In this document: in pieces, positions 1 through 64,000 of the stretch
How the letters are laid out: each line of letters starts with the position of its first letter
Position numbering within the stretch: position 1 is the first letter of the stretch
Source of the DNA: a virus
Reading direction: 5' to 3' (one strand)
Virus record (IMG/VR): IMGVR_UViG_3300025626_000006
Span: 32,001 to 96,000 of that record
DNA length: 64,000 nt
Notes under the pieces: generated by a model
Databases searched by the model: none
Told to the model about the DNA's origin: nothing
Seen by the model: the letters and a program-made list of their open reading frames with translations, nothing else
Made by a program: the position numbers and the translations under genes

Positions 1-3000
1 ATCTGAGCCATCATCACCTTGTAAAGCTACTGCGATTGACATAGTTTTAGCAAGTTGTGTACTTGAACTTACAGCCGTTACTACAATTGAGCCGCTGAAT
101 GGGGTTGTAGCTCCTGTGATTGTTACTGGGTTAGTACCACTTGTTGTATGATGTGTTGAAGAAGTAACACTAAACGTATAATCACTTGTTACATTATTGA
201 TACCTTGATATACAAACATATCAGTACCAGCACCTGCGAATGAGATAATAGCACCTGAGCTACTTAATGGTAATGTGTGTGAATCATTAGTTAAGAAGGC
301 AGATATAGCATCTGAACCATCTGAACCTGGAGTTCCATCACCACCTGGTGTTCCATCGGAACCTGGAGTTCCATCACCACCTGGTGTTCCATCGCCACCT
401 GGTGTTCCATCGCCACCATCTGCTCCACCTTCAACTTTAAATATTTTTACTGCATCGGTTAATCCATCTTTAGTAGCTGAAATAGTGAATGGGAATGCTC
501 CTTTAGTTTGAGCCATACCACCAGTTTGATTATTTCCTGTCCATGTAATACTACCACTTACAATACCCGTACCATTAGATATGTTATTATTATTAAAAGC
601 AAATCCTGTTATTGAAGTACCTTGCGTTGTTGTTATTGATATATCACTACTACCAATAGCACCACTTAAGTTTTGTTGTTGAAAACTAAATATAATATTA
701 AGTGGAGTTGCTGAAGTGTCTGAAGAATCATCAAATGACATTACTTGTGAATCTAAACTACCAATTAATAATTTTGCCGAAGTTCCATCTGAACCATCGT
801 TACCTTGTTGTGATACAGCGAGTGACATTGTTTTTGATATGGAAACGGAAGCACTAGCAGCTGTTAAAACAAGTGAGCCACTAAACGGAGCGTTAGTACT
901 TGTTACTGTTACTGGATTTGTACCACTTGTTGTTATGTAAGATGCTGATGTGTGTGTTATTGTATAATTTGAAGTTCTATCATTTATACCTTCAAATACA
1001 AACATTTCAGTTTGTGCGCCACTTAGTGATATCACATTGCCAGTATTATCAACTGGGATTGTATGTGAATCGTTAGATAAGAATCCACTAATTGCGTCAG
1101 TACCATTTGTTCCATCAGACCCATCAGACCCATCAGACCCATCGGAACCTGGCGTCCCGTCACCACCACCTTCGACTTTAAATACTTTTATTGAATCGGT
1201 TAATCCATCTTTAGTAACAGATATTGTTACAGGTAAAAATCCCTTGGTTTGTTGCATTCCACCTGCGGCTTGCCCACCAACCCACTTCAAACTACCACTA
1301 ACTATACCAGTCCCACTTGATACATCAGCGTTATCAAAATCAAATCCTGTTACTACTGAACCACCATTTCGTGTAATGGTTACGTCACTACTAGCGATAG
1401 TACCACTTAAGTTTTGTTGGTTAATACTGAATATAATATTAGATGGAGTTGCTGAAGTGTCTGAAGAATCATCAAATGCGAATACTTGCGAATCAACACC
1501 AATACTTAATAATTTAGCGGATGTACCATCTCCACCATCATCACCTTGACGTGCTACTGATAATGACATAGTTTTAGCAAGTTGTGTACTTGAACTTACA
1601 GCCGTTAGTATAACCGAACCACTAAATGGAGTTGTAGCTCCTGTGATTGTTACTGGGTTAGTACCACTTGTTGTTATATGAGCTGATGACGTAACGCTTA
1701 ATGTATAATTACTTGTTCTATTAGTTACACCCTCGAATACAAGCATTTCACTACTTGCACCTGCAAATGATATAATTTGATTTGAAGAACTTAATGGAAG
1801 TGTATGTGAGTCATTAGTTAATAATGCTGTTACTGCGTCTACACCATCTGAACCATCTGAACCATCTGAACCTGGAGTTCCATCTGAACCTGGTGTCCCA
1901 TCACCACCTGGTGTTCCATCTGAACCAGCAGTACCACCTTCAACTTTAAATATCGTTAATGAGTCACTTAGTGAATCTTTAGCTGCAGTAATTGTTATTG
2001 GTAAATTTGATTTTTGTCCTGCGGCTCCACCACTGGTTGTACTATTAGCAAATATAATTGAACCACTTACAATACCCGTACCATTAGATACATTAGCATT
2101 ATTAAAACTAAAACCAGCGATTGAACCACCACCAGCCCTTGTTACAGTTATATCACTACTACCAATAGTACCACTTAAGTTTTGTTGTTGAAAGCTAAAC
2201 TCTATTGTGGTTGGTGTTGCTGATGTATCAGCAGTATTATCAAAAGCAAATACTTGTGAATTTAAACTACCAATTAATAATTTAGCAGCAGTACCATCTG
2301 AACCATCGTTACCTTGTTTTGCTTTAGCAAGTGACATTGTCTTAACTAACTGAGTACTTGAACTTACAGCAGTTATAGTTAATGAACCGCTATCATGTCC
2401 CATGCCTGTAATTGTGAACGTTTTTGTTGATTGTGAAAATGTTACATTAGCACTTCCTGTTCCACTAAATGTATATTCAGATGTTTTATTATTAACACCT
2501 TCAAATACTTCCATATCAGTACTACCACCAGTAAAAACTGCAATCGTACCACTTGCATCAGCAGCGAATGTGTGATTTTCGTTTGTTAAGAATGTGGTTA
2601 CAGCATCAACACCATTTGAACCATCAGAGCCATCAGAGCCATCAGAACCTGGAGTTCCATCTCCACCATCTGAACCACCTTCAACTTTGAATACTTTAAC
2701 ATCATCAGAAAGAGAATCTTTAACTACCTCAATTGTTAGTGGTAAATCTGCTTTATTTGTTAGGTCTGTAAATGAAACACTACCACTCAGTTGACCACTA
2801 CCACCTGATACAACCCCACCTAATGATGGCGTAGTAATTGTACCACCACCAGCTTTAGTAATTGTAATATTACCAGTACCAACTGCACCACTTAGGTTTT
2901 GTTGGGATATAGTAAATACAATAGAGCTTGGAGTAGATGTATTATCTGAAGAGTCGTCAAAAGCAAATACTTGTGAATCTGTTGCTATTGTAAGTATTTT

Positions 3001-5230
3001 TGCGTTAGAACCATTTAGACCAGCCGTACCTTGTTTAGATTTGGCAAGTGACATGGTTTTAGTAAGTTGAACACTTGAGCTAACAGCCGTTATTGTTAGT
3101 GAGCCACTATCATGACCCATTCCAGTAAGGGTAAATGTTTTTCCACTTTGAGTAAATGTTACATTAGCACTTCCTGTTCCACTATATGTGTAAACTGAAG
3201 ACTTACTTGTTATACCTTCAAATACCTCAATGTCAGTTGAGCCGCCAGCGAAACTAGCAATTGTGCCAGTTGCATCAGCAGCAAAGGTATGAGATTCGTT
3301 TGTTAAAAAAGCAGTTACTGCATCTGACCCATCGGAACCTGGCGTTCCATCGCTACCATCGCTACCATCACTACCATCTGAGCCGCCTGTTCCACCCTCT
3401 ATTTTAAATATTTTTATTGAGTCACTTAAACCATCTTTAGTTACTACGACATCTAATGGTAATTTTGTTTTTGTAGCACTAACAGTTCCACTAAATGTAA
3501 TACTACCACTAACTTGACCACTTCCATCTGTAACATCTTGTTGTAATGTTGGGTCACTCAGTACATTATTCTGTGCATCGGTAATTGTTAAATCACCCGT
3601 ACCAATTGTACCACTTAGGTTTTGTTGATTAATGATTAATAAAATATCATTATCAATTGCTGTGTTACTTGAAGCACTTGCAAATGCAAATACTTGAGAG
3701 TCTGACGTTAAGGTTAGTACTTGAGCATCAGACCCAGCGAGTCCATCTGTTCCTTGTTTAGATTTAGCAAGTGACATTGTTTTAGCAAGCTGTGTACTTG
3801 AACTCACTGCTGTAATTGTTAACGAACCACTATCGTGACTCATTGAACTTATAGTAAACGTATTGGTAGATTGGCTAAAACCAACACCACTACTAGCGGT
3901 AGCACTAAAGGAGTATTCTGATGTTGAGTTTGTAACTCCTTCAAATACTTCCATGTCAGTTGAACCACCAGCGAATGATACTATGTTTCCATTACTTAGT
4001 GATGCAAATATATGACTTTCATTTGTTAAGAAAGTAGTTACAGCATCCGTACCATCAGAACCCGGCGTTCCATCAGAACCATCAGAACCATCAGAGCCAC
4101 CTGTTCCACCTTCTACTTTAAAAAGTGTTATGGTATCAGTCAAAGAATCTTTTGTTGCTGATATAGTTACTGGTAAATTACTTTTTGTAGAATTTAAACC
4201 ACCACTATTTAATGCGCCTGAAAATGTTATACTACCACTTACGATACCACTACCAGCCGATACATTAGTGTTATTAAGACTAAACCCAGTTACGTTTCCA
4301 CCAGCAGAAGAAATTGTAATATCACTACTATCAATAGTACCACTTAAGTTTTGTTGATTAAATGAGAATATTATATTAGATGGGGTTGATGTATTACTCG
4401 AAGCACTAGCAAAGGCAAATACTTGTGAGTTAGCACTTGCTATTAATGATTTAGCGCTACTACCATCTAACCCTGCATTTCCATCAGTACCCGGAGTACC
4501 ATCTGTACCATCTGTACCATCTGTTCCATCTATACCTTCTTTTGATTTAGCAAGTGACATTGTTTTAACTAATTGAACGCTTGAACTTACAGCCGTTATA
4601 GTTAATGAGCCACTATCGTGGGCGAATGATGTTATGCTAAAAGTTTTGGTACTTTGATTAAAACCTACACCAGCTGAACCTGTACCACTAAATGTATATT
4701 GTGAAGATTTATTTGTTATACCTTCAAATACCTCAATGTCGGTAGCTCCACCTACAAAACTTGATACTACACCAGTAGCACTTGCGGCAAATGTATGACT
4801 CTCGTTTGTTAAGAAAGCAGTTACTGCGTCAGTACCATCGGAACCTGGTGTTCCATCTGACCCGTCTGAACCATCTCCACCTGGTGACCCACCCGTACCA
4901 CCTTCTACTTTAAATATTGTTGTAGAATCGGTTAATGAATTTTTAGAAACTGAAATTGTTAGTGGTAAATCTGCCTTATTTGTTAAAGATGAGAATGCCA
5001 CACTACCACTTAATTGGCCGCTACCATTTGAAATAACACCATTGATTGCTGGGGTTGTAAATATACCACCACCAGCTTTAGTAATTGTAATATCAGATTG
5101 TGCGACTGCGCCACTTAGGTTTTGTTGAGATACAGTAAATACAATAGAGCTTGGGGTAGATGTATTGTCTGAAGCGCTATCAAATGCGAATACTTGTGAA
5201 TCTGTTGTAATAGATAATGCTCTAGCCGTA
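1..5230 (-). repeat. About 7 tandem coding repeats of ~720-790 nt within the tail fibre gene
   Basis: Motifs recur once per unit: SQVFAFD, QQNLSG (~665, 1405, 2175, 2890, 3612, 4342, 5112), FKVEGG, AFLTNESHT, VFEG and KTMS. Confidence 0.9.
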
Positions 5231-8178
5231 TTTGAACCAGTAGCTTCTGCTAATACTGATGCAGTAGCTTCGTTAATAGCATCCTCAACGGATTGTCCAC
5301 CCGGTGTTCCATTTTCTATTCTAATCTGACCTCTTACAGTTAAAGATGACCCATCCCAAGTTAATTTTTCTCCTAAAGAAAAGTTACTTGCTGAGTCTAA
5401 ATAGAATCCTGTATTAGTGTTACTATGTACACCCTGTCCGATAAATAATTTACCAGCGTCCATTTTTATTCCACCAATCGAACCTGTGTTTGCTATGATA
5501 CCACCTTGGAGAAACACATTATCGGTCATTAATCCAAAACCTGGATTTGAGTTACCGAATACATAAGATGAATCTGCTAACCCACTTAAATCACCCAATC
5601 TTACTTTTAGAGCTACGTCATATAAACCACTACCTGTTCTTTCAACAATATCGATATATGGAGTTGCCGTATCATTTGGATTGGCGTTCATTTTAATGTA
5701 ACCAGTATTTAATTTACCAGTAGAAACAATGACTTGGCCATCTTCGTATGCTTGAGCCGCTGAAGATAGGTCACCCACAAAGTCTCCTGAAGAACCACTT
5801 CCATAAGCTCTCTGAACGTATATTCTACCATGAGTTTCGTCCTCATTAGAATTATCACCATCTACTGATGCTGATTGTAATAAGATGTATTCTGTTTGGA
5901 ATCCAGTGTTATCTACTTTTTTAGCTAAAAGTATTTCACCTTGTGAGAATCCACTAGCATTCTTTACAGACATTGTAGTTTCAGTTGATGTGACCGAACC
6001 TGTTATTGTTGTTGAGTTAGCTACCCATAATTGTCCACCAACGGCGTTTACCGATTCTTTTTCAAATGTAGTTGTTCTTAATGTACCTCTAATTCGTACA
6101 TTTTCAAATTCAGCAGTTCCATTTCCTTCAGATGAAATCTTCCATCCTTTTAATCCACTTGCAAAATCTCTGGTTTGTAAAATACCTTGAGGTTTCATTA
6201 TTAGGTTACCACCTTCAATAGAACCTGTTGTTATATCCCACCCACCTATTGATGCTGATACAAATTTAGCAAAACCACCCGCGTCAATAGAAGATGAAGC
6301 ATTTGCTTGTGTAGATGGGCTTCCATTAATTACGGCAGGAGTTCGGATATTATCTGTTGTTAAACTACCTAAAATAGTAGCATCAGCGCCAATAGTTAAA
6401 CTACCAGCTCCACTATTTGCTTTAGGGTCTAAGTGAAATAAAGATGAGCTGATTTCAATGTTACCACCAGAGCCACTCATAAACTGACTGCCAGGTGTAC
6501 CTATAAAAAACTTCTCAGCCTTTATATCTAATGTACCACTTCCTGATGTTGTGAAGATAAGGTGACTATTATCGTTATCACCAATGAATTGCATACCAAC
6601 TCCATCAAGTTGGTCAACCCCTACTGCTAAATTTCCACTACCAGAATATATTATGAATCCACCAGGACCTTTTCCCAATGAAGCTGATGTTAGTCCTTCA
6701 AATCCTACTGACCGTACGAAACCACTACTCGCACCACCAAGTTCAATACCACTACCTAATGCGTTTGATATAAAAATAGAACCTGTTATCAATGAACCTT
6801 TACCACCAATAAATGTATTTGCGGCGGGGAATACTACATCATCTATTAATATAAATGTTTTAGAAATTACCGATTCAGAATTTAAGAATTCTATTTTAAT
6901 TGTTTTTGGGTCACCAATATGATTTGTTGGGATTAAAACATCATATGTTATATTTTCAGTTCCATTTACAGTTGTTGATGATAATATTTCAAAATCACTT
7001 GGAACACCTTTAGATTTTATAGAAGTTTGTATAGTAACAACTTCACCAATAGAAGGTTTCAATGATGGTATTGTAAAACTACCAATTGAATTTAAATTTT
7101 CAGTTGTTGAATTTGATGCTGATGAAAAGTATTCAATTTCTGCTGGTATGTCAGCATAATCTGAGTATTTGTAAACGTGGTCTTTACTACCCGTTATTTT
7201 ATCTTTTATTTTTACAATACTACCATTCGTCAGACCTGTTATACTTGAAGTAAATGATGTTGGTTGTGCGAATGTTGGGCTGTCTTGTAATGGATACAAT
7301 GTAATGTTAGATAAGTCTAATCTAACTTCTGCCTTACCATTAAGCATTTCACCATTAAATTGACCACTTGATTGAAGTGATACGTCATTTCCAAAGTTAG
7401 ATGCATTATACTTAACATTAAAACTATCAGTTCTTAATGCCAGTTTAGTATCTATTCCTAATAATAATGGGTCATTACCCGTTACCATTTGGAAGTTAGT
7501 AAATGGTCGTAAACTAGCTGAAACAGTAGCTGTTGGTATTTGTGGTGCTTCGAACTCAAGAATAGCTGCCGAAGCGTCTTCAATAACAACTGGTATTTTT
7601 GTTGACCATTTTACAATTTTACCTGGTAGGGGTTTATTTTTTAATCGTCTACCAACACCACGTCCTGAACCTGAACCCCTACGTCTTAATAAAGGGGATT
7701 CATCATCTAAACTAATATCTCGTGATATATTAGATGGTAAAGCCTTTGACTCATTGTACCCACGACCTCGACCACTTCCACTACTACCACGCGCTGGAAC
7801 ATTACTTTGTACATTATTTTTAGCAGTACCTATAATTGTAATAGTCGCAGTACCTGGTGCTGTATTTTCTTTTGGATTTTCTCTATCGTTATATACCCAT
7901 ATTGTAATTACACGAGACCCATCGGAATATGTCTTATTTGGGATTTCGTAATATATAGGATTTCCAGCCGAATCTAATACTTCAACTTGAATTTGACTAT
8001 TGGGTTGTAATAAGTTTTTATTAGACCCAACTATTCTCATGGAATTTTTACCATACCCAAGATATGGTGGTAAATCCACAATATTAAAAAAATCAGATGA
8101 AGTTGCCGAATCATCAATGATGTCGGGCTTTATCTTATCAAGCTTTTGCTTAAATCGTTTTCTGTACTCTAATGCCAT
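1..8178 (-). CDS. Giant repetitive tail fibre / adhesin-like virion protein (>=2726 aa, runs off the window edge)
   Basis: ATG at 8178 (MALEYRKRFKQKLDK...). The same frame reads ...LAKTMSIAVALQGDDGSD at nt 1-54. It is absent from the ORF track, consistent with no stop inside the window. The C-terminal part has about 7 tandem units of ~240-265 aa with G-S-D/G-T-D/G-T-P collagen-like linkers. Confidence 0.85.
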   Translation of the reverse strand, partial: MALEYRKRFKQKLDKIKPDIIDDSATSSDFFNIVDLPPYLGYGKNSMRIVGSNKNLLQPNSQIQVEVLDSAGNPIYYEIPNKTYSDGSRVITIWVYNDRENPKENTAPGTATITIIGTAKNNVQSNVPARGSSGSGRGRGYNESKALPSNISRDISLDDESPLLRRRGSGSGRGVGRRLKNKPLPGKIVKWSTKIPVVIEDASAAILEFEAPQIPTATVSASLRPFTNFQMVTGNDPLLLGIDTKLALRTDSFNVKYNASNFGNDVSLQSSGQFNGEMLNGKAEVRLDLSNITLYPLQDSPTFAQPTSFTSSITGLTNGSIVKIKDKITGSKDHVYKYSDYADIPAEIEYFSSASNSTTENLNSIGSFTIPSLKPSIGEVVTIQTSIKSKGVPSDFEILSSTTVNGTENITYDVLIPTNHIGDPKTIKIEFLNSESVISKTFILIDDVVFPAANTFIGGKGSLITGSIFISNALGSGIELGGASSGFVRSVGFEGLTSASLGKGPGGFIIYSGSGNLAVGVDQLDGVGMQFIGDNDNSHLIFTTSGSGTLDIKAEKFFIGTPGSQFMSGSGGNIEISSSLFHLDPKANSGAGSLTIGADATILGSLTTDNIRTPAVINGSPSTQANASSSIDAGGFAKFVSASIGGWDITTGSIEGGNLIMKPQGILQTRDFASGLKGWKISSEGNGTAEFENVRIRGTLRTTTFEKESVNAVGGQLWVANSTTITGSVTSTETTMSVKNASGFSQGEILLAKKVDNTGFQTEYILLQSASVDGDNSNEDETHGRIYVQRAYGSGSSGDFVGDLSSAAQAYEDGQVIVSTGKLNTGYIKMNANPNDTATPYIDIVERTGSGLYDVALKVRLGDLSGLADSSYVFGNSNPGFGLMTDNVFLQGGIIANTGSIGGIKMDAGKLFIGQGVHSNTNTGFYLDSASNFSLGEKLTWDGSSLTVRGQIRIENGTPGGQSVEDAINEATASVLAEATGSNTARALSITTDSQVFAFDSASDNTSTPSSIVFTVSQQNLSGAVAQSDITITKAGGGIFTTPAINGVISNGSGQLSGSVAFSSLTNKADLPLTISVSKNSLTDSTTIFKVEGGTGGSPGGDGSDGSDGTPGSDGTDAVTAFLTNESHTFAASATGVVSSFVGGATDIEVFEGITNKSSQYTFSGTGSAGVGFNQSTKTFSITSFAHDSGSLTITAVSSSVQLVKTMSLAKSKEGIDGTDGTDGTDGTPGTDGNAGLDGSSAKSLIASANSQVFAFASASSNTSTPSNIIFSFNQQNLSGTIDSSDITISSAGGNVTGFSLNNTNVSAGSGIVSGSITFSGALNSGGLNSTKSNLPVTISATKDSLTDTITLFKVEGGTGGSDGSDGSDGTPGSDGTDAVTTFLTNESHIFASLSNGNIVSFAGGSTDMEVFEGVTNSTSEYSFSATASSGVGFSQSTNTFTISSMSHDSGSLTITAVSSSTQLAKTMSLAKSKQGTDGLAGSDAQVLTLTSDSQVFAFASASSNTAIDNDILLIINQQNLSGTIGTGDLTITDAQNNVLSDPTLQQDVTDGSGQVSGSITFSGTVSATKTKLPLDVVVTKDGLSDSIKIFKIEGGTGGSDGSDGSDGSDGTPGSDGSDAVTAFLTNESHTFAADATGTIASFAGGSTDIEVFEGITSKSSVYTYSGTGSANVTFTQSGKTFTLTGMGHDSGSLTITAVSSSVQLTKTMSLAKSKQGTAGLNGSNAKILTIATDSQVFAFDDSSDNTSTPSSIVFTISQQNLSGAVGTGNITITKAGGGTITTPSLGGVVSGGSGQLSGSVSFTDLTNKADLPLTIEVVKDSLSDDVKVFKVEGGSDGGDGTPGSDGSDGSDGSNGVDAVTTFLTNENHTFAADASGTIAVFTGGSTDMEVFEGVNNKTSEYTFSGTGSANVTFSQSTKTFTITGMGHDSGSLTITAVSSSTQLVKTMSLAKAKQGNDGSDGTAAKLLIGSLNSQVFAFDNTADTSATPTTIEFSFQQQNLSGTIGSSDITVTRAGGGSIAGFSFNNANVSNGTGIVSGSIIFANSTTSGGAAGQKSNLPITITAAKDSLSDSLTIFKVEGGTAGSDGTPGGDGTPGSDGTPGSDGSDGSDGVDAVTALLTNDSHTLPLSSSNQIISFAGASSEMLVFEGVTNRTSNYTLSVTSSAHITTSGTNPVTITGATTPFSGSVILTAVSSSTQLAKTMSLSVARQGDDGGDGTSAKLLSIGVDSQVFAFDDSSDTSATPSNIIFSINQQNLSGTIASSDVTITRNGGSVVTGFDFDNADVSSGTGIVSGSLKWVGGQAAGGMQQTKGFLPVTISVTKDGLTDSIKVFKVEGGGDGTPGSDGSDGSDGSDGTNGTDAISGFLSNDSHTIPVDNTGNVISLSGAQTEMFVFEGINDRTSNYTITHTSASYITTSGTNPVTVTSTNAPFSGSLVLTAASASVSISKTMSLAVSQQGNDGSDGTSAKLLIGSLDSQVMSFDDSSDTSATPLNIIFSFQQQNLSGAIGSSDISITTTQGTSITGFAFNNNNISNGTGIVSGSITWTGNNQTGGMAQTKGAFPFTISATKDGLTDAVKIFKVEGGADGGDGTPGGDGTPGGDGTPGSDGTPGGDGTPGSDGSDAISAFLTNDSHTLPLSSSGAIISFAGAGTDMFVYQGINNVTSDYTFSVTSSTHHTTSGTNPVTITGATTPFSGSIVVTAVSSSTQLAKTMSIAVALQGDDGSD

Positions 8179-8200
8179 TCATAGACTCCGTAATATGTAA

Positions 8201-11200
8201 CTATAAATATGAAACTTTTGAGAACCCCTTCACTTTACTGATATCTATTATCTGGTCGACCATATCTCGGGTCTTATCGATGTGTGAAATCGTGATAATA
8301 AAATCAAATTGTGTCTTAAGGTAATCAAATAATAAATATAGTGAATTAAAGTTATCCGTATCTAATGAACCAAATCCCTCGTCAATGGCGATAAAATTAG
8401 GTCTTGGTAGGTTAGATACATTAATTAATGCCGTTCTAATTGCAATTGATGAAATGAACTTCTCCATACCACTTGTTAATTCAAGAGGCCAAAACTCATC
8501 AGTTCCATATGCTATATATGAATTAATGTTTTTTCCATCAGTATTTAATAATACTTGAAAATCAACTATTGGTGATAGGATGTTGTTTATTTCTATTTCT
8601 AATTTTGGTAGTACTTCAGATATTAATTGGTATGGTATCCCATCTCTTCGTACACATTTTATGTAATATTCATATCCATTATATTTGAGTTCCATACCCT
8701 TTAGCTTTTCAATTGACTCGTTTACTTGTTTAATTGAATTTTCAGCTAATTTAATTTCAGAGTTCACGTCTACAATCTCATTGTTCAATGTGGATAGTTT
8801 CTCACGAATCATCTCTCGTGTGTCTTTAAAAGATTTTATCTTTTCGTTTAACAACTTATTATGCTCAACTGCTTGTTCTTGCTTTTTAGCTTGTTCAAGT
8901 TTTTGTTTTAAATCTTTTATATCTGAATCGTATTCTCTCACTTGAGACATACATTTATCATATACAAACGTAGCACTTACCCAATCCTTCTCTAATAACG
9001 TTAGCTCAGAAGATAGTTCTTCATATTCTAATAATTCCTTTTTAACATTAAATGTACGTCTTTCATCTAATAAGGATGTTTTGTCATTTAGCAATTTAGA
9101 GTATTGTTTTTGAGATGCTTCAATGTCTCTTTGTAACTCTATTCCTTTTTTAGCAAAAGGAGTGTTTTGATTCTTTACACAATGTTCACATTCATCATCG
9201 AATGATAATTGACCAATTCCTTCTAAATGAGATTTGTTGTGAGATATATCCAATTCAAGTGTTTGAAGCTTGGATTGAACTTCGTTAAACTTAGTATCTA
9301 ATTGTAAAAACTTTTTATTTGTTTCTTTTAAAGCTTTTATATCTAACTCTTTAAGTTTTGTTTCTACATCTGATTTAGATATCTCTATACTTTTTAATTG
9401 AGATAAATTAAAGGTACACTCTTTGTCTTGTGTTGTACGAAGGATATTTATATCTTTTAATGAAGATTCCAATTCATCAATATCACCAACATCTTCAGTT
9501 GCTTTTAAGTCCCTCATTTGAAATTCAATCTTAGTATTAGTGTTTTCTAATTTAAGATTTAAATCGTCTTTTTTAATATTTAAAGAATCAAGTGAACCTG
9601 TTATACTTGTTAGTGTTTGCTCTGCGTCTATTAACTTTGTAGGAAAATCTTGTTTCTTGTAATCCTTTAGTAACGTATTTAGTTCTCTAAATTCTTCACT
9701 AGCTATTTGATATAAGTCTTCAAACACATCCATATCTAAAAACTGAGCTAATAATTCTTTTCGTTCCTTTTGGGTTTTTTCTATAAATCCGCTACTATTA
9801 GATTGAGTTGACATTGCTGTTAAAACAAAATCTTCATATGTTCCAATATATTCACGAATGTTAGAATTAGTCTCTCTTCTTTGCTCTCCATTAAGAGACT
9901 CCTTTTGCCCATCTACCATACGATAGAATTCTACATCAACTTTTACAGTTCCCCTCTTAGGACTCTTCTTAGCGTGTCTCTCGATAAAGTATTGAATATT
10001 ATTTAATTCAAATTGGAATTTACAATCAAAACCCATCTTAGAATAATTTAAAACATCTTCAGCTCTGATTGTTCTTGAACATTTATCAAACATACAAAAT
10101 GATAGAGCATCCCAAAGTGTAGACTTACCACTAGCGTTTGGCGCAAATATTCCATAAGCCCCTTTCATATTAGTGAAGTCAATTACATTATTGTTTCCAT
10201 ATGAAAACATATTTGAAAATTCAAAACGTCTTGGAATCCAAGTTGAATTACTAATAACGTTATGTTTACCAAGTTTGTCGTTTAGGTTATTATTAATCTG
10301 AGTTACAACACTTAATTGTTCTTGGGTTAAATGGTCGGTCTCTTCTAAGTATTCACTAATAAGTTTATTTTGAAAACCAGTATCTCTTACGTTTTGTAAA
10401 ATAATTGATTGATGTTCAATATCACGTTTACGAGTAAGTACTTTTTGAACTGTAAGCTCTTGTACTTTACGACCTTTTTTAATATCTACTATTAGCTTAT
10501 TAAGCTGAGAAGCTTTTGTGTCTTTTACTCGTACTCGTATTCTTGGTTTATTAGGTATGGGGTTATCTGATACTATTTTACCATTCTCGATATCAATAGT
10601 AACGTAACCATAATCGTTGTGTATTTGAACAAACTCACTTGTTAAGGTTTCCATATCCCATACTAATATACCATGATTTGGATATTTAGCTTCACCATGA
10701 TTTTGAACAACGAGAGACCCAGGATACTTTATATGCTCGTTACCCATGACTGGGTTGTTTGGTTTATGAATATCACCTAACAATACTAAATCAAAGTTTG
10801 TAAAGTCACCTACTTTAACATTTTGGTTTTGAATAACAAACCCATGCTCTGTTTCTATATTATCGACAGGCCCATGAAACATTCCAATACGACCCTTGTT
10901 CTTTTTATATCCAGTAGCTTTAGGGAATCCAACTGTGGTGTCCCATATTGACTTATGTATAAAAGTATAACCACCAATACCAAAACCACCCGTATCTTTT
11001 ATATAGTGTAGGTTTTTATGTGATAATGCGTTGATGATTGGGCTAAGTGCGTCTAATCTTGATGTATTATTTAAGTTAGCGTCATGGTTACCAGGAATTA
11101 CAATTGTTGGTAATAAGTCAGCTAATCGAGTAAAGAACTCTTGTGTTAAATCAACTACTTCTGGAGACATATCCGTTTTTGCGTGAACAATATCACCTGC

Positions 11201-11371
11201 AATGTAAATGATGTCATTTTCCCTCATTGTGGTCAGAATATAACCATAAAGTTGGGAAAAGACCTCACGATACTCAGAGTGTCTTTTTAAATTTCTAATA
11301 TGTACATCGGCTATATGGTAAATCTTACCAATATTTTCAACACCGACATCAATGTACTTTATTTTTTTCAT
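8201..11371 (-). CDS. Fused SbcD/Mre11 nuclease and SbcC/Rad50 ATPase (T4 gp47-gp46-like)
   Basis: N-terminal metallophosphoesterase motifs (ADVH, GDIVH, GNHD, GDIH). Walker A APNASGKST, coiled coil with CEHC zinc hook, signature TSGMEK, Walker B IAIDEGFGSLD. Confidence 0.92.
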   Translation of the reverse strand: MKKIKYIDVGVENIGKIYHIADVHIRNLKRHSEYREVFSQLYGYILTTMRENDIIYIAGDIVHAKTDMSPEVVDLTQEFFTRLADLLPTIVIPGNHDANLNNTSRLDALSPIINALSHKNLHYIKDTGGFGIGGYTFIHKSIWDTTVGFPKATGYKKNKGRIGMFHGPVDNIETEHGFVIQNQNVKVGDFTNFDLVLLGDIHKPNNPVMGNEHIKYPGSLVVQNHGEAKYPNHGILVWDMETLTSEFVQIHNDYGYVTIDIENGKIVSDNPIPNKPRIRVRVKDTKASQLNKLIVDIKKGRKVQELTVQKVLTRKRDIEHQSIILQNVRDTGFQNKLISEYLEETDHLTQEQLSVVTQINNNLNDKLGKHNVISNSTWIPRRFEFSNMFSYGNNNVIDFTNMKGAYGIFAPNASGKSTLWDALSFCMFDKCSRTIRAEDVLNYSKMGFDCKFQFELNNIQYFIERHAKKSPKRGTVKVDVEFYRMVDGQKESLNGEQRRETNSNIREYIGTYEDFVLTAMSTQSNSSGFIEKTQKERKELLAQFLDMDVFEDLYQIASEEFRELNTLLKDYKKQDFPTKLIDAEQTLTSITGSLDSLNIKKDDLNLKLENTNTKIEFQMRDLKATEDVGDIDELESSLKDINILRTTQDKECTFNLSQLKSIEISKSDVETKLKELDIKALKETNKKFLQLDTKFNEVQSKLQTLELDISHNKSHLEGIGQLSFDDECEHCVKNQNTPFAKKGIELQRDIEASQKQYSKLLNDKTSLLDERRTFNVKKELLEYEELSSELTLLEKDWVSATFVYDKCMSQVREYDSDIKDLKQKLEQAKKQEQAVEHNKLLNEKIKSFKDTREMIREKLSTLNNEIVDVNSEIKLAENSIKQVNESIEKLKGMELKYNGYEYYIKCVRRDGIPYQLISEVLPKLEIEINNILSPIVDFQVLLNTDGKNINSYIAYGTDEFWPLELTSGMEKFISSIAIRTALINVSNLPRPNFIAIDEGFGSLDTDNFNSLYLLFDYLKTQFDFIITISHIDKTRDMVDQIIDISKVKGFSKVSYL

Positions 11372-12303
11372 ACGTTAAATAACTGATACTCCATGAGCTT
11401 TCTTAAATCAAGCGCTGGTGTATCATAGATTTTATTGTTAATACGTTCATATCCCATTTCGGATGGGTCTTCATCACCTAGGTCAACTAAATGCGTATCT
11501 ATACCATACGACATAAACTTCTTAGCGAGGCTTAGAGCGTTAGATATAGCATCCGAATCTAATACAATATACAACTTTTTTACGGTATTTCCTATTATTT
11601 TCTTTTCTAATTCAGATTGTATAGATTTTCCAAATAAAGGTATGGCATTTCTACGAATAGCAATTGCATCAAATGCCCCTTCACATAATATTAATGGGGT
11701 ATCCCAATTTACAAGTAAATCGAATCCCACTATATCTTTAGATACCTTTGGATTTTTATGCTTATATTCTGTTTGGTAAAATGACCTTCCTACAAAGAAG
11801 TTTAATTTACCCTTATCATTATATGATGGTATAATAATTTTGTCTCTATATTCACCATCCTCACAATATCCAATATTATATTTTACAATATCACTTGGAC
11901 GAACACCTCGTTTTAGTAAATAATTCATAGCGTGTTTATACTTGAATGATGAGGTTGGTTTGTAAAGTGGTTTAAATTCTTTTGGAAGCTCAACTTGGTC
12001 GTTAACTTGGTCGTTACCTTGGTCGTAGCTGTATCTATTGATTCTACTAAATATTGCATTATACTCATCCCAAATTTGTTTGGATACGCGTATCTTTTTA
12101 AGTAACCCCTTGATGGTTCTACCCTTTTCATCAGAAATCCAACAATGCCATGGGTTTTGCCCATTAGCTGTAATCCTAATGTTAATCTCTAACTTAGGTT
12201 TGTAGTGGTCTACGAATGGTGAATAAAATGCGTAATTATCACCAGACGTTTTCTTGGATATACCAAGAACAGACTCTAACAATTCGAGTAGTCTATCTTC
12301 CAT
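11368..12303 (-). CDS. dnaG: DNA primase (DnaG/TOPRIM type)
   Basis: IIIPSY..G.LNFFVGRS, KHKNP, LCEGAFDA and LDSDA/DPSE TOPRIM motifs; degenerate N-terminal zinc-binding domain. Confidence 0.85.
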   Translation of the reverse strand: MEDRLLELLESVLGISKKTSGDNYAFYSPFVDHYKPKLEINIRITANGQNPWHCWISDEKGRTIKGLLKKIRVSKQIWDEYNAIFSRINRYSYDQGNDQVNDQVELPKEFKPLYKPTSSFKYKHAMNYLLKRGVRPSDIVKYNIGYCEDGEYRDKIIIPSYNDKGKLNFFVGRSFYQTEYKHKNPKVSKDIVGFDLLVNWDTPLILCEGAFDAIAIRRNAIPLFGKSIQSELEKKIIGNTVKKLYIVLDSDAISNALSLAKKFMSYGIDTHLVDLGDEDPSEMGYERINNKIYDTPALDLRKLMEYQLFNV

Positions 12304-12333
12304 ATTGTTCTAAATATACAAAAAATATTTCAA

Positions 12334-12759
12334 TTAACCAAAGAATTTCTTAATTGGTTTTTCATCTATCCATTCTTGAGGTATTTCTTTCTTAGCCCAT
12401 TTAAACCCATTCTTTTCACACCATTGTGCATAAGTGGTTTTAGAACCTTTGTATATTTTACCATTTGGGGATTGTAATACAAACCTTAAATCCATGTCAG
12501 GATTTTGTTCTTTAATTAATAAATGCTTCTTTCTGTCTTCTGGTAAGAACCATCCCTTTGATTCTATAAAGATATCATTGGGTAATCTAAAATCAGGTTT
12601 GTAAGTATGGTAAGTTGCTGGGATTGTATATGATACTTCGTGTTGTTCATACTCCCCATCAATTCCTTGAGTTTTTAATTGTTCATCAATTCGTGTCTCA
12701 AGGCCGGACTTATGTCCTTTTTGTTTTTGGATGTGACTCCAATTGCCTTTTTTATTCAT
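12334..12759 (-). CDS. T7 endonuclease I-like Holliday junction resolvase
   Basis: KSGLE, YKPDFRLPNDIFIESKG, DRKKHLLIKEQNP, KTTYAQWCEKNGF. Confidence 0.88.
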   Translation of the reverse strand: MNKKGNWSHIQKQKGHKSGLETRIDEQLKTQGIDGEYEQHEVSYTIPATYHTYKPDFRLPNDIFIESKGWFLPEDRKKHLLIKEQNPDMDLRFVLQSPNGKIYKGSKTTYAQWCEKNGFKWAKKEIPQEWIDEKPIKKFFG

Positions 12760-12761
12760 AA

Positions 12762-14483
12762 CTATTCAAAATCTAATCGAACATCTACTGTGACATCAAC
12801 ATCACGTCTTTTCTTTAAGGGCGAACCCAGTTTACCTATAGCGACTAATTCACCACCATCATTGTATAGTCCTACGGATGTAATATATGGTCTAAAATCA
12901 GAACCTGTTACAAAGTTCTTCAAAGTATAATCATCTTCAACACCACTTAGTCTTAAGGTGTTATTTTGTGATACATTAAACTCATTTTTTCCAATTTCAC
13001 ATAGTATCGATTGTTGTTCAATTTTTTTTGTAGATTTGTATTTAAATTCAAATGTTCTATCGTGGTCAGCGTAATTCCAATTACCATCACCTAAAAAACA
13101 ATTTTGATATTTAGGCCTTGGGTCTGTTATTACTATTAACCCCTTTTTATGAAACACATAACCTACATTATTTGTTTGATATGCCGAACCACTTGTTATG
13201 TGGTTATTATATAATGACATTCTGTTACCACTCGTTAGTTCTTGGGTGACAATTCTAACTTCATCTAAAGAACCACTTGTTCCATTTTGCGTTTTGGATT
13301 GGTCAGTACACATTATATTTAAGTCATACTCATTATCTATTATATCGGTAAGTCTAGTTTCACTACTACCCATTATTTCATTATTTAGATAAAAATTAAG
13401 TTGACCACTTGTCTTTTCAGTTGCGGCTGTATGGCTTACCATTACATTATGCCATGATTCATTATTAACTTTAGCCGATGAAGTTGCTATAATACTTGGT
13501 AATGCTTTACCACTACTTCTACTGTATGTAAACGCTAGCTTTCCGTTATCAGAACCCGCGGCTTGATTATATACTTCTATTGAGAATGGAAACGCATCAG
13601 GTCTTCTTTTGAAATCCAATTGGTCAGCTCTGAATGGTCTATGAGCAGCGTAGTTGTTTACTCGTTGATTCTTTTTATTAATAATAGTATTAGTTATTTT
13701 TTCTGTAAATGATTGACTTTGTGGTAGTTTAATCCACATAGAAACTCCCCACGACCTGGATGTTGTAAATGGAGAAAGGTGAGCTGCTGGTATTGTTAAT
13801 TCAGAATTAGCAGTCATTGTTACACCATAACCACTTGCCGATGTCGGTGTTGGTGATTGTCCTTGTGTATCAATTCCCTTACAAATTTTTAAATTAGAAA
13901 CTTCTATTGGAGTATTGGAAATGGATTCATCTTTGCTTGCTTTATATAATTTACCAAATACACCACCATTAAATCCTAAGTAAACTCTATTGTTACTTTC
14001 ATTGATAAAATGTGTAGTATCAATTTCGGTATCATAAATGTAACCAAAGTCATCGTCTTGATATGATGAGCTTAAAAATAAATTACCACCATCAAAAGAA
14101 TAATCTGTAATTTGTACAGATTTGGGTTTAATACCAAGTCCTATTTTTTGTTGAGGTATCGATATGATTGATGCCGTAGGATATAACGTCTTACCATCTT
14201 TCTTAAAACACGTTGAATTTATTGAAGACCATACTACTTGTTGCGGAATTTTATTTAACTCTTCACTTATAGCACCTGAGCCAGTTGCTAGTGTTGAATC
14301 GAATGTTACACCTTGGTGTTTAGAAGTAGATACTTCCGTATGTGTTCCATTGGGTGACGTTCCTCGTAGTATAGATATTTCAAATGATGACGAATAATTA
14401 GCAGTCGTCACTTCATATGTTTTATGAGCGATAAAGGGATACGTTTGTATACCTTGATTGAATATCCTTTTTAATATAGCCAT
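12762..14483 (-). CDS. Virion baseplate/tail protein with LamG-like (concanavalin) domain and tail-collar-like C terminus
   Basis: VSMWIK...WHNVMV...GSLDEVRI LamG pattern; C-terminal YITSVGLYND.GELVAIGKL shared with the next gene. Confidence 0.65.
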   Translation of the reverse strand: MAILKRIFNQGIQTYPFIAHKTYEVTTANYSSSFEISILRGTSPNGTHTEVSTSKHQGVTFDSTLATGSGAISEELNKIPQQVVWSSINSTCFKKDGKTLYPTASIISIPQQKIGLGIKPKSVQITDYSFDGGNLFLSSSYQDDDFGYIYDTEIDTTHFINESNNRVYLGFNGGVFGKLYKASKDESISNTPIEVSNLKICKGIDTQGQSPTPTSASGYGVTMTANSELTIPAAHLSPFTTSRSWGVSMWIKLPQSQSFTEKITNTIINKKNQRVNNYAAHRPFRADQLDFKRRPDAFPFSIEVYNQAAGSDNGKLAFTYSRSSGKALPSIIATSSAKVNNESWHNVMVSHTAATEKTSGQLNFYLNNEIMGSSETRLTDIIDNEYDLNIMCTDQSKTQNGTSGSLDEVRIVTQELTSGNRMSLYNNHITSGSAYQTNNVGYVFHKKGLIVITDPRPKYQNCFLGDGNWNYADHDRTFEFKYKSTKKIEQQSILCEIGKNEFNVSQNNTLRLSGVEDDYTLKNFVTGSDFRPYITSVGLYNDGGELVAIGKLGSPLKKRRDVDVTVDVRLDFE

Positions 14484-14496
14484 ACTGGTTCATTTT

Positions 14497-15846
14497 TTAA
14501 AAGTCTAATTTAACCTTTACTAATATCTCATTAGAGAATGATTTTAGTATTGGTTTTGATAACTTAGCTATTGCTAACAATTCATTATCATTATTGTAAA
14601 GACCTACCGAAGTAATATATGTCTTAGGGTCACCTACAAATGTATTTTGTGCTAATCTACCTTCAGAACCCGAAACATATGTTGGGTTATTACTAAAGTT
14701 ATACTCAGCGTTCTTAGCTCTAATAAAATAGAATGTTGACTTTATCTCTTCTTCACTTCTAGCTTGGAATCCATTTAGTACACTATCTTCAGCTGAACCA
14801 CTAATTGCATTAAACAATTTGTTATGGTTTTGTGCGTCTGATACAGTTCGTACTGTTCCTAATGAAGCCGAAGCATCCATAGCAGCTGCACCTAATATGA
14901 TGATACCATGTTGTGGGTATACTTCACCATATATTTGAGCCGAACTTTGAACACCATTAAGTAGAGAACCACTTACAATGTTGTACTTGGTTTGTCTAGC
15001 ATTACCTGCTTGGTCTGTGTCTCCACTATCATCAATAAGTCTTAGCATTGGTTTTCCAGCTGAACCTGAGATACATAACTCCCAATTTCCTGGGTCTAAT
15101 CTATCTTTGATTCGTGCTCTGTTTATAGCTATAGCGTATATGTCATCTTGTGACTCATCAGAAAACTTAAATTTCTTTTGATTTGAAGATAATAAGATTT
15201 GTTGCATTTGAGAATATATAGCAGATGAAGGAGAATCTTCGTTTGTTCCTAAAGAACCACTACCAGCGTAGTGACCATATGCAACTGAGAACTGAGGTTC
15301 ATTTGTTGATACAGTTGGGTCTCCGTTATATATCTCATAGTAATATTGTTTTTGAGTATTTGATTGGTATGATGAAGTATGGAATACAGTTAACTCACCA
15401 CTATTACCACTCCACAATCCTCTTGTTACTCTTTTAGTTCCACCTTCTACAATGTCTTCAGTTGTAAATGCCGAATAGACTTTACCACTTCCATAATCAT
15501 ATGCTCCAGCTGGAATGATTGGTGTGTCATCTTGTATGACATCATCAACTGCGATATTATCTATTGTAGCGATATCAGCCTTTCGTGGGCCACCACCTGC
15601 GGCTACAGTATTACCACCACCTGTAGCTACGACATTACCACCGCCTTGAGTTAATATATTTCGTGGGTCACCTAAGTATGTTGCACCACCACCGCCGCCG
15701 TTAAAGTTTACACCTTCACCACCGCCAAACAGATTGCTACCATTTGTATTAAAGTAAGGGTTACCACCGCCATAGTATCCACCACCGCCTCCAGAGCCCA
15801 TTCCGAATCCGTTTCCAAATCCACCGAAAAAATCATTTATTGCCAT
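14497..15846 (-). CDS. Virion baseplate/tail-collar-like protein with Gly-rich N terminus
   Basis: C-terminal YITSVGLYNNDNELLAIAKLSKPILK, paralogous to 12762..14483 and resembling the P2 gpH N-terminal (DUF3751) domain. Confidence 0.6.
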   Translation of the reverse strand: MAINDFFGGFGNGFGMGSGGGGGYYGGGNPYFNTNGSNLFGGGEGVNFNGGGGGATYLGDPRNILTQGGGNVVATGGGNTVAAGGGPRKADIATIDNIAVDDVIQDDTPIIPAGAYDYGSGKVYSAFTTEDIVEGGTKRVTRGLWSGNSGELTVFHTSSYQSNTQKQYYYEIYNGDPTVSTNEPQFSVAYGHYAGSGSLGTNEDSPSSAIYSQMQQILLSSNQKKFKFSDESQDDIYAIAINRARIKDRLDPGNWELCISGSAGKPMLRLIDDSGDTDQAGNARQTKYNIVSGSLLNGVQSSAQIYGEVYPQHGIIILGAAAMDASASLGTVRTVSDAQNHNKLFNAISGSAEDSVLNGFQARSEEEIKSTFYFIRAKNAEYNFSNNPTYVSGSEGRLAQNTFVGDPKTYITSVGLYNNDNELLAIAKLSKPILKSFSNEILVKVKLDF

Positions 15847-15858
15847 GTCTTATTCCTC

Positions 15859-16500
15859 TTATTGATTTAACTTAGGTGAAACAGTTACATCTACTTCTAC
15901 ACGTCCACCAGTTTCATTACCAATAATTACAATTCTTGTTGTTGTCACTTTGTCAACAGGTAGAGTTGAAGTTGGTATGAATGAAAATGAGTTTAACCCA
16001 TTAACAGCGATTGCTTTACTTGTAGCGTATGAATTAACATTTATTACAGGACTTACTTTTCCTGGAACACCAGCATTACCTGTTATTGTTCCAACGTCAC
16101 TATTAAGTAATATAGCAGTGTATCCTAATTGTTCGTTACCACCATTTTTGGTTGTAACATTAATCGGCACCATTATTTCTTCTTCTCTTACTGAGATAGA
16201 AGTTTGTGATACAGTTAGGTATGGTAACTTAACTGTTGTTTTTGGTAACGATAGAAGTTTATACTTCATTAAGTAGTTCTCATCGGTAATAGCCTCTAAT
16301 ACTGGCATATTCTCGATTACAATACCATAGTAGTCACTACCTAATGAATGCGCGGGATTCCAAAGGTCATAATCTACCTCATCATCAGCTAATGCGAATT
16401 GAGTGATTTGAAATTTGTCCCTACCTTCGGCAAGTAACTCTCTTCCACGCTTAGTAAGTATAGCGTCTACTGTTACAGATGAATTATCTAAAAATCCCAT
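15859..16500 (-). CDS. Virion baseplate/tail-collar-like protein
   Basis: ILTKRGRELLA...ITQFALADDE resembles the start of the gpH/DUF3751 domain; lies in the structural module. Confidence 0.55.
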   Translation of the reverse strand: MGFLDNSSVTVDAILTKRGRELLAEGRDKFQITQFALADDEVDYDLWNPAHSLGSDYYGIVIENMPVLEAITDENYLMKYKLLSLPKTTVKLPYLTVSQTSISVREEEIMVPINVTTKNGGNEQLGYTAILLNSDVGTITGNAGVPGKVSPVINVNSYATSKAIAVNGLNSFSFIPTSTLPVDKVTTTRIVIIGNETGGRVEVDVTVSPKLNQ

Positions 16501-16522
16501 AATTGTTTTCCTCTTTTATACA

Positions 16523-16530
16523 TATAAATA
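16523..16530 (-). promoter_or_regulatory. Putative late promoter TA(T/C)TTATA; representative of about 10 copies
   Basis: The same motif lies upstream of starts at 8202, 26874, 31984, 34098, 34798, 43511, 50445, 59300 and 63112. Confidence 0.55.
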
Positions 16531-16584
16531 TAGTTTTTTTTATTATTTAACCTATTTCTTGTTTTATAGTTTATTTAAGGTAAA

Positions 16585-19500
16585 TTAAAACCCTAAATTA
16601 CGTGCGTTTCTATTTCGTCTACCCCTTAATCCTCGTTGAACTATATCAGTTGATATACGAGTTTGATTTGGTATTATTTTTGGGTTACTAGCTGCTTTAC
16701 CACCTCGTATTCCTTTAACCCTTGGGATTGGAAGTGGTTTAGATACTTGGAATGAACTCTCAACGTCTTGTGCTGAATCAACAGCGTCTTCTTTATCTAC
16801 TTCTTTGATATATGCTACTAAATCTTCAACAGGAACGAGTTTAACAGGTTTGATAGGTTTTGTACCACTACCAGCACCTGAACCTACACTACCATTATCA
16901 GATGGAGTATTGTACACTAATACAGTTGGTTCAACTTTAGTTATTTCAATCACAGGCCCACCATCGGGTGTATCTAATGAATCTGTTGTTAATGAATCAC
17001 TTGATATTTTACAACCATTGTAAAGTAAATTTTCTATATTACCAGCAAGACGTGTGTCTTGTACTCTTGCGAAATGAAACGATGCTGAATTAGCGAATTC
17101 GATTCCTAAAGAAGCACTTACTGAATTACTATAAAAGTATTTTGGTTCTAAGTAGTGAGATGACATTCTCGCATTTGTTATATGTGAACCTGTTGGTGAA
17201 TATTCCCAATACGGGTTTGTATCATCAAAGTATTGACCAGTTGTTATATTTAGTCTTTGTATTTTTTCAAACTTGTAAACAGCTGATGTAAAATTATCTA
17301 TGTCAATACTTGAGGACAAATGAAGGAATGACCCACTAATACTTTGTACCACAGTAATAGGATTAGCTTTGTACTGATGGTCAGTATGTGATATAGTGTC
17401 AGGTCTTTTGTAATTATTTCTTTCAAATACATGAGGTTCAATCAATATACCTTTGTGCCAATCAGCTCTCGCAGGTACAATTTGTTTCATAGAATCAAAT
17501 ATAGACATATCATATCTTGATAACATATCTATGATTAATTGAATACCAGTACGACCAGTATACTTTTGAAAATAGTTTCTAGCTCTAAAGTCTAATATAT
17601 CATAACCATCGTTATTTCTGACATCAGTATCCCCTACTAAATCATCTATTTCAAAATACCCCTCTGATGCGTATATATCAAAGTTGACAGTATCTGTTGT
17701 TGAAAAGTATGTTCCTAATAGGTTTGAATCATTTGGAGCAAAATCATATTGACTCACTTCATTTGATTTATCAAATAGTAATGGGCCTTTTAACGAACCT
17801 GATTCAATTCTTACTTTATTGTTAGTAAGGTTTAATGCACCTACTGATGGAATTGTTACATACATCGTATCAACTTCACCCACCAATTGACTCGGACTTC
17901 CGTTTGCATATGATGCTGATAAGAAATGACCATAGTCCGAAGTTGATATTTTTTGATTTGGATGTCTTGATATTATAGAACCACTAATTGTGTTAAAAGT
18001 ACTATCAGGAAATATTCTGTATAATACTTTTTCAAATGAAGTATCTAAATCTAAGTCAGTTGTATTGTCGTCACTAAAATAAGCTTCTCTATTTTTAGCG
18101 TGTTCTTGAATTATCTCATTTGATAATGGTTCTGAATAATATCTGACTTCTTGAATACTTGAAGTTGTATTAATTCCATTATTAAATGGAGATTCTAATC
18201 TGTTTAAACTACTTGATTGTTGTGTTGAGTTCCAAATAATATTAATATCATGTGATGTTGTTGATGCAGTCGGATTAGCTAGTATATCACCCCAATCGTC
18301 TACCCACGCAGAATATAAACTATATCCACCAGAACCAGAGTTTACTGTCACAGCGATATCACGTTGTTTCTTATATGGAACAGTTGGTGTGGTCATAAAC
18401 GCTGAACTTCCGTTTGTGACTGAGAAATGTCCAGTAGCTAATTGAGAGTTGTAATGCCATCTCAAATCAGAAGTAGCCCCATCCCATTGGTGTAATCTAA
18501 ATACAGTATGGTTACCTTGTGGCATTTTTCCTATAATTTCAATAGCACCTGGTCGTTTAGATTGTATAGTATCCCATGGGTGTATGGCTGGTTGACCGCC
18601 TGATAATTTTAGTTTATATACAAATCTATCGTGTTCGTATACATTTTTAGTATCTGCGATTTTTGGCCCACCATACTCTCTAATTTTAAGAAATGAACTT
18701 GGAATACCATATGATGATATCAATGATTTAAATGACCTAGCAGTACCTTTAGATTTATATATACCAGGTAAGTTGTTTAGTAAACGTCTCCACGTTTCTT
18801 GTACTATTTCTTTTGTAGGTTTCGTCTCAAGTGAGCCGGAATTAATCCCATCATTAGTACCTGTTTTATTAACACCTAATTCATAATTCCATAAAGCTGC
18901 GTCTGAGTATCCGTTGAACAACTTCCAACCAAACCCTTCAGCTACTACATCGACTAATTGATTTGGAAGTCCATCTTTTGGATGTTCTTCTCGTAGGTTT
19001 ACAGTTGTTAGAGCTTCTATGTAAGTCCATACTATATCAAAATGTTGCCCAAGCATATTAATAAATGTTATATACTCAGAGTTCTTTTCGTCATCTTGTA
19101 TATTTACAGGAATTAAATTTCGTAATCTTCCAGCGTTTACGGCATCATAGTCTTCAGCTATTTTGTAAGTTTTATTATACCACAACTTACCTTGTGAAGT
19201 TGTTGACCCATAGAGCTCATTTGGATTTGTAGAAGCTTTTGGGTATGGTTCTACAATAAACTCAGATGATGAGTGATGTGTATATAGTGAAGCTTGATTA
19301 CTATAATATAACCAATATTCAAAATCGTCAAATCCACCAATTAATGCGTCTCGTCTATTTTGTGATTGAGATATGTTAGTTAATGCTTCAGAACCACTTA
19401 CATTATTTAATGTGGAAATTCTTGAATCAAATCTTTCAATTTGTTGTAGTTTATATCTAAAGTTCTTGACTCTCTCAGCTGCTGACGAGAAGTTTACAAA

Positions 19501-20799
19501 GTTTGAAAAATCTGAATGGTCGGTGTTTAGTTTAATGTTACCTAAAGACCCACTAAAAAACTTGTCTATTACTTGTTGGCTAGTTGGGTATCCTGCGTCT
19601 AACAAACTATTCCAACTTTCAAATTCTCCACTACCATTATTGGATGATGCTAATTCGTAGTTAAAGTTTGGTTCAGAAAAATCATTAGCACTACCGATTG
19701 TTTCCAATGCATTGAAGACTATTAATTTCTCAACATAAGGTTTTATTAATTCTAATTGAACATCTACTACGTCATTAATTTTAACTGATGAGTCAACTTC
19801 CGTATATAACTTTAATATTGCCTCATCTACTGATTGTAATCCATCAGCTTGTGTATTATATGTTAAGCTAAGATTGTCAGTATTAATAACAACAGTACCA
19901 CCCGTTTCTACTAACCTTGCCGTATCTTGTGGTACATCTGGTGGTAATGATCCAGATGTTAAGAACGGCTCATCATCTTTCTTAATCCAAGACAATGTAG
20001 TATTAGAGTTTCTTGTTAGTTTATATCTATCAAAGTTTTGGGTTACAGGATACGCTGTTGCACTTCCCGGATAAACTGTATTGAATGGTCGAGTCGTGTC
20101 TACTTCCATAAACGTTGCCCATTTACCAACACCACCATTACCATCTAAGGTTGTAGAAGTTGGTATCCAAACCAAACCTGCTCCATCGTTTGGATAGGGC
20201 AGAGTGGCAACAGTAACAGGATTTAACGTTCCAAAGAATGCCATATCTAAGACATTATTTATTTTGTTATTACCTAAGTTTAAAATAAATGGCGTATGAT
20301 TATCTCTGCCCTCAAAAGAATTACTTGGACTTCCAATATTTTTTCCATTGTATACGTTTCGTAATCCCAAAAATGCATTAGGGGTTACTGAAGCAATTCT
20401 AATTTCTTTTTTGTCTGCGGATATCTCTGTTATTCTACCCCTAGCTACTTGATGAACATGATTATATACAATTGAATATGTACCCGATTGAAATCCAGCA
20501 TATCTAATATCCTTTTCAGGTTGTACTAAAATAGCAGGAGATGTTCCATTTGCTGGAACATTGGTTTTTATTTGATTACCAATACTTGAGTATTGTCTTT
20601 GGTCACCAGAATAAACGTGGTACTCCATTGTTGGAATCGTAAGACCCCGTACACCAGTACCAGTTAAATCTTGTGGTTGTAGCTCTAACTCAACTATCCC
20701 ATTTGATATAGCGGCTAAATCGTCTGCAGACCACGTCTGCCCAAAAGTAGGAGACTTGGAATTAACTTGGTCGGTATTTGTATATCTATCTAAAGGCAT
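16585..20799 (-). CDS. Large baseplate wedge protein (P2 gpI / T4 gp7-like)
   Basis: 1404 aa; LPGIYKSKGTARSFKSLISSYG matches the gpI-type KGT motif; structural context. Confidence 0.6.
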   Translation of the reverse strand: MPLDRYTNTDQVNSKSPTFGQTWSADDLAAISNGIVELELQPQDLTGTGVRGLTIPTMEYHVYSGDQRQYSSIGNQIKTNVPANGTSPAILVQPEKDIRYAGFQSGTYSIVYNHVHQVARGRITEISADKKEIRIASVTPNAFLGLRNVYNGKNIGSPSNSFEGRDNHTPFILNLGNNKINNVLDMAFFGTLNPVTVATLPYPNDGAGLVWIPTSTTLDGNGGVGKWATFMEVDTTRPFNTVYPGSATAYPVTQNFDRYKLTRNSNTTLSWIKKDDEPFLTSGSLPPDVPQDTARLVETGGTVVINTDNLSLTYNTQADGLQSVDEAILKLYTEVDSSVKINDVVDVQLELIKPYVEKLIVFNALETIGSANDFSEPNFNYELASSNNGSGEFESWNSLLDAGYPTSQQVIDKFFSGSLGNIKLNTDHSDFSNFVNFSSAAERVKNFRYKLQQIERFDSRISTLNNVSGSEALTNISQSQNRRDALIGGFDDFEYWLYYSNQASLYTHHSSSEFIVEPYPKASTNPNELYGSTTSQGKLWYNKTYKIAEDYDAVNAGRLRNLIPVNIQDDEKNSEYITFINMLGQHFDIVWTYIEALTTVNLREEHPKDGLPNQLVDVVAEGFGWKLFNGYSDAALWNYELGVNKTGTNDGINSGSLETKPTKEIVQETWRRLLNNLPGIYKSKGTARSFKSLISSYGIPSSFLKIREYGGPKIADTKNVYEHDRFVYKLKLSGGQPAIHPWDTIQSKRPGAIEIIGKMPQGNHTVFRLHQWDGATSDLRWHYNSQLATGHFSVTNGSSAFMTTPTVPYKKQRDIAVTVNSGSGGYSLYSAWVDDWGDILANPTASTTSHDINIIWNSTQQSSSLNRLESPFNNGINTTSSIQEVRYYSEPLSNEIIQEHAKNREAYFSDDNTTDLDLDTSFEKVLYRIFPDSTFNTISGSIISRHPNQKISTSDYGHFLSASYANGSPSQLVGEVDTMYVTIPSVGALNLTNNKVRIESGSLKGPLLFDKSNEVSQYDFAPNDSNLLGTYFSTTDTVNFDIYASEGYFEIDDLVGDTDVRNNDGYDILDFRARNYFQKYTGRTGIQLIIDMLSRYDMSIFDSMKQIVPARADWHKGILIEPHVFERNNYKRPDTISHTDHQYKANPITVVQSISGSFLHLSSSIDIDNFTSAVYKFEKIQRLNITTGQYFDDTNPYWEYSPTGSHITNARMSSHYLEPKYFYSNSVSASLGIEFANSASFHFARVQDTRLAGNIENLLYNGCKISSDSLTTDSLDTPDGGPVIEITKVEPTVLVYNTPSDNGSVGSGAGSGTKPIKPVKLVPVEDLVAYIKEVDKEDAVDSAQDVESSFQVSKPLPIPRVKGIRGGKAASNPKIIPNQTRISTDIVQRGLRGRRNRNARNLGF

Positions 20800-21367
20800 T
20801 TTTTATATCCAAATGTACTCCAGAATAAATATCCTCTTGTACTCTTTTTTTAGCTTTAGCTATTGTACGATAATCATAACCATCCATTTGATACAATCCA
20901 CATGGTAATGGTGTAACTCTATATTTGGTTTCATATCTTGTTATAGTCCTTGGCGTATTAATATCTCTTGCTTCGTATTCAGTAAAATTTTTAATTCGTG
21001 TAAACTTTTCAGTTTTCTGTATTCGTTGACACTTTTTTCTTATAGCTAAATGCTCTTGATAAAGATTTTGATTTTGCCATTTTATATCTATAAGTAGTTT
21101 ATTTTGAAATCCTAAAATCATTGCTTTATCTAAAACATCTTTTAAATTAGGATAACTTTTAATCTCACCTCTTAGTATTATATCAATATCATTTGTTTTA
21201 ATATTAGCACCATACACTTTTTCTGCAAATGAACCTACTAAATAAACTTTATAGTCGTCTAAGTTAGTAGCTTTTTTAAGCTGACCCCACCATGATTTGA
21301 ATGCCATCATTGTTGGTTCATTCCATGGGGTTCGAGTTTCTATGTTACCTGCTCTAAAATAAAACAT
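20786..21367 (-). CDS. Pol-beta superfamily nucleotidyltransferase-like protein
   Basis: VYLVGSFAEK...TNDIDIIL (GS plus DxD) and a later LIDI. Confidence 0.6.
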   Translation of the reverse strand: MFYFRAGNIETRTPWNEPTMMAFKSWWGQLKKATNLDDYKVYLVGSFAEKVYGANIKTNDIDIILRGEIKSYPNLKDVLDKAMILGFQNKLLIDIKWQNQNLYQEHLAIRKKCQRIQKTEKFTRIKNFTEYEARDINTPRTITRYETKYRVTPLPCGLYQMDGYDYRTIAKAKKRVQEDIYSGVHLDIKNAFR

Positions 21368-21375
21368 ATATTCCT

Positions 21376-21966
21376 TTAATCTGAGTAATAGTCATCTGAG
21401 TAATAGTTTCCACCACCACCACCACCAATGGAGTTTGAACCACCAGTAACACCCGATAGGTTACCTACTCCACCACCACTTGTGTTTCCAGCTGGTTGAT
21501 TAGCTTGTGCATTATTAAGGTTAGCCATATTATTATCAATGTAACCTGGTGGCACCATTGATGTGGTTTCTGTTTGACCTTCTACATAACCCCATCCAGC
21601 TGTTGTAGCTAAGTCTCTTGGGATTTGTGAATAAGTTCCTGTATTAATTCCGGCTGGAACACTTGGGTATACAAATGACAATTTCTTGATAACTGTATCT
21701 ATATTATTTCTAAACGTTTGGTCATCATATCGTGTAGCTTTTGTTGATGGAGTACCTTCTATTGGTAGTACAGGCAACTGTCCATATGTTGGTGTTGCAA
21801 GGTCTGAACTATTTGGAACTATCTCATATGATATTATCTGACCTCTAACGTTTCGCTCAATAGGACGTGACACCTGTGGGTTTTCTCCACTTGGTGCTTG
21901 TAATGGAGTTCCTGAATCTACGTTAACTGGTGTAGATGTTTGATTTGTTGTAGGTGCCATTGCCAT
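21376..21966 (-). CDS. Hypothetical virion-module protein with low-complexity Gly-rich C terminus
   Basis: 196-aa ORF tightly packed within the structural operon. Confidence 0.6.
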   Translation of the reverse strand: MAMAPTTNQTSTPVNVDSGTPLQAPSGENPQVSRPIERNVRGQIISYEIVPNSSDLATPTYGQLPVLPIEGTPSTKATRYDDQTFRNNIDTVIKKLSFVYPSVPAGINTGTYSQIPRDLATTAGWGYVEGQTETTSMVPPGYIDNNMANLNNAQANQPAGNTSGGGVGNLSGVTGGSNSIGGGGGGNYYSDDYYSD

Positions 21967-21967
21967 A

Positions 21968-24043
21968 TTATCTTACCACTTTAAAATAAAAATTATCATC
22001 ATAGTATCGTGTTGTACCACCTTGGTCTACTCTAAAACAAAACTTATAGAATCTTTCAGGTTGTAATCCATTAAACCAAAAGTTAAAGTAATTACCACTT
22101 GAATCACAACTTAACTTTGTATAGCTTGTATCAAATGGAATAATAACTTGGTCTGTATCGGCGTCAACTATCGAGTAATATGATGTGGTTGGTAAATACT
22201 TTATAGACTTTAATGGGTTTGACGCAAAACTTCTACTTGGATATCGTTCTCTACCAAATACTCGTATCTTACCTTTTGATTTTTCTTTATATTCGGTTTG
22301 TAGGTTTTTAACATAAACTACTATATCGTCTGAAACTAATGATGATAGTGACCCCGTAACAAAAGAAGAATCATCCCATCGTGTTTCTAAAACAGGTGGA
22401 TATATTGTATGCGTGTCTGATGAAAAGAATTTGATTGTACCAAACTTTGTTGGAGAACTCTCATCTACATTTTTCTTTTTGATTATGAACCCATTGTTAT
22501 TACGAGTTCCATCAATCCACTCTGTAACATATTGTGTTACATTGGTGTCAAAACTTTCTGTGTATTTATCAAATGATTGGGTGTAGTGTAATCCGCTAAA
22601 TGATGACGTGAACCATGTACCCCCACCTTCGGTTACAGACCAACGTGCGTCATAAAATACATCGGCGTATAACGATGAGGTTGTATCGACATTAAATGAG
22701 ATTAAATTAAAGTTGTCCAATGACCCACTAGCCGAATAACTACCACTAGCGAAGAATGTCCATCTAAACAAATAATCTCCATTTTGACGTGCATTAAATG
22801 AAATTGATGGAGATAGGCTTGATGTTATATTTTTAACATATCCAGTTAAGTCATTTGTGTCAACCACACGACCATCAGGATCAATAATATCAAATTCAAT
22901 TCCTTGTGCAGTTCCATCAGCGTATGTTGTTTTATAGTTACCAGAATCTAAATCGAAACTAGCAGTATACCCAGCGTCAGCTTGTAAATAGTATTTTCTA
23001 TTAAGAGTTGCTCCGCCAAATCCGTTTGCGTTTAATTGCATTTTACTATTACTAATGACAGCAGACCCAGTAGTTTGTGGATTTCCAGCATCACCCGTAA
23101 TTGGTTGGTTTAAGGTGTAAGTAGTAGGTAGTGTATCTGACTCAACATTAAATTGGTCTAAGATTAATGTACCAGGAGGTGTTGTTGCAAATAATAAGAA
23201 GTTGTCAATATTACCCGATGAACCATCAGCTCCGTTAGTATCAAAGAATGTATATTGTATTTTATACTGACCGGCCATACTTGATGTAAATCCAAGTTTG
23301 TAAGTTCCAGTAGCTGATATTGATTCCTTGTATCCTACAATTTCATCATTTAATCGTGAACCGCTTGGGTCGATTACATTAAAATCTACACCTGATAATG
23401 TGTCTCTATTAAAATCAAAATGAATATTATATATTTTAGCATCGTCCAATGATGCTGACAAGTTTGCCGTTCCACCACTAAAATTAGATGATGATAATAC
23501 TAACTTACCATCTATTGCTTGTACAGATGGTACTTCACCTAATGTACCATTGATAGCTTCAACTAATGTAAATCCACCAGTATTACCAACGAAATCATAA
23601 TATGCTTCTAATGCGCCAACTGTTGCAGCGTCAAGTGGTTTGTCCACTGTTGAATTTGCTGTATCCCAACTTGAACCACTTAGTCGTTGTGTCCAAGTAA
23701 CACTTTGGTCTTTTAATGGATAGTCTATTTTTCCAATACCCTCTTCCCAAGATTCTTTTAATGGAAACGTATATAGAGTGTAGTCCGATTGTATTTCTCT
23801 ACTCTCAATGTTTTCTAATCTAAGTCTATATTGTGGTGATGTTATTGTACCAGCATCCACAAGACTCTTTAACTCGTTTAAATTAAATTGAATTAAAGCT
23901 CGTGAGTTACCTAATAGGGTAGTGTTATCTGTGTCGTAAAACTTTCCGACTTCAAGAATTTCATCTTTACCTGTGTTTTGAGACTTACGAACATTGTCTT
24001 CGTATATTGTAGCGTCTTTTTGTGGATATATTCTATAAATCAT
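21968..24043 (-). CDS. Virion structural protein (DNRLRE-like termini with inserted beta-sandwich repeats)
   Basis: KDATIYE...SRALIQF N terminus and NNGFIIK...FFSSDT..YPPVLE C terminus; duplicated internal segment (DFNVIDPSG / EFDIIDPDG, GNIDNF / GSLDNF). Confidence 0.55.
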   Translation of the reverse strand: MIYRIYPQKDATIYEDNVRKSQNTGKDEILEVGKFYDTDNTTLLGNSRALIQFNLNELKSLVDAGTITSPQYRLRLENIESREIQSDYTLYTFPLKESWEEGIGKIDYPLKDQSVTWTQRLSGSSWDTANSTVDKPLDAATVGALEAYYDFVGNTGGFTLVEAINGTLGEVPSVQAIDGKLVLSSSNFSGGTANLSASLDDAKIYNIHFDFNRDTLSGVDFNVIDPSGSRLNDEIVGYKESISATGTYKLGFTSSMAGQYKIQYTFFDTNGADGSSGNIDNFLLFATTPPGTLILDQFNVESDTLPTTYTLNQPITGDAGNPQTTGSAVISNSKMQLNANGFGGATLNRKYYLQADAGYTASFDLDSGNYKTTYADGTAQGIEFDIIDPDGRVVDTNDLTGYVKNITSSLSPSISFNARQNGDYLFRWTFFASGSYSASGSLDNFNLISFNVDTTSSLYADVFYDARWSVTEGGGTWFTSSFSGLHYTQSFDKYTESFDTNVTQYVTEWIDGTRNNNGFIIKKKNVDESSPTKFGTIKFFSSDTHTIYPPVLETRWDDSSFVTGSLSSLVSDDIVVYVKNLQTEYKEKSKGKIRVFGRERYPSRSFASNPLKSIKYLPTTSYYSIVDADTDQVIIPFDTSYTKLSCDSSGNYFNFWFNGLQPERFYKFCFRVDQGGTTRYYDDNFYFKVVR

Positions 24044-24052
24044 GTTTTACCT

Positions 24053-25975
24053 CTAAAATAACGGAACTACTCTACCACGAATATCAATATCAGGAAATTT
24101 AATTTCAAATACCGATGGGTCTTTAGGTGGGTATACAATACCCTTCTTTGTAGCGTTCTTAATGTTATACTTTCGTGGTGAATATTGACCACCATCTTTA
24201 TTTATTATTTGTAAACCACCCTCACCTAAAGCGTTCGGTCTAACCACACTCTGAACACCGTCAACTTCATCTAACATTACATAAAGGTCAGATAACAGAA
24301 TGGGTTGGTTGATTCCAATTTTGTCTACTGCAAAATAATTTTTTAATTTAGCTATACAATTTAAAAGAACTTCGTTAGCGTTAAAGTTTGGTTTAACTAC
24401 AAGTTCGAAATCAATAGCAATATTTACTATATATGCATTCTTTATATTGATAGCATCTGTTAGGATTCTATAAAAAGACATATAGTTTAATAAGTTTGTT
24501 TTAGTTGCGTTGTTTATTAAAGCAAGTTTCTTGTTAGAATCGTATCCTAATACATAAAAGTTTATAGCTAATGGATTTGAAACAGATGTATCTGTAAATA
24601 CCCCATCATCTAATAATGTTTGGATTTGAAAATCTGGCGCCACAAATGCTTTTGATATAGAACCAAATTGAGGTGGCATAGCGTAAGCTCTTACTACATA
24701 ATCTTCTCGTGTTACTGCTCTTGCCTGAGCTCCAAAATATGCTTTAGCATTTTCTCTTACCTCATCCATGGTCTCTTCAAACTTACCACCCATTGCTGGT
24801 ACTTCATTTGATACTGCTATTGACTTTTTAGCTTCTTTAAATAAGTCACCATCTAATCCTATATCTGTTGTTTCGATAACTACATTAGCTAACTTATTCA
24901 AATCTTGTGCAACAACATTATCAATAACACCCTTACTAATTCTATACGTTACACTTAATGTAGTGTTTGCTGGAGCGACTCCATAGGTTTTTGAATACAA
25001 AAAGTTTGATGGGTCAAGTCCTTGATTTAAGTTACCAGTTGCATTGTACAATGATGACCCAACGTTATCTGGATTTGGAAGTAACTCTTCATCAGCATTT
25101 GATGATACACCTGCTCCAAATTGAATTTCAATCTCCCCCTCGTCTGTTACACGAGTTATATATCGTTTAGGAACTTTTTTTAATTTTAATAAAGCTGGAG
25201 TTTCACTTGCAAATGCTGAATGCTTTAATGAGTACTCTGATGTGTTAGGTGATTCTTCAAATACAGTATCTTGCCCAAGGTAATCTACCTTAGTCCACTC
25301 ATCACCCTCAGAATCCATTATTTTAATTACGTCAATTAAACCATCTTCATCTTTTAATCGTATCTTATCATATATCTTAGGAGAACCGAATGTATATGTT
25401 TTAACCTTCTCTTTACCACTTGTAGCTTGTACATATTTTTTCAAAAGAAATTTTACTGGTAGATTTGTATTGTCATCTATTTGATAAACGGATACTTCCG
25501 TTGGGTCGAATGATGATGAATAATTAAATCTAACTTTTTGATTTGTAGTAAATGCAATATCACCATCAGATTCTGCGGTGACTTTAGCTCCTTCTTGAAG
25601 AGTAAGTGCGTATCTAAAATCAGGCGATACATTAACACCAGTACCAATAGCTGGAACTAATTGGTACATACTTAACTTAGAAGTTGCTGGCACATTAAGT
25701 TTAGGTTTATATCCTAAAGATTGTGCGATTGCAAATACGTTCTTTTTTTCTTGTGCTTGTTCTAATAGAGACTCTCTTAACTGAACATCCGTATAGTACG
25801 AAAGTACATCACCTACATATGATGCGATTTCCATCATCATCATACCAGGAGAAGCCTCGTTGAAGTCATTGTAAGTTTGAGGGAAATAGTTTTTTGTGAA
25901 GTCTATAAGATTAGTTCTTATACTTCCAAAATCTCTACCTATTAAACTAACATCTTTTTTAATTTTATCTGCCAT
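24053..25975 (-). CDS. Baseplate wedge subunit (T4 gp6 / baseplate J-like)
   Basis: DFGSIRTNL..F.....PQTYNDF, DVLSYY, IQFGAG, GG.FEE, RAVTREDY. Confidence 0.88.
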   Translation of the reverse strand: MADKIKKDVSLIGRDFGSIRTNLIDFTKNYFPQTYNDFNEASPGMMMMEIASYVGDVLSYYTDVQLRESLLEQAQEKKNVFAIAQSLGYKPKLNVPATSKLSMYQLVPAIGTGVNVSPDFRYALTLQEGAKVTAESDGDIAFTTNQKVRFNYSSSFDPTEVSVYQIDDNTNLPVKFLLKKYVQATSGKEKVKTYTFGSPKIYDKIRLKDEDGLIDVIKIMDSEGDEWTKVDYLGQDTVFEESPNTSEYSLKHSAFASETPALLKLKKVPKRYITRVTDEGEIEIQFGAGVSSNADEELLPNPDNVGSSLYNATGNLNQGLDPSNFLYSKTYGVAPANTTLSVTYRISKGVIDNVVAQDLNKLANVVIETTDIGLDGDLFKEAKKSIAVSNEVPAMGGKFEETMDEVRENAKAYFGAQARAVTREDYVVRAYAMPPQFGSISKAFVAPDFQIQTLLDDGVFTDTSVSNPLAINFYVLGYDSNKKLALINNATKTNLLNYMSFYRILTDAINIKNAYIVNIAIDFELVVKPNFNANEVLLNCIAKLKNYFAVDKIGINQPILLSDLYVMLDEVDGVQSVVRPNALGEGGLQIINKDGGQYSPRKYNIKNATKKGIVYPPKDPSVFEIKFPDIDIRGRVVPLF

Positions 25976-25986
25976 ATCCTATTACC

Positions 25987-26424
25987 CTATGCTATTGATA
26001 GACCACCTTGTTCATCTACATTTAATATAATTATGTTATTTGCTCCACTTTCTCCAACAGAAAATGTAAAAGAAATATTAACTCTATTACTATCCGCTAA
26101 GTTTTCTACTACTATTTCAGTCATATTAATATATGGTAGCCAGAATTTAATATCTTCCGATACAGTATCTTTTAGATTATCTAATAGCTCTTGAGTTATA
26201 TTTTCAAATAAGAATGATGGAATATCTGTTCCAAATAATGGTTGTAGTGGTCGTTCTCCTTTACGCGTTAATAGTAAATTTTTTAAATTAGATAAAGCTT
26301 GGTCTTGTGTTGTGTAAGTGCTAGCGAATATTGGAGTACCCCCTAATGGGAATGGTATTCCAACTGCCACATTCTTTTGTAAATCTAAAGGATTTATCTT
26401 TTGTGATACTCTAGCTTTTGCCAT
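25987..26424 (-). CDS. Baseplate wedge subunit (gp25-like sheath initiator)
   Basis: NLKNLLLTRKGERPLQPLFGTDI...WLPYI. Confidence 0.88.
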   Translation of the reverse strand: MAKARVSQKINPLDLQKNVAVGIPFPLGGTPIFASTYTTQDQALSNLKNLLLTRKGERPLQPLFGTDIPSFLFENITQELLDNLKDTVSEDIKFWLPYINMTEIVVENLADSNRVNISFTFSVGESGANNIIILNVDEQGGLSIA

Positions 26425-26870
26425 TACAATAACCCTGATTTCTTTTTATTAATAGCTTTCATTAGCCCTGAGTAATCTCGTGTTAATGCATCTGCTACAC
26501 CAGAGTCAACGACTTTCTGCATATCAGTTGTTCGTCCATCTGAATCTGTTTGTGGTATCATGGATGTATTTACTTGACCATTACCACCAAATGCTTGAGC
26601 CATATCAGCCCCAAACATACCATTTGGTGTACCACTCATATTTCTCCATTGACCATCATTAGCGGTTTCATTTAATAAATCAGAAAACTTGTTCTCTTTG
26701 AACATTGCTGTGTTTGGTTTACTTTTAGTTTTTCGACTAATCGCTTGCTTTGGAGTATTAGCTTCTTTTAAAAGAGATTCCTTAATAGCCATTGTCTGTT
26801 TAGCTACTTGCTTTTTTACCTCTTCTTTAATTAACAATTTGATTGCTTTTACAAATTTGTTTGTGTCCAT
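26424..26870 (-). CDS. Hypothetical phage protein
   Basis: 148-aa ORF with IKEEVKK N terminus, preceded by a TATTTAT motif. Confidence 0.6.
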   Translation of the reverse strand: MDTNKFVKAIKLLIKEEVKKQVAKQTMAIKESLLKEANTPKQAISRKTKSKPNTAMFKENKFSDLLNETANDGQWRNMSGTPNGMFGADMAQAFGGNGQVNTSMIPQTDSDGRTTDMQKVVDSGVADALTRDYSGLMKAINKKKSGLL

Positions 26871-26894
26871 AGTAATAAATAGTTTAAATTATTT

Positions 26895-27950
26895 TTATTG
26901 TTTCATTAAGCCCAATTCAGTCGTTATTTTTGCAATACGAGCTGTTATTGCGGCTGTTTGTCCTTTGAGTGTAGCACCTGCGCCAGCAAGTGGGGCATTT
27001 ACCCCTACAATAGTGTTTGGAGTTGTAGAAATGTTTCCAATTGCTCCAGCTTGCGCAAAACTACTCACAGCACTTGTTAACTCATTTAACTCATTTTTGA
27101 TTTCTTCGATTTGAGTAAACATATTATCCATAGCAGCTTTCCATGTTGGAGTTGATATATTTACATCACCACTACCAATGATAGCTACACTATCTGTTTT
27201 AGCATTAAGTACAATCCTATCACTATTAGCTACAATCTGATTACCAGTGTAGACTGCTGTTGGTATAATCCCCCTAGCTCCAGCTACATCATGTGCTGAG
27301 TCAAGGGATATTTTATGTCCCGATGTAAGGTATATTGACGTGTCGTCATCATTTACATCTTCGATTGTGAATGTGTTCCAACCATCTGCTTTTTGAGTAT
27401 TTCTTAAAATTGTGATTGGGTTTGCTGGTGGGCCTGACCAAGTAGGTTCTTTAGATGTTTGTGCTCCTGATGGTGTATATCCTAATCTTATCGATTGACC
27501 GAATCTACCTTCAAGTAAAACATCACCACTAAATGGTTGAAGTTGTGATAGGTCAGCTACTTCTTCAAATCCAAAATCAAAAGCAAAATCAGAAGAACCA
27601 CCACCCGATGGATTCCCTGCTGCAGCTGCTTCGTAACTACCACCGTCTGTACCAGATGATAACCCAAGTGAAGATTTAGGAAGTACGTTGTGATTTATGT
27701 TTCGTTGTAAAGATACCGAAGTTGTATAGTAGTATCTTGAAGTTCTTGATAATGAACTAGCGTCTGGTCCGGGATGTTTTAGAATATGAATCATTTCACC
27801 TATAACAGGAACACGTTGAATATTCGTGTCCATTGGCCATGCTACAACTTCACTAAAAGCGTTTCCACCATTATTGATTTCTACTATTATGGAGTGTAGA
27901 AAATCAGATTCGGAGTCATTAAGTTTAACTTGTTTAACAGTACCTACCAT
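26895..27950 (-). CDS. Baseplate hub/spike protein (gp5/gpV-like)
   Basis: N-terminal VP.IGE OB-fold-like region; GDVLLEGRFGQSIRLG; NSDRIVLNAK beta-strand region; next to gp25- and gp6-like genes. Confidence 0.6.
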   Translation of the reverse strand: MVGTVKQVKLNDSESDFLHSIIVEINNGGNAFSEVVAWPMDTNIQRVPVIGEMIHILKHPGPDASSLSRTSRYYYTTSVSLQRNINHNVLPKSSLGLSSGTDGGSYEAAAAGNPSGGGSSDFAFDFGFEEVADLSQLQPFSGDVLLEGRFGQSIRLGYTPSGAQTSKEPTWSGPPANPITILRNTQKADGWNTFTIEDVNDDDTSIYLTSGHKISLDSAHDVAGARGIIPTAVYTGNQIVANSDRIVLNAKTDSVAIIGSGDVNISTPTWKAAMDNMFTQIEEIKNELNELTSAVSSFAQAGAIGNISTTPNTIVGVNAPLAGAGATLKGQTAAITARIAKITTELGLMKQ

Positions 27951-28324
27951 TACTCGTCTCCACTTTCTTCTTTAGGTAAATCTTTTTCTACTTCATCGAT
28001 AGCGTCCATTAGTTGGCGCTTTTCGTCTTCTGATAACATAAACCCACCATCGTCTGATGAGTTATTGTCTTTCATCATTCTTTGAACAATAGCCGCTAGT
28101 TTTACTAATGCGTCATCATTCCTAACTGATATGTCAAGATATTCCTTTATTAATGGAACAACTACTGATGCATCATTTAGATTCTTGACCATTGGTTCAA
28201 GTTGTGCAATCAGTAGTTTAATTTGTCTATCTTTCTTTTTTTGATTGGAGTATATATCCCCCATCAAGTCAGCAAAAGACTTTCCTTTAAATATTTCATC
28301 GTCTTTGGTCATTGAATTCCTCAA
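27950..28324 (-). CDS. Hypothetical helical phage protein
   Basis: 124-aa ORF translationally coupled to its neighbours. Confidence 0.6.
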   Translation of the reverse strand: MRNSMTKDDEIFKGKSFADLMGDIYSNQKKKDRQIKLLIAQLEPMVKNLNDASVVVPLIKEYLDISVRNDDALVKLAAIVQRMMKDNNSSDDGGFMLSEDEKRQLMDAIDEVEKDLPKEESGDE

Positions 28325-29027
28325 TTCTATGGTTTAGATTTTGTAAACCACCATTTAAATAATCGATATATAATTCTTTATATAAGTATTTTAATTTTCC
28401 AATTACTTTTGTTATATATTGTGTTTGTACGCCGGTTCTTTCTCTAATAAGTATGTAGAGTGCCTTTTTGTTGTACGAATAAAGGTCGTGTCGTGTTCTA
28501 AATAACTCATTAATAGAGTCAGCAATTTTTTGGTCTCGTTCTTTTGTAAACAATTTAAATAGATTAGCATCTATATATCTTACATAGAAATCAAAAAAGT
28601 CAGATACCGATTCTCTCATTTCTTTATCAAATACTTCATTCGTTATATTTCTTGAAGTATCAATCGCTTCTACCTTATCTTTTTGCTTCATACGTTGGTA
28701 GTTCTGATTGTTTTCATTGAAGAGGTAGTTTCTAGCTACAACTGTAAAGTAGGAAAATGCTCTACCATTTTCTCCATTGAATTTAGTTATCTTTTGATTT
28801 AGAAAAGCTACTACGTTTGCCTTTACGTCATCGTAAGGAACATCGAAGTAATACGTTTTGTAAGTATGTATTACATTTTCAGACAACTTATCGAATGGGT
28901 AGTGAATAAATCTATTGTAGATTTTATTCTTTAACTTCATATCATCAGAACCATTATATGCGTTTATAGCTATTTCTGTGATTTTTGTAAAATACCTCTT
29001 ACTTCGTTTCCTTCGCTTCTTGGCCAT
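28296..29027 (-). CDS. Phage RNA polymerase sigma factor (T4 gp55-like late sigma)
   Basis: KITKFNGENGRAFSYFTVVARNYL resembles the sigma region 2 motif of gp55-like factors. Confidence 0.65.
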   Translation of the reverse strand: MAKKRRKRSKRYFTKITEIAINAYNGSDDMKLKNKIYNRFIHYPFDKLSENVIHTYKTYYFDVPYDDVKANVVAFLNQKITKFNGENGRAFSYFTVVARNYLFNENNQNYQRMKQKDKVEAIDTSRNITNEVFDKEMRESVSDFFDFYVRYIDANLFKLFTKERDQKIADSINELFRTRHDLYSYNKKALYILIRERTGVQTQYITKVIGKLKYLYKELYIDYLNGGLQNLNHRIEEFNDQRR

Positions 29028-29289
29028 AATATTTTTCTAAGTCTTCTATTATTTCATACATCTGCTTAAATATAGTCCCAGTCTCATCGTCAGCTTCAAA
29101 TGCTCCTTTGGTATCTAAGTCTTTTAACTTTTCCATCGACTTATCAATCTTTTGAGCGATTGTCGATATTGTGTTTTCCTGCTCTTCAACAACATCCTCA
29201 GTAGCTTCGTTCTTACGGAGTAAATTCCATGTTGTAAAAATGAATACTAATGATACAATTGTATTGAGTATAATAATTGTTGTTATCAT
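28999..29289 (-). CDS. Small membrane-anchored coiled-coil protein
   Basis: N-terminal hydrophobic helix followed by a coiled coil. Confidence 0.6.
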   Translation of the reverse strand: MITTIIILNTIVSLVFIFTTWNLLRKNEATEDVVEEQENTISTIAQKIDKSMEKLKDLDTKGAFEADDETGTIFKQMYEIIEDLEKYYGQEAKETK

Positions 29290-29290
29290 A

Positions 29291-30073
29291 TTAATCTTCT
29301 ACTATGTCTTTAAATGCATCAAATACATTTACAGACGTTTTTGTTTGTTTAGAAAACGTATCGCTTAACTTACCTTTAGCTGACGGTCTACCATTGGGGT
29401 TTCGAGTTGATTTAACTTTACTACCTTGTGTTTCCCATCTTTTGTTTTCATAAATAGCAGCCATCTGGTCTGCAGTGTGCATGATGAATGGTAATGAGGT
29501 TTTTAATCTGTCATCGTTATTGTACTTAATGTAATATTGTTTATTACCTTCGTCATATAACCCATCAGTTAATCTCATACCTATCATTTCCACTTCGGTA
29601 TACTTTACACCAAAATGATTTAGGTTGAACATAGTTCGGTCATTGGTATTCATCCAATGAATATCAGGACTTGTTTTATATATCTTTCCTTGATTCTTAA
29701 CATGCCACTCAGAATCATTCTTTATATAATAGTCTTTGTCAGCAGTACCTAACTTACCTAAGTCATGGTGAAGTGCTGTAAACAACAAGGTCTCTCTGTC
29801 AATGTCTTCCATTATCATTCCAAGGTCTTTCCATAGGTCGTATACCTTTAGTGAGTTTCTACACACTCTAAGTACATGGTCTACATATCCACCTGGAAAT
29901 GCATTATGATAATGTTCAACTGATGATGCTGGTGTGTAAATCATTCTCTCTTCATAATGGTCATACATTTTGTTAAGAGATTCCAACCTTTCACCAGTAA
30001 AGGTTTGGTTGATTAACTTTCTGAACTTTTGGTAGTTTTCTACAAGTTCTTCTGCTGTAAAGAAATTTGTCAT
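29291..30073 (-). CDS. HD-domain phosphohydrolase (YhaM-like)
   Basis: PASS..HYHNAFPGGYVDHVL, ALHHDLGK, HTADQ. Confidence 0.85.
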   Translation of the reverse strand: MTNFFTAEELVENYQKFRKLINQTFTGERLESLNKMYDHYEERMIYTPASSVEHYHNAFPGGYVDHVLRVCRNSLKVYDLWKDLGMIMEDIDRETLLFTALHHDLGKLGTADKDYYIKNDSEWHVKNQGKIYKTSPDIHWMNTNDRTMFNLNHFGVKYTEVEMIGMRLTDGLYDEGNKQYYIKYNNDDRLKTSLPFIMHTADQMAAIYENKRWETQGSKVKSTRNPNGRPSAKGKLSDTFSKQTKTSVNVFDAFKDIVED

Positions 30074-30083
30074 TTTATATTAT

Positions 30084-30725
30084 TTAAATTATTACGTCTA
30101 CTATTCCTAACTCCTTAGCTCGTTCAGATGACATAAAGAAATCTGATGATGATATGTTTTCCCAATATGCTTTATCTTCGTTAGAATATTTAGCCATTAA
30201 TTCATTACAATCGCTTTCTAATTCTTCGCTAAATTTAGCATTAGATTTTACATCATTTAATTTACCAACAACAACTGTTGATAATTGGTGAACCATAATC
30301 TTAGAATGTTTTGATATCATTCGATTACCAGTTCCACAAGTAAGTAGTAATGCAGCTGCAGACATGGCTGCTCCCCTAACTATAATATTAAAAGTTATAC
30401 CTTGTGCTTTCATTGTATCCATAAAGTCAATTAAAGCCAAAGTTTCTATTACATCTCCTCCTGGAGAATTTAATAGAATATTGAACACCTTAACATCTTC
30501 GTTAAGTTTCATTAACAATCGTGTTTTAGCAACGACATCGAATGTCATTCCTGATTGTATTTCACCTTCAATAATAATTACATTATCTTTAGTATCAATA
30601 CCATAGTCGAATTCTCTGAAATACTTTCTGTTTGGGTCTGTCATTCCTTGCTCTTCTTTATTATAGGAAACCGATATACTATCATCTAAATAGGTGTTCG
30701 ATTCATTTCCGTATAGTTCGTCCAT
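30084..30725 (-). CDS. clpP: ClpP-like protease subunit
   Basis: LNSPGGDV, AAMSAAALL, IMVHQ, AKELGIVD. Confidence 0.88.
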   Translation of the reverse strand: MDELYGNESNTYLDDSISVSYNKEEQGMTDPNRKYFREFDYGIDTKDNVIIIEGEIQSGMTFDVVAKTRLLMKLNEDVKVFNILLNSPGGDVIETLALIDFMDTMKAQGITFNIIVRGAAMSAAALLLTCGTGNRMISKHSKIMVHQLSTVVVGKLNDVKSNAKFSEELESDCNELMAKYSNEDKAYWENISSSDFFMSSERAKELGIVDVII

Positions 30726-30787
30726 AATTCTATTATTAAAGTTATACTAATATACAACATTTGTATGAGAATACCAAATGTTTTTGT

Positions 30788-31876
30788 TTATTTTTTAGAA
30801 GTGTCAGCGTAGTTGTGTTTTGAGTTACGTTTTATGGATTCACCATAAAGTTCTTTAGTGTCTAAGGTTTCAACTTTTTCATTAGGAACAAACCTTACTT
30901 CTTCTTTTTGAGGTTGTTCTTTTTCCACCTCTTTTTCACTATCTCCGCCCGTTTTTTCATCAGCATTAAACTGCTCGTTAAAATCTTGCATCTCTTCTTC
31001 AGTCCACATACCATCATCTATAATATCTAAAACCTTCTCACTATCATCAATATCTTCAGCTTCTTTATTTTTTTTATCGTTTCCTAATAACTTATTTAAT
31101 GCTATTACCATAGCTATCGCTAATGGGTCAAACACAAAGACAATTAGTAATGTAAACCAATTTACAATTACATTCATAGCTTTACCAGTTATTTCAGACA
31201 TATATCTAAGAGGCCCAATTTCAGCGGCTATCTCATTATTAGATTCTAAATCTAATATTTGTAAGTCAAGCCTTGTAATTGAATCTGTAACTGATTCTAT
31301 CTTTATACTAATATCATTTCGTGATTGTACAGCCAAGTCTAACTCTTTTGTTAATAACCTTCGAGTTGAGGATGATTGTGTCGTAATTATATTACCAAGC
31401 GTGTCTTTATATTGTATCTTATTATTAGTTATACCATTCCTTAAATCACCAATCGATGTACTTAGGCTGGATTTCTCATTCATAAAATAATTTAATTGTT
31501 CATTAAACCTATTCTTTTTTAGTTCAATTACATTTATCTGTTTATCCATAACACCAAGTTGGTCAGCTGTTTTTTGATAAGCAGCAGTTAGGAATCCATA
31601 GATACCAGCTGATGTGATTATCATTAATACACCTACTGCTAAGGTAAGATACCACTTCATCCACCCAGCTTTATTCCAATGGTTATGTAGGTATGATGCT
31701 ATTATTAATTTAGAGAACTCTAAAGCAGCCGCCATAATTATTACTTCTGTTTTTGCTCCAGCAAATAAAGAGCTAAGCCCAAAGACCGAATAGTATGCTG
31801 CTGAACCAGCCAACGCAAGTGTACTGAGTATCATCAGTAATATGAATATATTTGACCTGTTAAATATTTTTTTCAT
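30788..31876 (-). CDS. Multi-pass membrane protein with coiled coil
   Basis: Three N-terminal and one C-terminal hydrophobic helices; LIVFVFDPLAI. Confidence 0.7.
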   Translation of the reverse strand: MKKIFNRSNIFILLMILSTLALAGSAAYYSVFGLSSLFAGAKTEVIIMAAALEFSKLIIASYLHNHWNKAGWMKWYLTLAVGVLMIITSAGIYGFLTAAYQKTADQLGVMDKQINVIELKKNRFNEQLNYFMNEKSSLSTSIGDLRNGITNNKIQYKDTLGNIITTQSSSTRRLLTKELDLAVQSRNDISIKIESVTDSITRLDLQILDLESNNEIAAEIGPLRYMSEITGKAMNVIVNWFTLLIVFVFDPLAIAMVIALNKLLGNDKKNKEAEDIDDSEKVLDIIDDGMWTEEEMQDFNEQFNADEKTGGDSEKEVEKEQPQKEEVRFVPNEKVETLDTKELYGESIKRNSKHNYADTSKK

Positions 31877-32043
31877 GTTTTTGTACCAAAATTGATTTTA
31901 TTAACTTTTAGTTTTGTACTTATATCTACACAACCTAAGTTGCTAAGCTTAATAACTTAGTAATTATCTAAGATAATCACAAGTATAAATATAGATTATT
32001 AAATTAATTAATAAATAATAACAAGCTTTCCCCATACTATGCC

Positions 32044-32955
32044 CTATTGGTGTCTACCAAAATTGGAAAGATAATTTAAGACTGTCAACTCTTTTTCCTT
32101 AGCTTCTACTACAATGTCAATATCATGACCATATGTATTTATTTCTGAGTAGATGTAATCCGAGTGAGCTTGTGGTTTTGCAGTCTCATCTTCAAGTGTT
32201 CTTGATTCAGAATAATGTACAACAGGTTTTATATCACCCCACGTTGACATAGCTAACTCTAATGCTTCTTGTTCTGACATACCACCAGTGTTAAAGGTGT
32301 GGTGATGATAATCAAATACAATAGGAATACCAATACGTTCATGTATGTACATTAAATCTTTTACTGAGTACATAGAACCTTTATCATCATTCTCTACTGT
32401 AAGACGTGTCTGAACTGATTCAGGTAATCTCTCAAAGTTCTTACAGAACCTATCCATAGCAGATATCTTATCACCATACACGCCATTACAATGTATATTT
32501 ATTTTATTGTAAGGAGTACGAGACAATCCCATGAGGTCAAATGTCTCACCATGTATAGTTAAGTCTTTGATTGTGTTATCCACAACTCGGTCAGTTGGTG
32601 ATACCAATACGTTAAATGGGCCAGGATGTGATGTTACACGTTGACCATACTTTTCAGCTAATCTACCAGCGCCATTTAGTAATATAGCGAACTTACGATA
32701 ATCAGGCATATCTGTTAACTTGAACTCACTAGCCCAAGGTATTAGATTAGAGCTCATACGGAACAGATTAAACCCATTCTTATGATTCCATTTGATTATT
32801 TCGATAAGGTCTCTAGCGTTCTCTAAAGCAAGTCCAGATGACTTTGATATACCTTCTTTTAGAAAGGTTCGTTTAATCATACTACGATTTGTAGTAATCT
32901 TTGGTTTTTGTTTACCTAACGTTTGATTGATACAAGCGTATCCTAAATTTACCAT
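32044..32955 (-). CDS. uvsE: UV damage endonuclease
   Basis: LGYACIN, FRMSSNLIP, SHPGPFNVL, ENDD, DYHHH, HSDY, EAKEKE. Confidence 0.92.
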   Translation of the reverse strand: MVNLGYACINQTLGKQKPKITTNRSMIKRTFLKEGISKSSGLALENARDLIEIIKWNHKNGFNLFRMSSNLIPWASEFKLTDMPDYRKFAILLNGAGRLAEKYGQRVTSHPGPFNVLVSPTDRVVDNTIKDLTIHGETFDLMGLSRTPYNKINIHCNGVYGDKISAMDRFCKNFERLPESVQTRLTVENDDKGSMYSVKDLMYIHERIGIPIVFDYHHHTFNTGGMSEQEALELAMSTWGDIKPVVHYSESRTLEDETAKPQAHSDYIYSEINTYGHDIDIVVEAKEKELTVLNYLSNFGRHQ

Positions 32956-32994
32956 ACAGTTTTCATTTATTAATTATTATACTACTAATATAAC

Positions 32995-33022
32995 AAAAAA
33001 AGGGGACTTATACAAGCCCCCT
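32995..33022 (-). terminator. Rho-independent terminator overlapping the uvsE promoter
   Basis: Minus strand AGGGGGCTT-GTAT-AAGTCCCCT followed by a T run. Confidence 0.7.
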
Positions 33023-33036
33023 ATGTTAAATAATTG

Positions 33037-33240
33037 TTAAATTTCTTGCCACTCTACATCCGTAACTTCTTCAAGGAAATAGAAAAACCCATCGCTTCCC
33101 TTCAGTACAGTGTCGCAGTTCAAATAAGACTTCCACGTTTCTACAATCGGACGCCGGTCGGAATGTATTTTACGCTTGATTAAATATAACTTGTTGTTGT
33201 GTTGTAATTTGGGATATCTAAACCACGAATACGCTGACAT
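33037..33240 (-). CDS. Hypothetical protein
   Basis: 67-aa ORF directly downstream of Hsp20. Confidence 0.55.
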   Translation of the reverse strand: MSAYSWFRYPKLQHNNKLYLIKRKIHSDRRPIVETWKSYLNCDTVLKGSDGFFYFLEEVTDVEWQEI

Positions 33241-33245
33241 TTAAC

Positions 33246-33590
33246 TTATTTAACTGTTACCTTAATGTTTTTTGCTTTCCTATCTTCATATTTAGGAATT
33301 GTAATATTAAGTAATCCATCTTTAGCTATTGCATTTGTAGCAGATAAGTCAAACGACTCGTGAATTTTATATTTCTTTTCAAGTTTACGAGAATCTTTCT
33401 CAGCTTTAATTGTTAATAACCTATCTTCAACGTTAACTTCAATATCTTTATTGGATAATCCAGGTACTTCTAACTCCATAGTTAGTATATCATCTTTAAT
33501 ATACGAACTTGTATCTGAAATACTCTTACCATTATCAACATCCCAGTTTAACATACTTGATATAACGTGGTCAAAATTTGTGTAAATCAT
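33246..33590 (-). CDS. Small heat-shock protein (Hsp20/alpha-crystallin)
   Basis: ELEVPGLSNKDIEV, LTIKAEK, AKDGLLNITIPK. Confidence 0.9.
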   Translation of the reverse strand: MIYTNFDHVISSMLNWDVDNGKSISDTSSYIKDDILTMELEVPGLSNKDIEVNVEDRLLTIKAEKDSRKLEKKYKIHESFDLSATNAIAKDGLLNITIPKYEDRKAKNIKVTVK

Positions 33591-33631
33591 AATTTTCCTC
33601 TTTTTAAAATTTATTTCTTTACGTTATATAC

Positions 33632-33706
33632 TACCAATATTGTTCCAATGGTGATTTCACTATCATAACCTGACAATGTGTCACAATGTACTGACAAAAT
33701 GTTAGT
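33632..33706 (-). promoter_or_regulatory. Putative sigma54-type promoter with upstream TGACA-N3-TGTCA inverted repeats
   Basis: Minus strand TGGAACAATATTGGTA (GG-N10-G), plus palindromes TGACAATGTGTCA and CTGACAAAATGTTAG upstream of hsp20. Confidence 0.4.
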
Positions 33707-34088
33707 TTGATGAGATAGGACTACCTTTATCTATGAGTTGATATACACTTGCTGTACCTTTATCGTGTTGATGAAGTAACATATACCCATCCATAATAAA
33801 CATTCTAAGTGTACGTTCTTTAATACCTTTATCTATACAATTGATAATAAAGTGTGAGTCTGTTAGAATTACATCAACCTTTAAAGGACTAACATCATCT
33901 TGTGATTCTTCGTCATTCTCATAGTCCCATATGTCCCCACCTTCATCCTGAGATTGTTCATCTTCCCAATCGTCAGCAAACTCTTCGGAATGGAATAACC
34001 AATCATATAAGTAATAGACTTTTTCGTCATCTGCCAACTCCATAAAGAAGTTATATTCTGCTTTATCCCATTGTAGTGTCATATCCAT
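33702..34088 (-). CDS. Highly acidic hypothetical protein
   Basis: Central D/E-rich tract. Confidence 0.6.
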   Translation of the reverse strand: MDMTLQWDKAEYNFFMELADDEKVYYLYDWLFHSEEFADDWEDEQSQDEGGDIWDYENDEESQDDVSPLKVDVILTDSHFIINCIDKGIKERTLRMFIMDGYMLLHQHDKGTASVYQLIDKGSPISSN

Positions 34089-34106
34089 CCTCTTTAATAT
34101 AAATAG

Positions 34107-34460
34107 TTAAGGACGAGCTTTCCACACTCCATTTAAATAAAGTATTCCTTCTTTGGTTATAGCAGTAAGCTTATTTTCCATAACAAAATCAGAAAATATA
34201 TCTAATGTGTTATGTATAGCTTCAGATGTATACACACGTTTAATTTGTCCGATTCTAATTAACATAGCTTGAGCATATAATTCATCTACTGGTGTTTCCG
34301 AATTAAGAAGTTCATGTATCTTACCCTTAGCTATTGTATAATATGGGTCTTTCTTTTCTACAATAATATCTCGTATCGATGCTATGTAGACTTCCAAATC
34401 CGTTTTACTTAGATTATCAGCGTCTTCTAATAAGGAGAATAGGTCGTTTTTGGGAGGCAC
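34107..34460 (-). CDS. Hypothetical protein
   Basis: ORF track; fits the gene packing. Confidence 0.5.
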   Translation of the reverse strand: MPPKNDLFSLLEDADNLSKTDLEVYIASIRDIIVEKKDPYYTIAKGKIHELLNSETPVDELYAQAMLIRIGQIKRVYTSEAIHNTLDIFSDFVMENKLTAITKEGILYLNGVWKARP

Positions 34461-34463
34461 AAT

Positions 34464-34772
34464 TTACATATTTAGTCTGTACTTCTTCTTAGCAATTTCT
34501 GACGCTTCGAAACAAGTAATAGCGATTTTGTGAGCTTCTGCCATTGTAAGGTCTACTTCGGTGTTACCTATCATTAGTGTTCCTATCTTAGTAGCACCAT
34601 GTGGGTATCCCTCTGAATGGTCTTGATGTTCTAACATTTGGAAATCAATTTGACTCCAAAGTTTTCCTTTTCTTTCATCGTGCTTTTTTCTAGCGTCATC
34701 CGTAATACCATGTGATTGGTTAACATATCCACCTCTACCGGCACGATGTTTGTTTGCATTATATTTCTTCAT
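34464..34772 (-). CDS. Hypothetical protein
   Basis: ORF preceded by TATTTATA. Confidence 0.55.
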   Translation of the reverse strand: MKKYNANKHRAGRGGYVNQSHGITDDARKKHDERKGKLWSQIDFQMLEHQDHSEGYPHGATKIGTLMIGNTEVDLTMAEAHKIAITCFEASEIAKKKYRLNM

Positions 34773-34826
34773 GAGAATTTAATTTATGATTTATATCTAT
34801 AAATAGTTTTCTCATATATAATTAAA

Positions 34827-35144
34827 CTACTTTCTTCTTCGATTTCTTAAAGAAACTCTATTAAACTTTTTCTCATCAATAGCTGTTTCTTTTCTAAGCG
34901 GATGTGTACGTCTAAAGTTTTGATTGATTTGTACACTTCTTGAAGCCCAATACCAAGCGTCCCATACGGACGCTTGGGGTGGGATAAATAAATCATCACC
35001 AACAGTGCCACCAAGCCCATCTGATACATAAAACTTCCCATCGGATGTCATTTGTGTTTTTGCTTTAGAGAATCGCTTGTTAACTTTTCTTTTAAATGCG
35101 TTGAACTTTCGTTTAGCTATCTTACTATCTGCTGGTTGCTTCAT
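34827..35144 (-). CDS. Basic hypothetical protein
   Basis: K/R-rich 105-aa ORF. Confidence 0.55.
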   Translation of the reverse strand: MKQPADSKIAKRKFNAFKRKVNKRFSKAKTQMTSDGKFYVSDGLGGTVGDDLFIPPQASVWDAWYWASRSVQINQNFRRTHPLRKETAIDEKKFNRVSLRNRRRK

Positions 35145-35149
35145 TCTAT

Positions 35150-35359
35150 TTAATTTTTATTTAAGTTTTTTGTAAGCCCTCTGTGTATATGACAAGTGGT
35201 TAGTTCTTTGTTAACAGAACACCTTTCCACTATTTTACCATTTTCAAGGAGTACTTCATATACGAGACCTTTTTTTAATCTGGTTCTGTTAAGGACTTGT
35301 CCAACATGGTAAGCCCCATTTAAGTTTAAGATTAGTTTGTCTCCTTTTTGAAATACCAT
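35150..35359 (-). CDS. Small SH3/KOW-like hypothetical protein
   Basis: FQKGDKL...GQV...YEVLLENG beta-barrel pattern. Confidence 0.5.
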   Translation of the reverse strand: MVFQKGDKLILNLNGAYHVGQVLNRTRLKKGLVYEVLLENGKIVERCSVNKELTTCHIHRGLTKNLNKN

Positions 35360-35360
35360 A

Positions 35361-35561
35361 TTATTTAATTACTTTAATTATTTTAGTTTCGATAACTGCA
35401 CTCACCTCGAATTCAAGATTAGCACCTTCGAAGTCCTTAACTACCTTAGTCTCAGCGTCTGTAACCGATACCGCGTTAACGACATATTGTTCTGTTACTT
35501 TTTTTACTCTTCCTTTGTCATCCGTATGATGAACTTTTACTTTAGCGATGTAATACTGCAT
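35361..35561 (-). CDS. DUF4494-family protein (typical of Bacteroidota)
   Basis: AKVK....G..KKVTEQYVVNAVSVTDAE...FEV..V.ETKI. Confidence 0.7.
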   Translation of the reverse strand: MQYYIAKVKVHHTDDKGRVKKVTEQYVVNAVSVTDAETKVVKDFEGANLEFEVSAVIETKIIKVIK

Positions 35562-35991
35562 TTTGTTTTTGTTTTTGATTATTAATTATTATTGATTATT
35601 TGACTTAATTCAAACTCATCAACGAGTTTGTACGTTCCGTTAGGCCCTACGTCATGGTAGTCCTCACTTATGATGTGATAGTATTCAACCATCGTCTCAC
35701 CATTACTTTGTTTTCCAGCGGAAATAACTATATAAGAAAAGTTATCACCTTGGTCTTGATAGGAAGTTACTTCCCTTTTAAATTCTTTAAAATTTGCCAT
35801 ATTAAAATTGTTTTCTTAAATTTGAATCATATTGTTCTGCAATCTTTCTGAGATACTCTAGCGACTCGGTACTACCTATTAAAGTGTCTACCTTACGAGT
35901 ATACATCCTAACTACATATTCTGTTCCTAAGTCCTTAACCATTTGTTGTAAGGTACTAATACTTGGTAATTGTTTTTTATTAAATCCCATA

Positions 35992-36351
35992 TTAATCAAA
36001 CCATTGTGTTCTGTTAGTCTTTATATTCTTGATACCCTCATCAGTATACTTAGGGTTATCCTTTTCCATCTCATCGAAACGTTCTTTAATTTTCTCAAAA
36101 GCAACGTTCTCATTCTTCTTACCAATCTCACCAGCTTTCTTTAAATCGTCCTTAGTAAGTTCCTTACCTTGAGATGCGGCTGAAATTGAAGCGTATCGTT
36201 TTGTATGATATGAACTTAATGGTTTGGAAAATTGTTTTAGGTACTCAGCTTTTGAATCTAAGTATTCTAAGAACTTATCAAAGTTCTCTTCACCTAATAG
36301 GTGTAACTCTGCATCGGTAAGAGGATTGTCTGGGTCGTACTTTAGATTCAT
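35992..36351 (-). CDS. Hypothetical protein
   Basis: 119-aa ORF with its own early-type promoter at 36357-36388. Confidence 0.55.
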   Translation of the reverse strand: MNLKYDPDNPLTDAELHLLGEENFDKFLEYLDSKAEYLKQFSKPLSSYHTKRYASISAASQGKELTKDDLKKAGEIGKKNENVAFEKIKERFDEMEKDNPKYTDEGIKNIKTNRTQWFD

Positions 36352-36369
36352 ATCTTTAAATATACAAAA

Positions 36370-36810
36370 TTATTTATTAATAAACAAGCCTTTTCTCTTC
36401 ATTTGTTCGTTACAATAGAAATCAAATAATTGTTCAGCGTCCATTGCTCTTCGATTCATCATTTTGTCCCAAAGACAAAACCCAAAGTGCTTGTGTAATT
36501 CTTTTTTTAAACTATCAAGAATTTTAATGTCGTCTTTTAAAGCTTCTTCATCTAACTTCATTGCCTTGATATGTTTCATTTTTGATTTAATTCGAGCTTC
36601 AGCTTCCCACTCAAAGTAATCAGAACCCTCGGTCATTCTACTCATATGTTCGTTGAAGATTGCCAACTGCTCTTCACGAGCAGCGGCAGCTTCTGAGTAA
36701 AATTGAGAGTAATCAAAATCTCCGTTTTTAATTCTATCGTAAAGATGTTCTTTAACGGAGAGTTTCCTTTTACGGCCTTTAGTCCACCATCTATATGGGT
36801 TATATGCCAT
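36370..36810 (-). CDS. Hypothetical phage protein
   Basis: MAYNPYRWW...RIKNGDFDYS. Confidence 0.55.
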   Translation of the reverse strand: MAYNPYRWWTKGRKRKLSVKEHLYDRIKNGDFDYSQFYSEAAAAREEQLAIFNEHMSRMTEGSDYFEWEAEARIKSKMKHIKAMKLDEEALKDDIKILDSLKKELHKHFGFCLWDKMMNRRAMDAEQLFDFYCNEQMKRKGLFINK

Positions 36811-37149
36811 TTAATTTTTTTGTTTAAGTTGAATGATAATGTCTGTTACAAATTTAGATGTTTTAGTTTTACCACCAACATTCCATTCTTGTAACCACAC
36901 TTTTGTGTATTCCTCTGATTCGGTTTTCCAATCATAGATACTGAATACCTCACCCGTAGAGTTATCTTGAATAACCCACTCCTTACGAACCTTACCACCC
37001 GAGTGGAGTTCTGTGAATGTAGGTTGACCGAATGCGGCAACAAGTTGAGTGTAGTTCCAACCGACAAGTCGTTCTTGAACTTTACCACCAACCAACGCTT
37101 TAACAGCGATAGTCTTGTCTTTTAAAATAGTGTAATTTGGTTTTTTCAT
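36811..37149 (-). CDS. Hypothetical phage protein
   Basis: FGQPT...KV..EW...FSIYDWK...WNVGG pattern. Confidence 0.55.
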   Translation of the reverse strand: MKKPNYTILKDKTIAVKALVGGKVQERLVGWNYTQLVAAFGQPTFTELHSGGKVRKEWVIQDNSTGEVFSIYDWKTESEEYTKVWLQEWNVGGKTKTSKFVTDIIIQLKQKN

Positions 37150-37188
37150 AATTGTATTATTATTAAATTAATAAAGACTTACTAACCC

Positions 37189-38454
37189 TTAAAATGGGTT
37201 AGACACGTCTTCAGTTTCAACATTAAATAAATCCTCATTCTCTGGCGTTTCACCTAAGAACTTTTGAATATATTGTTTGATGTAAATTCTTTCCGATTGA
37301 GCTCCACCACTTTGGTCGAACAATGGGTAGATAGTAATCTCAGCAGCCTCAGCCAAATCAAATCCATCATAAAGTAATGAACCAATTTCGACAGCCGTTC
37401 TCGTTGATAACGAGTTGGTCAATTTAGGTGTCTCAGACATCACATCACTTCTTGTCATAGAAGTAATCTCAGCGACATTCTGAAGAAGTGTTTTTTCTAC
37501 TGAAGGATACATCATTTCAAGAAGAGAAGTCTCTTGGTCATGAGTTAAAGTATCCATCTCAATCACAGTGAATCTATCAAGGATAGCTCTATCGAGAGCT
37601 CTTGTAGCAGTATATTCATTACCAATGTTAGCCGATGCGATGAAGGAAACACCCTCAGCCACCTTGACAACAGGAGAATCAGACGCCTCATCCAACCTTA
37701 AGTATCTTTGACCTTGGTCAAGTACAGTCATCAGAATGTTATGAGCCTCAGGATGAGCTCTCGTCAACTCATCAAGAACTACAATAGTGTTTGGAGTTTG
37801 AATCGCCTTAACGAAAGGTGAAGGGTTAAACATTGTACCCTTCTTGGTATCAAACTGAGTGTTACCAATAAGAGTTGTTCTTGGGTCTTGAGTAGCTCCC
37901 AAGTTAATAATGAAAGTATTGTAACCTTCAAGAGAGTTAGCAGCCGCCTTAGCAGCCATGGTCTTACCACAACCAGCGGGACCTGTCATCATAATGTTCT
38001 TACCTCTCAGAATATTTCTGATTAGGTACTTCCACTTGAGTGACTGCATGAACAACATTTTAGGTTTTAAACCTTCTGACTTTTCATGAATGAAACTAAG
38101 AACATCTGAGGTCATCTCAGCCGTAGCAGCCTCAGTAACTATTTGTTTATATTGTAACGACACCAAACCACCATTAGGTTGGTTGAAGTTACCAACAGGA
38201 GTTGGGTTTTGTTCGACCTTGTCTGAAGGAACTCTTGTGAATCCAAGTTCTCCATTAGCCAAAGTACCAACTACTCTAATCTTGAAACCATACTTGTCAG
38301 GTCTCTTAGCGGCCTGTCTAGCCCTTACATATAGGGAAGTACCCTCTTCATTTAATTGAGGAACGTTGAATTGTACCCCACTTGAATCTTGGAACAAGAA
38401 TAGTCCATCTACATTGACAATCTTTCCGAAAACTGATTTTTGTGCTTTACTCAT
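37189..38454 (-). CDS. MoxR/CbbQ/CobS-like AAA+ ATPase
   Basis: GPAGCGKT, VVLDELTRA, ASANIG, LDRAILDRF, LSTR. Confidence 0.88.
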   Translation of the reverse strand: MSKAQKSVFGKIVNVDGLFLFQDSSGVQFNVPQLNEEGTSLYVRARQAAKRPDKYGFKIRVVGTLANGELGFTRVPSDKVEQNPTPVGNFNQPNGGLVSLQYKQIVTEAATAEMTSDVLSFIHEKSEGLKPKMLFMQSLKWKYLIRNILRGKNIMMTGPAGCGKTMAAKAAANSLEGYNTFIINLGATQDPRTTLIGNTQFDTKKGTMFNPSPFVKAIQTPNTIVVLDELTRAHPEAHNILMTVLDQGQRYLRLDEASDSPVVKVAEGVSFIASANIGNEYTATRALDRAILDRFTVIEMDTLTHDQETSLLEMMYPSVEKTLLQNVAEITSMTRSDVMSETPKLTNSLSTRTAVEIGSLLYDGFDLAEAAEITIYPLFDQSGGAQSERIYIKQYIQKFLGETPENEDLFNVETEDVSNPF

Positions 38455-38503
38455 AATTTTTACTTTTTATTTTTGATTAATACTCTTACTAATTATTACT
38501 CTA

Positions 38504-38559
38504 CTAAAGTACGGAATATATTTTACAATTCCAAATTTCTAATGTTAAGAAATTGTTAA
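38504..38559 (-). promoter_or_regulatory. Host-type (Bacteroidota) early promoter with upstream TTAACA-N5-TTAACA; representative of about 16 copies
   Basis: TTTG-N20-TACTTTAG. The same 20-nt spacer occurs at 12311, 30747, 32985, 36357, 40758, 40977, 42983, 43895, 47640, 49496, 50844, 51540, 51657, 60323 and 61724. Confidence 0.8.
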
Positions 38560-40712
38560 ATCTTTACTTCGAACTTTTTATTCAATGTTTTTGCCAGCTG
38601 AGTAACGTTGTTTACATCAATGAACTCTGCTCCTTTACCATACATCTTAGTAAATGACTCGTTACTACTTCCATAGTAACCATCTGAAATAAAGTAAGAT
38701 AAAACTTGTACACCGGCTTGTTGAATCTTTTTTACTTGAGCTGCTGTATGTTCAACAGCGTAAGTACCACCATATGAAATTTCTTTATTATCGAAACCTG
38801 GCCACCCATCTGAAAAGTTAATGAAATAACTCTCTGTACCATTCTTTGTAGAAGTCAACTCTTTTAATACAGCCTCAAAACATAATCCCTCAGGAGTAGT
38901 TCCACAATACATAATGTGTTTGAACAATGTCTGAATCTTGGAGAATTTATCTTTTCTTGAATCGTAAGCCATTAACATTAATGGTTGAATCGTATTGTGA
39001 CTAGCACCTCTATTATACCAAATACTTCTATAAGAAATAACAACATCGATATTCTCGGTCATCGAAGCCGCCTTAGCAATAGCGACAGCAGCCGTTTGAG
39101 TCTTATTCCATTTGTTACCACTCATTGACGAACTAGCATCAATAGAAATGTGAATCAAACTTGGAGTAGCTGTATTGATATTAATTTGGTCAAAAATATC
39201 AAAGTTACCGAATCCAATCTCGTGTAACATTCTACCATTTAGTTTACCACTCTTCATTCGTGGAGTAGAAAGAATTCTTTCTTCATTTCTCGTTTTAAGT
39301 TTTTTACCTAATTGAATACCTAATCTAATACCAGCGTTAATATTATTTTGGTTTCTATCTGTCCAAGTAGAATATGTAGTTAACATTTCCATGACATCTG
39401 AATCAACGAGGTTTTTGTTGAAGTTTCTGATGACATATGTCTGAACCCCATTTGATTGATACCCACCATAGTAACCTTGAGAAAGACCCTTACCAGTGAC
39501 CTCACTTTGAATGTCAGCTTTGTCAAGTGTTTCAATCTTTTTCTTATCAGCTTTAGTAACTTTCTTTTTAGCAATATCACCATCCATAAACTTCTTTTGT
39601 TTTTCGATAGCGTTATCTAACATCTTTTTTTGTTTATCATTCAAAGGAGAAGGTGGTATCCCACCAGCACCATTCTTATTAGGAGTTGAAGGAGAACCAC
39701 TCTCAGCGGTTTCATCAGTTGGGTCACCATCTTTACCATTATCAGAATCACCATCTGACTTGGAAACCTCACCCTTACCCTCGGCCTTCATAGGAGACCC
39801 ACCTTGGGATTGGTCATCAGGATCACCACTCATTGGAGACTCACCATTAGTAGTATCATCACCATCGTCACTCTCAGTACCTTGACCTTGACCACTACCC
39901 TCATCCGATTGTGGAAGTGGGATATTCTTTTCAAGAACCATCATAATCTCACCAGCCAACTCAAGAGAGTCATCTGTACTTTTTAGTCTTGAAATATTTC
40001 TAAGGTCAAGAAGATTCCAAATCTCTTTCAACCCATTCAATGCGTCCAAGTCTCTATTGGAGTTGGTTATATTAATAAGTCTGTACATATAAGAATCCCA
40101 ATCCTCAGTTCTGTATTCCGAAGACTTAAGTCCCTTGTCAACTATATTAGCGTGGAAGTACTTGTCATACATAGACTCATAGTAACCTCTATAACCAGGA
40201 GCCGATTGGTAAATTGAATTATCAATTCGTCTATCTTCTACATAGTTAAGTAGATTTTTAATGTTAGTGAAGAACTCAGTATTGTACTGAAGGTGTGTTC
40301 TTAATGTATCAACGTCATCTTTACCATACTTATCCATTAAAACATTAGTGTCAATAGACTTTGGTAGTATACCACTAAGTAAGTGGTTTAGAACTTTAAA
40401 GTCGGTTAAAGCGATGTGAGAACCCTCATGTAAAGCCAGACCAACAACAGGGTCAAACTCTTTATCGTCCAACTTAGCCGAAATAACAACAGACTTACCA
40501 TCGGTATAAGAATCACCCCTACCATCAAAGGTCACAGGAATACTTTTACCTGTCACGATATTAACAAAGTTACTAATACTCTTCTTATATGACATCAACT
40601 TCATGAGGTCATTAGACTTTTTCTCTACCTTGGTCTCATCTTTAGACTCTTCCCATATAGACTTGTCAGCCCAAAAGGATGAATAATTTAATTTGTTAGT
40701 TGTATATTTCAT
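38556..40712 (-). CDS. VWA-domain partner of the AAA+ ATPase (CobT-like) with N-terminal HExxH domain
   Basis: LALHEGSHI; acidic G/S/D linker; MIDAS IDASSSM, GTTPEG, FSDGWP. Start is probably MKYTTNK at 40712 rather than 40745. Confidence 0.82.
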   Translation of the reverse strand: MKYTTNKLNYSSFWADKSIWEESKDETKVEKKSNDLMKLMSYKKSISNFVNIVTGKSIPVTFDGRGDSYTDGKSVVISAKLDDKEFDPVVGLALHEGSHIALTDFKVLNHLLSGILPKSIDTNVLMDKYGKDDVDTLRTHLQYNTEFFTNIKNLLNYVEDRRIDNSIYQSAPGYRGYYESMYDKYFHANIVDKGLKSSEYRTEDWDSYMYRLINITNSNRDLDALNGLKEIWNLLDLRNISRLKSTDDSLELAGEIMMVLEKNIPLPQSDEGSGQGQGTESDDGDDTTNGESPMSGDPDDQSQGGSPMKAEGKGEVSKSDGDSDNGKDGDPTDETAESGSPSTPNKNGAGGIPPSPLNDKQKKMLDNAIEKQKKFMDGDIAKKKVTKADKKKIETLDKADIQSEVTGKGLSQGYYGGYQSNGVQTYVIRNFNKNLVDSDVMEMLTTYSTWTDRNQNNINAGIRLGIQLGKKLKTRNEERILSTPRMKSGKLNGRMLHEIGFGNFDIFDQININTATPSLIHISIDASSSMSGNKWNKTQTAAVAIAKAASMTENIDVVISYRSIWYNRGASHNTIQPLMLMAYDSRKDKFSKIQTLFKHIMYCGTTPEGLCFEAVLKELTSTKNGTESYFINFSDGWPGFDNKEISYGGTYAVEHTAAQVKKIQQAGVQVLSYFISDGYYGSSNESFTKMYGKGAEFIDVNNVTQLAKTLNKKFEVKI

Positions 40713-40809
40713 AATTTTCAATTTAAGTAGTGAATAAACTCTCACCCATTAACTATACTAAAGTACGACAATTATTTGACATTGCCAAATTTCTAATGTT
40801 AAGAAATTG

Positions 40810-40950
40810 TTAAATTTTGTTTTTATGCTTTTCTTTACGAGTATAGTGTTTCTTGCTTTTATGAGGCATTGGAACCCTGAGTGAATCTCTCCACTCTTGA
40901 AAGGTAAGGGTTACCTTCTCTAATTTGATATTTTTATCTGATTTAGCCAT
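40810..40950 (-). CDS. 46-aa ArfA-like basic peptide (not in the ORF track)
   Basis: MAKSDKNIKLEKVTLTFQEWRDSLRVPMPHKSKKHYTRKEKHKNKI; own promoter at 40977-41032. Confidence 0.6.
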   Translation of the reverse strand: MAKSDKNIKLEKVTLTFQEWRDSLRVPMPHKSKKHYTRKEKHKNKI

Positions 40951-41060
40951 AATGCCTTATCTCTTTCTTTACTATGTAAAGATAGTGAATTGTATCAGTA
41001 TTTCCAAACTTTAAATGTTAAAATTATGTTAAAGTTTTCAACACTATATGTTAATAACTA

Positions 41061-41411
41061 TTAGAGTTTACCTTCGTCTCGTAGATTTTGACGAATTTTA
41101 GTAGCTGATATCTCATGAATATCCGCTGGTGGAACGTGTTCTATTACATCATAACCAACCCCACGACCATAATTAACCGACTCGATGTCGGGTATGATTA
41201 TTACCTTTACTCTACCCTCTGCGATTGGGTCGAATAACTTTATCTGTAAGTTGTCGTATACCTCTTGTGGTGTATATGGTTGATTAGTATTTGGTTCAAC
41301 ATCACGAATAGCAATACAGACCCGCTTACCCTCATTGAGTCGTTGGTCTATTAACCATTGATGACCATCGTGCCATGGTTGCCATCTACCTATGAATAGC
41401 GAGTACTTCAT
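41061..41411 (-). CDS. Cytidylyltransferase-like (HxGH) nucleotidyltransferase
   Basis: FIGRWQPWHDGH ... ISATKIR. Confidence 0.8.
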   Translation of the reverse strand: MKYSLFIGRWQPWHDGHQWLIDQRLNEGKRVCIAIRDVEPNTNQPYTPQEVYDNLQIKLFDPIAEGRVKVIIIPDIESVNYGRGVGYDVIEHVPPADIHEISATKIRQNLRDEGKL

Positions 41412-41832
41412 TTAATGTATGTATTGGTAATTTATCATCGGTACATAACCATATATCATTAGCTCCAATCTCCATTGAGTCGGTATGATAATGCTCACGT
41501 CCTCTTATTTCGTTTGTAAACATATAGAATGACCTTGGACTTAAATCTATTAACTCATCCCTAACGTCTTTATACGGGCCTACTACTGATATGATTACAT
41601 GATAATCTTGAGTATATAGGAATCTAGCTATGGTAGTTACCTTACGCATATTATTCTTACGACCTACTTCACTATAATCGGTGTTCTGAAATACATCTCT
41701 CATGACATCACCATCTATATGTATAACCGGCTTAGTTACTTGACCATACTCAAGATGTTCTTTTAAAAGTTTTGCTATTGTTGTCTTGCCTGAACCCGGC
41801 TGACCATAAAACCAATATATCATATTAACCAA
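41386..41832 (-). CDS. cysC: Adenylylsulfate kinase-like protein
   Basis: IYWFYGQPGSGKTT, IDGDVMR, YSEVGRKNNMR, GPY. Confidence 0.75.
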   Translation of the reverse strand: MVNMIYWFYGQPGSGKTTIAKLLKEHLEYGQVTKPVIHIDGDVMRDVFQNTDYSEVGRKNNMRKVTTIARFLYTQDYHVIISVVGPYKDVRDELIDLSPRSFYMFTNEIRGREHYHTDSMEIGANDIWLCTDDKLPIHTLNEVLAIHR

Positions 41833-42095
41833 TCTTTAATACTAACTTTAACTTTGTTATTCTTTTGCATATCCCAAGAACGTTTCCATGTTCTGTTAAG
41901 CCATTCTCTATGATGGTCAAACAACTCATCACCCCTATCGGTATATGTTATTATACCCTTCATAACTGCAAATATACTTTCCTTATCTTCTTTAGTCAAC
42001 ATTGAATTGTCTACCAATTCATGTAAGATTAATATTATCTCACTTGTATGCTTCTTTTTCCAAAGAGATTCTATGTATTCAGTTTTGGTCTGCAA
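41820..42095 (-). CDS. Hypothetical protein
   Basis: Overlaps both neighbours in the operon. Confidence 0.5.
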   Translation of the reverse strand: MQTKTEYIESLWKKKHTSEIILILHELVDNSMLTKEDKESIFAVMKGIITYTDRGDELFDHHREWLNRTWKRSWDMQKNNKVKVSIKDWLI

Positions 42096-42714
42096 TGTAA
42101 TTCTTAAAATCGTTAATTGATATTAAACCCAAGTCTTCTTCTCTATTAGCGTCCATGATATTAAACTCATAGAATGGGTTATGATTTTGTACAAGAGGTG
42201 TATTTAACTTAAGATTATTTCTGATGATACCAATACCCCAATCAGTATCTACTGTTAACACATTCAAATCTGTACGATGTGTTCTTGCCCAATAAATAGC
42301 TTTCCAAGTTGTACCATTCCATGGTTCATATCTACCATTTACCATATAGTCCTCTCGCGCCATATGAATATCAGGTGGGTTACAATCGTGTAATATAATA
42401 TATCCGTTTGGATTTAAGTATCGAAGACTATTAACTATGTCTGTTTGTACTTGATATGATTTATGTAACCCATCAATAAATACTACATCATATTTTCTTG
42501 GGTCTTCTTGTACGTCTAAGAAATAAAAGAAATCATCAGAAGTCATCTTATAGTCAACTGGGTTGTCTTCAAACTCCACTCCAGGGTCGACACCATGTTT
42601 GGTGTCACATATAACTTTATCAAAACAAACTGATGGGTCACATACCCCAATCTCAAGATAGGTCTTGAAGTTGTGTTTATTTATTACATCATTTATTATA
42701 TCGTATCTTAACAT
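42079..42714 (-). CDS. Class I SAM-dependent methyltransferase (Methyltransf_24-like)
   Basis: YLEIGV, GVDP, MTSDDFF, DVVFIDGLH, GYIILHDC. Confidence 0.82.
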   Translation of the reverse strand: MLRYDIINDVINKHNFKTYLEIGVCDPSVCFDKVICDTKHGVDPGVEFEDNPVDYKMTSDDFFYFLDVQEDPRKYDVVFIDGLHKSYQVQTDIVNSLRYLNPNGYIILHDCNPPDIHMAREDYMVNGRYEPWNGTTWKAIYWARTHRTDLNVLTVDTDWGIGIIRNNLKLNTPLVQNHNPFYEFNIMDANREEDLGLISINDFKNYIADQN

Positions 42715-42727
42715 ATCTATAACTTAG

Positions 42728-42799
42728 TACTCCGTAGGAGAATCGAACTCCTATTTTATGGATGAAAACCATATGTCCTAACCGTTAGACGAACGGAGC
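42728..42799 (-). tRNA. tRNA-Glu(UUC)
   Basis: Cloverleaf GCTCCGT/ACGGAGT; anticodon loop TT-TTC-AT; TTCGA T-loop. Confidence 0.92.
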
Positions 42800-42821
42800 C
42801 GATTCACTTGACTGGCAGTTG

Positions 42822-42894
42822 AGCGGAAGGGTGGCTACTGCCCCACCATCTATGTACTGGATGTACATCGAGTTTCTCTAAACTCTTCTTCCGC
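42822..42894 (-). ncRNA. Non-canonical tRNA-Gly(UCC)-like RNA, copy 2
   Basis: GCGGAAG-AA-GAGTTT/AGAG/AAACTC-G-ATGTA/CATCCAG/TACAT-AGAT-GGTGG/GGCAGTAG/CCACC-CTTCCGC-T. Confidence 0.8.
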
Positions 42895-42899
42895 AGTTG

Positions 42900-42971
42900 A
42901 GCGAAGGGTTGGAACTGCCCCAACTTCTCCTATCTGGATGATAAGCGACTTTCTTTTAAGTCTTCCCTCGC
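42900..42971 (-). ncRNA. Non-canonical tRNA-Gly(UCC)-like RNA, copy 1
   Basis: GCGAGGG-AA-GACTT/AAAAGA/AAGTC-G-CTTAT/CATCCAG/ATAGG-AGAA-GTTGG/GGCAGTT/CCAAC-CCTTCGC-T; own promoter at 42983-43014. Confidence 0.8.
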
Positions 42972-43035
42972 AATTATGTTACACAATATACGAAATAAAT
43001 TCCATACTACCAAATGTTTTATGAATTAAATTTTG

Positions 43036-43109
43036 TGGAGAATATCGGAGTCGAACCGATGACCTCTTCGGTGCAAGCGAAGCGCTCTAGCCAGCTGAGC
43101 TAATTCCCC
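43036..43109 (-). tRNA. tRNA-Ala(UGC)
   Basis: GGGGAAT acceptor with G3:U70; loop CT-TGC-AC; TTCGA. Confidence 0.93.
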
Positions 43110-43114
43110 TTGAG

Positions 43115-43199
43115 CGGAGAAGAAGGGATTCGAACCCCTGGTACGTTTCCGTACGCTGGTTTTCAAGACCAGTGCATTCGACCACTCTGCCACTTCTCC
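43115..43199 (-). tRNA. tRNA-Ser(UGA)
   Basis: GGAGAAG acceptor; loop CT-TGA-AA; long variable arm; G73. Confidence 0.93.
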
Positions 43200-43208
43200 G
43201 TTGAGGCG

Positions 43209-43487
43209 TTACCCTTTGAGTAACTCCTTTCCGTTTACATCTGACTCAATCGTTTCAACATCAGCACCATACTCCTTACCGAAGTTTGCCGCTAGTGTCT
43301 CTAACTTGTCAGTTGCGTTGGCTAGTAGCTCAACAAGATTATCAATTTCCTCAGTATGTTGTGGATGTTCACCTATTGCAACAGGTGATTCAAAGTAAAT
43401 AGACAAACGGGCTCTTGCGTCCATTATATCTGCGGTGTACTTAGCTTCTAATGCTTGATACAATCGTCTTGAAATTTTGTAGTTCAT
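43209..43487 (-). CDS. Hypothetical phage protein
   Basis: YFESPVAIGEHPQHTEEI motif; preceded by TATTTATA. Confidence 0.6.
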   Translation of the reverse strand: MNYKISRRLYQALEAKYTADIMDARARLSIYFESPVAIGEHPQHTEEIDNLVELLANATDKLETLAANFGKEYGADVETIESDVNGKELLKG

Positions 43488-43546
43488 ATTGTTATATTAA
43501 GATTACTATGTATAAATATTAAAATTATATTAATTAATACAATAGG

Positions 43547-43620
43547 TGTTCCCAATAGGACTCGAACCTATGACCTAATCATTATGAGTGATTTGCTCTA
43601 ACCAACTGAGCTATGAGAAC
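43547..43620 (-). tRNA. tRNA with CAU anticodon (elongator Met or Ile2)
   Basis: GTTCTCA/TGGGAAC; loop CT-CAT-AA; no initiator GGG/CCC anticodon stem. Confidence 0.88.
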
Positions 43621-43622
43621 AA

Positions 43623-43699
<77 letters not shown>

Positions 43700-43704
43700 A
43701 TAAA

Positions 43705-43795
43705 AAAGAGAGGTTTCGGGTCTTTCGGGGTTACTACGATATAGAGGTTAACCCTTACCTTTTTCTATACCATTGTAGCTTCACTACCTCTCTTT
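43705..43795 (-). ncRNA. Candidate structured ncRNA between tRNA-Leu and tRNA-Arg
   Basis: 10-bp closing stem AAAGAGAGGT/ACCTCTCTTT; inner stems; loop GGGTTA complementary to downstream TAACCC. Confidence 0.5.
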
Positions 43796-43796
43796 G

Positions 43797-43882
43797 TACC
43801 GAAGGTGGGGCTCGAACCCACACGAACATTACTGCTCAAGGGATTTTAAGTCCCTCGTGTCTACCTATTCCACCACTTCGGC
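43797..43882 (-). tRNA. tRNA-Leu(UAA)
   Basis: GCCGAAG acceptor; loop CT-TAA-AA; variable arm. Confidence 0.93.
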
Positions 43883-43951
43883 AATCGAACAGTACTAATA
43901 TACGATAGGATTATTTAAAATCCAAATGGTATATGTTAAAAAAGTGTTAAG

Positions 43952-44293
43952 TTAGTATGTGTTAAGTTGGTCATTAATTCGGTCTACTATTTTCTGATGT
44001 TTATTTAACCCCTCATCAGTTAGTAGGTTTTTAATATCATTTAATAAACCACTAACCCTTTGTTTAGATTTTTTCTTAGCCATTGTAACATTCTTATGTT
44101 GTACTTTATATAAGTGAAATGCTATTGGGTCTAAGTTAAATAACTTATCTTCGTATTTAGATACACGAGTATCAACGATTCTTCCGGCCGTTGAGGTATG
44201 GTTTGGAACATATCCTTTGTAGAGTTCATCTAACCTTCCTGTTAGATATTGTATTTCCATCATTTTGTGGATGGTTGCGTAATCAATTTCCAT
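43952..44293 (-). CDS. Hypothetical protein
   Basis: 113-aa ORF. Confidence 0.55.
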   Translation of the reverse strand: MEIDYATIHKMMEIQYLTGRLDELYKGYVPNHTSTAGRIVDTRVSKYEDKLFNLDPIAFHLYKVQHKNVTMAKKKSKQRVSGLLNDIKNLLTDEGLNKHQKIVDRINDQLNTY

Positions 44294-45038
44294 TTTTATT
44301 ATTTTTATATTCTTCAGTTCCTATGTAGTATTCAAATTGTTTAGTGTGTTTACCAACGTCTTCGGTCATAGAGTTCCACTCTTCAGATAGTTGTTCAATA
44401 TAATCCGATTGAGGGGTTATCATATTTAAGAATGGTGGAAATTCTTTCAAAACATCTTCTCTTTCATGAGGAGCGTATGTAGACCCAAGGAATTCATCGG
44501 TGGGTAACAACCTCATATTGAAGTTAGTATCAAGGAGCTTCTTTATACCACGCCTACTCATACAATATGCGTGGGTGTTGTAACGGAAACATGGTATCAT
44601 CCAAGTATCATTATAGGGAACGTCCTTACCCTCATGATTCATTTTAGTACTACCTAAATAGAACCCATCCACATTATCATCGAATGTATTTAAATCTAAA
44701 TCCTTACAACTCTTTAGTCGTTTAAAGTCTTCTTCTAAAAAAAGTACCCACTCATGTCCTTCGTCATATGCTTGCTTCCATGCATTCCAATGGCTCATTG
44801 AACAACCAACCTCACCATCGGTCATAGGACGACACCACCAATCCATATGGTGTTCACTTTGTTGAAGTTCCCACTTGTCCCAACACTTAAACGGAACATC
44901 GGTGTTTCTACCGATAACCCCATATTTAATCTCATATGGAATTTCGTAAGGTAACTCTAATTCAGATAACTTATTAATAATGGTATCGACATCCATACGG
45001 ATATTCAATACAAATATTTTATTAATCGTTCTTAACAT
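44283..45038 (-). CDS. Glycosyltransferase family 25-like
   Basis: RPMTDGEVGCSMSHWNAWK...LFLEEDF, THAYCMSRRGIKKLL, LPTDEFL. Confidence 0.82.
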   Translation of the reverse strand: MLRTINKIFVLNIRMDVDTIINKLSELELPYEIPYEIKYGVIGRNTDVPFKCWDKWELQQSEHHMDWWCRPMTDGEVGCSMSHWNAWKQAYDEGHEWVLFLEEDFKRLKSCKDLDLNTFDDNVDGFYLGSTKMNHEGKDVPYNDTWMIPCFRYNTHAYCMSRRGIKKLLDTNFNMRLLPTDEFLGSTYAPHEREDVLKEFPPFLNMITPQSDYIEQLSEEWNSMTEDVGKHTKQFEYYIGTEEYKNNKNGN

Positions 45039-45183
45039 CTACACTATATATTTTACTAAATGATTCCACACTCAACATCTTCCGTTTACTAAAGAGTTTT
45101 ATAGCACCTTCTTCAGTACGTGCTTTTGTACTTCCTATTGCTTCTTTAGTTTTGTCTTTGGTAATGTAAAAGTAGTATATCAT
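45022..45183 (-). CDS. 53-aa hypothetical protein (not in the ORF track)
   Basis: MIYYFYITKDKTKEAIGST...; fills the gap between mgsA and the GT25 gene. Confidence 0.5.
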   Translation of the reverse strand: MIYYFYITKDKTKEAIGSTKARTEEGAIKLFSKRKMLSVESFSKIYSVDVKND

Positions 45184-45190
45184 TTTATTC

Positions 45191-45583
45191 CTATATTTTT
45201 TTATCAGTTAATCCTAAGTATTTAATAAATATATGTCCCGATTGGTAATTAGTTGCTAATGGTACTTGATGTACGTCACACAGCCTCATCAACATACTAA
45301 CGTCAACTTCGTGTGGGTGTTTCCCAAGTGGGTCTCTAAAAAATATAACTGCCCCTATTTCACCACGAGTTACCATAGCGGCTATTTCTGCATCTCCCCC
45401 ATATGGACCAGAGTTGACCATCTCGATTCCTTTAACACCAGCGTGTTCAATTGTCTTACCCGTTGTACCAGTCGTTACTATACTAATATCCTCTCTATTA
45501 AAGAAAGGTAGTCGTTTCATCACGAAGGCTACCATATCTGCCTTTTTACCATCGTGTGCTATTAACGCTATTTTCATATTCAA
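45191..45583 (-). CDS. mgsA: Methylglyoxal synthase
   Basis: IALIAHDGKK, TTGTTG, SGPYGGD, FFRDPL..HPHEVD, LMRLCDVHQVPLATN. Confidence 0.92.
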   Translation of the reverse strand: MNMKIALIAHDGKKADMVAFVMKRLPFFNREDISIVTTGTTGKTIEHAGVKGIEMVNSGPYGGDAEIAAMVTRGEIGAVIFFRDPLGKHPHEVDVSMLMRLCDVHQVPLATNYQSGHIFIKYLGLTDKKI

Positions 45584-45612
45584 TCGTGTGTTTTTTAAAA
45601 TATTTTCGTGTG

Positions 45613-45634
45613 AAAAGGAAGCTGACGCTTCCTT
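45613..45634 (-). terminator. Hairpin / possible terminator
   Basis: AAGGAAGC-GTCA-GCTTCCTT followed by TT on the minus strand. Confidence 0.45.
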
Positions 45635-45653
45635 GCTTTATTCGCTTATCACC

Positions 45654-45878
45654 TTAATGCTTTCTCAATGTCTCTATAAATGCCTTGATGAAGTGATACC
45701 AAAATATAGATACCGATATCGGCCATGTAAGTAATGATATAGCTCTTTGCTCCATACTCCAAGGATATCCTCTGTGCTTCACACCCTTTCGTACCGTCCA
45801 ATCCATTATCATTTCGACAACGAACAGATTGACAGCCCCAACAAGTAGGTAGAGTGATATTTGTTTAATTATTTCCAT
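45654..45878 (-). CDS. Small membrane protein
   Basis: Two hydrophobic segments, LLTWP. Confidence 0.5.
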   Translation of the reverse strand: MEIIKQISLYLLVGAVNLFVVEMIMDWTVRKGVKHRGYPWSMEQRAISLLTWPISVSIFWYHFIKAFIETLRKH

Positions 45879-46186
45879 AGTTCATACTCTTCTTTTGTTA
45901 ATATGTCGACTCGTTCATTGTCCCAATGCTGAGAGGGTATCTCTTCTATATAGGTATTGATGTAATACTCTGAAAGTATATCGGATAGTTCTTTGTCTCC
46001 TAACCTCTGTAACTTACGTTCATTAATATATATCTGAGGATAGTCTAAATAGTATACCTCTAAGTTATCTAATGATACTGAAAACTTCTTTGAAGTTCTA
46101 TTTGCATCTTCCCTGTTGAAGTGTATGACTCCGTATAATACTGAGGAATCTTTGATATCACCAAAATCTACCATAGTTGATACCAT
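45869..46186 (-). CDS. Hypothetical protein
   Basis: ORF track. Confidence 0.5.
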   Translation of the reverse strand: MVSTMVDFGDIKDSSVLYGVIHFNREDANRTSKKFSVSLDNLEVYYLDYPQIYINERKLQRLGDKELSDILSEYYINTYIEEIPSQHWDNERVDILTKEEYELWK

Positions 46187-46764
46187 TTTTTTTTGATGGG
46201 TGTTTCCATCTCATCGATAATCCACTTCAATCTTTCACTTGCCATCATAGGACAATCCGAATCACACAATTCTTTTATAGACTTTAAGTCTTTTAATATA
46301 ACTTCTTTATTCATCACCTTCTAATGCTTGAGTAATTTGTGTATATGCTATTTGAAAGGAATCTAGTTTACTTATTGTATTATCATCTTCTCTTAACTTA
46401 CTAGCTAATTGCATCACTTCAAGTCTAATACCATATGCACTAGCTTCAAACAATATCTCTTCTATATGTTCTGCGTTACTCATACTCATGATGTAAATAG
46501 ATTATAGATTATTAAAGATACAATAAAGATAGCTCCAGCAATGATAGTTACCTGCATCGCAGCTTCTGTGCTTTCAACCTGCTTCTTACTTCTACCTTGT
46601 CTATACTTTATATCATCTTCCGTAGATGACTTCTTTCTTAAGTATTCTTTTCCGTTGTTTGCAAAATGATTCATATTATTCGTAGTGTTTATCCAACAAG
46701 AGTTTAGCGACCTCTTCGCTAATCATGTTTTCGTTATATAGTTTCCAAATTAATTTACTCATGT

Positions 46765-47613
46765 CTAATTACTTAATGGTGCTTTAATAGTAGGATGTGA
46801 TTGATAATCTTTTAGCTCAAAATCAAACTCTCCATTTAATATATCTACATTACTTAATGTAAGTGTAGGTAGGTCTTCATACCCCACTCTATTCATTTGT
46901 TCTTTAGCTTGGTCTAAGTGATTATTATATAGATGAACGTCACCAAGATTTCCGATAAGGTTACCTGGCGTATATCCAGTCTCTTCACACAATAGTAATA
47001 ATAGTAATCCATAAGATGCGATGTTGAATGGTAGTCCTAAGAACGTATCAACACTTCTTTGATTCCACATAAGCGATAGTACTCCATCTGAAACATTACA
47101 TTGGAATCCGTAGTGACATGGTGGTAACGTCATCTGGTCTAATTCAGAAACATTCCAAGCTGATACCATATGTCTTCGTGAATCAGGGTTATTCTTTAAC
47201 CCATCGATGAGGTTCTTCATCTGGTCGATACCTGGATGAATAGTCTTGGTCTCATTTAGTATGTGGTTTGTTTGACGATGAGAGCCCCAACGTCTCCATT
47301 GTTTTCCGTAGATAGGGCCTAACTCACCATCTTCTCTCCCACTCTTCTCGTAATCACCATCCCATATGTGACAATTATTATCGTGAAGATATTTTATATT
47401 AGTATCCCCCTTTAAGAACCACTTCAATTCAGTAGCGATAGTCTTTAGAGGCATTTTCTTAGTTGTAAGTAAAGGAAATCCATCACACATACAATGTCTG
47501 ATTTGTGCACCGAAGATTGATTTGGTGCCTGTACCAGTTCGGTCTGATTTGTCTGCTCCGAGTTGAACAATCAAATCTAATAGGTTTAAATAACGACTGT
47601 CTAGTCTATTCAT
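46765..47613 (-). CDS. thyA: Thymidylate synthase
   Basis: DRTGTGT, FPLLTTKK, LGPIYGKQWR, LPPCH, QRSVDTFLGLPFN, HLYNNH. Confidence 0.96.
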   Translation of the reverse strand: MNRLDSRYLNLLDLIVQLGADKSDRTGTGTKSIFGAQIRHCMCDGFPLLTTKKMPLKTIATELKWFLKGDTNIKYLHDNNCHIWDGDYEKSGREDGELGPIYGKQWRRWGSHRQTNHILNETKTIHPGIDQMKNLIDGLKNNPDSRRHMVSAWNVSELDQMTLPPCHYGFQCNVSDGVLSLMWNQRSVDTFLGLPFNIASYGLLLLLLCEETGYTPGNLIGNLGDVHLYNNHLDQAKEQMNRVGYEDLPTLTLSNVDILNGEFDFELKDYQSHPTIKAPLSN

Positions 47614-47800
47614 TGTAACTAAGTTTGATATTGTTTAATACAATATACGAAATTTAATTCATATATCCTAATTAATTTTATCTTTTTCTTCTATTGGCAT
47701 TTCATTCTCGTCATATGTTGGGGCGTTGAGTAGTTCACAACCTATCCACATCCATACTGCGATAAAGACAAATGACCCAATAATAAATAATGTGTTCATC

Positions 47801-48205
47801 TTAACTCTTTTTTAGGGTTTGTTTTCGGAATATAGACAATGGAATTGATATTGATAAACTTCCCATAGATGTAGCGAGTACATCTCTCCCATCAAACATA
47901 TTGTTCTTTTGGGTTGAGTCTAATGTTTCTTTTGCTATTCCAGCAGCGAGTCCCATTCCAATGGAAATAAAAAGGGCCTTCCTTTTGTTTCCGTATTTTC
48001 TTAAAGCCCATTCATAGGTAATGCCGGTAACAACAGCCCCAGCAGCGAAGTGATATTGTTTATCCTTTTCTTGGAGTATGAATTGATTATTGTTATAGAA
48101 CTGACCAGAACAATAGCTGGAAATAGATAACAACAATATAAGGTAAAATAGTTTCACTAAGACTCTCCATAATGGTTTGTATATATAATTAGTCTTGATA
48201 TACAA
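47801..48205 (-). CDS. YfiM/DUF2279-like membrane lipoprotein
   Basis: DKQYHFAAG...AGIAKE..D...FD.RD. Confidence 0.6.
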   Translation of the reverse strand: MYIKTNYIYKPLWRVLVKLFYLILLLSISSYCSGQFYNNNQFILQEKDKQYHFAAGAVVTGITYEWALRKYGNKRKALFISIGMGLAAGIAKETLDSTQKNNMFDGRDVLATSMGSLSISIPLSIFRKQTLKKS

Positions 48206-48662
48206 GTTTAGCTTTTAATTGTTCAATTAATTTCTTCTCGTTAACTCCCCAATGACCATGTATACTCTTCGACCCAGTCGATTTAGATTTAAGGTAGGGG
48301 ATAACATCTGTTGTAGGTACTTGGTATATTTTCTTAAGTGTAACACCATCTCTGATAGCGAAGTACATATCTTCAGTCTCAGCGTACCCTTTTATTTTAT
48401 TCTCAGATAACCAATGAAATTGAAACGAACCCTTGCCTGATTTAGACCTTTCGTTTATAGCCTTGTATTCAACAGGCCTTTTCTTATTGGTATCATATGC
48501 GTCACCACCTTGTGTGTTGTTACCATACTCATGACCTAACTTGTCAGCGATGAACAACTCTATGAACCTCTCGTTATAGAATATGTTCTCAAGACCCAAT
48601 TCGTTCTTAGCGATTTGTTGAGCCTCTTCCAAAAGTTTTTGTATTTTACTAACTGATGTCAT
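48189..48662 (-). CDS. PvuII-like PD-(D/E)xK endonuclease
   Basis: QGGDAYD...VEYKAIN...SFQFH...YFAIRDG..LKKIYQV parallels PvuII as I recall it. Likely start MTSVSK at 48662. Confidence 0.6.
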   Translation of the reverse strand: MTSVSKIQKLLEEAQQIAKNELGLENIFYNERFIELFIADKLGHEYGNNTQGGDAYDTNKKRPVEYKAINERSKSGKGSFQFHWLSENKIKGYAETEDMYFAIRDGVTLKKIYQVPTTDVIPYLKSKSTGSKSIHGHWGVNEKKLIEQLKAKLVYQD

Positions 48663-49044
48663 TGGAGTGAGTTCTAAATCCCATAATAGGTTTGTGACCA
48701 TTTACTTTGTGTACTCTCGATTGGATTAAATCCTTTGAGAAATTCAATGCCTCTAAATCTTCTGAGGTCTTTACCCATTCAACGAATAGGTGTGTAAGTA
48801 ATTTGCTCTTCAGCTTTTTAACTATATTCATTTTTTATTTATTTAAATTAGTACATACAAGTTACAGTGTCGTAGTCTTCAACTGATAGGGAATCCCACC
48901 AATCTTTTGCTACCTCTTCTTCTTCGATTGAGATACTAAACTCTTTATCATAACTTCCATCCGAGTTCTGAGGATAGATACACATACTTGAAGTGTCAAA
49001 TACACTTCCTACCGATTCTAATACTATTAACATAATTTTTAATT

Positions 49045-49485
49045 TTAATTAAACAATACCCATTCTTTTTCTTTAGCCGTAGCTTCTACTTCATATGGGT
49101 GGGTCATGTAATCATATCCCATATCGTAGTATCTTTTAAACCATGAAGGTGATTGAAGATGGTGTTGGTACTCATGAACCAACGTCTCAATAATAGTTTG
49201 TCTTGAATTCATTTTTGGATGATACAAAACAATAGTGTTGTCTTGTCTATCGAACTCAGCGTCTGGGTCACAATCACCCATCTTTAATTCTTCAGGAAAG
49301 TCTTCTGACATTTCTTGGTCATCTTCACCAGTTAGTCTGACATATATGTTCCAATGTAATTCAACCCAAGGTGAACACTCATGGAATTTTGATACTCCAT
49401 AATGTTTTACTATCTTAGGGTAAACCTCATCGACAATCTTTTGAACTTTTTCTTTACTTAATAATCCTCTTATCATATCACTCAT
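49045..49485 (-). CDS. HExxH zinc metallopeptidase-like protein
   Basis: TLVHEYQHHLQ...HPYEVEA. Confidence 0.65.
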   Translation of the reverse strand: MSDMIRGLLSKEKVQKIVDEVYPKIVKHYGVSKFHECSPWVELHWNIYVRLTGEDDQEMSEDFPEELKMGDCDPDAEFDRQDNTIVLYHPKMNSRQTIIETLVHEYQHHLQSPSWFKRYYDMGYDYMTHPYEVEATAKEKEWVLFN

Positions 49486-49574
49486 AATTACAGTACTAAT
49501 ATAAGGATAAAAAACGTAACTACCAAATTTCTAATGTTAAATAATTGTTAAATTTATTAACAAGTTATTAACAA

Positions 49575-50423
49575 TCAATTTCCTCGTTTTCTACTTACCG
49601 ACCCATTTGAACGGCTGGGTGGTGATGAGGTTCTTGTTGGAGTCGTGTTTATACTTCGTGTATTAGTGTTTGGACGACTGTTGTTATTATTCCTAATATT
49701 GTTATTAATCTCAGGTCTACTATAACCTCTTGGTTTAGAGTTGTTTATGACACGAGGTTTATTTCTAATAATAATAGTGTTTGTATTATTGTTTGTATTA
49801 GTATTGTTTCTGATAATTCGTGGACGTGAGTTATTTGTATTAACAACAACTCTATCTTTTATTACATTAGTTCTTCTACCAACTACAACATTGTTTGAAC
49901 CTCGTCTACCACTATGATAAGAATAACGTCCACCATAGTAGTTGTTGTTATTCCACCATCCATTATGATAACCATTCCAAGTATTACCCCAGCCATAGTA
50001 ACCATTGTTCCAACCATAGTAATTATTATATCCCCATCTATCATATCCAAATGGTGACCATCTGTGTGGAGTAAAATATGGATAACCCCATACCCAATCA
50101 TTCCACATCATATCTCTATCCCAATAAGACGAACCCCACATATTAAATCCATATGGATTATAGAAGTTGTACCTATTACCTAATATCCGATTATTCCAAT
50201 CGAATGAACGAGGTTGGGTTAACGCATATTGTGCATAGTTGTATCTAAACGTGAAATCTGTTCTGAGTAACCTATCGAACTGACCTTGTGATTTAATCAC
50301 TGTGACCTCTATCTCGTTTCCGTTGGAATCGTAGATGGGGTCGTGGTTTAATGTTGATACTTGGAATGTCGCACAACTTGTCGTGAGCAATACGAATGAT
50401 AATAGTAATAGAATGTTTTTCAT
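49575..50423 (-). CDS. Flavobacteria-type lipoprotein with Y/W/G/N-rich core and R/N/S-rich tail
   Basis: Lipobox MKNILLLLSFVLLTTS-C from ATG 50423; low-complexity YGW repeats. Confidence 0.7.
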   Translation of the reverse strand: MKNILLLLSFVLLTTSCATFQVSTLNHDPIYDSNGNEIEVTVIKSQGQFDRLLRTDFTFRYNYAQYALTQPRSFDWNNRILGNRYNFYNPYGFNMWGSSYWDRDMMWNDWVWGYPYFTPHRWSPFGYDRWGYNNYYGWNNGYYGWGNTWNGYHNGWWNNNNYYGGRYSYHSGRRGSNNVVVGRRTNVIKDRVVVNTNNSRPRIIRNNTNTNNNTNTIIIRNKPRVINNSKPRGYSRPEINNNIRNNNNSRPNTNTRSINTTPTRTSSPPSRSNGSVSRKRGN

Positions 50424-50599
50424 AATATATCTTTCTGTGTTGTATATAAATAGTAAAAAAAGTGACATGAAAATTAATTAGCTAAATACCAGAGTATATA
50501 ACAACACTAATAACAATACCACTATATGTAAAGATAAAGAAGATATCTATACACATACATAGGTATATACATAGATAACCTCAAAATCTATACCGAACC

Positions 50600-50782
50600 C
50601 TAACTCAGTTTAACCTTAATCCCTTTAAGTGTATTCTCATACCCTTTAGGATACCTTCCAAATCTCCAAGTACAATAAGATAGGGCTTCCTTAACCTCAA
50701 GGGCTGTTATCTTACCACTCCTTTTGATAAACTCAATAGACTTTTTCTTTGGTACATAATTTAAACTGATTCCTTTTAACAT
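50600..50782 (-). CDS. Small hypothetical early protein
   Basis: Downstream of the promoter at 50844-50875. Confidence 0.45.
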   Translation of the reverse strand: MLKGISLNYVPKKKSIEFIKRSGKITALEVKEALSYCTWRFGRYPKGYENTLKGIKVKLS

Positions 50783-51121
50783 ATATTAGATTTTAATTGT
50801 GCCTCTCAGTTATAGGGAGAGAGACTTAACCCTTATTACCTTACTAATGTACGACAATTACTTCAGACTGCCAAACATTATACGACTTATTTTAAAAAGT
50901 TATTAACAATTACCCAATTAGCTAATAGAAAAGTAGCTGTATATGGGTAATCCCATCTCAGAGGGGACTTTCTCCCCAGTCAAAAAAACCGGGGTCGATA
51001 TGAAAACGTACCACAGCCCCCCGTAACTAATTGATTGCTAGAGGTTTACATTTAAATGCCCCCACCCCCCCTTTGGGAATCGGAGAACCTCATCACCTCG
51101 CTAGCGCTCGGTTGGGTTATT

Positions 51122-51331
51122 CTAACCCAGCATATTGGGGTTGGTATCCCACTCACGCCCGATGAAGTAATCCAACTTGCGATGAGCTGAATCTACCCCT
51201 CGAAGGTTATTTGCCTCTACGGCTTCATTTAACTTGGTTGTCCAATACTGAATCTTATTCCAGTATCCGTTAGTATACTTAGCCTTGTCGCTGTATACTC
51301 CTGTATTCTTACTATTGAACTCATCTCTCAT
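51122..51331 (-). CDS. Small hypothetical early protein
   Basis: 69-aa ORF inside the control region. Confidence 0.5.
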   Translation of the reverse strand: MRDEFNSKNTGVYSDKAKYTNGYWNKIQYWTTKLNEAVEANNLRGVDSAHRKLDYFIGREWDTNPNMLG

Positions 51332-51374
51332 ATACTATGTATTTAGCTATTATTTATTTATATCACTTTTTATT

Positions 51375-51535
51375 TCACCCAATCGTATCGAGCCGTTACA
51401 CCCCCATTGAGCTTGGATACTCGTTTCATATCATAGGGTAACGTACTCCCTCAACTACTTTGAGCCTGTTTTTGGATTTTGAAAGGGAACTCCTTAGTTA
51501 ATTCCTCGCAGTATTCCCCCCAAAACCTCATCAAC
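51375..51535 (-). ncRNA. Candidate structured RNA or 5' leader
   Basis: Directly after the promoter at 51540-51595. Long G:U-containing hairpin GGTTTTGGGGGGAAT...GTTCCCTTTCAAAATC, plus CGTTAC/GTAACG and CTCAA/TTGAG pairings. Confidence 0.4.
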
Positions 51536-51596
51536 AGTACTAAGATAAGGATAAATTTCCACATATCCAAGCTTTTTATGTTAAATTTATGTTAAA

Positions 51597-51835
51597 TTAT
51601 CAACAATTAGCTGTTAATATCTCTGCTTGGGGACTTTTTTAGGACAGGACCCCCCTACAATATACAAAAAATATTTGAATTGCACAAGTTTTTAGCCATA
51701 AACTTATCAACACCCCATTGTTAATAACTTTTTAGGCGTTACATATGTAAACAATTACGTCAATTTGTCAGGGTTTTAGGCTAAAATAGTTACATTTGTA
51801 ACACAAAATAGTTATCAACAAAGGGCTGTTAATAA
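51597..51835. repeat. Three periodic inverted pairs TTATCAACA-N6-TGTTAATA (DnaA-box-like); candidate origin or control region
   Basis: Copies at 51597, 51704 and 51812 (107-108 bp period). Confidence 0.65.
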
Positions 51836-52310
51836 CTTTCCCAGTAAAAATTTTGCTTTCCGCAAAGACATGGACAAGACCCGCTACTTATTATTGGTAA
51901 ATTATTATCCCTGAAGAATACTACGAAGTGTTTGTGTTAATTGTGGGAAAAGTGAATGATTTTAGCAATATCTCCCCTAGCCCACTCCCTATATGGGTTC
52001 TTTAAATACGATAAACTCTCTTTTAATAAGGAATAAAGAGGGGCTTGTTTGCCAGAAAGTGGGAAATAGTGGTAAAAAGAGGGAAAAAAGAAGGGTTTAA
52101 GGCACGGATTCCCTCAACTTGTTGTAGGGATTCCTTTATTTGTCCATATAGTGGAAGAGTCTATTCATGACTATGTAGAATAGGACAAGGATAAGGATAG
52201 ACTTGATATAAATCATACTCCTATAAGTATATAAAATTTGGTGGTAATTGAGGGTTTTCAGCTATCCGTAGGTGGAATGAGCTAGAATAATTTGTGTAAC
52301 CTATGTAGGG

Positions 52311-52568
52311 TTACCCTACTATAATGGTTCTACCCATGTTATAGGTTTCTATCATATACTGAAAGTCGTGTTCATCTAAGAAGTCCCATACTAACTCTTT
52401 CATTATCTCTGAATCTCCTGTTAGTATTTGTGTGTTTAGATAACCTTTCTTTCCGTTAAGAAGTTTCTTCTCTAATAAGGGTATAACCTTATGATGTCTT
52501 ATACCATGTAAATCTATTGTGTTTCTATTTAAGTTTCTTTTACTCATAATTAATCCTTTGGATTCCAC
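52311..52568 (-). CDS. Stand-alone Smr (small MutS-related) domain protein
   Basis: IDLHGIRH...QILTGDS..MK..V...L. Confidence 0.7.
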   Translation of the reverse strand: MESKGLIMSKRNLNRNTIDLHGIRHHKVIPLLEKKLLNGKKGYLNTQILTGDSEIMKELVWDFLDEHDFQYMIETYNMGRTIIVG

Positions 52569-53303
52569 TCATCATTAAAGTATTTATCCCCACTTTTTGG
52601 AGTATGATACTTCTTTACCTTTGAGTCGAACTGATAAGCTTGAAATGAAATCGTTTCCAATTGGGTACGATAACTCATATACATAGGATGTGTTTGAAGA
52701 ATTTTCTTCAACCCCTCATCGGTGTGTATTGTAATATTATCTTCGTTATCTATTGTGATTGATTTTAATATCATTTTCGTGACCTTGCTTTAGTTTCATT
52801 AACCTTCCATTTCTTACAATACCTCTCTACGAAGTTTCCTATACCCATATCCTTTATATCGCTACCAATGGGAATAATCTTAGAACGAGCCGAATTAACT
52901 TTGTCTATATGATAAGGTATTAGTGTTACCCTCACCTTTGAACATCTCGGTGGTATATAAGCAACTGTGGTCTGATTTGTATTTTCCATATAACTGATTT
53001 TTAACCATCCATAACTGTATTAGAAATAATTTGGGATACTTTCCAAATTTTTCTTGACACACGTTATCGAACGTTTCTCGTGGGTCGATGTATCTTATGA
53101 GTCTTGATTAGATGTTAAGTCTTGAGTAATATCTTCTTCGGTAAGGTCAAATTTAATGTTTTTGAATTCATGTTTATATACGAATGGTCGTTGTGCGTTT
53201 TGTACGAACCACATTCCTGCATCTGATAGAGATTCTACGATTGAACTTGATGATGGGGTATTGACTTCTTTTTTGTTTTTGTTTCCAACTTGTTTAAACT
53301 GCG

Positions 53304-53720
53304 TCACTGTGTTTCCTTTTCTTTCTTTCTTAAAAATAATGAATAACTTCTTCTTACTATATATACTATTTCTGTGCTTATAGGAGTTAATTTATATGAT
53401 TTAATTTCACTCATATCTATAAATTTTACCTTCTGATGTACATTTAACTTAGGTTTACCACTTTTGAATCGTAAAAGGAACGGATATGTATCTATTCCAT
53501 TGATTTCTCTATTTGGTATTTCATAGTAAGCCTCAACGTCAATATCCAACTCTTCTTTCCATTCTCTGATAATAGCATCGTAGGAAGTTTCTCCTTCATC
53601 TATCTTACCACCTGGCAATTCCCAATAACCCCCATATGAGCTATTTTCGTCTAAACGTTGTCCAATAAGGAATTTCTCTTCATCAAATAGAAGTCCAGCT
53701 ACTACCTTCATCGATATCAT
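53304..53720 (-). CDS. Nudix hydrolase (MutT/NudG-like)
   Basis: WELPGGKIDEGETSYDAIIREWKEELDI Nudix box. Confidence 0.88.
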   Translation of the reverse strand: MISMKVVAGLLFDEEKFLIGQRLDENSSYGGYWELPGGKIDEGETSYDAIIREWKEELDIDVEAYYEIPNREINGIDTYPFLLRFKSGKPKLNVHQKVKFIDMSEIKSYKLTPISTEIVYIVRRSYSLFLRKKEKETQ

Positions 53721-53899
53721 CCTGTTCTATACCTAATGCATAATAGTCCATTGGTACATTGTATTTAGTACATAACTTTACCATAGCTTCTGTAGCGTGA
53801 ATCATAGCATCTGTTCTTGTACACCACATAAGTTTAGCCATTATATTTTCTGGAAAGAAATCTGAGGTTGAACTCGGACTCCAATCACTTTTACCTAAT

Positions 53900-54199
53900 T
53901 TAATTCCCATACGTTCCATTTATTAAATGTAGTGTCCATGCAATCATTCCGTTGATTTGTAACAGTACTAAGTTCCATTGTTTACGAGATGCTGTTTGTA
54001 TTAATACACATATAAATCCTGATATGAATAGCCATGGATTTAATGTCCATTGTCCTGCTACTAAGAATCCTGCTCCCATATATCCAATCCTACTAGCTAA
54101 TCTTTCTATTGGTCTGAGTTTTCTTTCTCGAACCATTGATTGTAATACTTTCTTTCTCCAAGATTTTCCTAACATCTTACTCTTCTCTAAAATCTCCAA
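53900..54199 (-). CDS. Small membrane protein
   Basis: Three short hydrophobic helices. Confidence 0.5.
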   Translation of the reverse strand: MEILEKSKMLGKSWRKKVLQSMVRERKLRPIERLASRIGYMGAGFLVAGQWTLNPWLFISGFICVLIQTASRKQWNLVLLQINGMIAWTLHLINGTYGN

Positions 54200-54788
54200 A
54201 GTCCACTCCCTTCACATTTTTATTAGGGAATACAAATCTCCATTTATGTTTACCTGCCCATATAATCTTCTCAAATCCACTTGGAATTAGAGCACCATCT
54301 TGACCTCGTTCTTCGTAATCAAATATAATGGTTATTTGTACATTGACCTCTTCAAATACTTTTGATAGATTTCTTTCAAATCGTTCCAATTCTTTCCATG
54401 GGCCTCTATTTAGTGATTCATGTTGGAGTGCACAATTTAGATAGTTAAATGTTTCTTTAAGAGTTTGTTTATCATAACAATTGAAGTTAGCTGCTGGAGC
54501 CATATGTCCTTTGTCATATATGTTATCTTTATAGTCATTATTATCTGACGTATTCCATCCATCTGGTTTCCAAAAGTTCATACCATCTCTACTGATATCA
54601 CCTTGGTTACATAATACTTTATATGTTACTTGAAGAGGTTGTTGGTAGTCTTCTGAATATAAGACTTGGTATAATTCACCTTCGTATAGTCTATTTTCTT
54701 GTCCATTAAGTGTTGTTGCGAACAACATCATGGTATAGAATCCTAATGCGATTCTTAAAAACCAATCTACGCTATTTATTTTTTTCAT
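54177..54788 (-). CDS. DNA/RNA non-specific endonuclease (NucA-like) with signal peptide
   Basis: YDKGHMAPAA, N.ALQHESLNRGPWKELE, IPSGFEK. Confidence 0.85.
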   Translation of the reverse strand: MKKINSVDWFLRIALGFYTMMLFATTLNGQENRLYEGELYQVLYSEDYQQPLQVTYKVLCNQGDISRDGMNFWKPDGWNTSDNNDYKDNIYDKGHMAPAANFNCYDKQTLKETFNYLNCALQHESLNRGPWKELERFERNLSKVFEEVNVQITIIFDYEERGQDGALIPSGFEKIIWAGKHKWRFVFPNKNVKGVDFGDFREE

Positions 54789-55105
54789 AGGGATAAATTT
54801 TCTTCTTTAACGAATACTCCGTTAATTGTTTTGCCTTTTCTATTTTCTATTTCGTTGTATGCTAATTGTAAACATTCTGTTGGAGAATATCCCAATTGTT
54901 GGCATAATATAATAAGAGTAACAAATGAATCACCGATTCCATCTTTGATTTCATCTTCCTTATTTTTCAAAAGTGCTCCAGCAGTTTCACCTACTTCTTC
55001 CATCACTTTCAACATTTGTTTTGGTGCATTCTCTGGTTTATCAATACCTTTTGATATAGCCCAATTTCTTACTTTAATTTCTAAATCGTTAAATGTATTA
55101 TTCAT
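54785..55105 (-). CDS. MazG-like NTP pyrophosphohydrolase
   Basis: KVMEEVGE, EIKDGIGD, AYNEIENRKG. Confidence 0.82.
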   Translation of the reverse strand: MNNTFNDLEIKVRNWAISKGIDKPENAPKQMLKVMEEVGETAGALLKNKEDEIKDGIGDSFVTLIILCQQLGYSPTECLQLAYNEIENRKGKTINGVFVKEENLSL

Positions 55106-55293
55106 TTTTCTCGTTTTTTCTACTTGGTTTTCTACCTGGTCGTTTCTTTACAACATGCGTACCATTCTCAACGTTAGCTAATATCTCTTTAAGTTTAGCT
55201 ACATTTATTGGATTCCCACCCATTGCAATGGTATGTTTTAAGTTTTCTACAACTTCATTGTATCGTTCTTTTTTAGTCATTATTTTTCATAAT

Positions 55294-55824
55294 TTATTTT
55301 GATATTCCTTTATAGTATAATTCTTCTTCTAAGTCGATTCTCATCTTATCTAAATTCTCTCTATACTCATCATCTTCCCAAACTCTGTCATAGTCAACCT
55401 CATGGTCAACTTCTTGATAGTAGGATTTGTTTTGACTATAAAAGAATGCGCCAAATGGCTGAATACCTTCATCTTCAAAATTACCCCAAACCATTGAATC
55501 TGAAGCTCTAGCACATAACCAATCTTTAAGTCTCAATACGAACGCTTCTGGCATATGCCATGCTGAATGTAACATTACACTAATTTGGTCGTCTTCAAAG
55601 TTTTCTTCGGGTTCTTCACAATACATCCACTTTGCACCAAAACATTCTGATGCTTTTGCACCACTATCCCAATCATCTTTAGTATAATCAAAGAATCGTT
55701 CTCCTAAGACCCCAGTTCCAGTTTCGTAACTACCTGATAATGGAGTTAGCTTCTCATTAAGTTCTTTTAAGGTCTCTTTATCAGTACATTTGATATTTAC
55801 CCAAGTATATACGCTATTAGCCAT
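55294..55824 (-). CDS. YubB/DUF1281 ferredoxin-like protein
   Basis: FGAKW, HSAWHMP, FEDEG. Likely start MANSVY at 55824. Confidence 0.55.
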   Translation of the reverse strand: MANSVYTWVNIKCTDKETLKELNEKLTPLSGSYETGTGVLGERFFDYTKDDWDSGAKASECFGAKWMYCEEPEENFEDDQISVMLHSAWHMPEAFVLRLKDWLCARASDSMVWGNFEDEGIQPFGAFFYSQNKSYYQEVDHEVDYDRVWEDDEYRENLDKMRIDLEEELYYKGISK

Positions 55825-56005
55825 GTTTTTGTATTTTCCAATTAAAGGGTTCTCTATTTCTTTGAAATTGTTCCATTGTGTAATCAATATCATTTGTTTC
55901 GAATGTCTCATAATATGATTCACTCGTTTTACCATATGTGTTAGATAATGGTGATATTTCAACGACTACTTTAGTCTTTGATTTTTCGTTCGAAGTATTC
56001 TGCAT
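55817..56005 (-). CDS. Hypothetical protein
   Basis: 62-aa ORF, MEQFQRNREPFNW. Confidence 0.5.
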   Translation of the reverse strand: MQNTSNEKSKTKVVVEISPLSNTYGKTSESYYETFETNDIDYTMEQFQRNREPFNWKIQKHG

Positions 56006-56459
56006 CTGTTAGTATTTGAGGGTTTTGTTTTATTGTTTGCATAGTTATTTTGTCTTTGAGTAAAGTTGTACTCCAACCATGAGCTCTTGACGTATAAATA
56101 ATCTTTGGTGGTAAGTCATGACCTGTGAATTTATCTTTACCAATATAATCTTCACCTAAGATTCTTACATCTGGTTTAAAAAACTTAATTAATTCATACA
56201 ATTCATCTTCGGTCTGATAAATAAACACCTCATCAACATAACCAATAGCCATCAAAGCTCTATATCTTTCATATAATGGGATAATAGGTTTGTATTTTGA
56301 TTTTCTATGTAATGATGGGTCTTTCTGTAAAAATACTATGAAATGGTCACAGTGTTTTTTAGCATCTTCAAATGTGTAGATGTAACCAGGATGAATTATA
56401 TCAAAGTTTCCTGCCGTAAATCCTACTACTTTTTTATTTATCGTCTCCACGTTTTCCAA
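55971..56459 (-). CDS. TagD-like (glycerol-3-phosphate) cytidylyltransferase
   Basis: FTAGNFDIIHPGY, YVDEV, LGEDY, SRAHGWSTT. Confidence 0.8.
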   Translation of the reverse strand: MENVETINKKVVGFTAGNFDIIHPGYIYTFEDAKKHCDHFIVFLQKDPSLHRKSKYKPIIPLYERYRALMAIGYVDEVFIYQTEDELYELIKFFKPDVRILGEDYIGKDKFTGHDLPPKIIYTSRAHGWSTTLLKDKITMQTIKQNPQILTDAEYFERKIKD

Positions 56460-57077
56460 TTAATTTAGTTTCTTCTTTTTTTAAGTCTTCGGGCAAATCC
56501 TCATTAGCTATTATTTGACCCGTCTCATCTTGTACTCTATTTACACAAAATTGACGTTCTTCTGAACCACCAGTTCCCCATAACCATCCAATTGTACCTT
56601 TGACTTGTTTTATTTCACGTTCAATCTTATTTAAATTTCTCTCTAACAATATTGCGTCATTACTATCCATTTCGTATTTAACACCAAATTTACCTGCTAA
56701 ATCTAACATTTCTGCTAAATCTTGTGATTCATACGCGTCTTTTACCGACTGAAACACACTTTCATCTCCACCTGTTTTATCTGGGTGAGTTTTGGTTGCT
56801 AATTTCTTATACAATGCTTTTACTTTAGTTGGTGCGTTTTTAAGAAGAGCTCTACGTTCTTTTTGTTCTTTATCCTTTTCTGCTCGTTCTCGTTTTGCAT
56901 TTTCAAAGTGTATGTTTGGATTTTCAAATTTTATTGTTTTCTTTTTACTTGACACATAATACTTCGAGAAAAACGAATCAAAATCTGAGGTGTACTCGTT
57001 CATTGATTCATTTATCTCTTCAAGTTCTAATTTTAGATACTCATGTTTTAGTTGAAGTATTTTGAGTTTTCGGTTCA

Positions 57078-57078
<1 letters not shown>
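56434..57078 (-). CDS. J-domain co-chaperone
   Basis: KALYKKLATKTHPDKTGGDESVFQSVKDAY. Confidence 0.8.
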
Positions 57079-58682
<1,604 letters not shown>

Positions 58683-59294
58683 TTATTTACCTTTTTTATT
58701 TATTTGTTTTTCTTTTGCTTTTTTAATTTGTTCTGCTCTCCATTGAGGTTGTTTACCACGAAGGTTTCCACGCAGATTGTGGAAACAATTGTAACACAAA
58801 AATCTTAGATTCTCTTTTAAATGATTTGTCCAATCATCGTCTTTATGGTCAAGAATCAAAGGAATTGTATCATCAGTAACACGTTTTTCGTCATACCCAC
58901 AACAATGACATTTATGTGGGAAATCTAATTCTTCTTTATGTGAATTGTTTATTAATCTTTTTTTAAGTAGAAATACAGGATATGATGGATGTTTACCTGT
59001 TAGTATATCTATTAGAGAATATTTACCTTGAGTTAGATTGTATGGTTTTTTAACACCCTTACCTTTCTGATTCTTATGTAAATCCCAAAGAGTTTTACCA
59101 GTTGTCTCATCTTTATATAACTTAGAATATTTCTGATATGTAGTTAAGGACACGTTTAGGAATCTGGCACCACCTGAGTTTGATTTTGAGTTCTTCATAG
59201 CGTATCTAATCTGAGACTCTGTCAAATTCAAAGGAGTTCTACCTTTTCCTAATACATAACCATTTGGTAATTTATGACCTTTTTTCATATCCAT
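58683..59294 (-). CDS. HNH-endonuclease-like protein with N-terminal DNA-binding region
   Basis: CHCCG...LDHKDDDWTNHLKENLRFLCYNC. Confidence 0.7.
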   Translation of the reverse strand: MDMKKGHKLPNGYVLGKGRTPLNLTESQIRYAMKNSKSNSGGARFLNVSLTTYQKYSKLYKDETTGKTLWDLHKNQKGKGVKKPYNLTQGKYSLIDILTGKHPSYPVFLLKKRLINNSHKEELDFPHKCHCCGYDEKRVTDDTIPLILDHKDDDWTNHLKENLRFLCYNCFHNLRGNLRGKQPQWRAEQIKKAKEKQINKKGK

Positions 59295-59530
59295 TTATAT
59301 ATAAGTATCTACTTATCCGTATTTTTGTACTATACTATCTAAAAATTGAAAATCTTTATAGGATAACGTTACTCTATCGTTCAATACTTTATTACTTATT
59401 GTTAACAATCTTTTTTTATCACGCCAAGCCATAATCCCTTTAATATGTTTAGGGTTCTTGTATACAATGTCAGTACATACTTTTATCATACGTTTATGTC
59501 TACTTAACTCTAAAACTACAAAATTAGACT

Positions 59531-59938
59531 TCATTTCCAAAATATTTGAACTGATAATAATAACACTGCCAATCCTAATGATACTGCTACTTTGGGTGTT
59601 ACTCCTTGATTAAAGAAATAAGATAAGCCTAAAGCGTATACTACCATTCCTACTGCAAATCCTGTAAATCTAGCTGACCACATGACTCCATCAAATCCCA
59701 TAACAGTATACTTAGTACCCCATATATACATAAATGATATAGGTACACCAGCAATTGCTAACCACATTGGATTATCTTTGAACCAATCCCACTTGAATTG
59801 ACCATTTAACTGAAAGAATACAGCTATGTGACCACACAAGAAAAAGAATATACCTAATAATAGATTTCTACTCATTCTCATATGCTTTAGGAGAGGGTAG
59901 ATTTGAATAGTAACACCATTCAGCATAATTAGCATCAT
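59531..59938 (-). CDS. Small multi-pass membrane protein (DMT-like)
   Basis: Four hydrophobic helices. Confidence 0.55.
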   Translation of the reverse strand: MMLIMLNGVTIQIYPLLKHMRMSRNLLLGIFFFLCGHIAVFFQLNGQFKWDWFKDNPMWLAIAGVPISFMYIWGTKYTVMGFDGVMWSARFTGFAVGMVVYALGLSYFFNQGVTPKVAVSLGLAVLLLSVQIFWK

Positions 59939-60007
59939 ACTCTGAATCAGCTAATACATCATTACCCTTCTGCATTTCATCGTCAATTAATCTTTTAGTA
60001 AAACTCA

Positions 60008-60301
60008 TTACGATAATCTGATTAAGATTTCATGTTCTCTATATAGATTGTATTTTTCACCATCTAATTTTAACTGAGTACCAGTATTTGGAACGATAAC
60101 AATATCACCCACATTTAATAACATAGGTATTTTAGTACCATTAGCAGTATAAATACCTTGACCAATGGCGATTACCTCACCCTTCATCTGTTCTTTACTT
60201 GACTCTGGTTTATATAAACCACCCTTAGTTTTTTCTTCCTCTTTAACCACTTTGATTAAAACATGGTCGTTTAGAGGTTCATACATTACGTTTTTTGCCA
60301 T
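60008..60301 (-). CDS. groES: Co-chaperonin GroES
   Basis: PLNDHVLI, EEKTKGGL, GEVIAIG.G, VGDIV. Confidence 0.92.
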   Translation of the reverse strand: MAKNVMYEPLNDHVLIKVVKEEEKTKGGLYKPESSKEQMKGEVIAIGQGIYTANGTKIPMLLNVGDIVIVPNTGTQLKLDGEKYNLYREHEILIRLS

Positions 60302-60336
60302 AACTTTTCTTATATTTGTTTACTAATATACAACTT

Positions 60337-60609
60337 TTATTTGGATTTACCAAATTTATTTTGGGTTTGTATAAAACTATTTTCCCACTTTATTAAATCA
60401 CACTTCCTTACATACCTCTTACTTCCGAGATTAATTAAAGGTAACCCCTTCTCTTCTTCCCATTTGTTTATGGTAATTCTATCAACCCCATATAATATTT
60501 GGAGTTCTTGTTTTGAAATTCTTGGTTCAAAATCAATATGAGTTTCTATTGGTTTTTTCCTTAACTGACCACTAGCAGTCTTTTGTTGAAGTCGTTTTCT
60601 ACTCGCCAT
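60337..60609 (-). CDS. Helix-turn-helix (excisionase/MerR-like) protein
   Basis: SKQEL..LYGVDRITINKW..EKGLP....G..RY. Confidence 0.6.
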   Translation of the reverse strand: MASRKRLQQKTASGQLRKKPIETHIDFEPRISKQELQILYGVDRITINKWEEEKGLPLINLGSKRYVRKCDLIKWENSFIQTQNKFGKSK

Positions 60610-60706
60610 AACTATTTTTGTTTTTCATTTCTCTTTGGTGTTAAAGGTTATATGTCTCTACATACAAATTGATGGATAAACCCATCTTTATATGCTTAAA
60701 CTCTTA

Positions 60707-60877
60707 TTAATGGTGTAAATAAGCACCATTAAATGTTATTTCATTATGATGTGAAATCCTTTTCTCATTTCTTTTCTTTTTACAACCACCACATTTTTTA
60801 AGATATGCTGCGTTTAAAGACCCACATCCGCAAGTCCAAATATTATCTACATACCAATTTGGCGGCTTATTTTTCAT
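60707..60877 (-). CDS. 56-aa RanBP2-like zinc-finger protein (not in the ORF track)
   Basis: WTCGCGSLNAAYLKKCGGC. Confidence 0.45.
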   Translation of the reverse strand: MKNKPPNWYVDNIWTCGCGSLNAAYLKKCGGCKKKRNEKRISHHNEITFNGAYLHH

Positions 60878-61112
60878 TTCTACTTATTATTCCTAAAAGA
60901 TTATTTAAATCTTCAAATTCTTGAAATCTTATGTCCGATTCCATAATCGATACTTCTATTCCATCACGTTCCCAATCATCTGAATCATTGGAAATAAATT
61001 CTACACCACCAACTTCTCGTGAATAATAAAACCAATCTGTTTCACTACCACTATTGGCTGCCGTTTCATCGTACCTGTTAAATCCAAGTTCGATTAAGTC
61101 ATTTTCTGACAT
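60867..61112 (-). CDS. Hypothetical protein
   Basis: MSENDLIELGF N terminus. Confidence 0.5.
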   Translation of the reverse strand: MSENDLIELGFNRYDETAANSGSETDWFYYSREVGGVEFISNDSDDWERDGIEVSIMESDIRFQEFEDLNNLLGIISRNEK

Positions 61113-61325
61113 TGAGTTCTCCTTATCTAATTATTTTAAGGTTTTTTACACCATCACAATCTAAACAAAACTCTGTATCTATTCGTCCCCTTACACAAGA
61201 ATCATGTTCCCACAACTCAACTGTATTTGTCGAACCACACTCACACTTTGAGCCAGTACATTTCTTATGAAGATACTTTTTTAACTTTGGGTTACTAACC
61301 CACTCTTCTTTTAAATATATCATAA

Positions 61326-61682
61326 TTATATTTTAAGGTCAGAAAACCCACTATTTTTTTCAACTGAAATACCAACAGCTCTTTTTTCATTAGGATTTTT
61401 GTCTGATTTATTGTTTATTAGGATTCTCTCAGCTCTACCGATACCCATCACCAATTGGTGAAATGGAATTCCTAAGATATCCATTTCTTGGATAGTAATA
61501 TCTCTTAAGGATTCGGGTCTAGCAGTAGTCAACACAATGTGATGACCTTCGTTGAACCAACCAACCATCTTATCAACAACGCCAGGTAGGGCTTTTGAAA
61601 GATTAGGGTCGAGGTTTTCGAATTGCACTTGGTGGACTAAAGTCCCATCGATGTCTGTGAAAATTGTTTTCTGTTTTATCAT
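61326..61682 (-). CDS. HAD-superfamily phosphatase
   Basis: FTDIDGTL, LTTAR. Confidence 0.75.
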   Translation of the reverse strand: MIKQKTIFTDIDGTLVHQVQFENLDPNLSKALPGVVDKMVGWFNEGHHIVLTTARPESLRDITIQEMDILGIPFHQLVMGIGRAERILINNKSDKNPNEKRAVGISVEKNSGFSDLKI

Positions 61683-61763
61683 AGATTAATTAAAGGGTTA
61701 AACACTCACTCATTATTACAGTACTAATATACGAATTTTTATTGAATTTACCAAATTTTAATG

Positions 61764-62456
61764 TTAAGAAATTGTTAAATTTTTGTTAAAGTTTTGAGTA
61801 TGGAATCCTACAAAGTTAGGAAGTTCATGCTCTGGATTACGATGGTAATCTCCAATATTTTTAGTAGAATATACACAAGCATATAATCGTCTTGGTTTAT
61901 TTGACGTATTTTCAGAAGACCTGTGTAATGTATTACCTTCAATAGCTACTATGTCACCAGCTGAAGGATAAAGTTTTTCCCACTCTCCATTTGATGTGTT
62001 ACATAATTCTAATGTTCCTGACTCATCTGTAAAATCATCCAATATCCACGAAAAGTTAATTGTTTTATATATACCATTTCTTGACTCATGTAAATCAGGA
62101 CCATATTGGTTATCAAAATGTTCGTTAAATTGAAACTCTTCATTTGGTAATTTTACAACAACTTGGTCGTTAAATAAGAAAACATTAGGTGTATTTAGAT
62201 AATATGAAGACAAGTCATACATAAAATTATCAGTATAACATTTTAGTAGTCTTGAATTTAGACTACTCGCCATTTCAATACCACCCCACCATTGACCAGT
62301 ACCAGCATCATATCGTTGTAAACCAATCACACCTTTTTTTACCAAATGATTTTTCATATGTAAAGTTTCTACTTGTGATATTTTTAACAAATCAGCTGGT
62401 ATTACATTTTTTAAATGAATGTAACCTTGTGAATTAAATGTTTCTAAGTTTTTCAA
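61764..62456 (-). CDS. PhyH-family 2OG-Fe(II) dioxygenase
   Basis: QGYI, HFDN (HxD), WILDD..ESGTL, AGD, LHRS..N.S..PRR. Confidence 0.8.
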   Translation of the reverse strand: MKNLETFNSQGYIHLKNVIPADLLKISQVETLHMKNHLVKKGVIGLQRYDAGTGQWWGGIEMASSLNSRLLKCYTDNFMYDLSSYYLNTPNVFLFNDQVVVKLPNEEFQFNEHFDNQYGPDLHESRNGIYKTINFSWILDDFTDESGTLELCNTSNGEWEKLYPSAGDIVAIEGNTLHRSSENTSNKPRRLYACVYSTKNIGDYHRNPEHELPNFVGFHTQNFNKNLTIS

Positions 62457-63088
62457 TATACTTGTTCTTGACGATTATCAACCCAACTAAATAATCTAGA
62501 GTCTTCTACATCATGAAGTACTACACACTTTTCATCCAATGGGTCATCATTGTAAAAGTATCTATGACCAAACAAAGCAATATCTGTACCCATCTCTGAA
62601 ATCATGATATCACTAAATACTTTACACCCATTAGCCCAATTTATGTTATCATATGTACTTAATGCTAAATCTACTGCTCTCGAATCACGAGCACTTCCAT
62701 AAACTGTACAATCTATTAATGTATTGTTACTTTGACTTGGTTTTAGTCCTGAAAAGAATGTGTGTTCTGGATGTAACTCTTTTAGAATCATATCAAATGG
62801 TCTAATCGGTTTAGCGTCTACATCACAATAAACACCACCATAGTCTCTAAGTAAAAGTAATCTTACCCTGTCACAAATAAAAGCCCATTTGAATAATTCA
62901 GGGTCTTTAAGGTAGTTTTGTAAAAATGGGTCGTCTTTGTAAAGGTCAAATACCTCATTACCCCAAAGTTTAACATCCCAATATGGATGTAACTTTTTCA
63001 TCAAGTCTACATATTCTTGACAATGTTCTGGAATAGGGTTATCACCTACCCATAGTTGGTGAATGATTTTGGGAATTTTAGTATTCAT
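62453..63088 (-). CDS. Glycosyltransferase family 32 (DXD, OCH1-like)
   Basis: IPKIIHQLW, DRVRLLLL..YGGVYCDVD. Confidence 0.85.
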   Translation of the reverse strand: MNTKIPKIIHQLWVGDNPIPEHCQEYVDLMKKLHPYWDVKLWGNEVFDLYKDDPFLQNYLKDPELFKWAFICDRVRLLLLRDYGGVYCDVDAKPIRPFDMILKELHPEHTFFSGLKPSQSNNTLIDCTVYGSARDSRAVDLALSTYDNINWANGCKVFSDIMISEMGTDIALFGHRYFYNDDPLDEKCVVLHDVEDSRLFSWVDNRQEQVY

Positions 63089-63134
63089 ATATAACTGTGT
63101 TTGTATTCTACTATAAGTATTAAAAATAAATTAA

Positions 63135-63350
63135 TCAAATTGATAGGTGACTTAATTTTTCATGAAGACGTTTCATATGTTTACAAGGTGAGTGTCTATT
63201 GAACTCCCTTGCTTTACATTCACACTCTGATATCCTATAATCGGTAACAGTTACATCATAATACGATAGTTTTCCGGTCTTTTTATTCCTACTACCCATT
63301 TCTCTATACTGCCATTTACTACCCTTTGGCATTGTAAATATACTATTCAT
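63135..63350 (-). CDS. SWIM zinc-finger protein
   Basis: YDVTV...CECKA....PCKH. Confidence 0.65.
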   Translation of the reverse strand: MNSIFTMPKGSKWQYREMGSRNKKTGKLSYYDVTVTDYRISECECKAREFNRHSPCKHMKRLHEKLSHLSI

Positions 63351-63639
63351 TTTCGTTATTAATTAGTTCATACAATTTTTCAGTACTTAAAACTGATGGT
63401 TCACTCCATTTAAGTTCATGGTCACGATACTCAAACTTCTCAGCAATAGTTGATTGAGCCTCAACCATTTTTGTTAGATGTTTTACTAAATCATTAGAAT
63501 ACAACAACACATCCGAATTGACTTCGATTTCGAACTCATGACCACCTTTCGGTTTCCAATGTGGAACTTCACCGAACCCCTCGGGCCCAACGTTATAGTT
63601 TTCGAAATACTGACAACCTACGATTAATTTACAATCCAT
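63343..63639 (-). CDS. Hypothetical phage protein
   Basis: QYFENY...HWKPKGG. Confidence 0.55.
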   Translation of the reverse strand: MDCKLIVGCQYFENYNVGPEGFGEVPHWKPKGGHEFEIEVNSDVLLYSNDLVKHLTKMVEAQSTIAEKFEYRDHELKWSEPSVLSTEKLYELINNENE

Positions 63640-63644
63640 AATTT

Positions 63645-63842
63645 TTATTTTAATCCAATTATTAATTTTTTATAGTCTACTGATATTAGTCCAAGGACAC
63701 CAAGTACTAAACCTAATACACAAAATGCCATTTCATTTAGAACATCAGAGAAGTGGATATATTGTTGGATAGTTCCACTCATAGTTAAGTATCCTAATCC
63801 AAATCCTAATATTGTCAAGATGATTGATTGATAATTTTTCAT
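63645..63842 (-). CDS. Small membrane protein
   Basis: Two hydrophobic helices. Confidence 0.5.
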   Translation of the reverse strand: MKNYQSIILTILGFGLGYLTMSGTIQQYIHFSDVLNEMAFCVLGLVLGVLGLISVDYKKLIIGLK

Positions 63843-64000
63843 AATTTATATCTTAAAGGTTTAATGATAATTTAACGTTATTGAATTCTTTATCGGTCAT
63901 ATACGTTTTGTTCATACTTAACCAACCACCAGCTTTCTTAACCATACTCATATAATGTTCATAGTTTGGATTTTCAGAAGTCATACTTTTGAAGTTATTA

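Follow-up and report, generated by a model that had tools for sequence, protein, structure and literature searches.

The stretch of DNA analyzed here (the window, 64 kb), from a large uncultured phage, raises the question of what use a virus might have for two tRNA-Gly-like genes that keep the features read by bacterial glycyl-tRNA synthetase (GlyRS) and have lost features expected of a translating tRNA. The two genes, which we call XGLY-1 and XGLY-2, lie in tandem on the minus strand at 42971–42900 and 42894–42822. The original prediction, made from the sequence of the two copies, had read them as a tRNA-Gly(UCC) pair with its own promoter that could either supply glycine for a phage modification reaction or act as a decoy.

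Structure of the XGLY pair and its family

XGLY-1, of type A, is 72 nt long (42900–42971, G1 at 42971 and U73 at 42900) and was delimited by sequence, fold, and family covariation; XGLY-2, of type B, is 73 nt long (42822–42894, G1 at 42894 and U73 at 42822) and was delimited by sequence and fold. XGLY-1 is composed of an acceptor stem GCGAGGG/CCTTCGC, A8, a D arm GACTT-AAAAGA-AAGTC, an anticodon stem CTTAT/ATAGG, a T stem GTTGG/CCAAC, and a T loop GGCAGTT. The corresponding parts of XGLY-2 are GCGGAAG/CTTCCGC, A8, GAGTT-TAGAGA-AACTC, ATGTA/TACAT, GGTGG/CCACC, and an 8-nt T loop GGCAGTAG. Both have the anticodon loop CAUCCAG, with A33 and the anticodon UCC, and both end in U73. In each case the minimum-energy structure is a cloverleaf (z = −3.4 for XGLY-1 and −4.3 for XGLY-2), and none of 200 shuffled controls folded as well as the XGLY copies. 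A pattern spanning the anticodon loop to the T loop occurs twice in the window, versus 0.09 occurrences expected by chance, and the two copies score 94.6 (XGLY-1) and 89.6 bits (XGLY-2) against the family covariance model R1.

The two cloverleaves are separated by a 5-nt spacer, CAACT (42895–42899, minus strand, between U73 of XGLY-1 and G1 of XGLY-2), and the same five letters directly follow U73 of XGLY-2 as a 3′ trailer (42817–42821, minus strand). Of the CCA end, C74 is encoded and the remainder is not; CAA or CTA likewise stands 3′ of the ordinary tRNA-Ala and tRNA-Glu genes next door, and within the family a T-C 3′ of the acceptor stem is invariant. Upstream of the pair, a promoter-like element (42983–43014, minus strand) consists of a −33 TTTG (43014–43011), a 20-nt spacer, and a −7-like TATATTGT (42990–42983), with G1 of XGLY-1 located 11 nt past TATATTGT. 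The element agrees with the Bacteroidota promoter consensus TTTG/TAnnTTTG. At about 15 homologous loci a TTTG/−7 arrangement, in many of them with a perfect TATATTTG as its box, likewise stands 5′ of XGLY-1, and we regard the element as a putative Bacteroidota-type promoter for the XGLY pair. In all of this the original prediction described the locus correctly: the spacing of two 72–73 nt cloverleaves, the CAACT that follows each, the sequence of the promoter-like element, and the differences between the copies in the D, anticodon, and T stems are as it had listed them.

The pair sits among six ordinary tRNA genes recognized by ARAGORN and Rfam. Those immediately adjacent, both on the minus strand, are tRNA-Ala(UGC) directly upstream (43035–43109; 67.6 bits against Rfam) and tRNA-Glu(UUC) directly downstream (42727–42799; 62.2 bits). 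ARAGORN called neither XGLY copy, where a low or pseudogene score had been anticipated, and the Rfam tRNA model RF00005 gave no match to either one at the gathering threshold or at E ≤ 10. Just downstream lies an operon encoding a methyltransferase, a P-loop kinase, and a nucleotidyltransferase (41061–42714). We considered it as a partner of XGLY and found no link; the operon is kept in a relative, G019, that has no XGLY. The same region contains c0 (41820–42095, minus strand), a gene for a protein of ∼90 aa that lies within ∼1 kb of XGLY in 28 loci. It could be assigned to neither a Pfam nor a PHROG family, and none of its 186 homologues carries a name. The AlphaFold model of c0 is a confident five-helix bundle (pLDDT 91), and fold searches with it were uninformative (Foldseek best E 2.5; VIA Z ≤ 6.2, generic bundles). 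Since c0 is absent from loci of the G002 type and present in the XGLY-negative G019, we rejected it as an XGLY-specific partner.

A search for homologues yielded an XGLY family of 55 distinct sequences from 55 IMG/VR viral contigs. A 23-base pattern had no XGLY match in 185,579 prokaryote species genomes, and blastn found none among 50,697 GenBank phages. In an alignment of 39 homologues, 99.7% of stem cells are paired, compared with ∼50% after the partners are shifted against each other, and compensatory changes are seen at 12 of the 22 pairs. We conclude that the structure is under selection, as had been supposed from the two copies by themselves.

Conservation within the family is uneven. 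G1, C2, C35, C36, and A37 are invariant, G3 is found in 37 of the 39 aligned sequences, and U73 in 54 of 54 family members. The bacterial GlyRS determinants are G1–C72, C2–G71, U73, C35, and C36 (PMC7826273); both copies in the window carry all of these together with G3–C70, so that the identity set named in the original prediction is complete. The features of translation that it had listed as missing (U8, which is A8 here; the D-loop GG; U33, which is A33; and the usual T loop, replaced by GGCAG) are indeed lost from both copies. Across the family, A8 is present in 52/54 members and the T loop reads GGCAG or GGCGG in 53/54. Position 33 is A in 31 members, U in 21, and G and C in one each, and position 34 is U or A; a canonical CUUCCAG-type anticodon loop is kept in 21/54. 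The XGLY core thus reads A8, U14, A18-G19, and G54-G55-C56-R57-G58, versus U8, A14, G18-G19, T54-Ψ55-C56, and A58 in canonical tRNAs, the only canonical core bases retained being G19 and C56. By comparison, 117 ordinary tRNAs from the same loci have U33 in every case, U8 in 116, TTC in 115, and the D-loop GG in 115. One family member, L033:5445-5518, has a canonical T loop and scores above the Rfam tRNA threshold. Judged from these sequences, XGLY RNAs are phage-encoded descendants of tRNA-Gly in which the features read by GlyRS are kept and the anticodon loop is unconstrained for decoding. The strength of EF-Tu binding predicted from the XGLY T stem is −9.5 kcal/mol, versus −10.7 for a co-resident canonical tRNA-Gly(GCC), but the same estimate gives ∼−9.6 for the canonical tRNA-Gly(UCC) of phage G009 and so does not discriminate.

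Co-occurrence of XGLY with Mom

Genes of the Mom family (Pfam PF25680, E 1e-35 to 1e-50) are present in two to three copies in 13 of the 14 XGLY genomes that are at least 87% complete (G001, G002, G003, G005, G004, G008, G009, G012, G032, G037, G038, G043, and G048), and likewise in G011, an XGLY genome that is 70% complete. The fourteenth, G013, lacks Mom despite an estimated completeness of 96%. When aligned by synteny to the 271-kb G009, it begins inside the tRNA cluster and appears to have been cut before the Mom locus, and we therefore do not count it as a counter-example. Five near-complete relatives have neither XGLY nor Mom. One of these five, G019, is nested in a tree of core proteins within a clade with 100/100 support whose genomes have both. 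Mom-like genes are otherwise rare, being found in 269 of 50,697 GenBank phages. Because the co-occurring genomes are related, the independent events are few: one joint gain, one joint loss, one adjacency, and in addition a second phage group.

The adjacency is seen at L023 and L042, where XGLY starts 2 nt after the Mom stop codon within a DNA-modification island whose order is C5-methylase, Mom, XGLY, two PD-(D/E)XK nucleases, and a second Mom. In the large genomes the distance from Mom to XGLY is ∼55 kb. A scan of 78 IMG/VR loci that carry relatives of the L023 Mom revealed no XGLY within 4 kb and gave two weak tRNA-Gly-like matches; the Polaribacter phage P12002L has Mom without XGLY and without any tRNA. 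R111 and S124, which are essential in Mu Mom (PMC13219725), are conserved (Mu numbering) in the tandem Mom paralogues of G001, G002, G004, and G008; in the L023 Mom they are replaced by K and T. The original prediction had looked to FemAB- or GNAT-type transferases as companions of the pair. A GNAT enzyme does accompany XGLY, in the form of Mom; FemAB (PF02388), on the other hand, is absent from the five genomes searched for it (G000, G001, G002, G003, and G005).

The 111.9 kb that we have of the phage studied here (63% complete) contain no Mom gene. Its contig is collinear with G002, with 84% identity in a core protein, and the G002 Mom locus, at 133–138 kb, maps past the end of this contig at 111.9 kb. 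Extrapolating from relatives, we expect Mom genes in the unsampled part of the genome.

Since XGLY is kept and lost together with Mom in related phages, it most likely serves DNA modification and not protein synthesis. We propose, with a probability of roughly 70%, that XGLY RNAs are dedicated glycine carriers for Mom-type DNA modification. In such a scheme, based on sequence comparison, the pair would be transcribed from its own promoter inside the tRNA cluster and excised, CCA would be added as for the neighboring tRNAs, and host GlyRS would charge the product with glycine. The phage Mom-family enzymes, and not the ribosome, would then take glycine from Gly-XGLY. As GNAT-fold DNA glycyltransferases, they would transfer it to N6 of adenine, where it would rearrange to N6-carbamoylmethyl-adenine and protect the DNA from restriction. 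A private carrier, poorly used by EF-Tu and the ribosome, could support very many glycyl transfers per burst without competing with translation. Of the two roles initially suggested for the pair, that of donor is thereby favored, with DNA as its probable target in view of the coupling and adjacency to Mom, and that of decoy gained no support.

A private tRNA is not obligatory for Mom, since Mu Mom accepts every tRNAGly isoacceptor of the host and, in the view of its authors, recognizes chiefly the acceptor end. A further, tentative suggestion, which we think has considerably more chance of being wrong than right, is that the rebuilt elbow (A8/U14, A18, G54-G55…G58) is a private identity code. 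Mom paralogues would read XGLY and ignore host tRNAGly, and EF-Tu, the ribosome, and host enzymes that modify or cleave tRNAs would ignore XGLY; the result would be an orthogonal aminoacyl-tRNA channel for DNA chemistry, with types A and B perhaps feeding different Mom paralogues of different DNA specificities.

Alternative explanations

A divergent but working tRNA-Gly(UCC/ACC) that decodes GGA and GGU, its re-wired elbow and altered anticodon loop still serving on the ribosome and perhaps favored because they evade tRNA-cleaving or tRNA-modifying enzymes of the host, is an unlikely explanation, although several observations speak for it. The tRNA clusters that contain XGLY otherwise consist mostly of tRNAs with U34 anticodons, and in most of these clusters XGLY occupies the place expected for tRNA-Gly(UCC); in the clusters and near-complete genomes examined, no canonical tRNA-Gly(UCC) was found besides that of G009. 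GGA and GGT make up 26% and 61% of the Gly codons of this phage, U33 persists in 21 of 54 members, and the member with a canonical T loop passes the Rfam threshold for tRNAs. An L-shape is plausible as well, because C56 and G19 are kept. The remaining 33 members, however, have A, G, or C at position 33, where all neighboring tRNAs have U. The distribution of tRNA-Gly genes also indicates that XGLY is not simply the GGA decoder of these phages. In the complete 271-kb genome of G009, a cluster of 25 tRNAs includes a canonical tRNA-Gly(UCC), and the XGLY pair lies at a distance of 27 kb. The complete genome of G004 (253 kb) encodes a single XGLY along with two Mom genes and contains no tRNA, and the close relative G019, which lacks XGLY, does without tRNA-Gly of any kind. 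Moreover, the presence of XGLY follows Mom and not codon usage, and two XGLY paralogues are maintained. Some decoding by XGLY may nevertheless take place, given its position in the tRNA clusters and the 21 canonical-type loops.

There are precedents for phage tRNAs escaping anticodon nucleases and for GNAT toxins directed at Gly-tRNAGly. XGLY could itself be a decoy or inhibitor rather than a glycine donor, its target in the host being, for instance, an anticodon nuclease, a GNAT toxin acetylating Gly-tRNAGly, a T-box leader, or RelA. Variation at positions 33 and 34 against an otherwise conserved background is what escape from cleavage would predict, and conservation of the non-canonical loops points to a particular binding partner. 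We nonetheless consider a decoy improbable: no defense or toxin partner was found, a nuclease decoy would not need the whole GlyRS identity set, which is conserved, and the coupled gain and loss with Mom and the adjacency to it would go unexplained. It is at least as improbable that XGLY donates glycine to another acceptor (a protein, glycan, lipid, or small molecule) through an unrecognized phage transferase, with Mom as a fellow traveler. The pair lies just upstream of an operon that offers candidates, and this contig has no Mom gene; against this, no aminoacyl-tRNA transferase fold or family was found among the neighbors of XGLY, FemAB is missing from the genomes mentioned above, G019 retains the operon including c0 in the absence of XGLY, and type-I loci have different downstream genes. 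Least probable of all, and in our opinion hardly credible, is that uncharged XGLY RNAs act as regulatory or processing punctuation, their RNase P and RNase Z cleavage sites shaping neighboring mRNAs. In about 12 related loci c0 lies upstream and its stop codon is a TAA within the D loop of XGLY-1, so that excision of XGLY would remove it. The pair in the window, in contrast, appears to have a promoter of its own and is overlapped by no ORF, a processing signal would not need invariant C35, C36, and U73, and co-variation with Mom is given no reason.

Comparison with known systems

The carrier role for XGLY that we favor has its closest biochemical counterpart in phage Mu, where charged tRNAGly provides the glycine that Mom attaches to adenine in DNA (Silva et al., Nat Commun 2026, PMC13219725; preprint 10.1101/2023.03.24.534169). 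The phage paralogues belong to the same family as Mu Mom, with 26–31% identity, E 1e-35 to 1e-50, and R111/S124 kept, and by analogy the same donor chemistry (glycine to N6 of adenine in dsDNA) would be expected of them. Mu itself brings no tRNA and scavenges any host isoacceptor, all of which its Mom accepts, and the acceptor end is thought by the authors to be what is mainly read; phage-encoded glycine donors are not mentioned (PMC13219725). XGLY phages differ in having two to three Mom paralogues and one or two rebuilt tRNA-Gly-like genes of their own. If our reading is true, it would extend the newly solved mechanism of Mom: a large number of big aquatic phages would come with a glycine carrier of their own and would not have to draw on host tRNA, and recognition by Mom enzymes may go beyond the acceptor end of the tRNA.

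In staphylococci (S. aureus and S. epidermidis), the non-proteogenic tRNAGly species NP1–NP3 are donors for FmhB, FemA, and FemB, and tRNAs of this kind were, according to the paper that describes them, known only from these bacteria (PMC7826273). Like NP1–NP3, XGLY RNAs are additional paralogues of tRNA-Gly(UCC) with intact GlyRS determinants. Neither group retains the D-loop GG or the T-loop TTC; the XGLY D loop has one G left, and both have G55 (UGC or UGU in NP, GGC in XGLY). The T-stem estimate of EF-Tu binding, which does not discriminate, has a similar value in both (∼−9.5 kcal/mol), and a GNAT-fold aminoacyl-tRNA transferase is the partner, putatively Mom in the case of XGLY. Unlike NP1–NP3, XGLY is phage-encoded and of independent origin, with a GGCRG T loop, A8, a D hairpin of 5–6 bp, and a variable position 33. 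Its partner and acceptor would be Mom and DNA, as opposed to Fem enzymes and peptidoglycan, consistent with the absence of FemAB. If confirmed, XGLY would be only the second example in nature of tRNA paralogues reserved for a task other than translation, the staphylococcal cell-wall tRNAs being the earlier one; it would be the first encoded by a virus and the first to serve DNA modification.

Censuses of phage tRNAs miss XGLY, because it is invisible to ARAGORN and Rfam. Its detection could flag phage genomes with hypermodified adenines, which would hence be resistant to restriction and hard to sequence or clone. The re-wired, covarying core is also a natural experiment on how much of the D/T-loop elbow can be replaced, and XGLY is a possible orthogonal scaffold for tRNA engineering.

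A tRNA-Gly-like “pseudo-tRNA” embedded in a mom homologue has been described from ssrA genomic islands of Dehalococcoides, before the tRNA dependence of Mom was known and with no function proposed (McMurdie et al. 2011, PMC3146451). By its description it resembles XGLY in that a conserved locus similar to tRNA-Gly is physically linked with a homologue of mom and is labeled a pseudo-tRNA by annotation pipelines; it differs in belonging to a cellular genomic island and in lying inside the mom ORF. Among the phages themselves, the canonical tRNA-Gly(UCC) of G009 resembles XGLY in its GCG… acceptor stem, U73, UCC anticodon, size, and position in a tRNA cluster. In contrast to XGLY it has U8, the D-loop GG, U33, and a TTCGA T loop, and both ARAGORN and Rfam call it.

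Tandem tRNA-Gly-like RNAs and their family

XGLY-1 (72 nt, 42971-42900) and XGLY-2 (73 nt, 42894-42822), the two non-canonical tRNA-Gly-like RNAs of the window, lie head-to-tail on the minus strand within a cluster of six tRNAs, flanked by tRNA-Ala(UGC) (43109-43035, minus) and tRNA-Glu(UUC) (42799-42727, minus). The copies are separated by CAACT, which recurs 3' of XGLY-2. Every base listed for the two cloverleaves in the original prediction was confirmed on the window sequence. For both copies the minimum-energy fold is the cloverleaf (z = -3.4 and -4.3; 0/200 shuffles as good). Low scores had been expected from standard tRNA finders; indeed, both copies went unreported by ARAGORN and by the Rfam tRNA model, even at E <= 10. 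In a promoter-like element on the same strand, 20 nt separate TTTG (43014-43011) from TATATTGT (42990-42983), and G1 of XGLY-1 follows 11 nt further; we take this layout to be that of a Bacteroidota -33/-7 promoter. The arrangement, often with the exact TATATTTG, is found 5' of the first XGLY copy in about 15 homologous loci.

Three IMG/VR pattern scans, each ascertained on a different part of the molecule, and a covariance model (R1) together gave 99 copies, representing 55 distinct sequences, on 55 viral contigs. A 23-base XGLY pattern had no match in 185,579 prokaryote species genomes, and blastn found none in 50,697 GenBank phages. XGLY is a conserved RNA family and, in the collections searched, phage-only. 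Among 39 sequences, 99.7% of cloverleaf cells are paired, compared with approximately 50% when the partners are slid by 1-3 columns, and two-sided changes occur in 12/22 pairs, including all five of the anticodon stem. In contrast to the stems, the loops are conserved: UU-A(A/G)AGA-AA in the D region, C-N-W-C-C-A-G in the anticodon loop, and G-G-C-R-G-N-N in the T loop; U73 followed by C is conserved as well. The GGCRG T loop is retained also in members retrieved by the pattern in which the T arm was unconstrained. On most contigs there are two copies, of two recognizable types, A (D stem GACUU, T stem GUUGG) and B (D stem GAGUU, T stem GGUGG), separated by 3-5 nt, as in the window, or by a 65-95-nt structured spacer.

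Glycine identity and decoding features

Bacterial GlyRS recognizes G1-C72, C2-G71, U73, C35, and C36 (PMC7826273). These determinants are kept in XGLY: G1, C2, C35, and C36 are invariant, U73 is present in 54/54 members, and G3 in 37/39. Features that mark a decoding tRNA have been lost. Of 54 members, 31 have A at position 33, 21 have U, one has G, and one has C; at position 34, 42 have U and 12 have A, and A occupies position 8 in 52/54. The D loop has a single G in place of GG, and the T loop reads GGCAG or GGCGG in 53/54. Ordinary tRNAs of the same loci (117 distinct sequences) keep U33 (117/117), U8 (116/117), TTC (115/117), and GG (115/117), which argues against drift of the whole lineage. 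The core changes look coordinated, with U8/A14 replaced by A8/U14, G18/Psi55 by A18/G55, and T54/A58 by G54/G58, while G19 and C56 are unchanged; we therefore infer that the elbow was rebuilt rather than destroyed.

Affinity for EF-Tu was estimated with the Schrader-Uhlenbeck T-stem table (PMC3239215). XGLY scores -9.5 kcal/mol (G49-C65, U/G50-A/C64, U51-A63), equal to staphylococcal non-proteogenic tRNAGly, the glycine donors of cell-wall Fem transferases, and the canonical tRNA-Gly(GCC) often found 3' of the second XGLY copy scores -10.7 kcal/mol; the estimate is suggestive at most, since the canonical tRNA-Gly(UCC) of phage genome G009 also scores about -9.6.

Mom genes in XGLY phages

No partner emerged among the immediate neighbors of XGLY: c0 (a small conserved protein), the methyltransferase, and the kinase/nucleotidyltransferase pair contain no aminoacyl-tRNA transferase family or fold. 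The original prediction had suggested a search for co-occurrence with FemAB/GNAT/MprF-type transferases. FemAB was looked for in five genomes and not found; the enzyme that does co-occur is Mom, the PF25680 DNA-modifying family. On two short contigs (L023 and L042), a Mom-family gene (264 aa, E = 5e-42) is followed, 2 nt past its stop codon, by the start of a divergent XGLY, in a DNA-modification island ordered C5-methylase, Mom, XGLY, two PD-(D/E)XK nucleases, and a second Mom. Mom of bacteriophage Mu moves glycine from Gly-tRNAGly onto N6 of adenine in double-stranded DNA, and the glycyl-adenine then rearranges on the base to N6-carbamoylmethyl-adenine; it accepts every E. coli isoacceptor and requires R111 and S124 (PMC13219725). 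Both residues are retained in the tandem Mom paralogues of G001, G002, G004, and G008; the L023 Mom has K and T at these positions. In XGLY genomes, Mom usually comes as two tandem genes, of about 255 and 266 aa, with an additional gene of about 212 aa in some (E = 1e-35 to 1e-50).

Of 14 XGLY genomes with a completeness of 87% or more, 13 carry two or three Mom genes (G001-G005, G008, G009, G012, G032, G037, G038, G043, and G048). The fourteenth, G013, begins inside a G009-type tRNA cluster and is without the part that bears Mom in G009. Mom genes are also present in the 70% complete XGLY genome G011. Fragments with only XGLY or only Mom end short of the other locus, some 55 kb away, as their boundaries predict. 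Five near-complete relatives (G019-G023, 94%-100%), retrieved via a conserved 533-aa protein, have neither XGLY nor Mom, and Mom-like genes are rare (269/50,697 GenBank phages). In a tree of the 533-aa protein, genomes with both loci form a clade with 100/100 support and the outgroup has neither; G019 is nested within the clade, beside the window phage and G002. The most parsimonious scenario has the two loci, about 55 kb apart, gained together once and lost together once; the independent evolutionary events behind the association are few. G019 preserves the local synteny (tRNA-Arg, c1, tRNA-Ala, ..., tRNA-Glu, methyltransferase, c0, kinase, nucleotidyltransferase), with other ORFs at the expected XGLY site and no tRNA-Gly of any kind.

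The 111.9-kb contig of the window phage, an estimated 63% of the genome, contains no Mom gene. The contig and G002 (173 kb, 95% complete) are collinear; at 84% identity and on the same strand, the 533-aa protein encoded at contig 89.1-90.7 kb matches G002 93.4-94.9 kb. The three Mom genes of G002 lie at 133-138 kb, corresponding to a position past the contig end, so Mom in the window phage is an extrapolation.

Taken together, the sequence data suggest, with a probability of about 0.7, that transcription of XGLY-1 and XGLY-2 starts at a promoter of their own and that both RNAs mature in the same way as the flanking tRNAs, whose C(A/U)A trailers they share, are charged with glycine by host GlyRS, and serve as dedicated glycine carriers for phage Mom enzymes, mostly outside translation. 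By a rough estimate, a Mu-like modification density in an AT-rich genome of 170-270 kb would take on the order of 10,000 glycyl transfers per copy, which would give a private glycyl pool a reason. Mom can nevertheless do without a private tRNA; neither Mu nor the Mom-bearing Polaribacter phage P12002L has one.

A working translational tRNA-Gly is a less likely but still live alternative. In most clusters XGLY holds the slot expected for a U34 tRNA-Gly, and U33 is kept by 21/54 members. The T loop of one of the members, L033:5445-5518 (+), is the canonical TTCAAAT, and its D loop contains GGG; this RNA exceeds the Rfam tRNA threshold (46.7 bits), but has an 8-nt anticodon loop, and may be an intermediate between ordinary tRNA-Gly(UCC) and XGLY. 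Against an exclusively decoding role, the complete 271-kb genome G009 encodes 25 tRNAs in one cluster, canonical tRNA-Gly(UCC) among them, with its XGLY pair 27 kb off, and the complete 253-kb G004 has zero tRNAs, yet carries one XGLY and two Mom genes. Anticodon loops of 8 nt occur in two members, L033:5445-5518 (+) and L026:1-51 (+) (CAUUCCAG and UAUUCCAA).

Our literature search returned no account of a phage-encoded re-wired tRNA-Gly tied to Mom. The Mu study calls the host tRNA pool scavenged and leaves phage-encoded tRNAs unmentioned (PMC13219725), and non-proteogenic tRNAGly are said to be known from staphylococci only (PMC7826273). A 2011 paper describes a tRNA-Gly-like pseudo-tRNA within a mom homologue of Dehalococcoides islands, proposing no function (PMC3146451).

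Two tandem Mom paralogues each are found in G001, G002, G003, G005, and G011 (e.g., G002:C1:132958-137587). The paralogues fall into two conserved subfamilies, about 255 aa with YGDPIGR and about 266 aa with YGYPVGR, which points to more than one DNA specificity or more than one donor; in several large genomes the third Mom (about 212 aa) lies a few kilobases from the pair. A different odd tRNA-Gly(UCC)-like RNA, L180:3626-3699 (+), is located 70 nt 3' of another Mom gene and directly 5' of a tRNA cluster. Its D arm is short, its anticodon stem spans 7 bp and carries a UUCCA loop, its T loop reads UGCAACU, and CCA is encoded; ARAGORN does not call this RNA, which scores 31.6 bits to R1.

Elements neighboring XGLY

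The 65-95-nt structured RNA that fills the gap directly 5' of XGLY-2 in many relatives (L017:10082-10176(-), L014:1239-1308(+), L011:11653-11742(-), and about ten more) is conserved and has no Rfam family. Its closing stem covaries (5/8 pairs compensatory), and UURAAG, AUAARRCCG, and ACCGGNUAU are invariant; CCG might pair with CGG over a long range or as a pseudoknot. A 91-nt element between tRNA-Leu and tRNA-Arg of the window (43700-43796(-)) resembles it in layout, with a closing stem, the motif GUGAAG, and a loop that is complementary to sequence further 3', and is possibly of the same kind.

The c0 protein (about 90 aa; window 41820-42095, minus) is found also in L001-L010, L015, L020, L027, L033, and L037, and in XGLY-negative G019. 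Residues W12, N30, G47, H61, H62, W70, and Q77 are invariant. It has no Pfam or PHROG family; AlphaFold confidently predicts a five-helix bundle, for which fold searches gave no informative match. In about 12 loci, the last five codons and TAA stop of c0 double as the 5' acceptor strand and the D loop of the first XGLY copy, and excision of the RNA would therefore leave a stop-less mRNA.

Overlapping genes at window 41061-41832 (minus) encode a P-loop kinase (APS-kinase-like, 148 aa) and a cytidylyltransferase-like protein (116 aa), matching the two halves of PHROG 10255. In about 16 loci the pair is conserved 3' of the tRNA cluster; G019, which lacks XGLY, has it too. A 92-aa protein of PHROG 1811 (window 43209-43487, minus), with a weak PqqD-like match (E = 0.0016), is conserved among the tRNA genes of 26 loci, directly 5' of tRNA-Ser or tRNA-Ala. 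Amid the 25-tRNA cluster of the complete 271-kb G009, ARAGORN calls a tmRNA gene (L187:3747-4114 (-)) whose tag peptide ends in ...GADYAVAA.

Follow-up and report, generated by a model that had tools for sequence, protein, structure and literature searches.

Phage tRNA clusters can harbor small stable RNAs that are not tRNAs. In phage T4 these are species 1 (rnaC) and species 2 (rnaD), which lie in the tRNA cluster, on the tRNA strand, and abut tRNAs. In phage T5, RNAI, RNAIII, RNAIV, RNA1, RNA2, RNA2H and RNAX have the same placement; the GenBank annotation of the T4 and T5 RNAs is still 'stable RNA', function unknown. GOLLD, ROOL and manA RNA, which are several-fold larger than the module described here, resemble it in being phage-borne, located near tRNA genes and orphan in function. 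The theta ribozymes, which are minimal HDV-like ribozymes, also adjoin phage tRNA genes, often tRNA-Leu or tRNA-Met (PMC10879173). The module examined here occupies a site of the same kind as the T4 and T5 RNAs, and comparison with other phages reveals that it is a portable cassette, not peculiar to one tRNA operon.

The window (the whole stretch of viral DNA that was analyzed, 64,000 nt) is part of an IMG/VR record of 111.9 kb with an estimated completeness of 63%. Its genes include baseplate, GroEL and clamp-loader-like genes; the GroEL-type chaperonin is full-length and is encoded at 57078-58679 on the minus strand (phrog_5725, E 6e-163). Six minus-strand tRNAs are called in the window by ARAGORN and Rfam, with scores of 57-73 bits. 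Megablast of this tRNA region gives tRNA-Leu as the sole match (Bacteroides phages) and is uninformative on the host. A protein-based locus search for relatives of the neighboring 251-aa protein found none.

The preliminary description had placed an unassigned structured RNA almost exactly in the space between tRNA-Leu and tRNA-Arg, and the tRNA coordinates from ARAGORN and Rfam bear this out. Sequence inspection locates the module on the minus strand within the 96-nt gap between tRNA-Leu(UAA) and tRNA-Arg(UCU). The upstream neighbor, tRNA-Leu(UAA) (43796..43882, minus strand; ARAGORN taa, RF00005 57.6 bits), abuts the module, and tRNA-Arg(UCU) (43623..43699, minus strand; ARAGORN tct and Rfam) begins 5 nt past P1. 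The whole module, from P1 to P1′, covers 43705..43795 of the minus strand, of which 43707-43793 are matched by the covariance model R1.

All elements of the module lie on the minus strand and are given here from 5′ to 3′. The 5′ strand of P1 (43786..43795) and its 3′ strand (43705..43714) form a 10-bp closing helix. The junction J1/2, AGUGAAG (43779..43785), ends in three bases that, together with the following CU, are near-invariant (alignments A1, A3 and A6). The 5′ strand of P2, CUAC (43775..43778), pairs with GUAG (43734-43737), the third pair of this helix covarying among GC, CG, AU and UA, and the 5′ strand of P3, GGUAUAG (43765..43771), pairs with CUAUAUC (43738-43744). A 3-bp GGU/ACC helix (43757-43759 with 43746-43748), visible in the sequence, closes the loop AAGGGUUA (43749..43756), which is near-invariant in the alignments. 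According to pair counts, the 5′ strand of the pseudoknot, GGGUUA, falls within this loop, and its 3′ strand, UAACCC (43728..43733), is contiguous with P2 and directly 3′ of it. The remaining part of J2/1, CGAAAGACCCGAA (43715..43727), is single-stranded and constitutes the most conserved stretch of the family. The pairings proposed in the preliminary description (the 10-bp closing stem, CUAC/GUAG, GGUAUAG/CUAUAUC and GGU/ACC) are all present in the sequence.

The single-sequence fold (-24.4 kcal/mol, z -2.41; 5 of 200 shuffles equally good) is only moderately better than chance in energy; the comparative evidence is decisive. Aligned copies indicate an architecture that runs from P1 through J1/2, P2 and a variable P3 to a loop with GGGUUA, then back along P3 and P2. 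It continues with a near-invariant strand of about 19 nt, which opens with UAACCC, the predicted pseudoknot partner of the loop, and ends with the return strand of P1. Across the family the module measures about 87-125 nt, and in some copies P3 bears an extra hairpin. Every subtype conserves the final three bases of J1/2 with the adjoining CU, the GGGUU loop and the ~19-nt 3′ strand; P1, P3 and the internal loop joining P2 and P3 vary freely.

Pairs were counted for P1, P2, P3, P3b and the pseudoknot in alignment A2, which consists of 15 cultured-phage copies. Paired cells amount to 90.9% in A2 vs. 69% in shuffles, and the A2 covariation score is 0.54, compared with 0.16 in shuffles (0/500 reach it) and 0.04-0.10 with slid partners. 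Over three alignments the score is 0.54, 0.47 and 0.51 (shuffles 0.14-0.16, 0/500 as high; slid controls 0.04-0.13), the alignments scoring 0.47 and 0.51 being model-fitted and hence biased toward the structure of R1. Compensatory changes occur in A2 at 8 of the 9 pairs of P1, 5 of the 6 of P3 and both pairs of P3b, and in the model-fitted alignments at 7-8 of the 8 pairs of P1 and, in one of them, at all 6 of P3. P1, P3 and P3b covary strongly in the alignments, and compensatory support is limited for the pseudoknot. The stems of the preliminary description are conserved in homologs, with compensatory changes, over 48-79 distinct sequences. U-G and G-U pairs are frequent, P1 included; such pairs would be A-C mismatches on the opposite strand, so selection acts on RNA of the module strand.

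The pseudoknot, likewise put forward in the preliminary description, holds up in part. It fits all variants and shows two isolated compensatory changes: in XaC1 a G-C pair is replaced by A-U, and in a Rhizobium phage an A-U pair by U-A. Several copies have a wobble or an extra A-U pair in it. Against it, the lineage of G2469-type copies breaks one pseudoknot pair. The evidence is thin because the two strands are nearly invariant.

Covariance model R1 was built from the 15 A2 sequences, among which the subtype of the window is not represented. It matches the window at 43707-43793 on the minus strand over the full model length (48.4 bits, E 5.4e-10), and since R1 detects the element although its subtype was left out, the element counts as a member of the family. 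R1 also recovers every other subtype, plus 100 of the 100 metagenome loci searched. A second R1 match in the window (13096-13177, minus strand; 22 bits, E 0.003-0.01) is probably due to chance, because it lies inside a 573-aa ORF (12762-14483) and has no 3′ motif; it contains a loop-like AAAAAGGGGUUAAUAGUA stretch. Sensitive blastn finds the 3′ strand of the element in unannotated tRNA-cluster gaps of unrelated cultured phages, with up to 25 nt identical; an identical 25-mer is shared by the window element and RaK2-like Klebsiella phages. In Klebsiella phage RaK2, Erwinia phage Hena1 and Pseudomonas phage Milchi, the whole gap displays the same architecture with other helix sequences.

An exact 20-mer of the 3′ strand occurs in 43 IMG/VR contigs and in 1 small MAG contig when 185,579 prokaryote species are represented by one genome each, and a looser two-block pattern occurs in at least 119 metagenome contigs. 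Matches of a loose 5′ pattern scan are mostly chance, in coding sequence, and 3 of 10 matches to the class-I pattern were judged chance. Blastn with the Hena1 copy identifies at least 55 GenBank phage records, which span T4-like Mosigvirus, T5-like Demerecviridae, Vequintavirinae, Stephanstirmvirinae, RaK2-like and other jumbo phages, and Rhizobium phages; nearly all of these copies sit under no annotated feature. The core is near-identical in phages of Escherichia, Klebsiella, Erwinia, Proteus, Pseudomonas, Rhizobium and Xanthomonas, and in aquatic phages. Searches for the module in 5,426 complete E. coli genomes and in 72,556 plasmids gave no match. The family has no counterpart in Rfam 15, and a literature text search for the motif found no paper describing it. 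A 2023 catalog lists 10,006 viral candidate structured RNAs (PMC10690425), and the family may be among its unnamed candidates.

Within tRNA arrays, the module behaves as an interchangeable element. Of the closely related Mosigviruses, AV117 has an empty slot between tRNA-Met and tRNA-Arg, in ST2 a tRNA-Asn occupies it and in mogra the module does, with clean junctions; the flanks of such presence/absence pairs are 97% identical. In IMG/VR, 34 of the 46 loci with standard copies are in tRNA arrays and share the strand of the tRNAs. Standard copies from metagenomes number 75; tRNAs flank 22 of them on both sides and 16 on one side, and in 32 of the 75 a tRNA starts no more than 25 nt downstream. 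The identity of the flanking tRNAs differs among copies, and the spacing to their ends is 0-6 nt upstream and 4-12 nt downstream. The module is always co-oriented with transcription. Neither 33 loci nor 21 permuted loci have a neighboring protein in common. One copy (L029) is located 13 nt upstream of tmRNA, and two ~2-kb contigs from freshwater RNA libraries share 43706-43793 alone with the window, with 4 differences and unrelated flanks. A metagenome contig (L185) carries two subtypes, a long three-way-junction type at 885-1000 and a short type at 242-328, both on the minus strand; these two modules share a strand and are ~560 nt apart. A structured RNA inside a tRNA operon, as the preliminary description had it, is real, but the operon is only one among at least six contexts of a portable module.

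Further features accompany some copies. Module-bearing phage contigs include tmRNA or permuted-tmRNA genes (L029:10599-10962, minus strand, 45.6 bits; L208:9813-10216, 56.4 bits; L028:2337-2489, 62.3 bits). At L016:~9540-9680, about 15 nt of the tRNA-Arg leader and first bases (UUUUACAUG.ACCCA) are repeated on both sides of the module, a repeat that suggests insertion or recombination with duplication. In the T5-like phages KpGranit (L159:460-600) and My1 (L160:461-660), additional sequence without annotation, apparently structured and with another GGGUUAGCCC hairpin, separates the module from the next tRNA downstream. A weak manA RNA match (L006:1998-2310, 28.8 bits, below the gathering score) shares a tRNA array with a module copy. 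In Klebsiella phage KP13-26, a stretch containing UUAAGUGCAGCUAGAAAUC is found between tRNA-Leu and the module (L156:~345-385). This stretch presumably resembles the ToxI antitoxin RNA repeat of ToxIN systems; an Rfam search of it gave no match at E<=0.01.

Outside tRNA arrays, the module is grafted onto other RNAs. The rV5-type DNA polymerase gene has a group I intron whose P6 site differs between phages: O157 typing phage 5 has a short hairpin there, SSE121 and its relatives have an HNH endonuclease ORF, and Klebsiella phage VLCpiM5b has the module, as an exact helix-for-helix replacement. The VLCpiM5b intron (L157:263-567 = ON602729 28514-28818; RF00028, 69.8 bits) interrupts the DNA polymerase gene, for which the record gives two separate 'DNA polymerase' CDSs. 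In RNase P-like RNAs of three lineages, viral or metagenomic, the module takes the specificity-domain position (L033:376-650, L010:3142-3418 and L200:930-1212 on the minus strand; 54, 24 and 33 bits). From best to poorest, the E values of these matches are 1.8e-12, 9e-7 and 3e-3, and all three score below the Rfam gathering scores. These RNAs have P4-type conserved strands and comprise only ~180 nt once the module is excluded. A tRNA-Leu body (RF00005, 38 bits) in L184 and L219 has a permuted core where its anticodon arm would be. Circularly permuted copies make up 17 of 92 distinct metagenome contexts, none of the 17 abutting a tRNA. P1 is either capped by a loop, as in the Rhizobium phages, or deleted, with the junction strands joined directly. 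The 21 permuted loci examined lie between ORFs, mostly with same-strand ORFs on either side. Overall, at least five kinds of RNA context bear the module, in two strand orders.

The preliminary description had matched the element to neither tRNA, tmRNA, SRP RNA nor a small ribozyme, and this stands: a search against Rfam 15 (4227 models) returns no minus-strand match for it even at E<=10. The sole Rfam match at the element is CRISPR-DR30, on the opposite strand and at chance level (17 bits, E 4.9). A 6S-like RNA was discarded, as the same search at E<=10 contains no 6S match. For an HDV or theta ribozyme, hand threading fails and no HDV-type model matches; the nested double pseudoknot of HDV is excluded because the 5′ end of the module pairs with its 3′ end, leaving a single loop-to-junction pseudoknot. 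A riboswitch class was rejected, there being neither a shared neighbor protein family (33 loci, 21 permuted loci) nor an expression platform, and so was a MITE-like DNA inverted repeat, given that the P1 sequences are unconserved but covarying and that U-G and G-U pairs fail on the other strand. Homology to T4 rnaC and rnaD was dismissed (R1 has no match at E<=1 in the T4 locus L048, and the motifs are absent by eye), as was homology to the T5 stable RNAs, R1 giving only two coding-DNA matches at E~0.6 in the T5 tRNA region L176. The 9-mer GAAAGACCC, which we take to equal positions 2057-2065 of E. coli 23S rRNA, could imply mimicry of this rRNA; the match is read as chance because it is so short and because T4/T5-type copies have GAAACACCC instead.

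Strong selection acts on the module, which folds as a self-contained unit and has no protein partner next to it. As no neighbor protein is held in common, the core is near-identical and the distribution is restricted to phages, our committed guess from these sequence comparisons is that the module acts alone or with a universal partner. The reading we favor, also a committed guess, with a probability of about 0.35, is that of a trans-acting binding RNA carried on a stable-RNA chassis, with a target conserved across hosts. It is preferred because the varied carriers look like natural counterparts of engineered tRNA scaffolds. In the phage of the window, the module would be co-transcribed with the tRNAs, and an RNA of ~90-95 nt, its ends protected by P1, would be set free by RNase P cleavage at the 5′ end of tRNA-Arg and by trimming of the 3′ end of tRNA-Leu. 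tRNA arrays, tRNA shells, the intron helix and the RNase P-like RNAs would then all be vehicles for abundant, nuclease-resistant expression of the cargo, whose invariant pseudoknot core may bind in trans and make the module a decoy, sponge or inhibitor. Candidates for the target, which would be conserved across Gram-negative hosts, are a protein of the host, a small molecule, and pre-tRNA or the tRNA elbow; the last of these is suggested by the position inside RNase P-like RNAs. Public marine RNA-library contigs contain nearly all sampled words of the window record, and in a marine RNA run the depth over the module equals that over the flanks, in contig data that possibly derive from DNA. Against a trans-acting RNA, the distribution is typical of small self-cleaving ribozymes as well, support for the pseudoknot is thin, and against a cargo that merely rides, the module could have a role of its own inside the RNase P-like RNA. 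A new catalytic or ligand-binding RNA class, i.e., a self-cleaving ribozyme or a sponge or decoy for a host factor or an immune signal, is entertained tentatively; such a class would likewise ride tRNA arrays, tRNA shells, the intron helix and the phage mini RNase P RNAs.

The main rival, which we consider doubtful, is a new class of small self-cleaving or self-processing ribozyme that would contribute to dicing polycistronic precursors of tRNA or mRNA, with cutting likeliest in J1/2 or J2/1. The combination of variable helices, some 35 near-invariant nucleotides in the junctions around them and a loop-to-junction pseudoknot fits such an RNA, as does the scattered, phage-restricted distribution without gene association. 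The natural circular permutations with P1 capped or deleted point the same way, circular permutation being found in hammerhead and twister ribozymes, and the strand topology of the permuted order may resemble that of pistol. There is also a precedent for ribozymes beside phage tRNAs in theta (PMC10879173). Even so, the ribozyme models of Rfam give no match at E<=10, and the conserved core exceeds that of most small nucleolytic ribozymes. Cutting would break the carriers, though helices could hold the pieces together. The distance to the tRNA ends varies, and therefore the module cannot define tRNA termini precisely. In another reading, the module is an aptamer sensor, in which a ligand-stabilized closing helix would allosterically control processing of the next tRNA by RNase P, intron splicing or the RNase P-like RNA: a tRNA start within 25 nt downstream in 32 of the 75 standard metagenome copies would suit it. 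So would the exact replacement of intron P6 helix for helix, and the conserved junction strands flank the helix that joins the module to its host RNA much as in riboswitch aptamers. Control of a group I intron has a natural precedent in the c-di-GMP-II riboswitch of Clostridioides difficile. We nevertheless consider a sensor improbable, since it has neither a conserved gene association nor an expression platform, many copies lie alone between ORFs, and permuted copies retain the core with P1 deleted, so that P1 is no conserved switch.

The mobility of the module across sites could also reflect a selfish element of stable-RNA genes that folds by itself, does little harm at permissive sites and brings no benefit to the phage. 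Clean presence or absence among phages with 97% identical flanks agrees with this, as do the intron site shared with the homing-endonuclease ORF of relatives, the freshwater copy with 4 differences and unrelated flanks, and the two subtypes within one array (L185). A selfish origin is nonetheless improbable to a similar degree as a sensor: the P1 sequences differ freely, neither conserved termini nor plausible transposition machinery is apparent, and purifying selection on the single-stranded core is extreme in phages whose hosts belong to different bacterial classes. Co-orientation with transcription without exception and dedicated phage-built carriers such as the tRNA shell also speak against it. 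The least probable reading, to which we give hardly any weight, is a degenerate tRNA, a pseudogene or a meaningless spacer hairpin. The element does fill a tRNA slot and has an acceptor-like closing helix, but positions 43700-43795 are called as tRNA neither by ARAGORN nor by the Rfam model (RF00005), D, anticodon and T arms are absent, and the core with its covarying stems is kept in at least 55 GenBank phage records and at least 160 contigs. By sequence comparison, such a reading is already refuted.

A trans-acting binding RNA remains the favored reading, and the family has wider implications. Its near-invariant core reaches phages of at least seven bacterial genera as well as marine and freshwater viromes, and the occurrence of one fold on at least five RNA contexts and in two strand orders argues for an autonomous functional unit. 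The module is present in cultured E. coli, Klebsiella, Proteus and Erwinia phages, and because sister phages with and without it at the same site exist (mogra vs. AV117), its activity and phenotype are directly testable. The family also accounts for gaps that many GenBank phage records leave without annotation, and it brings to light what appear to be mini RNase P RNAs encoded by phages.

Compared with known systems, the module and the theta ribozymes are alike in being small, pseudoknotted and directly beside phage tRNAs. The permuted-order module and the pistol ribozyme (RF02679) presumably share a 6-bp pseudoknot between a hairpin loop and the junction strand between two helices. Unlike pistol, to which it has no sequence or covariance-model similarity, the module has other junction lengths and a much larger core. 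The L184-type chimera has the same design as engineered tRNA scaffolds, tmRNA and YrlA, in that cargo replaces the anticodon arm, a design that lets host enzymes process and stabilize the cargo RNA. In contrast to the engineered scaffolds, the chimera is natural and phage-encoded, and the same cargo has other carriers too. GOLLD, ROOL and manA RNA are represented in Rfam, and none of them matches the window element. With respect to the T4 and T5 RNAs, the module family is non-homologous, far more widely spread and portable between RNA hosts. A non-tRNA stable RNA in a phage tRNA cluster is therefore of a known kind; what is new is the family itself, its breadth, its grafting onto different chassis and its permuted forms.
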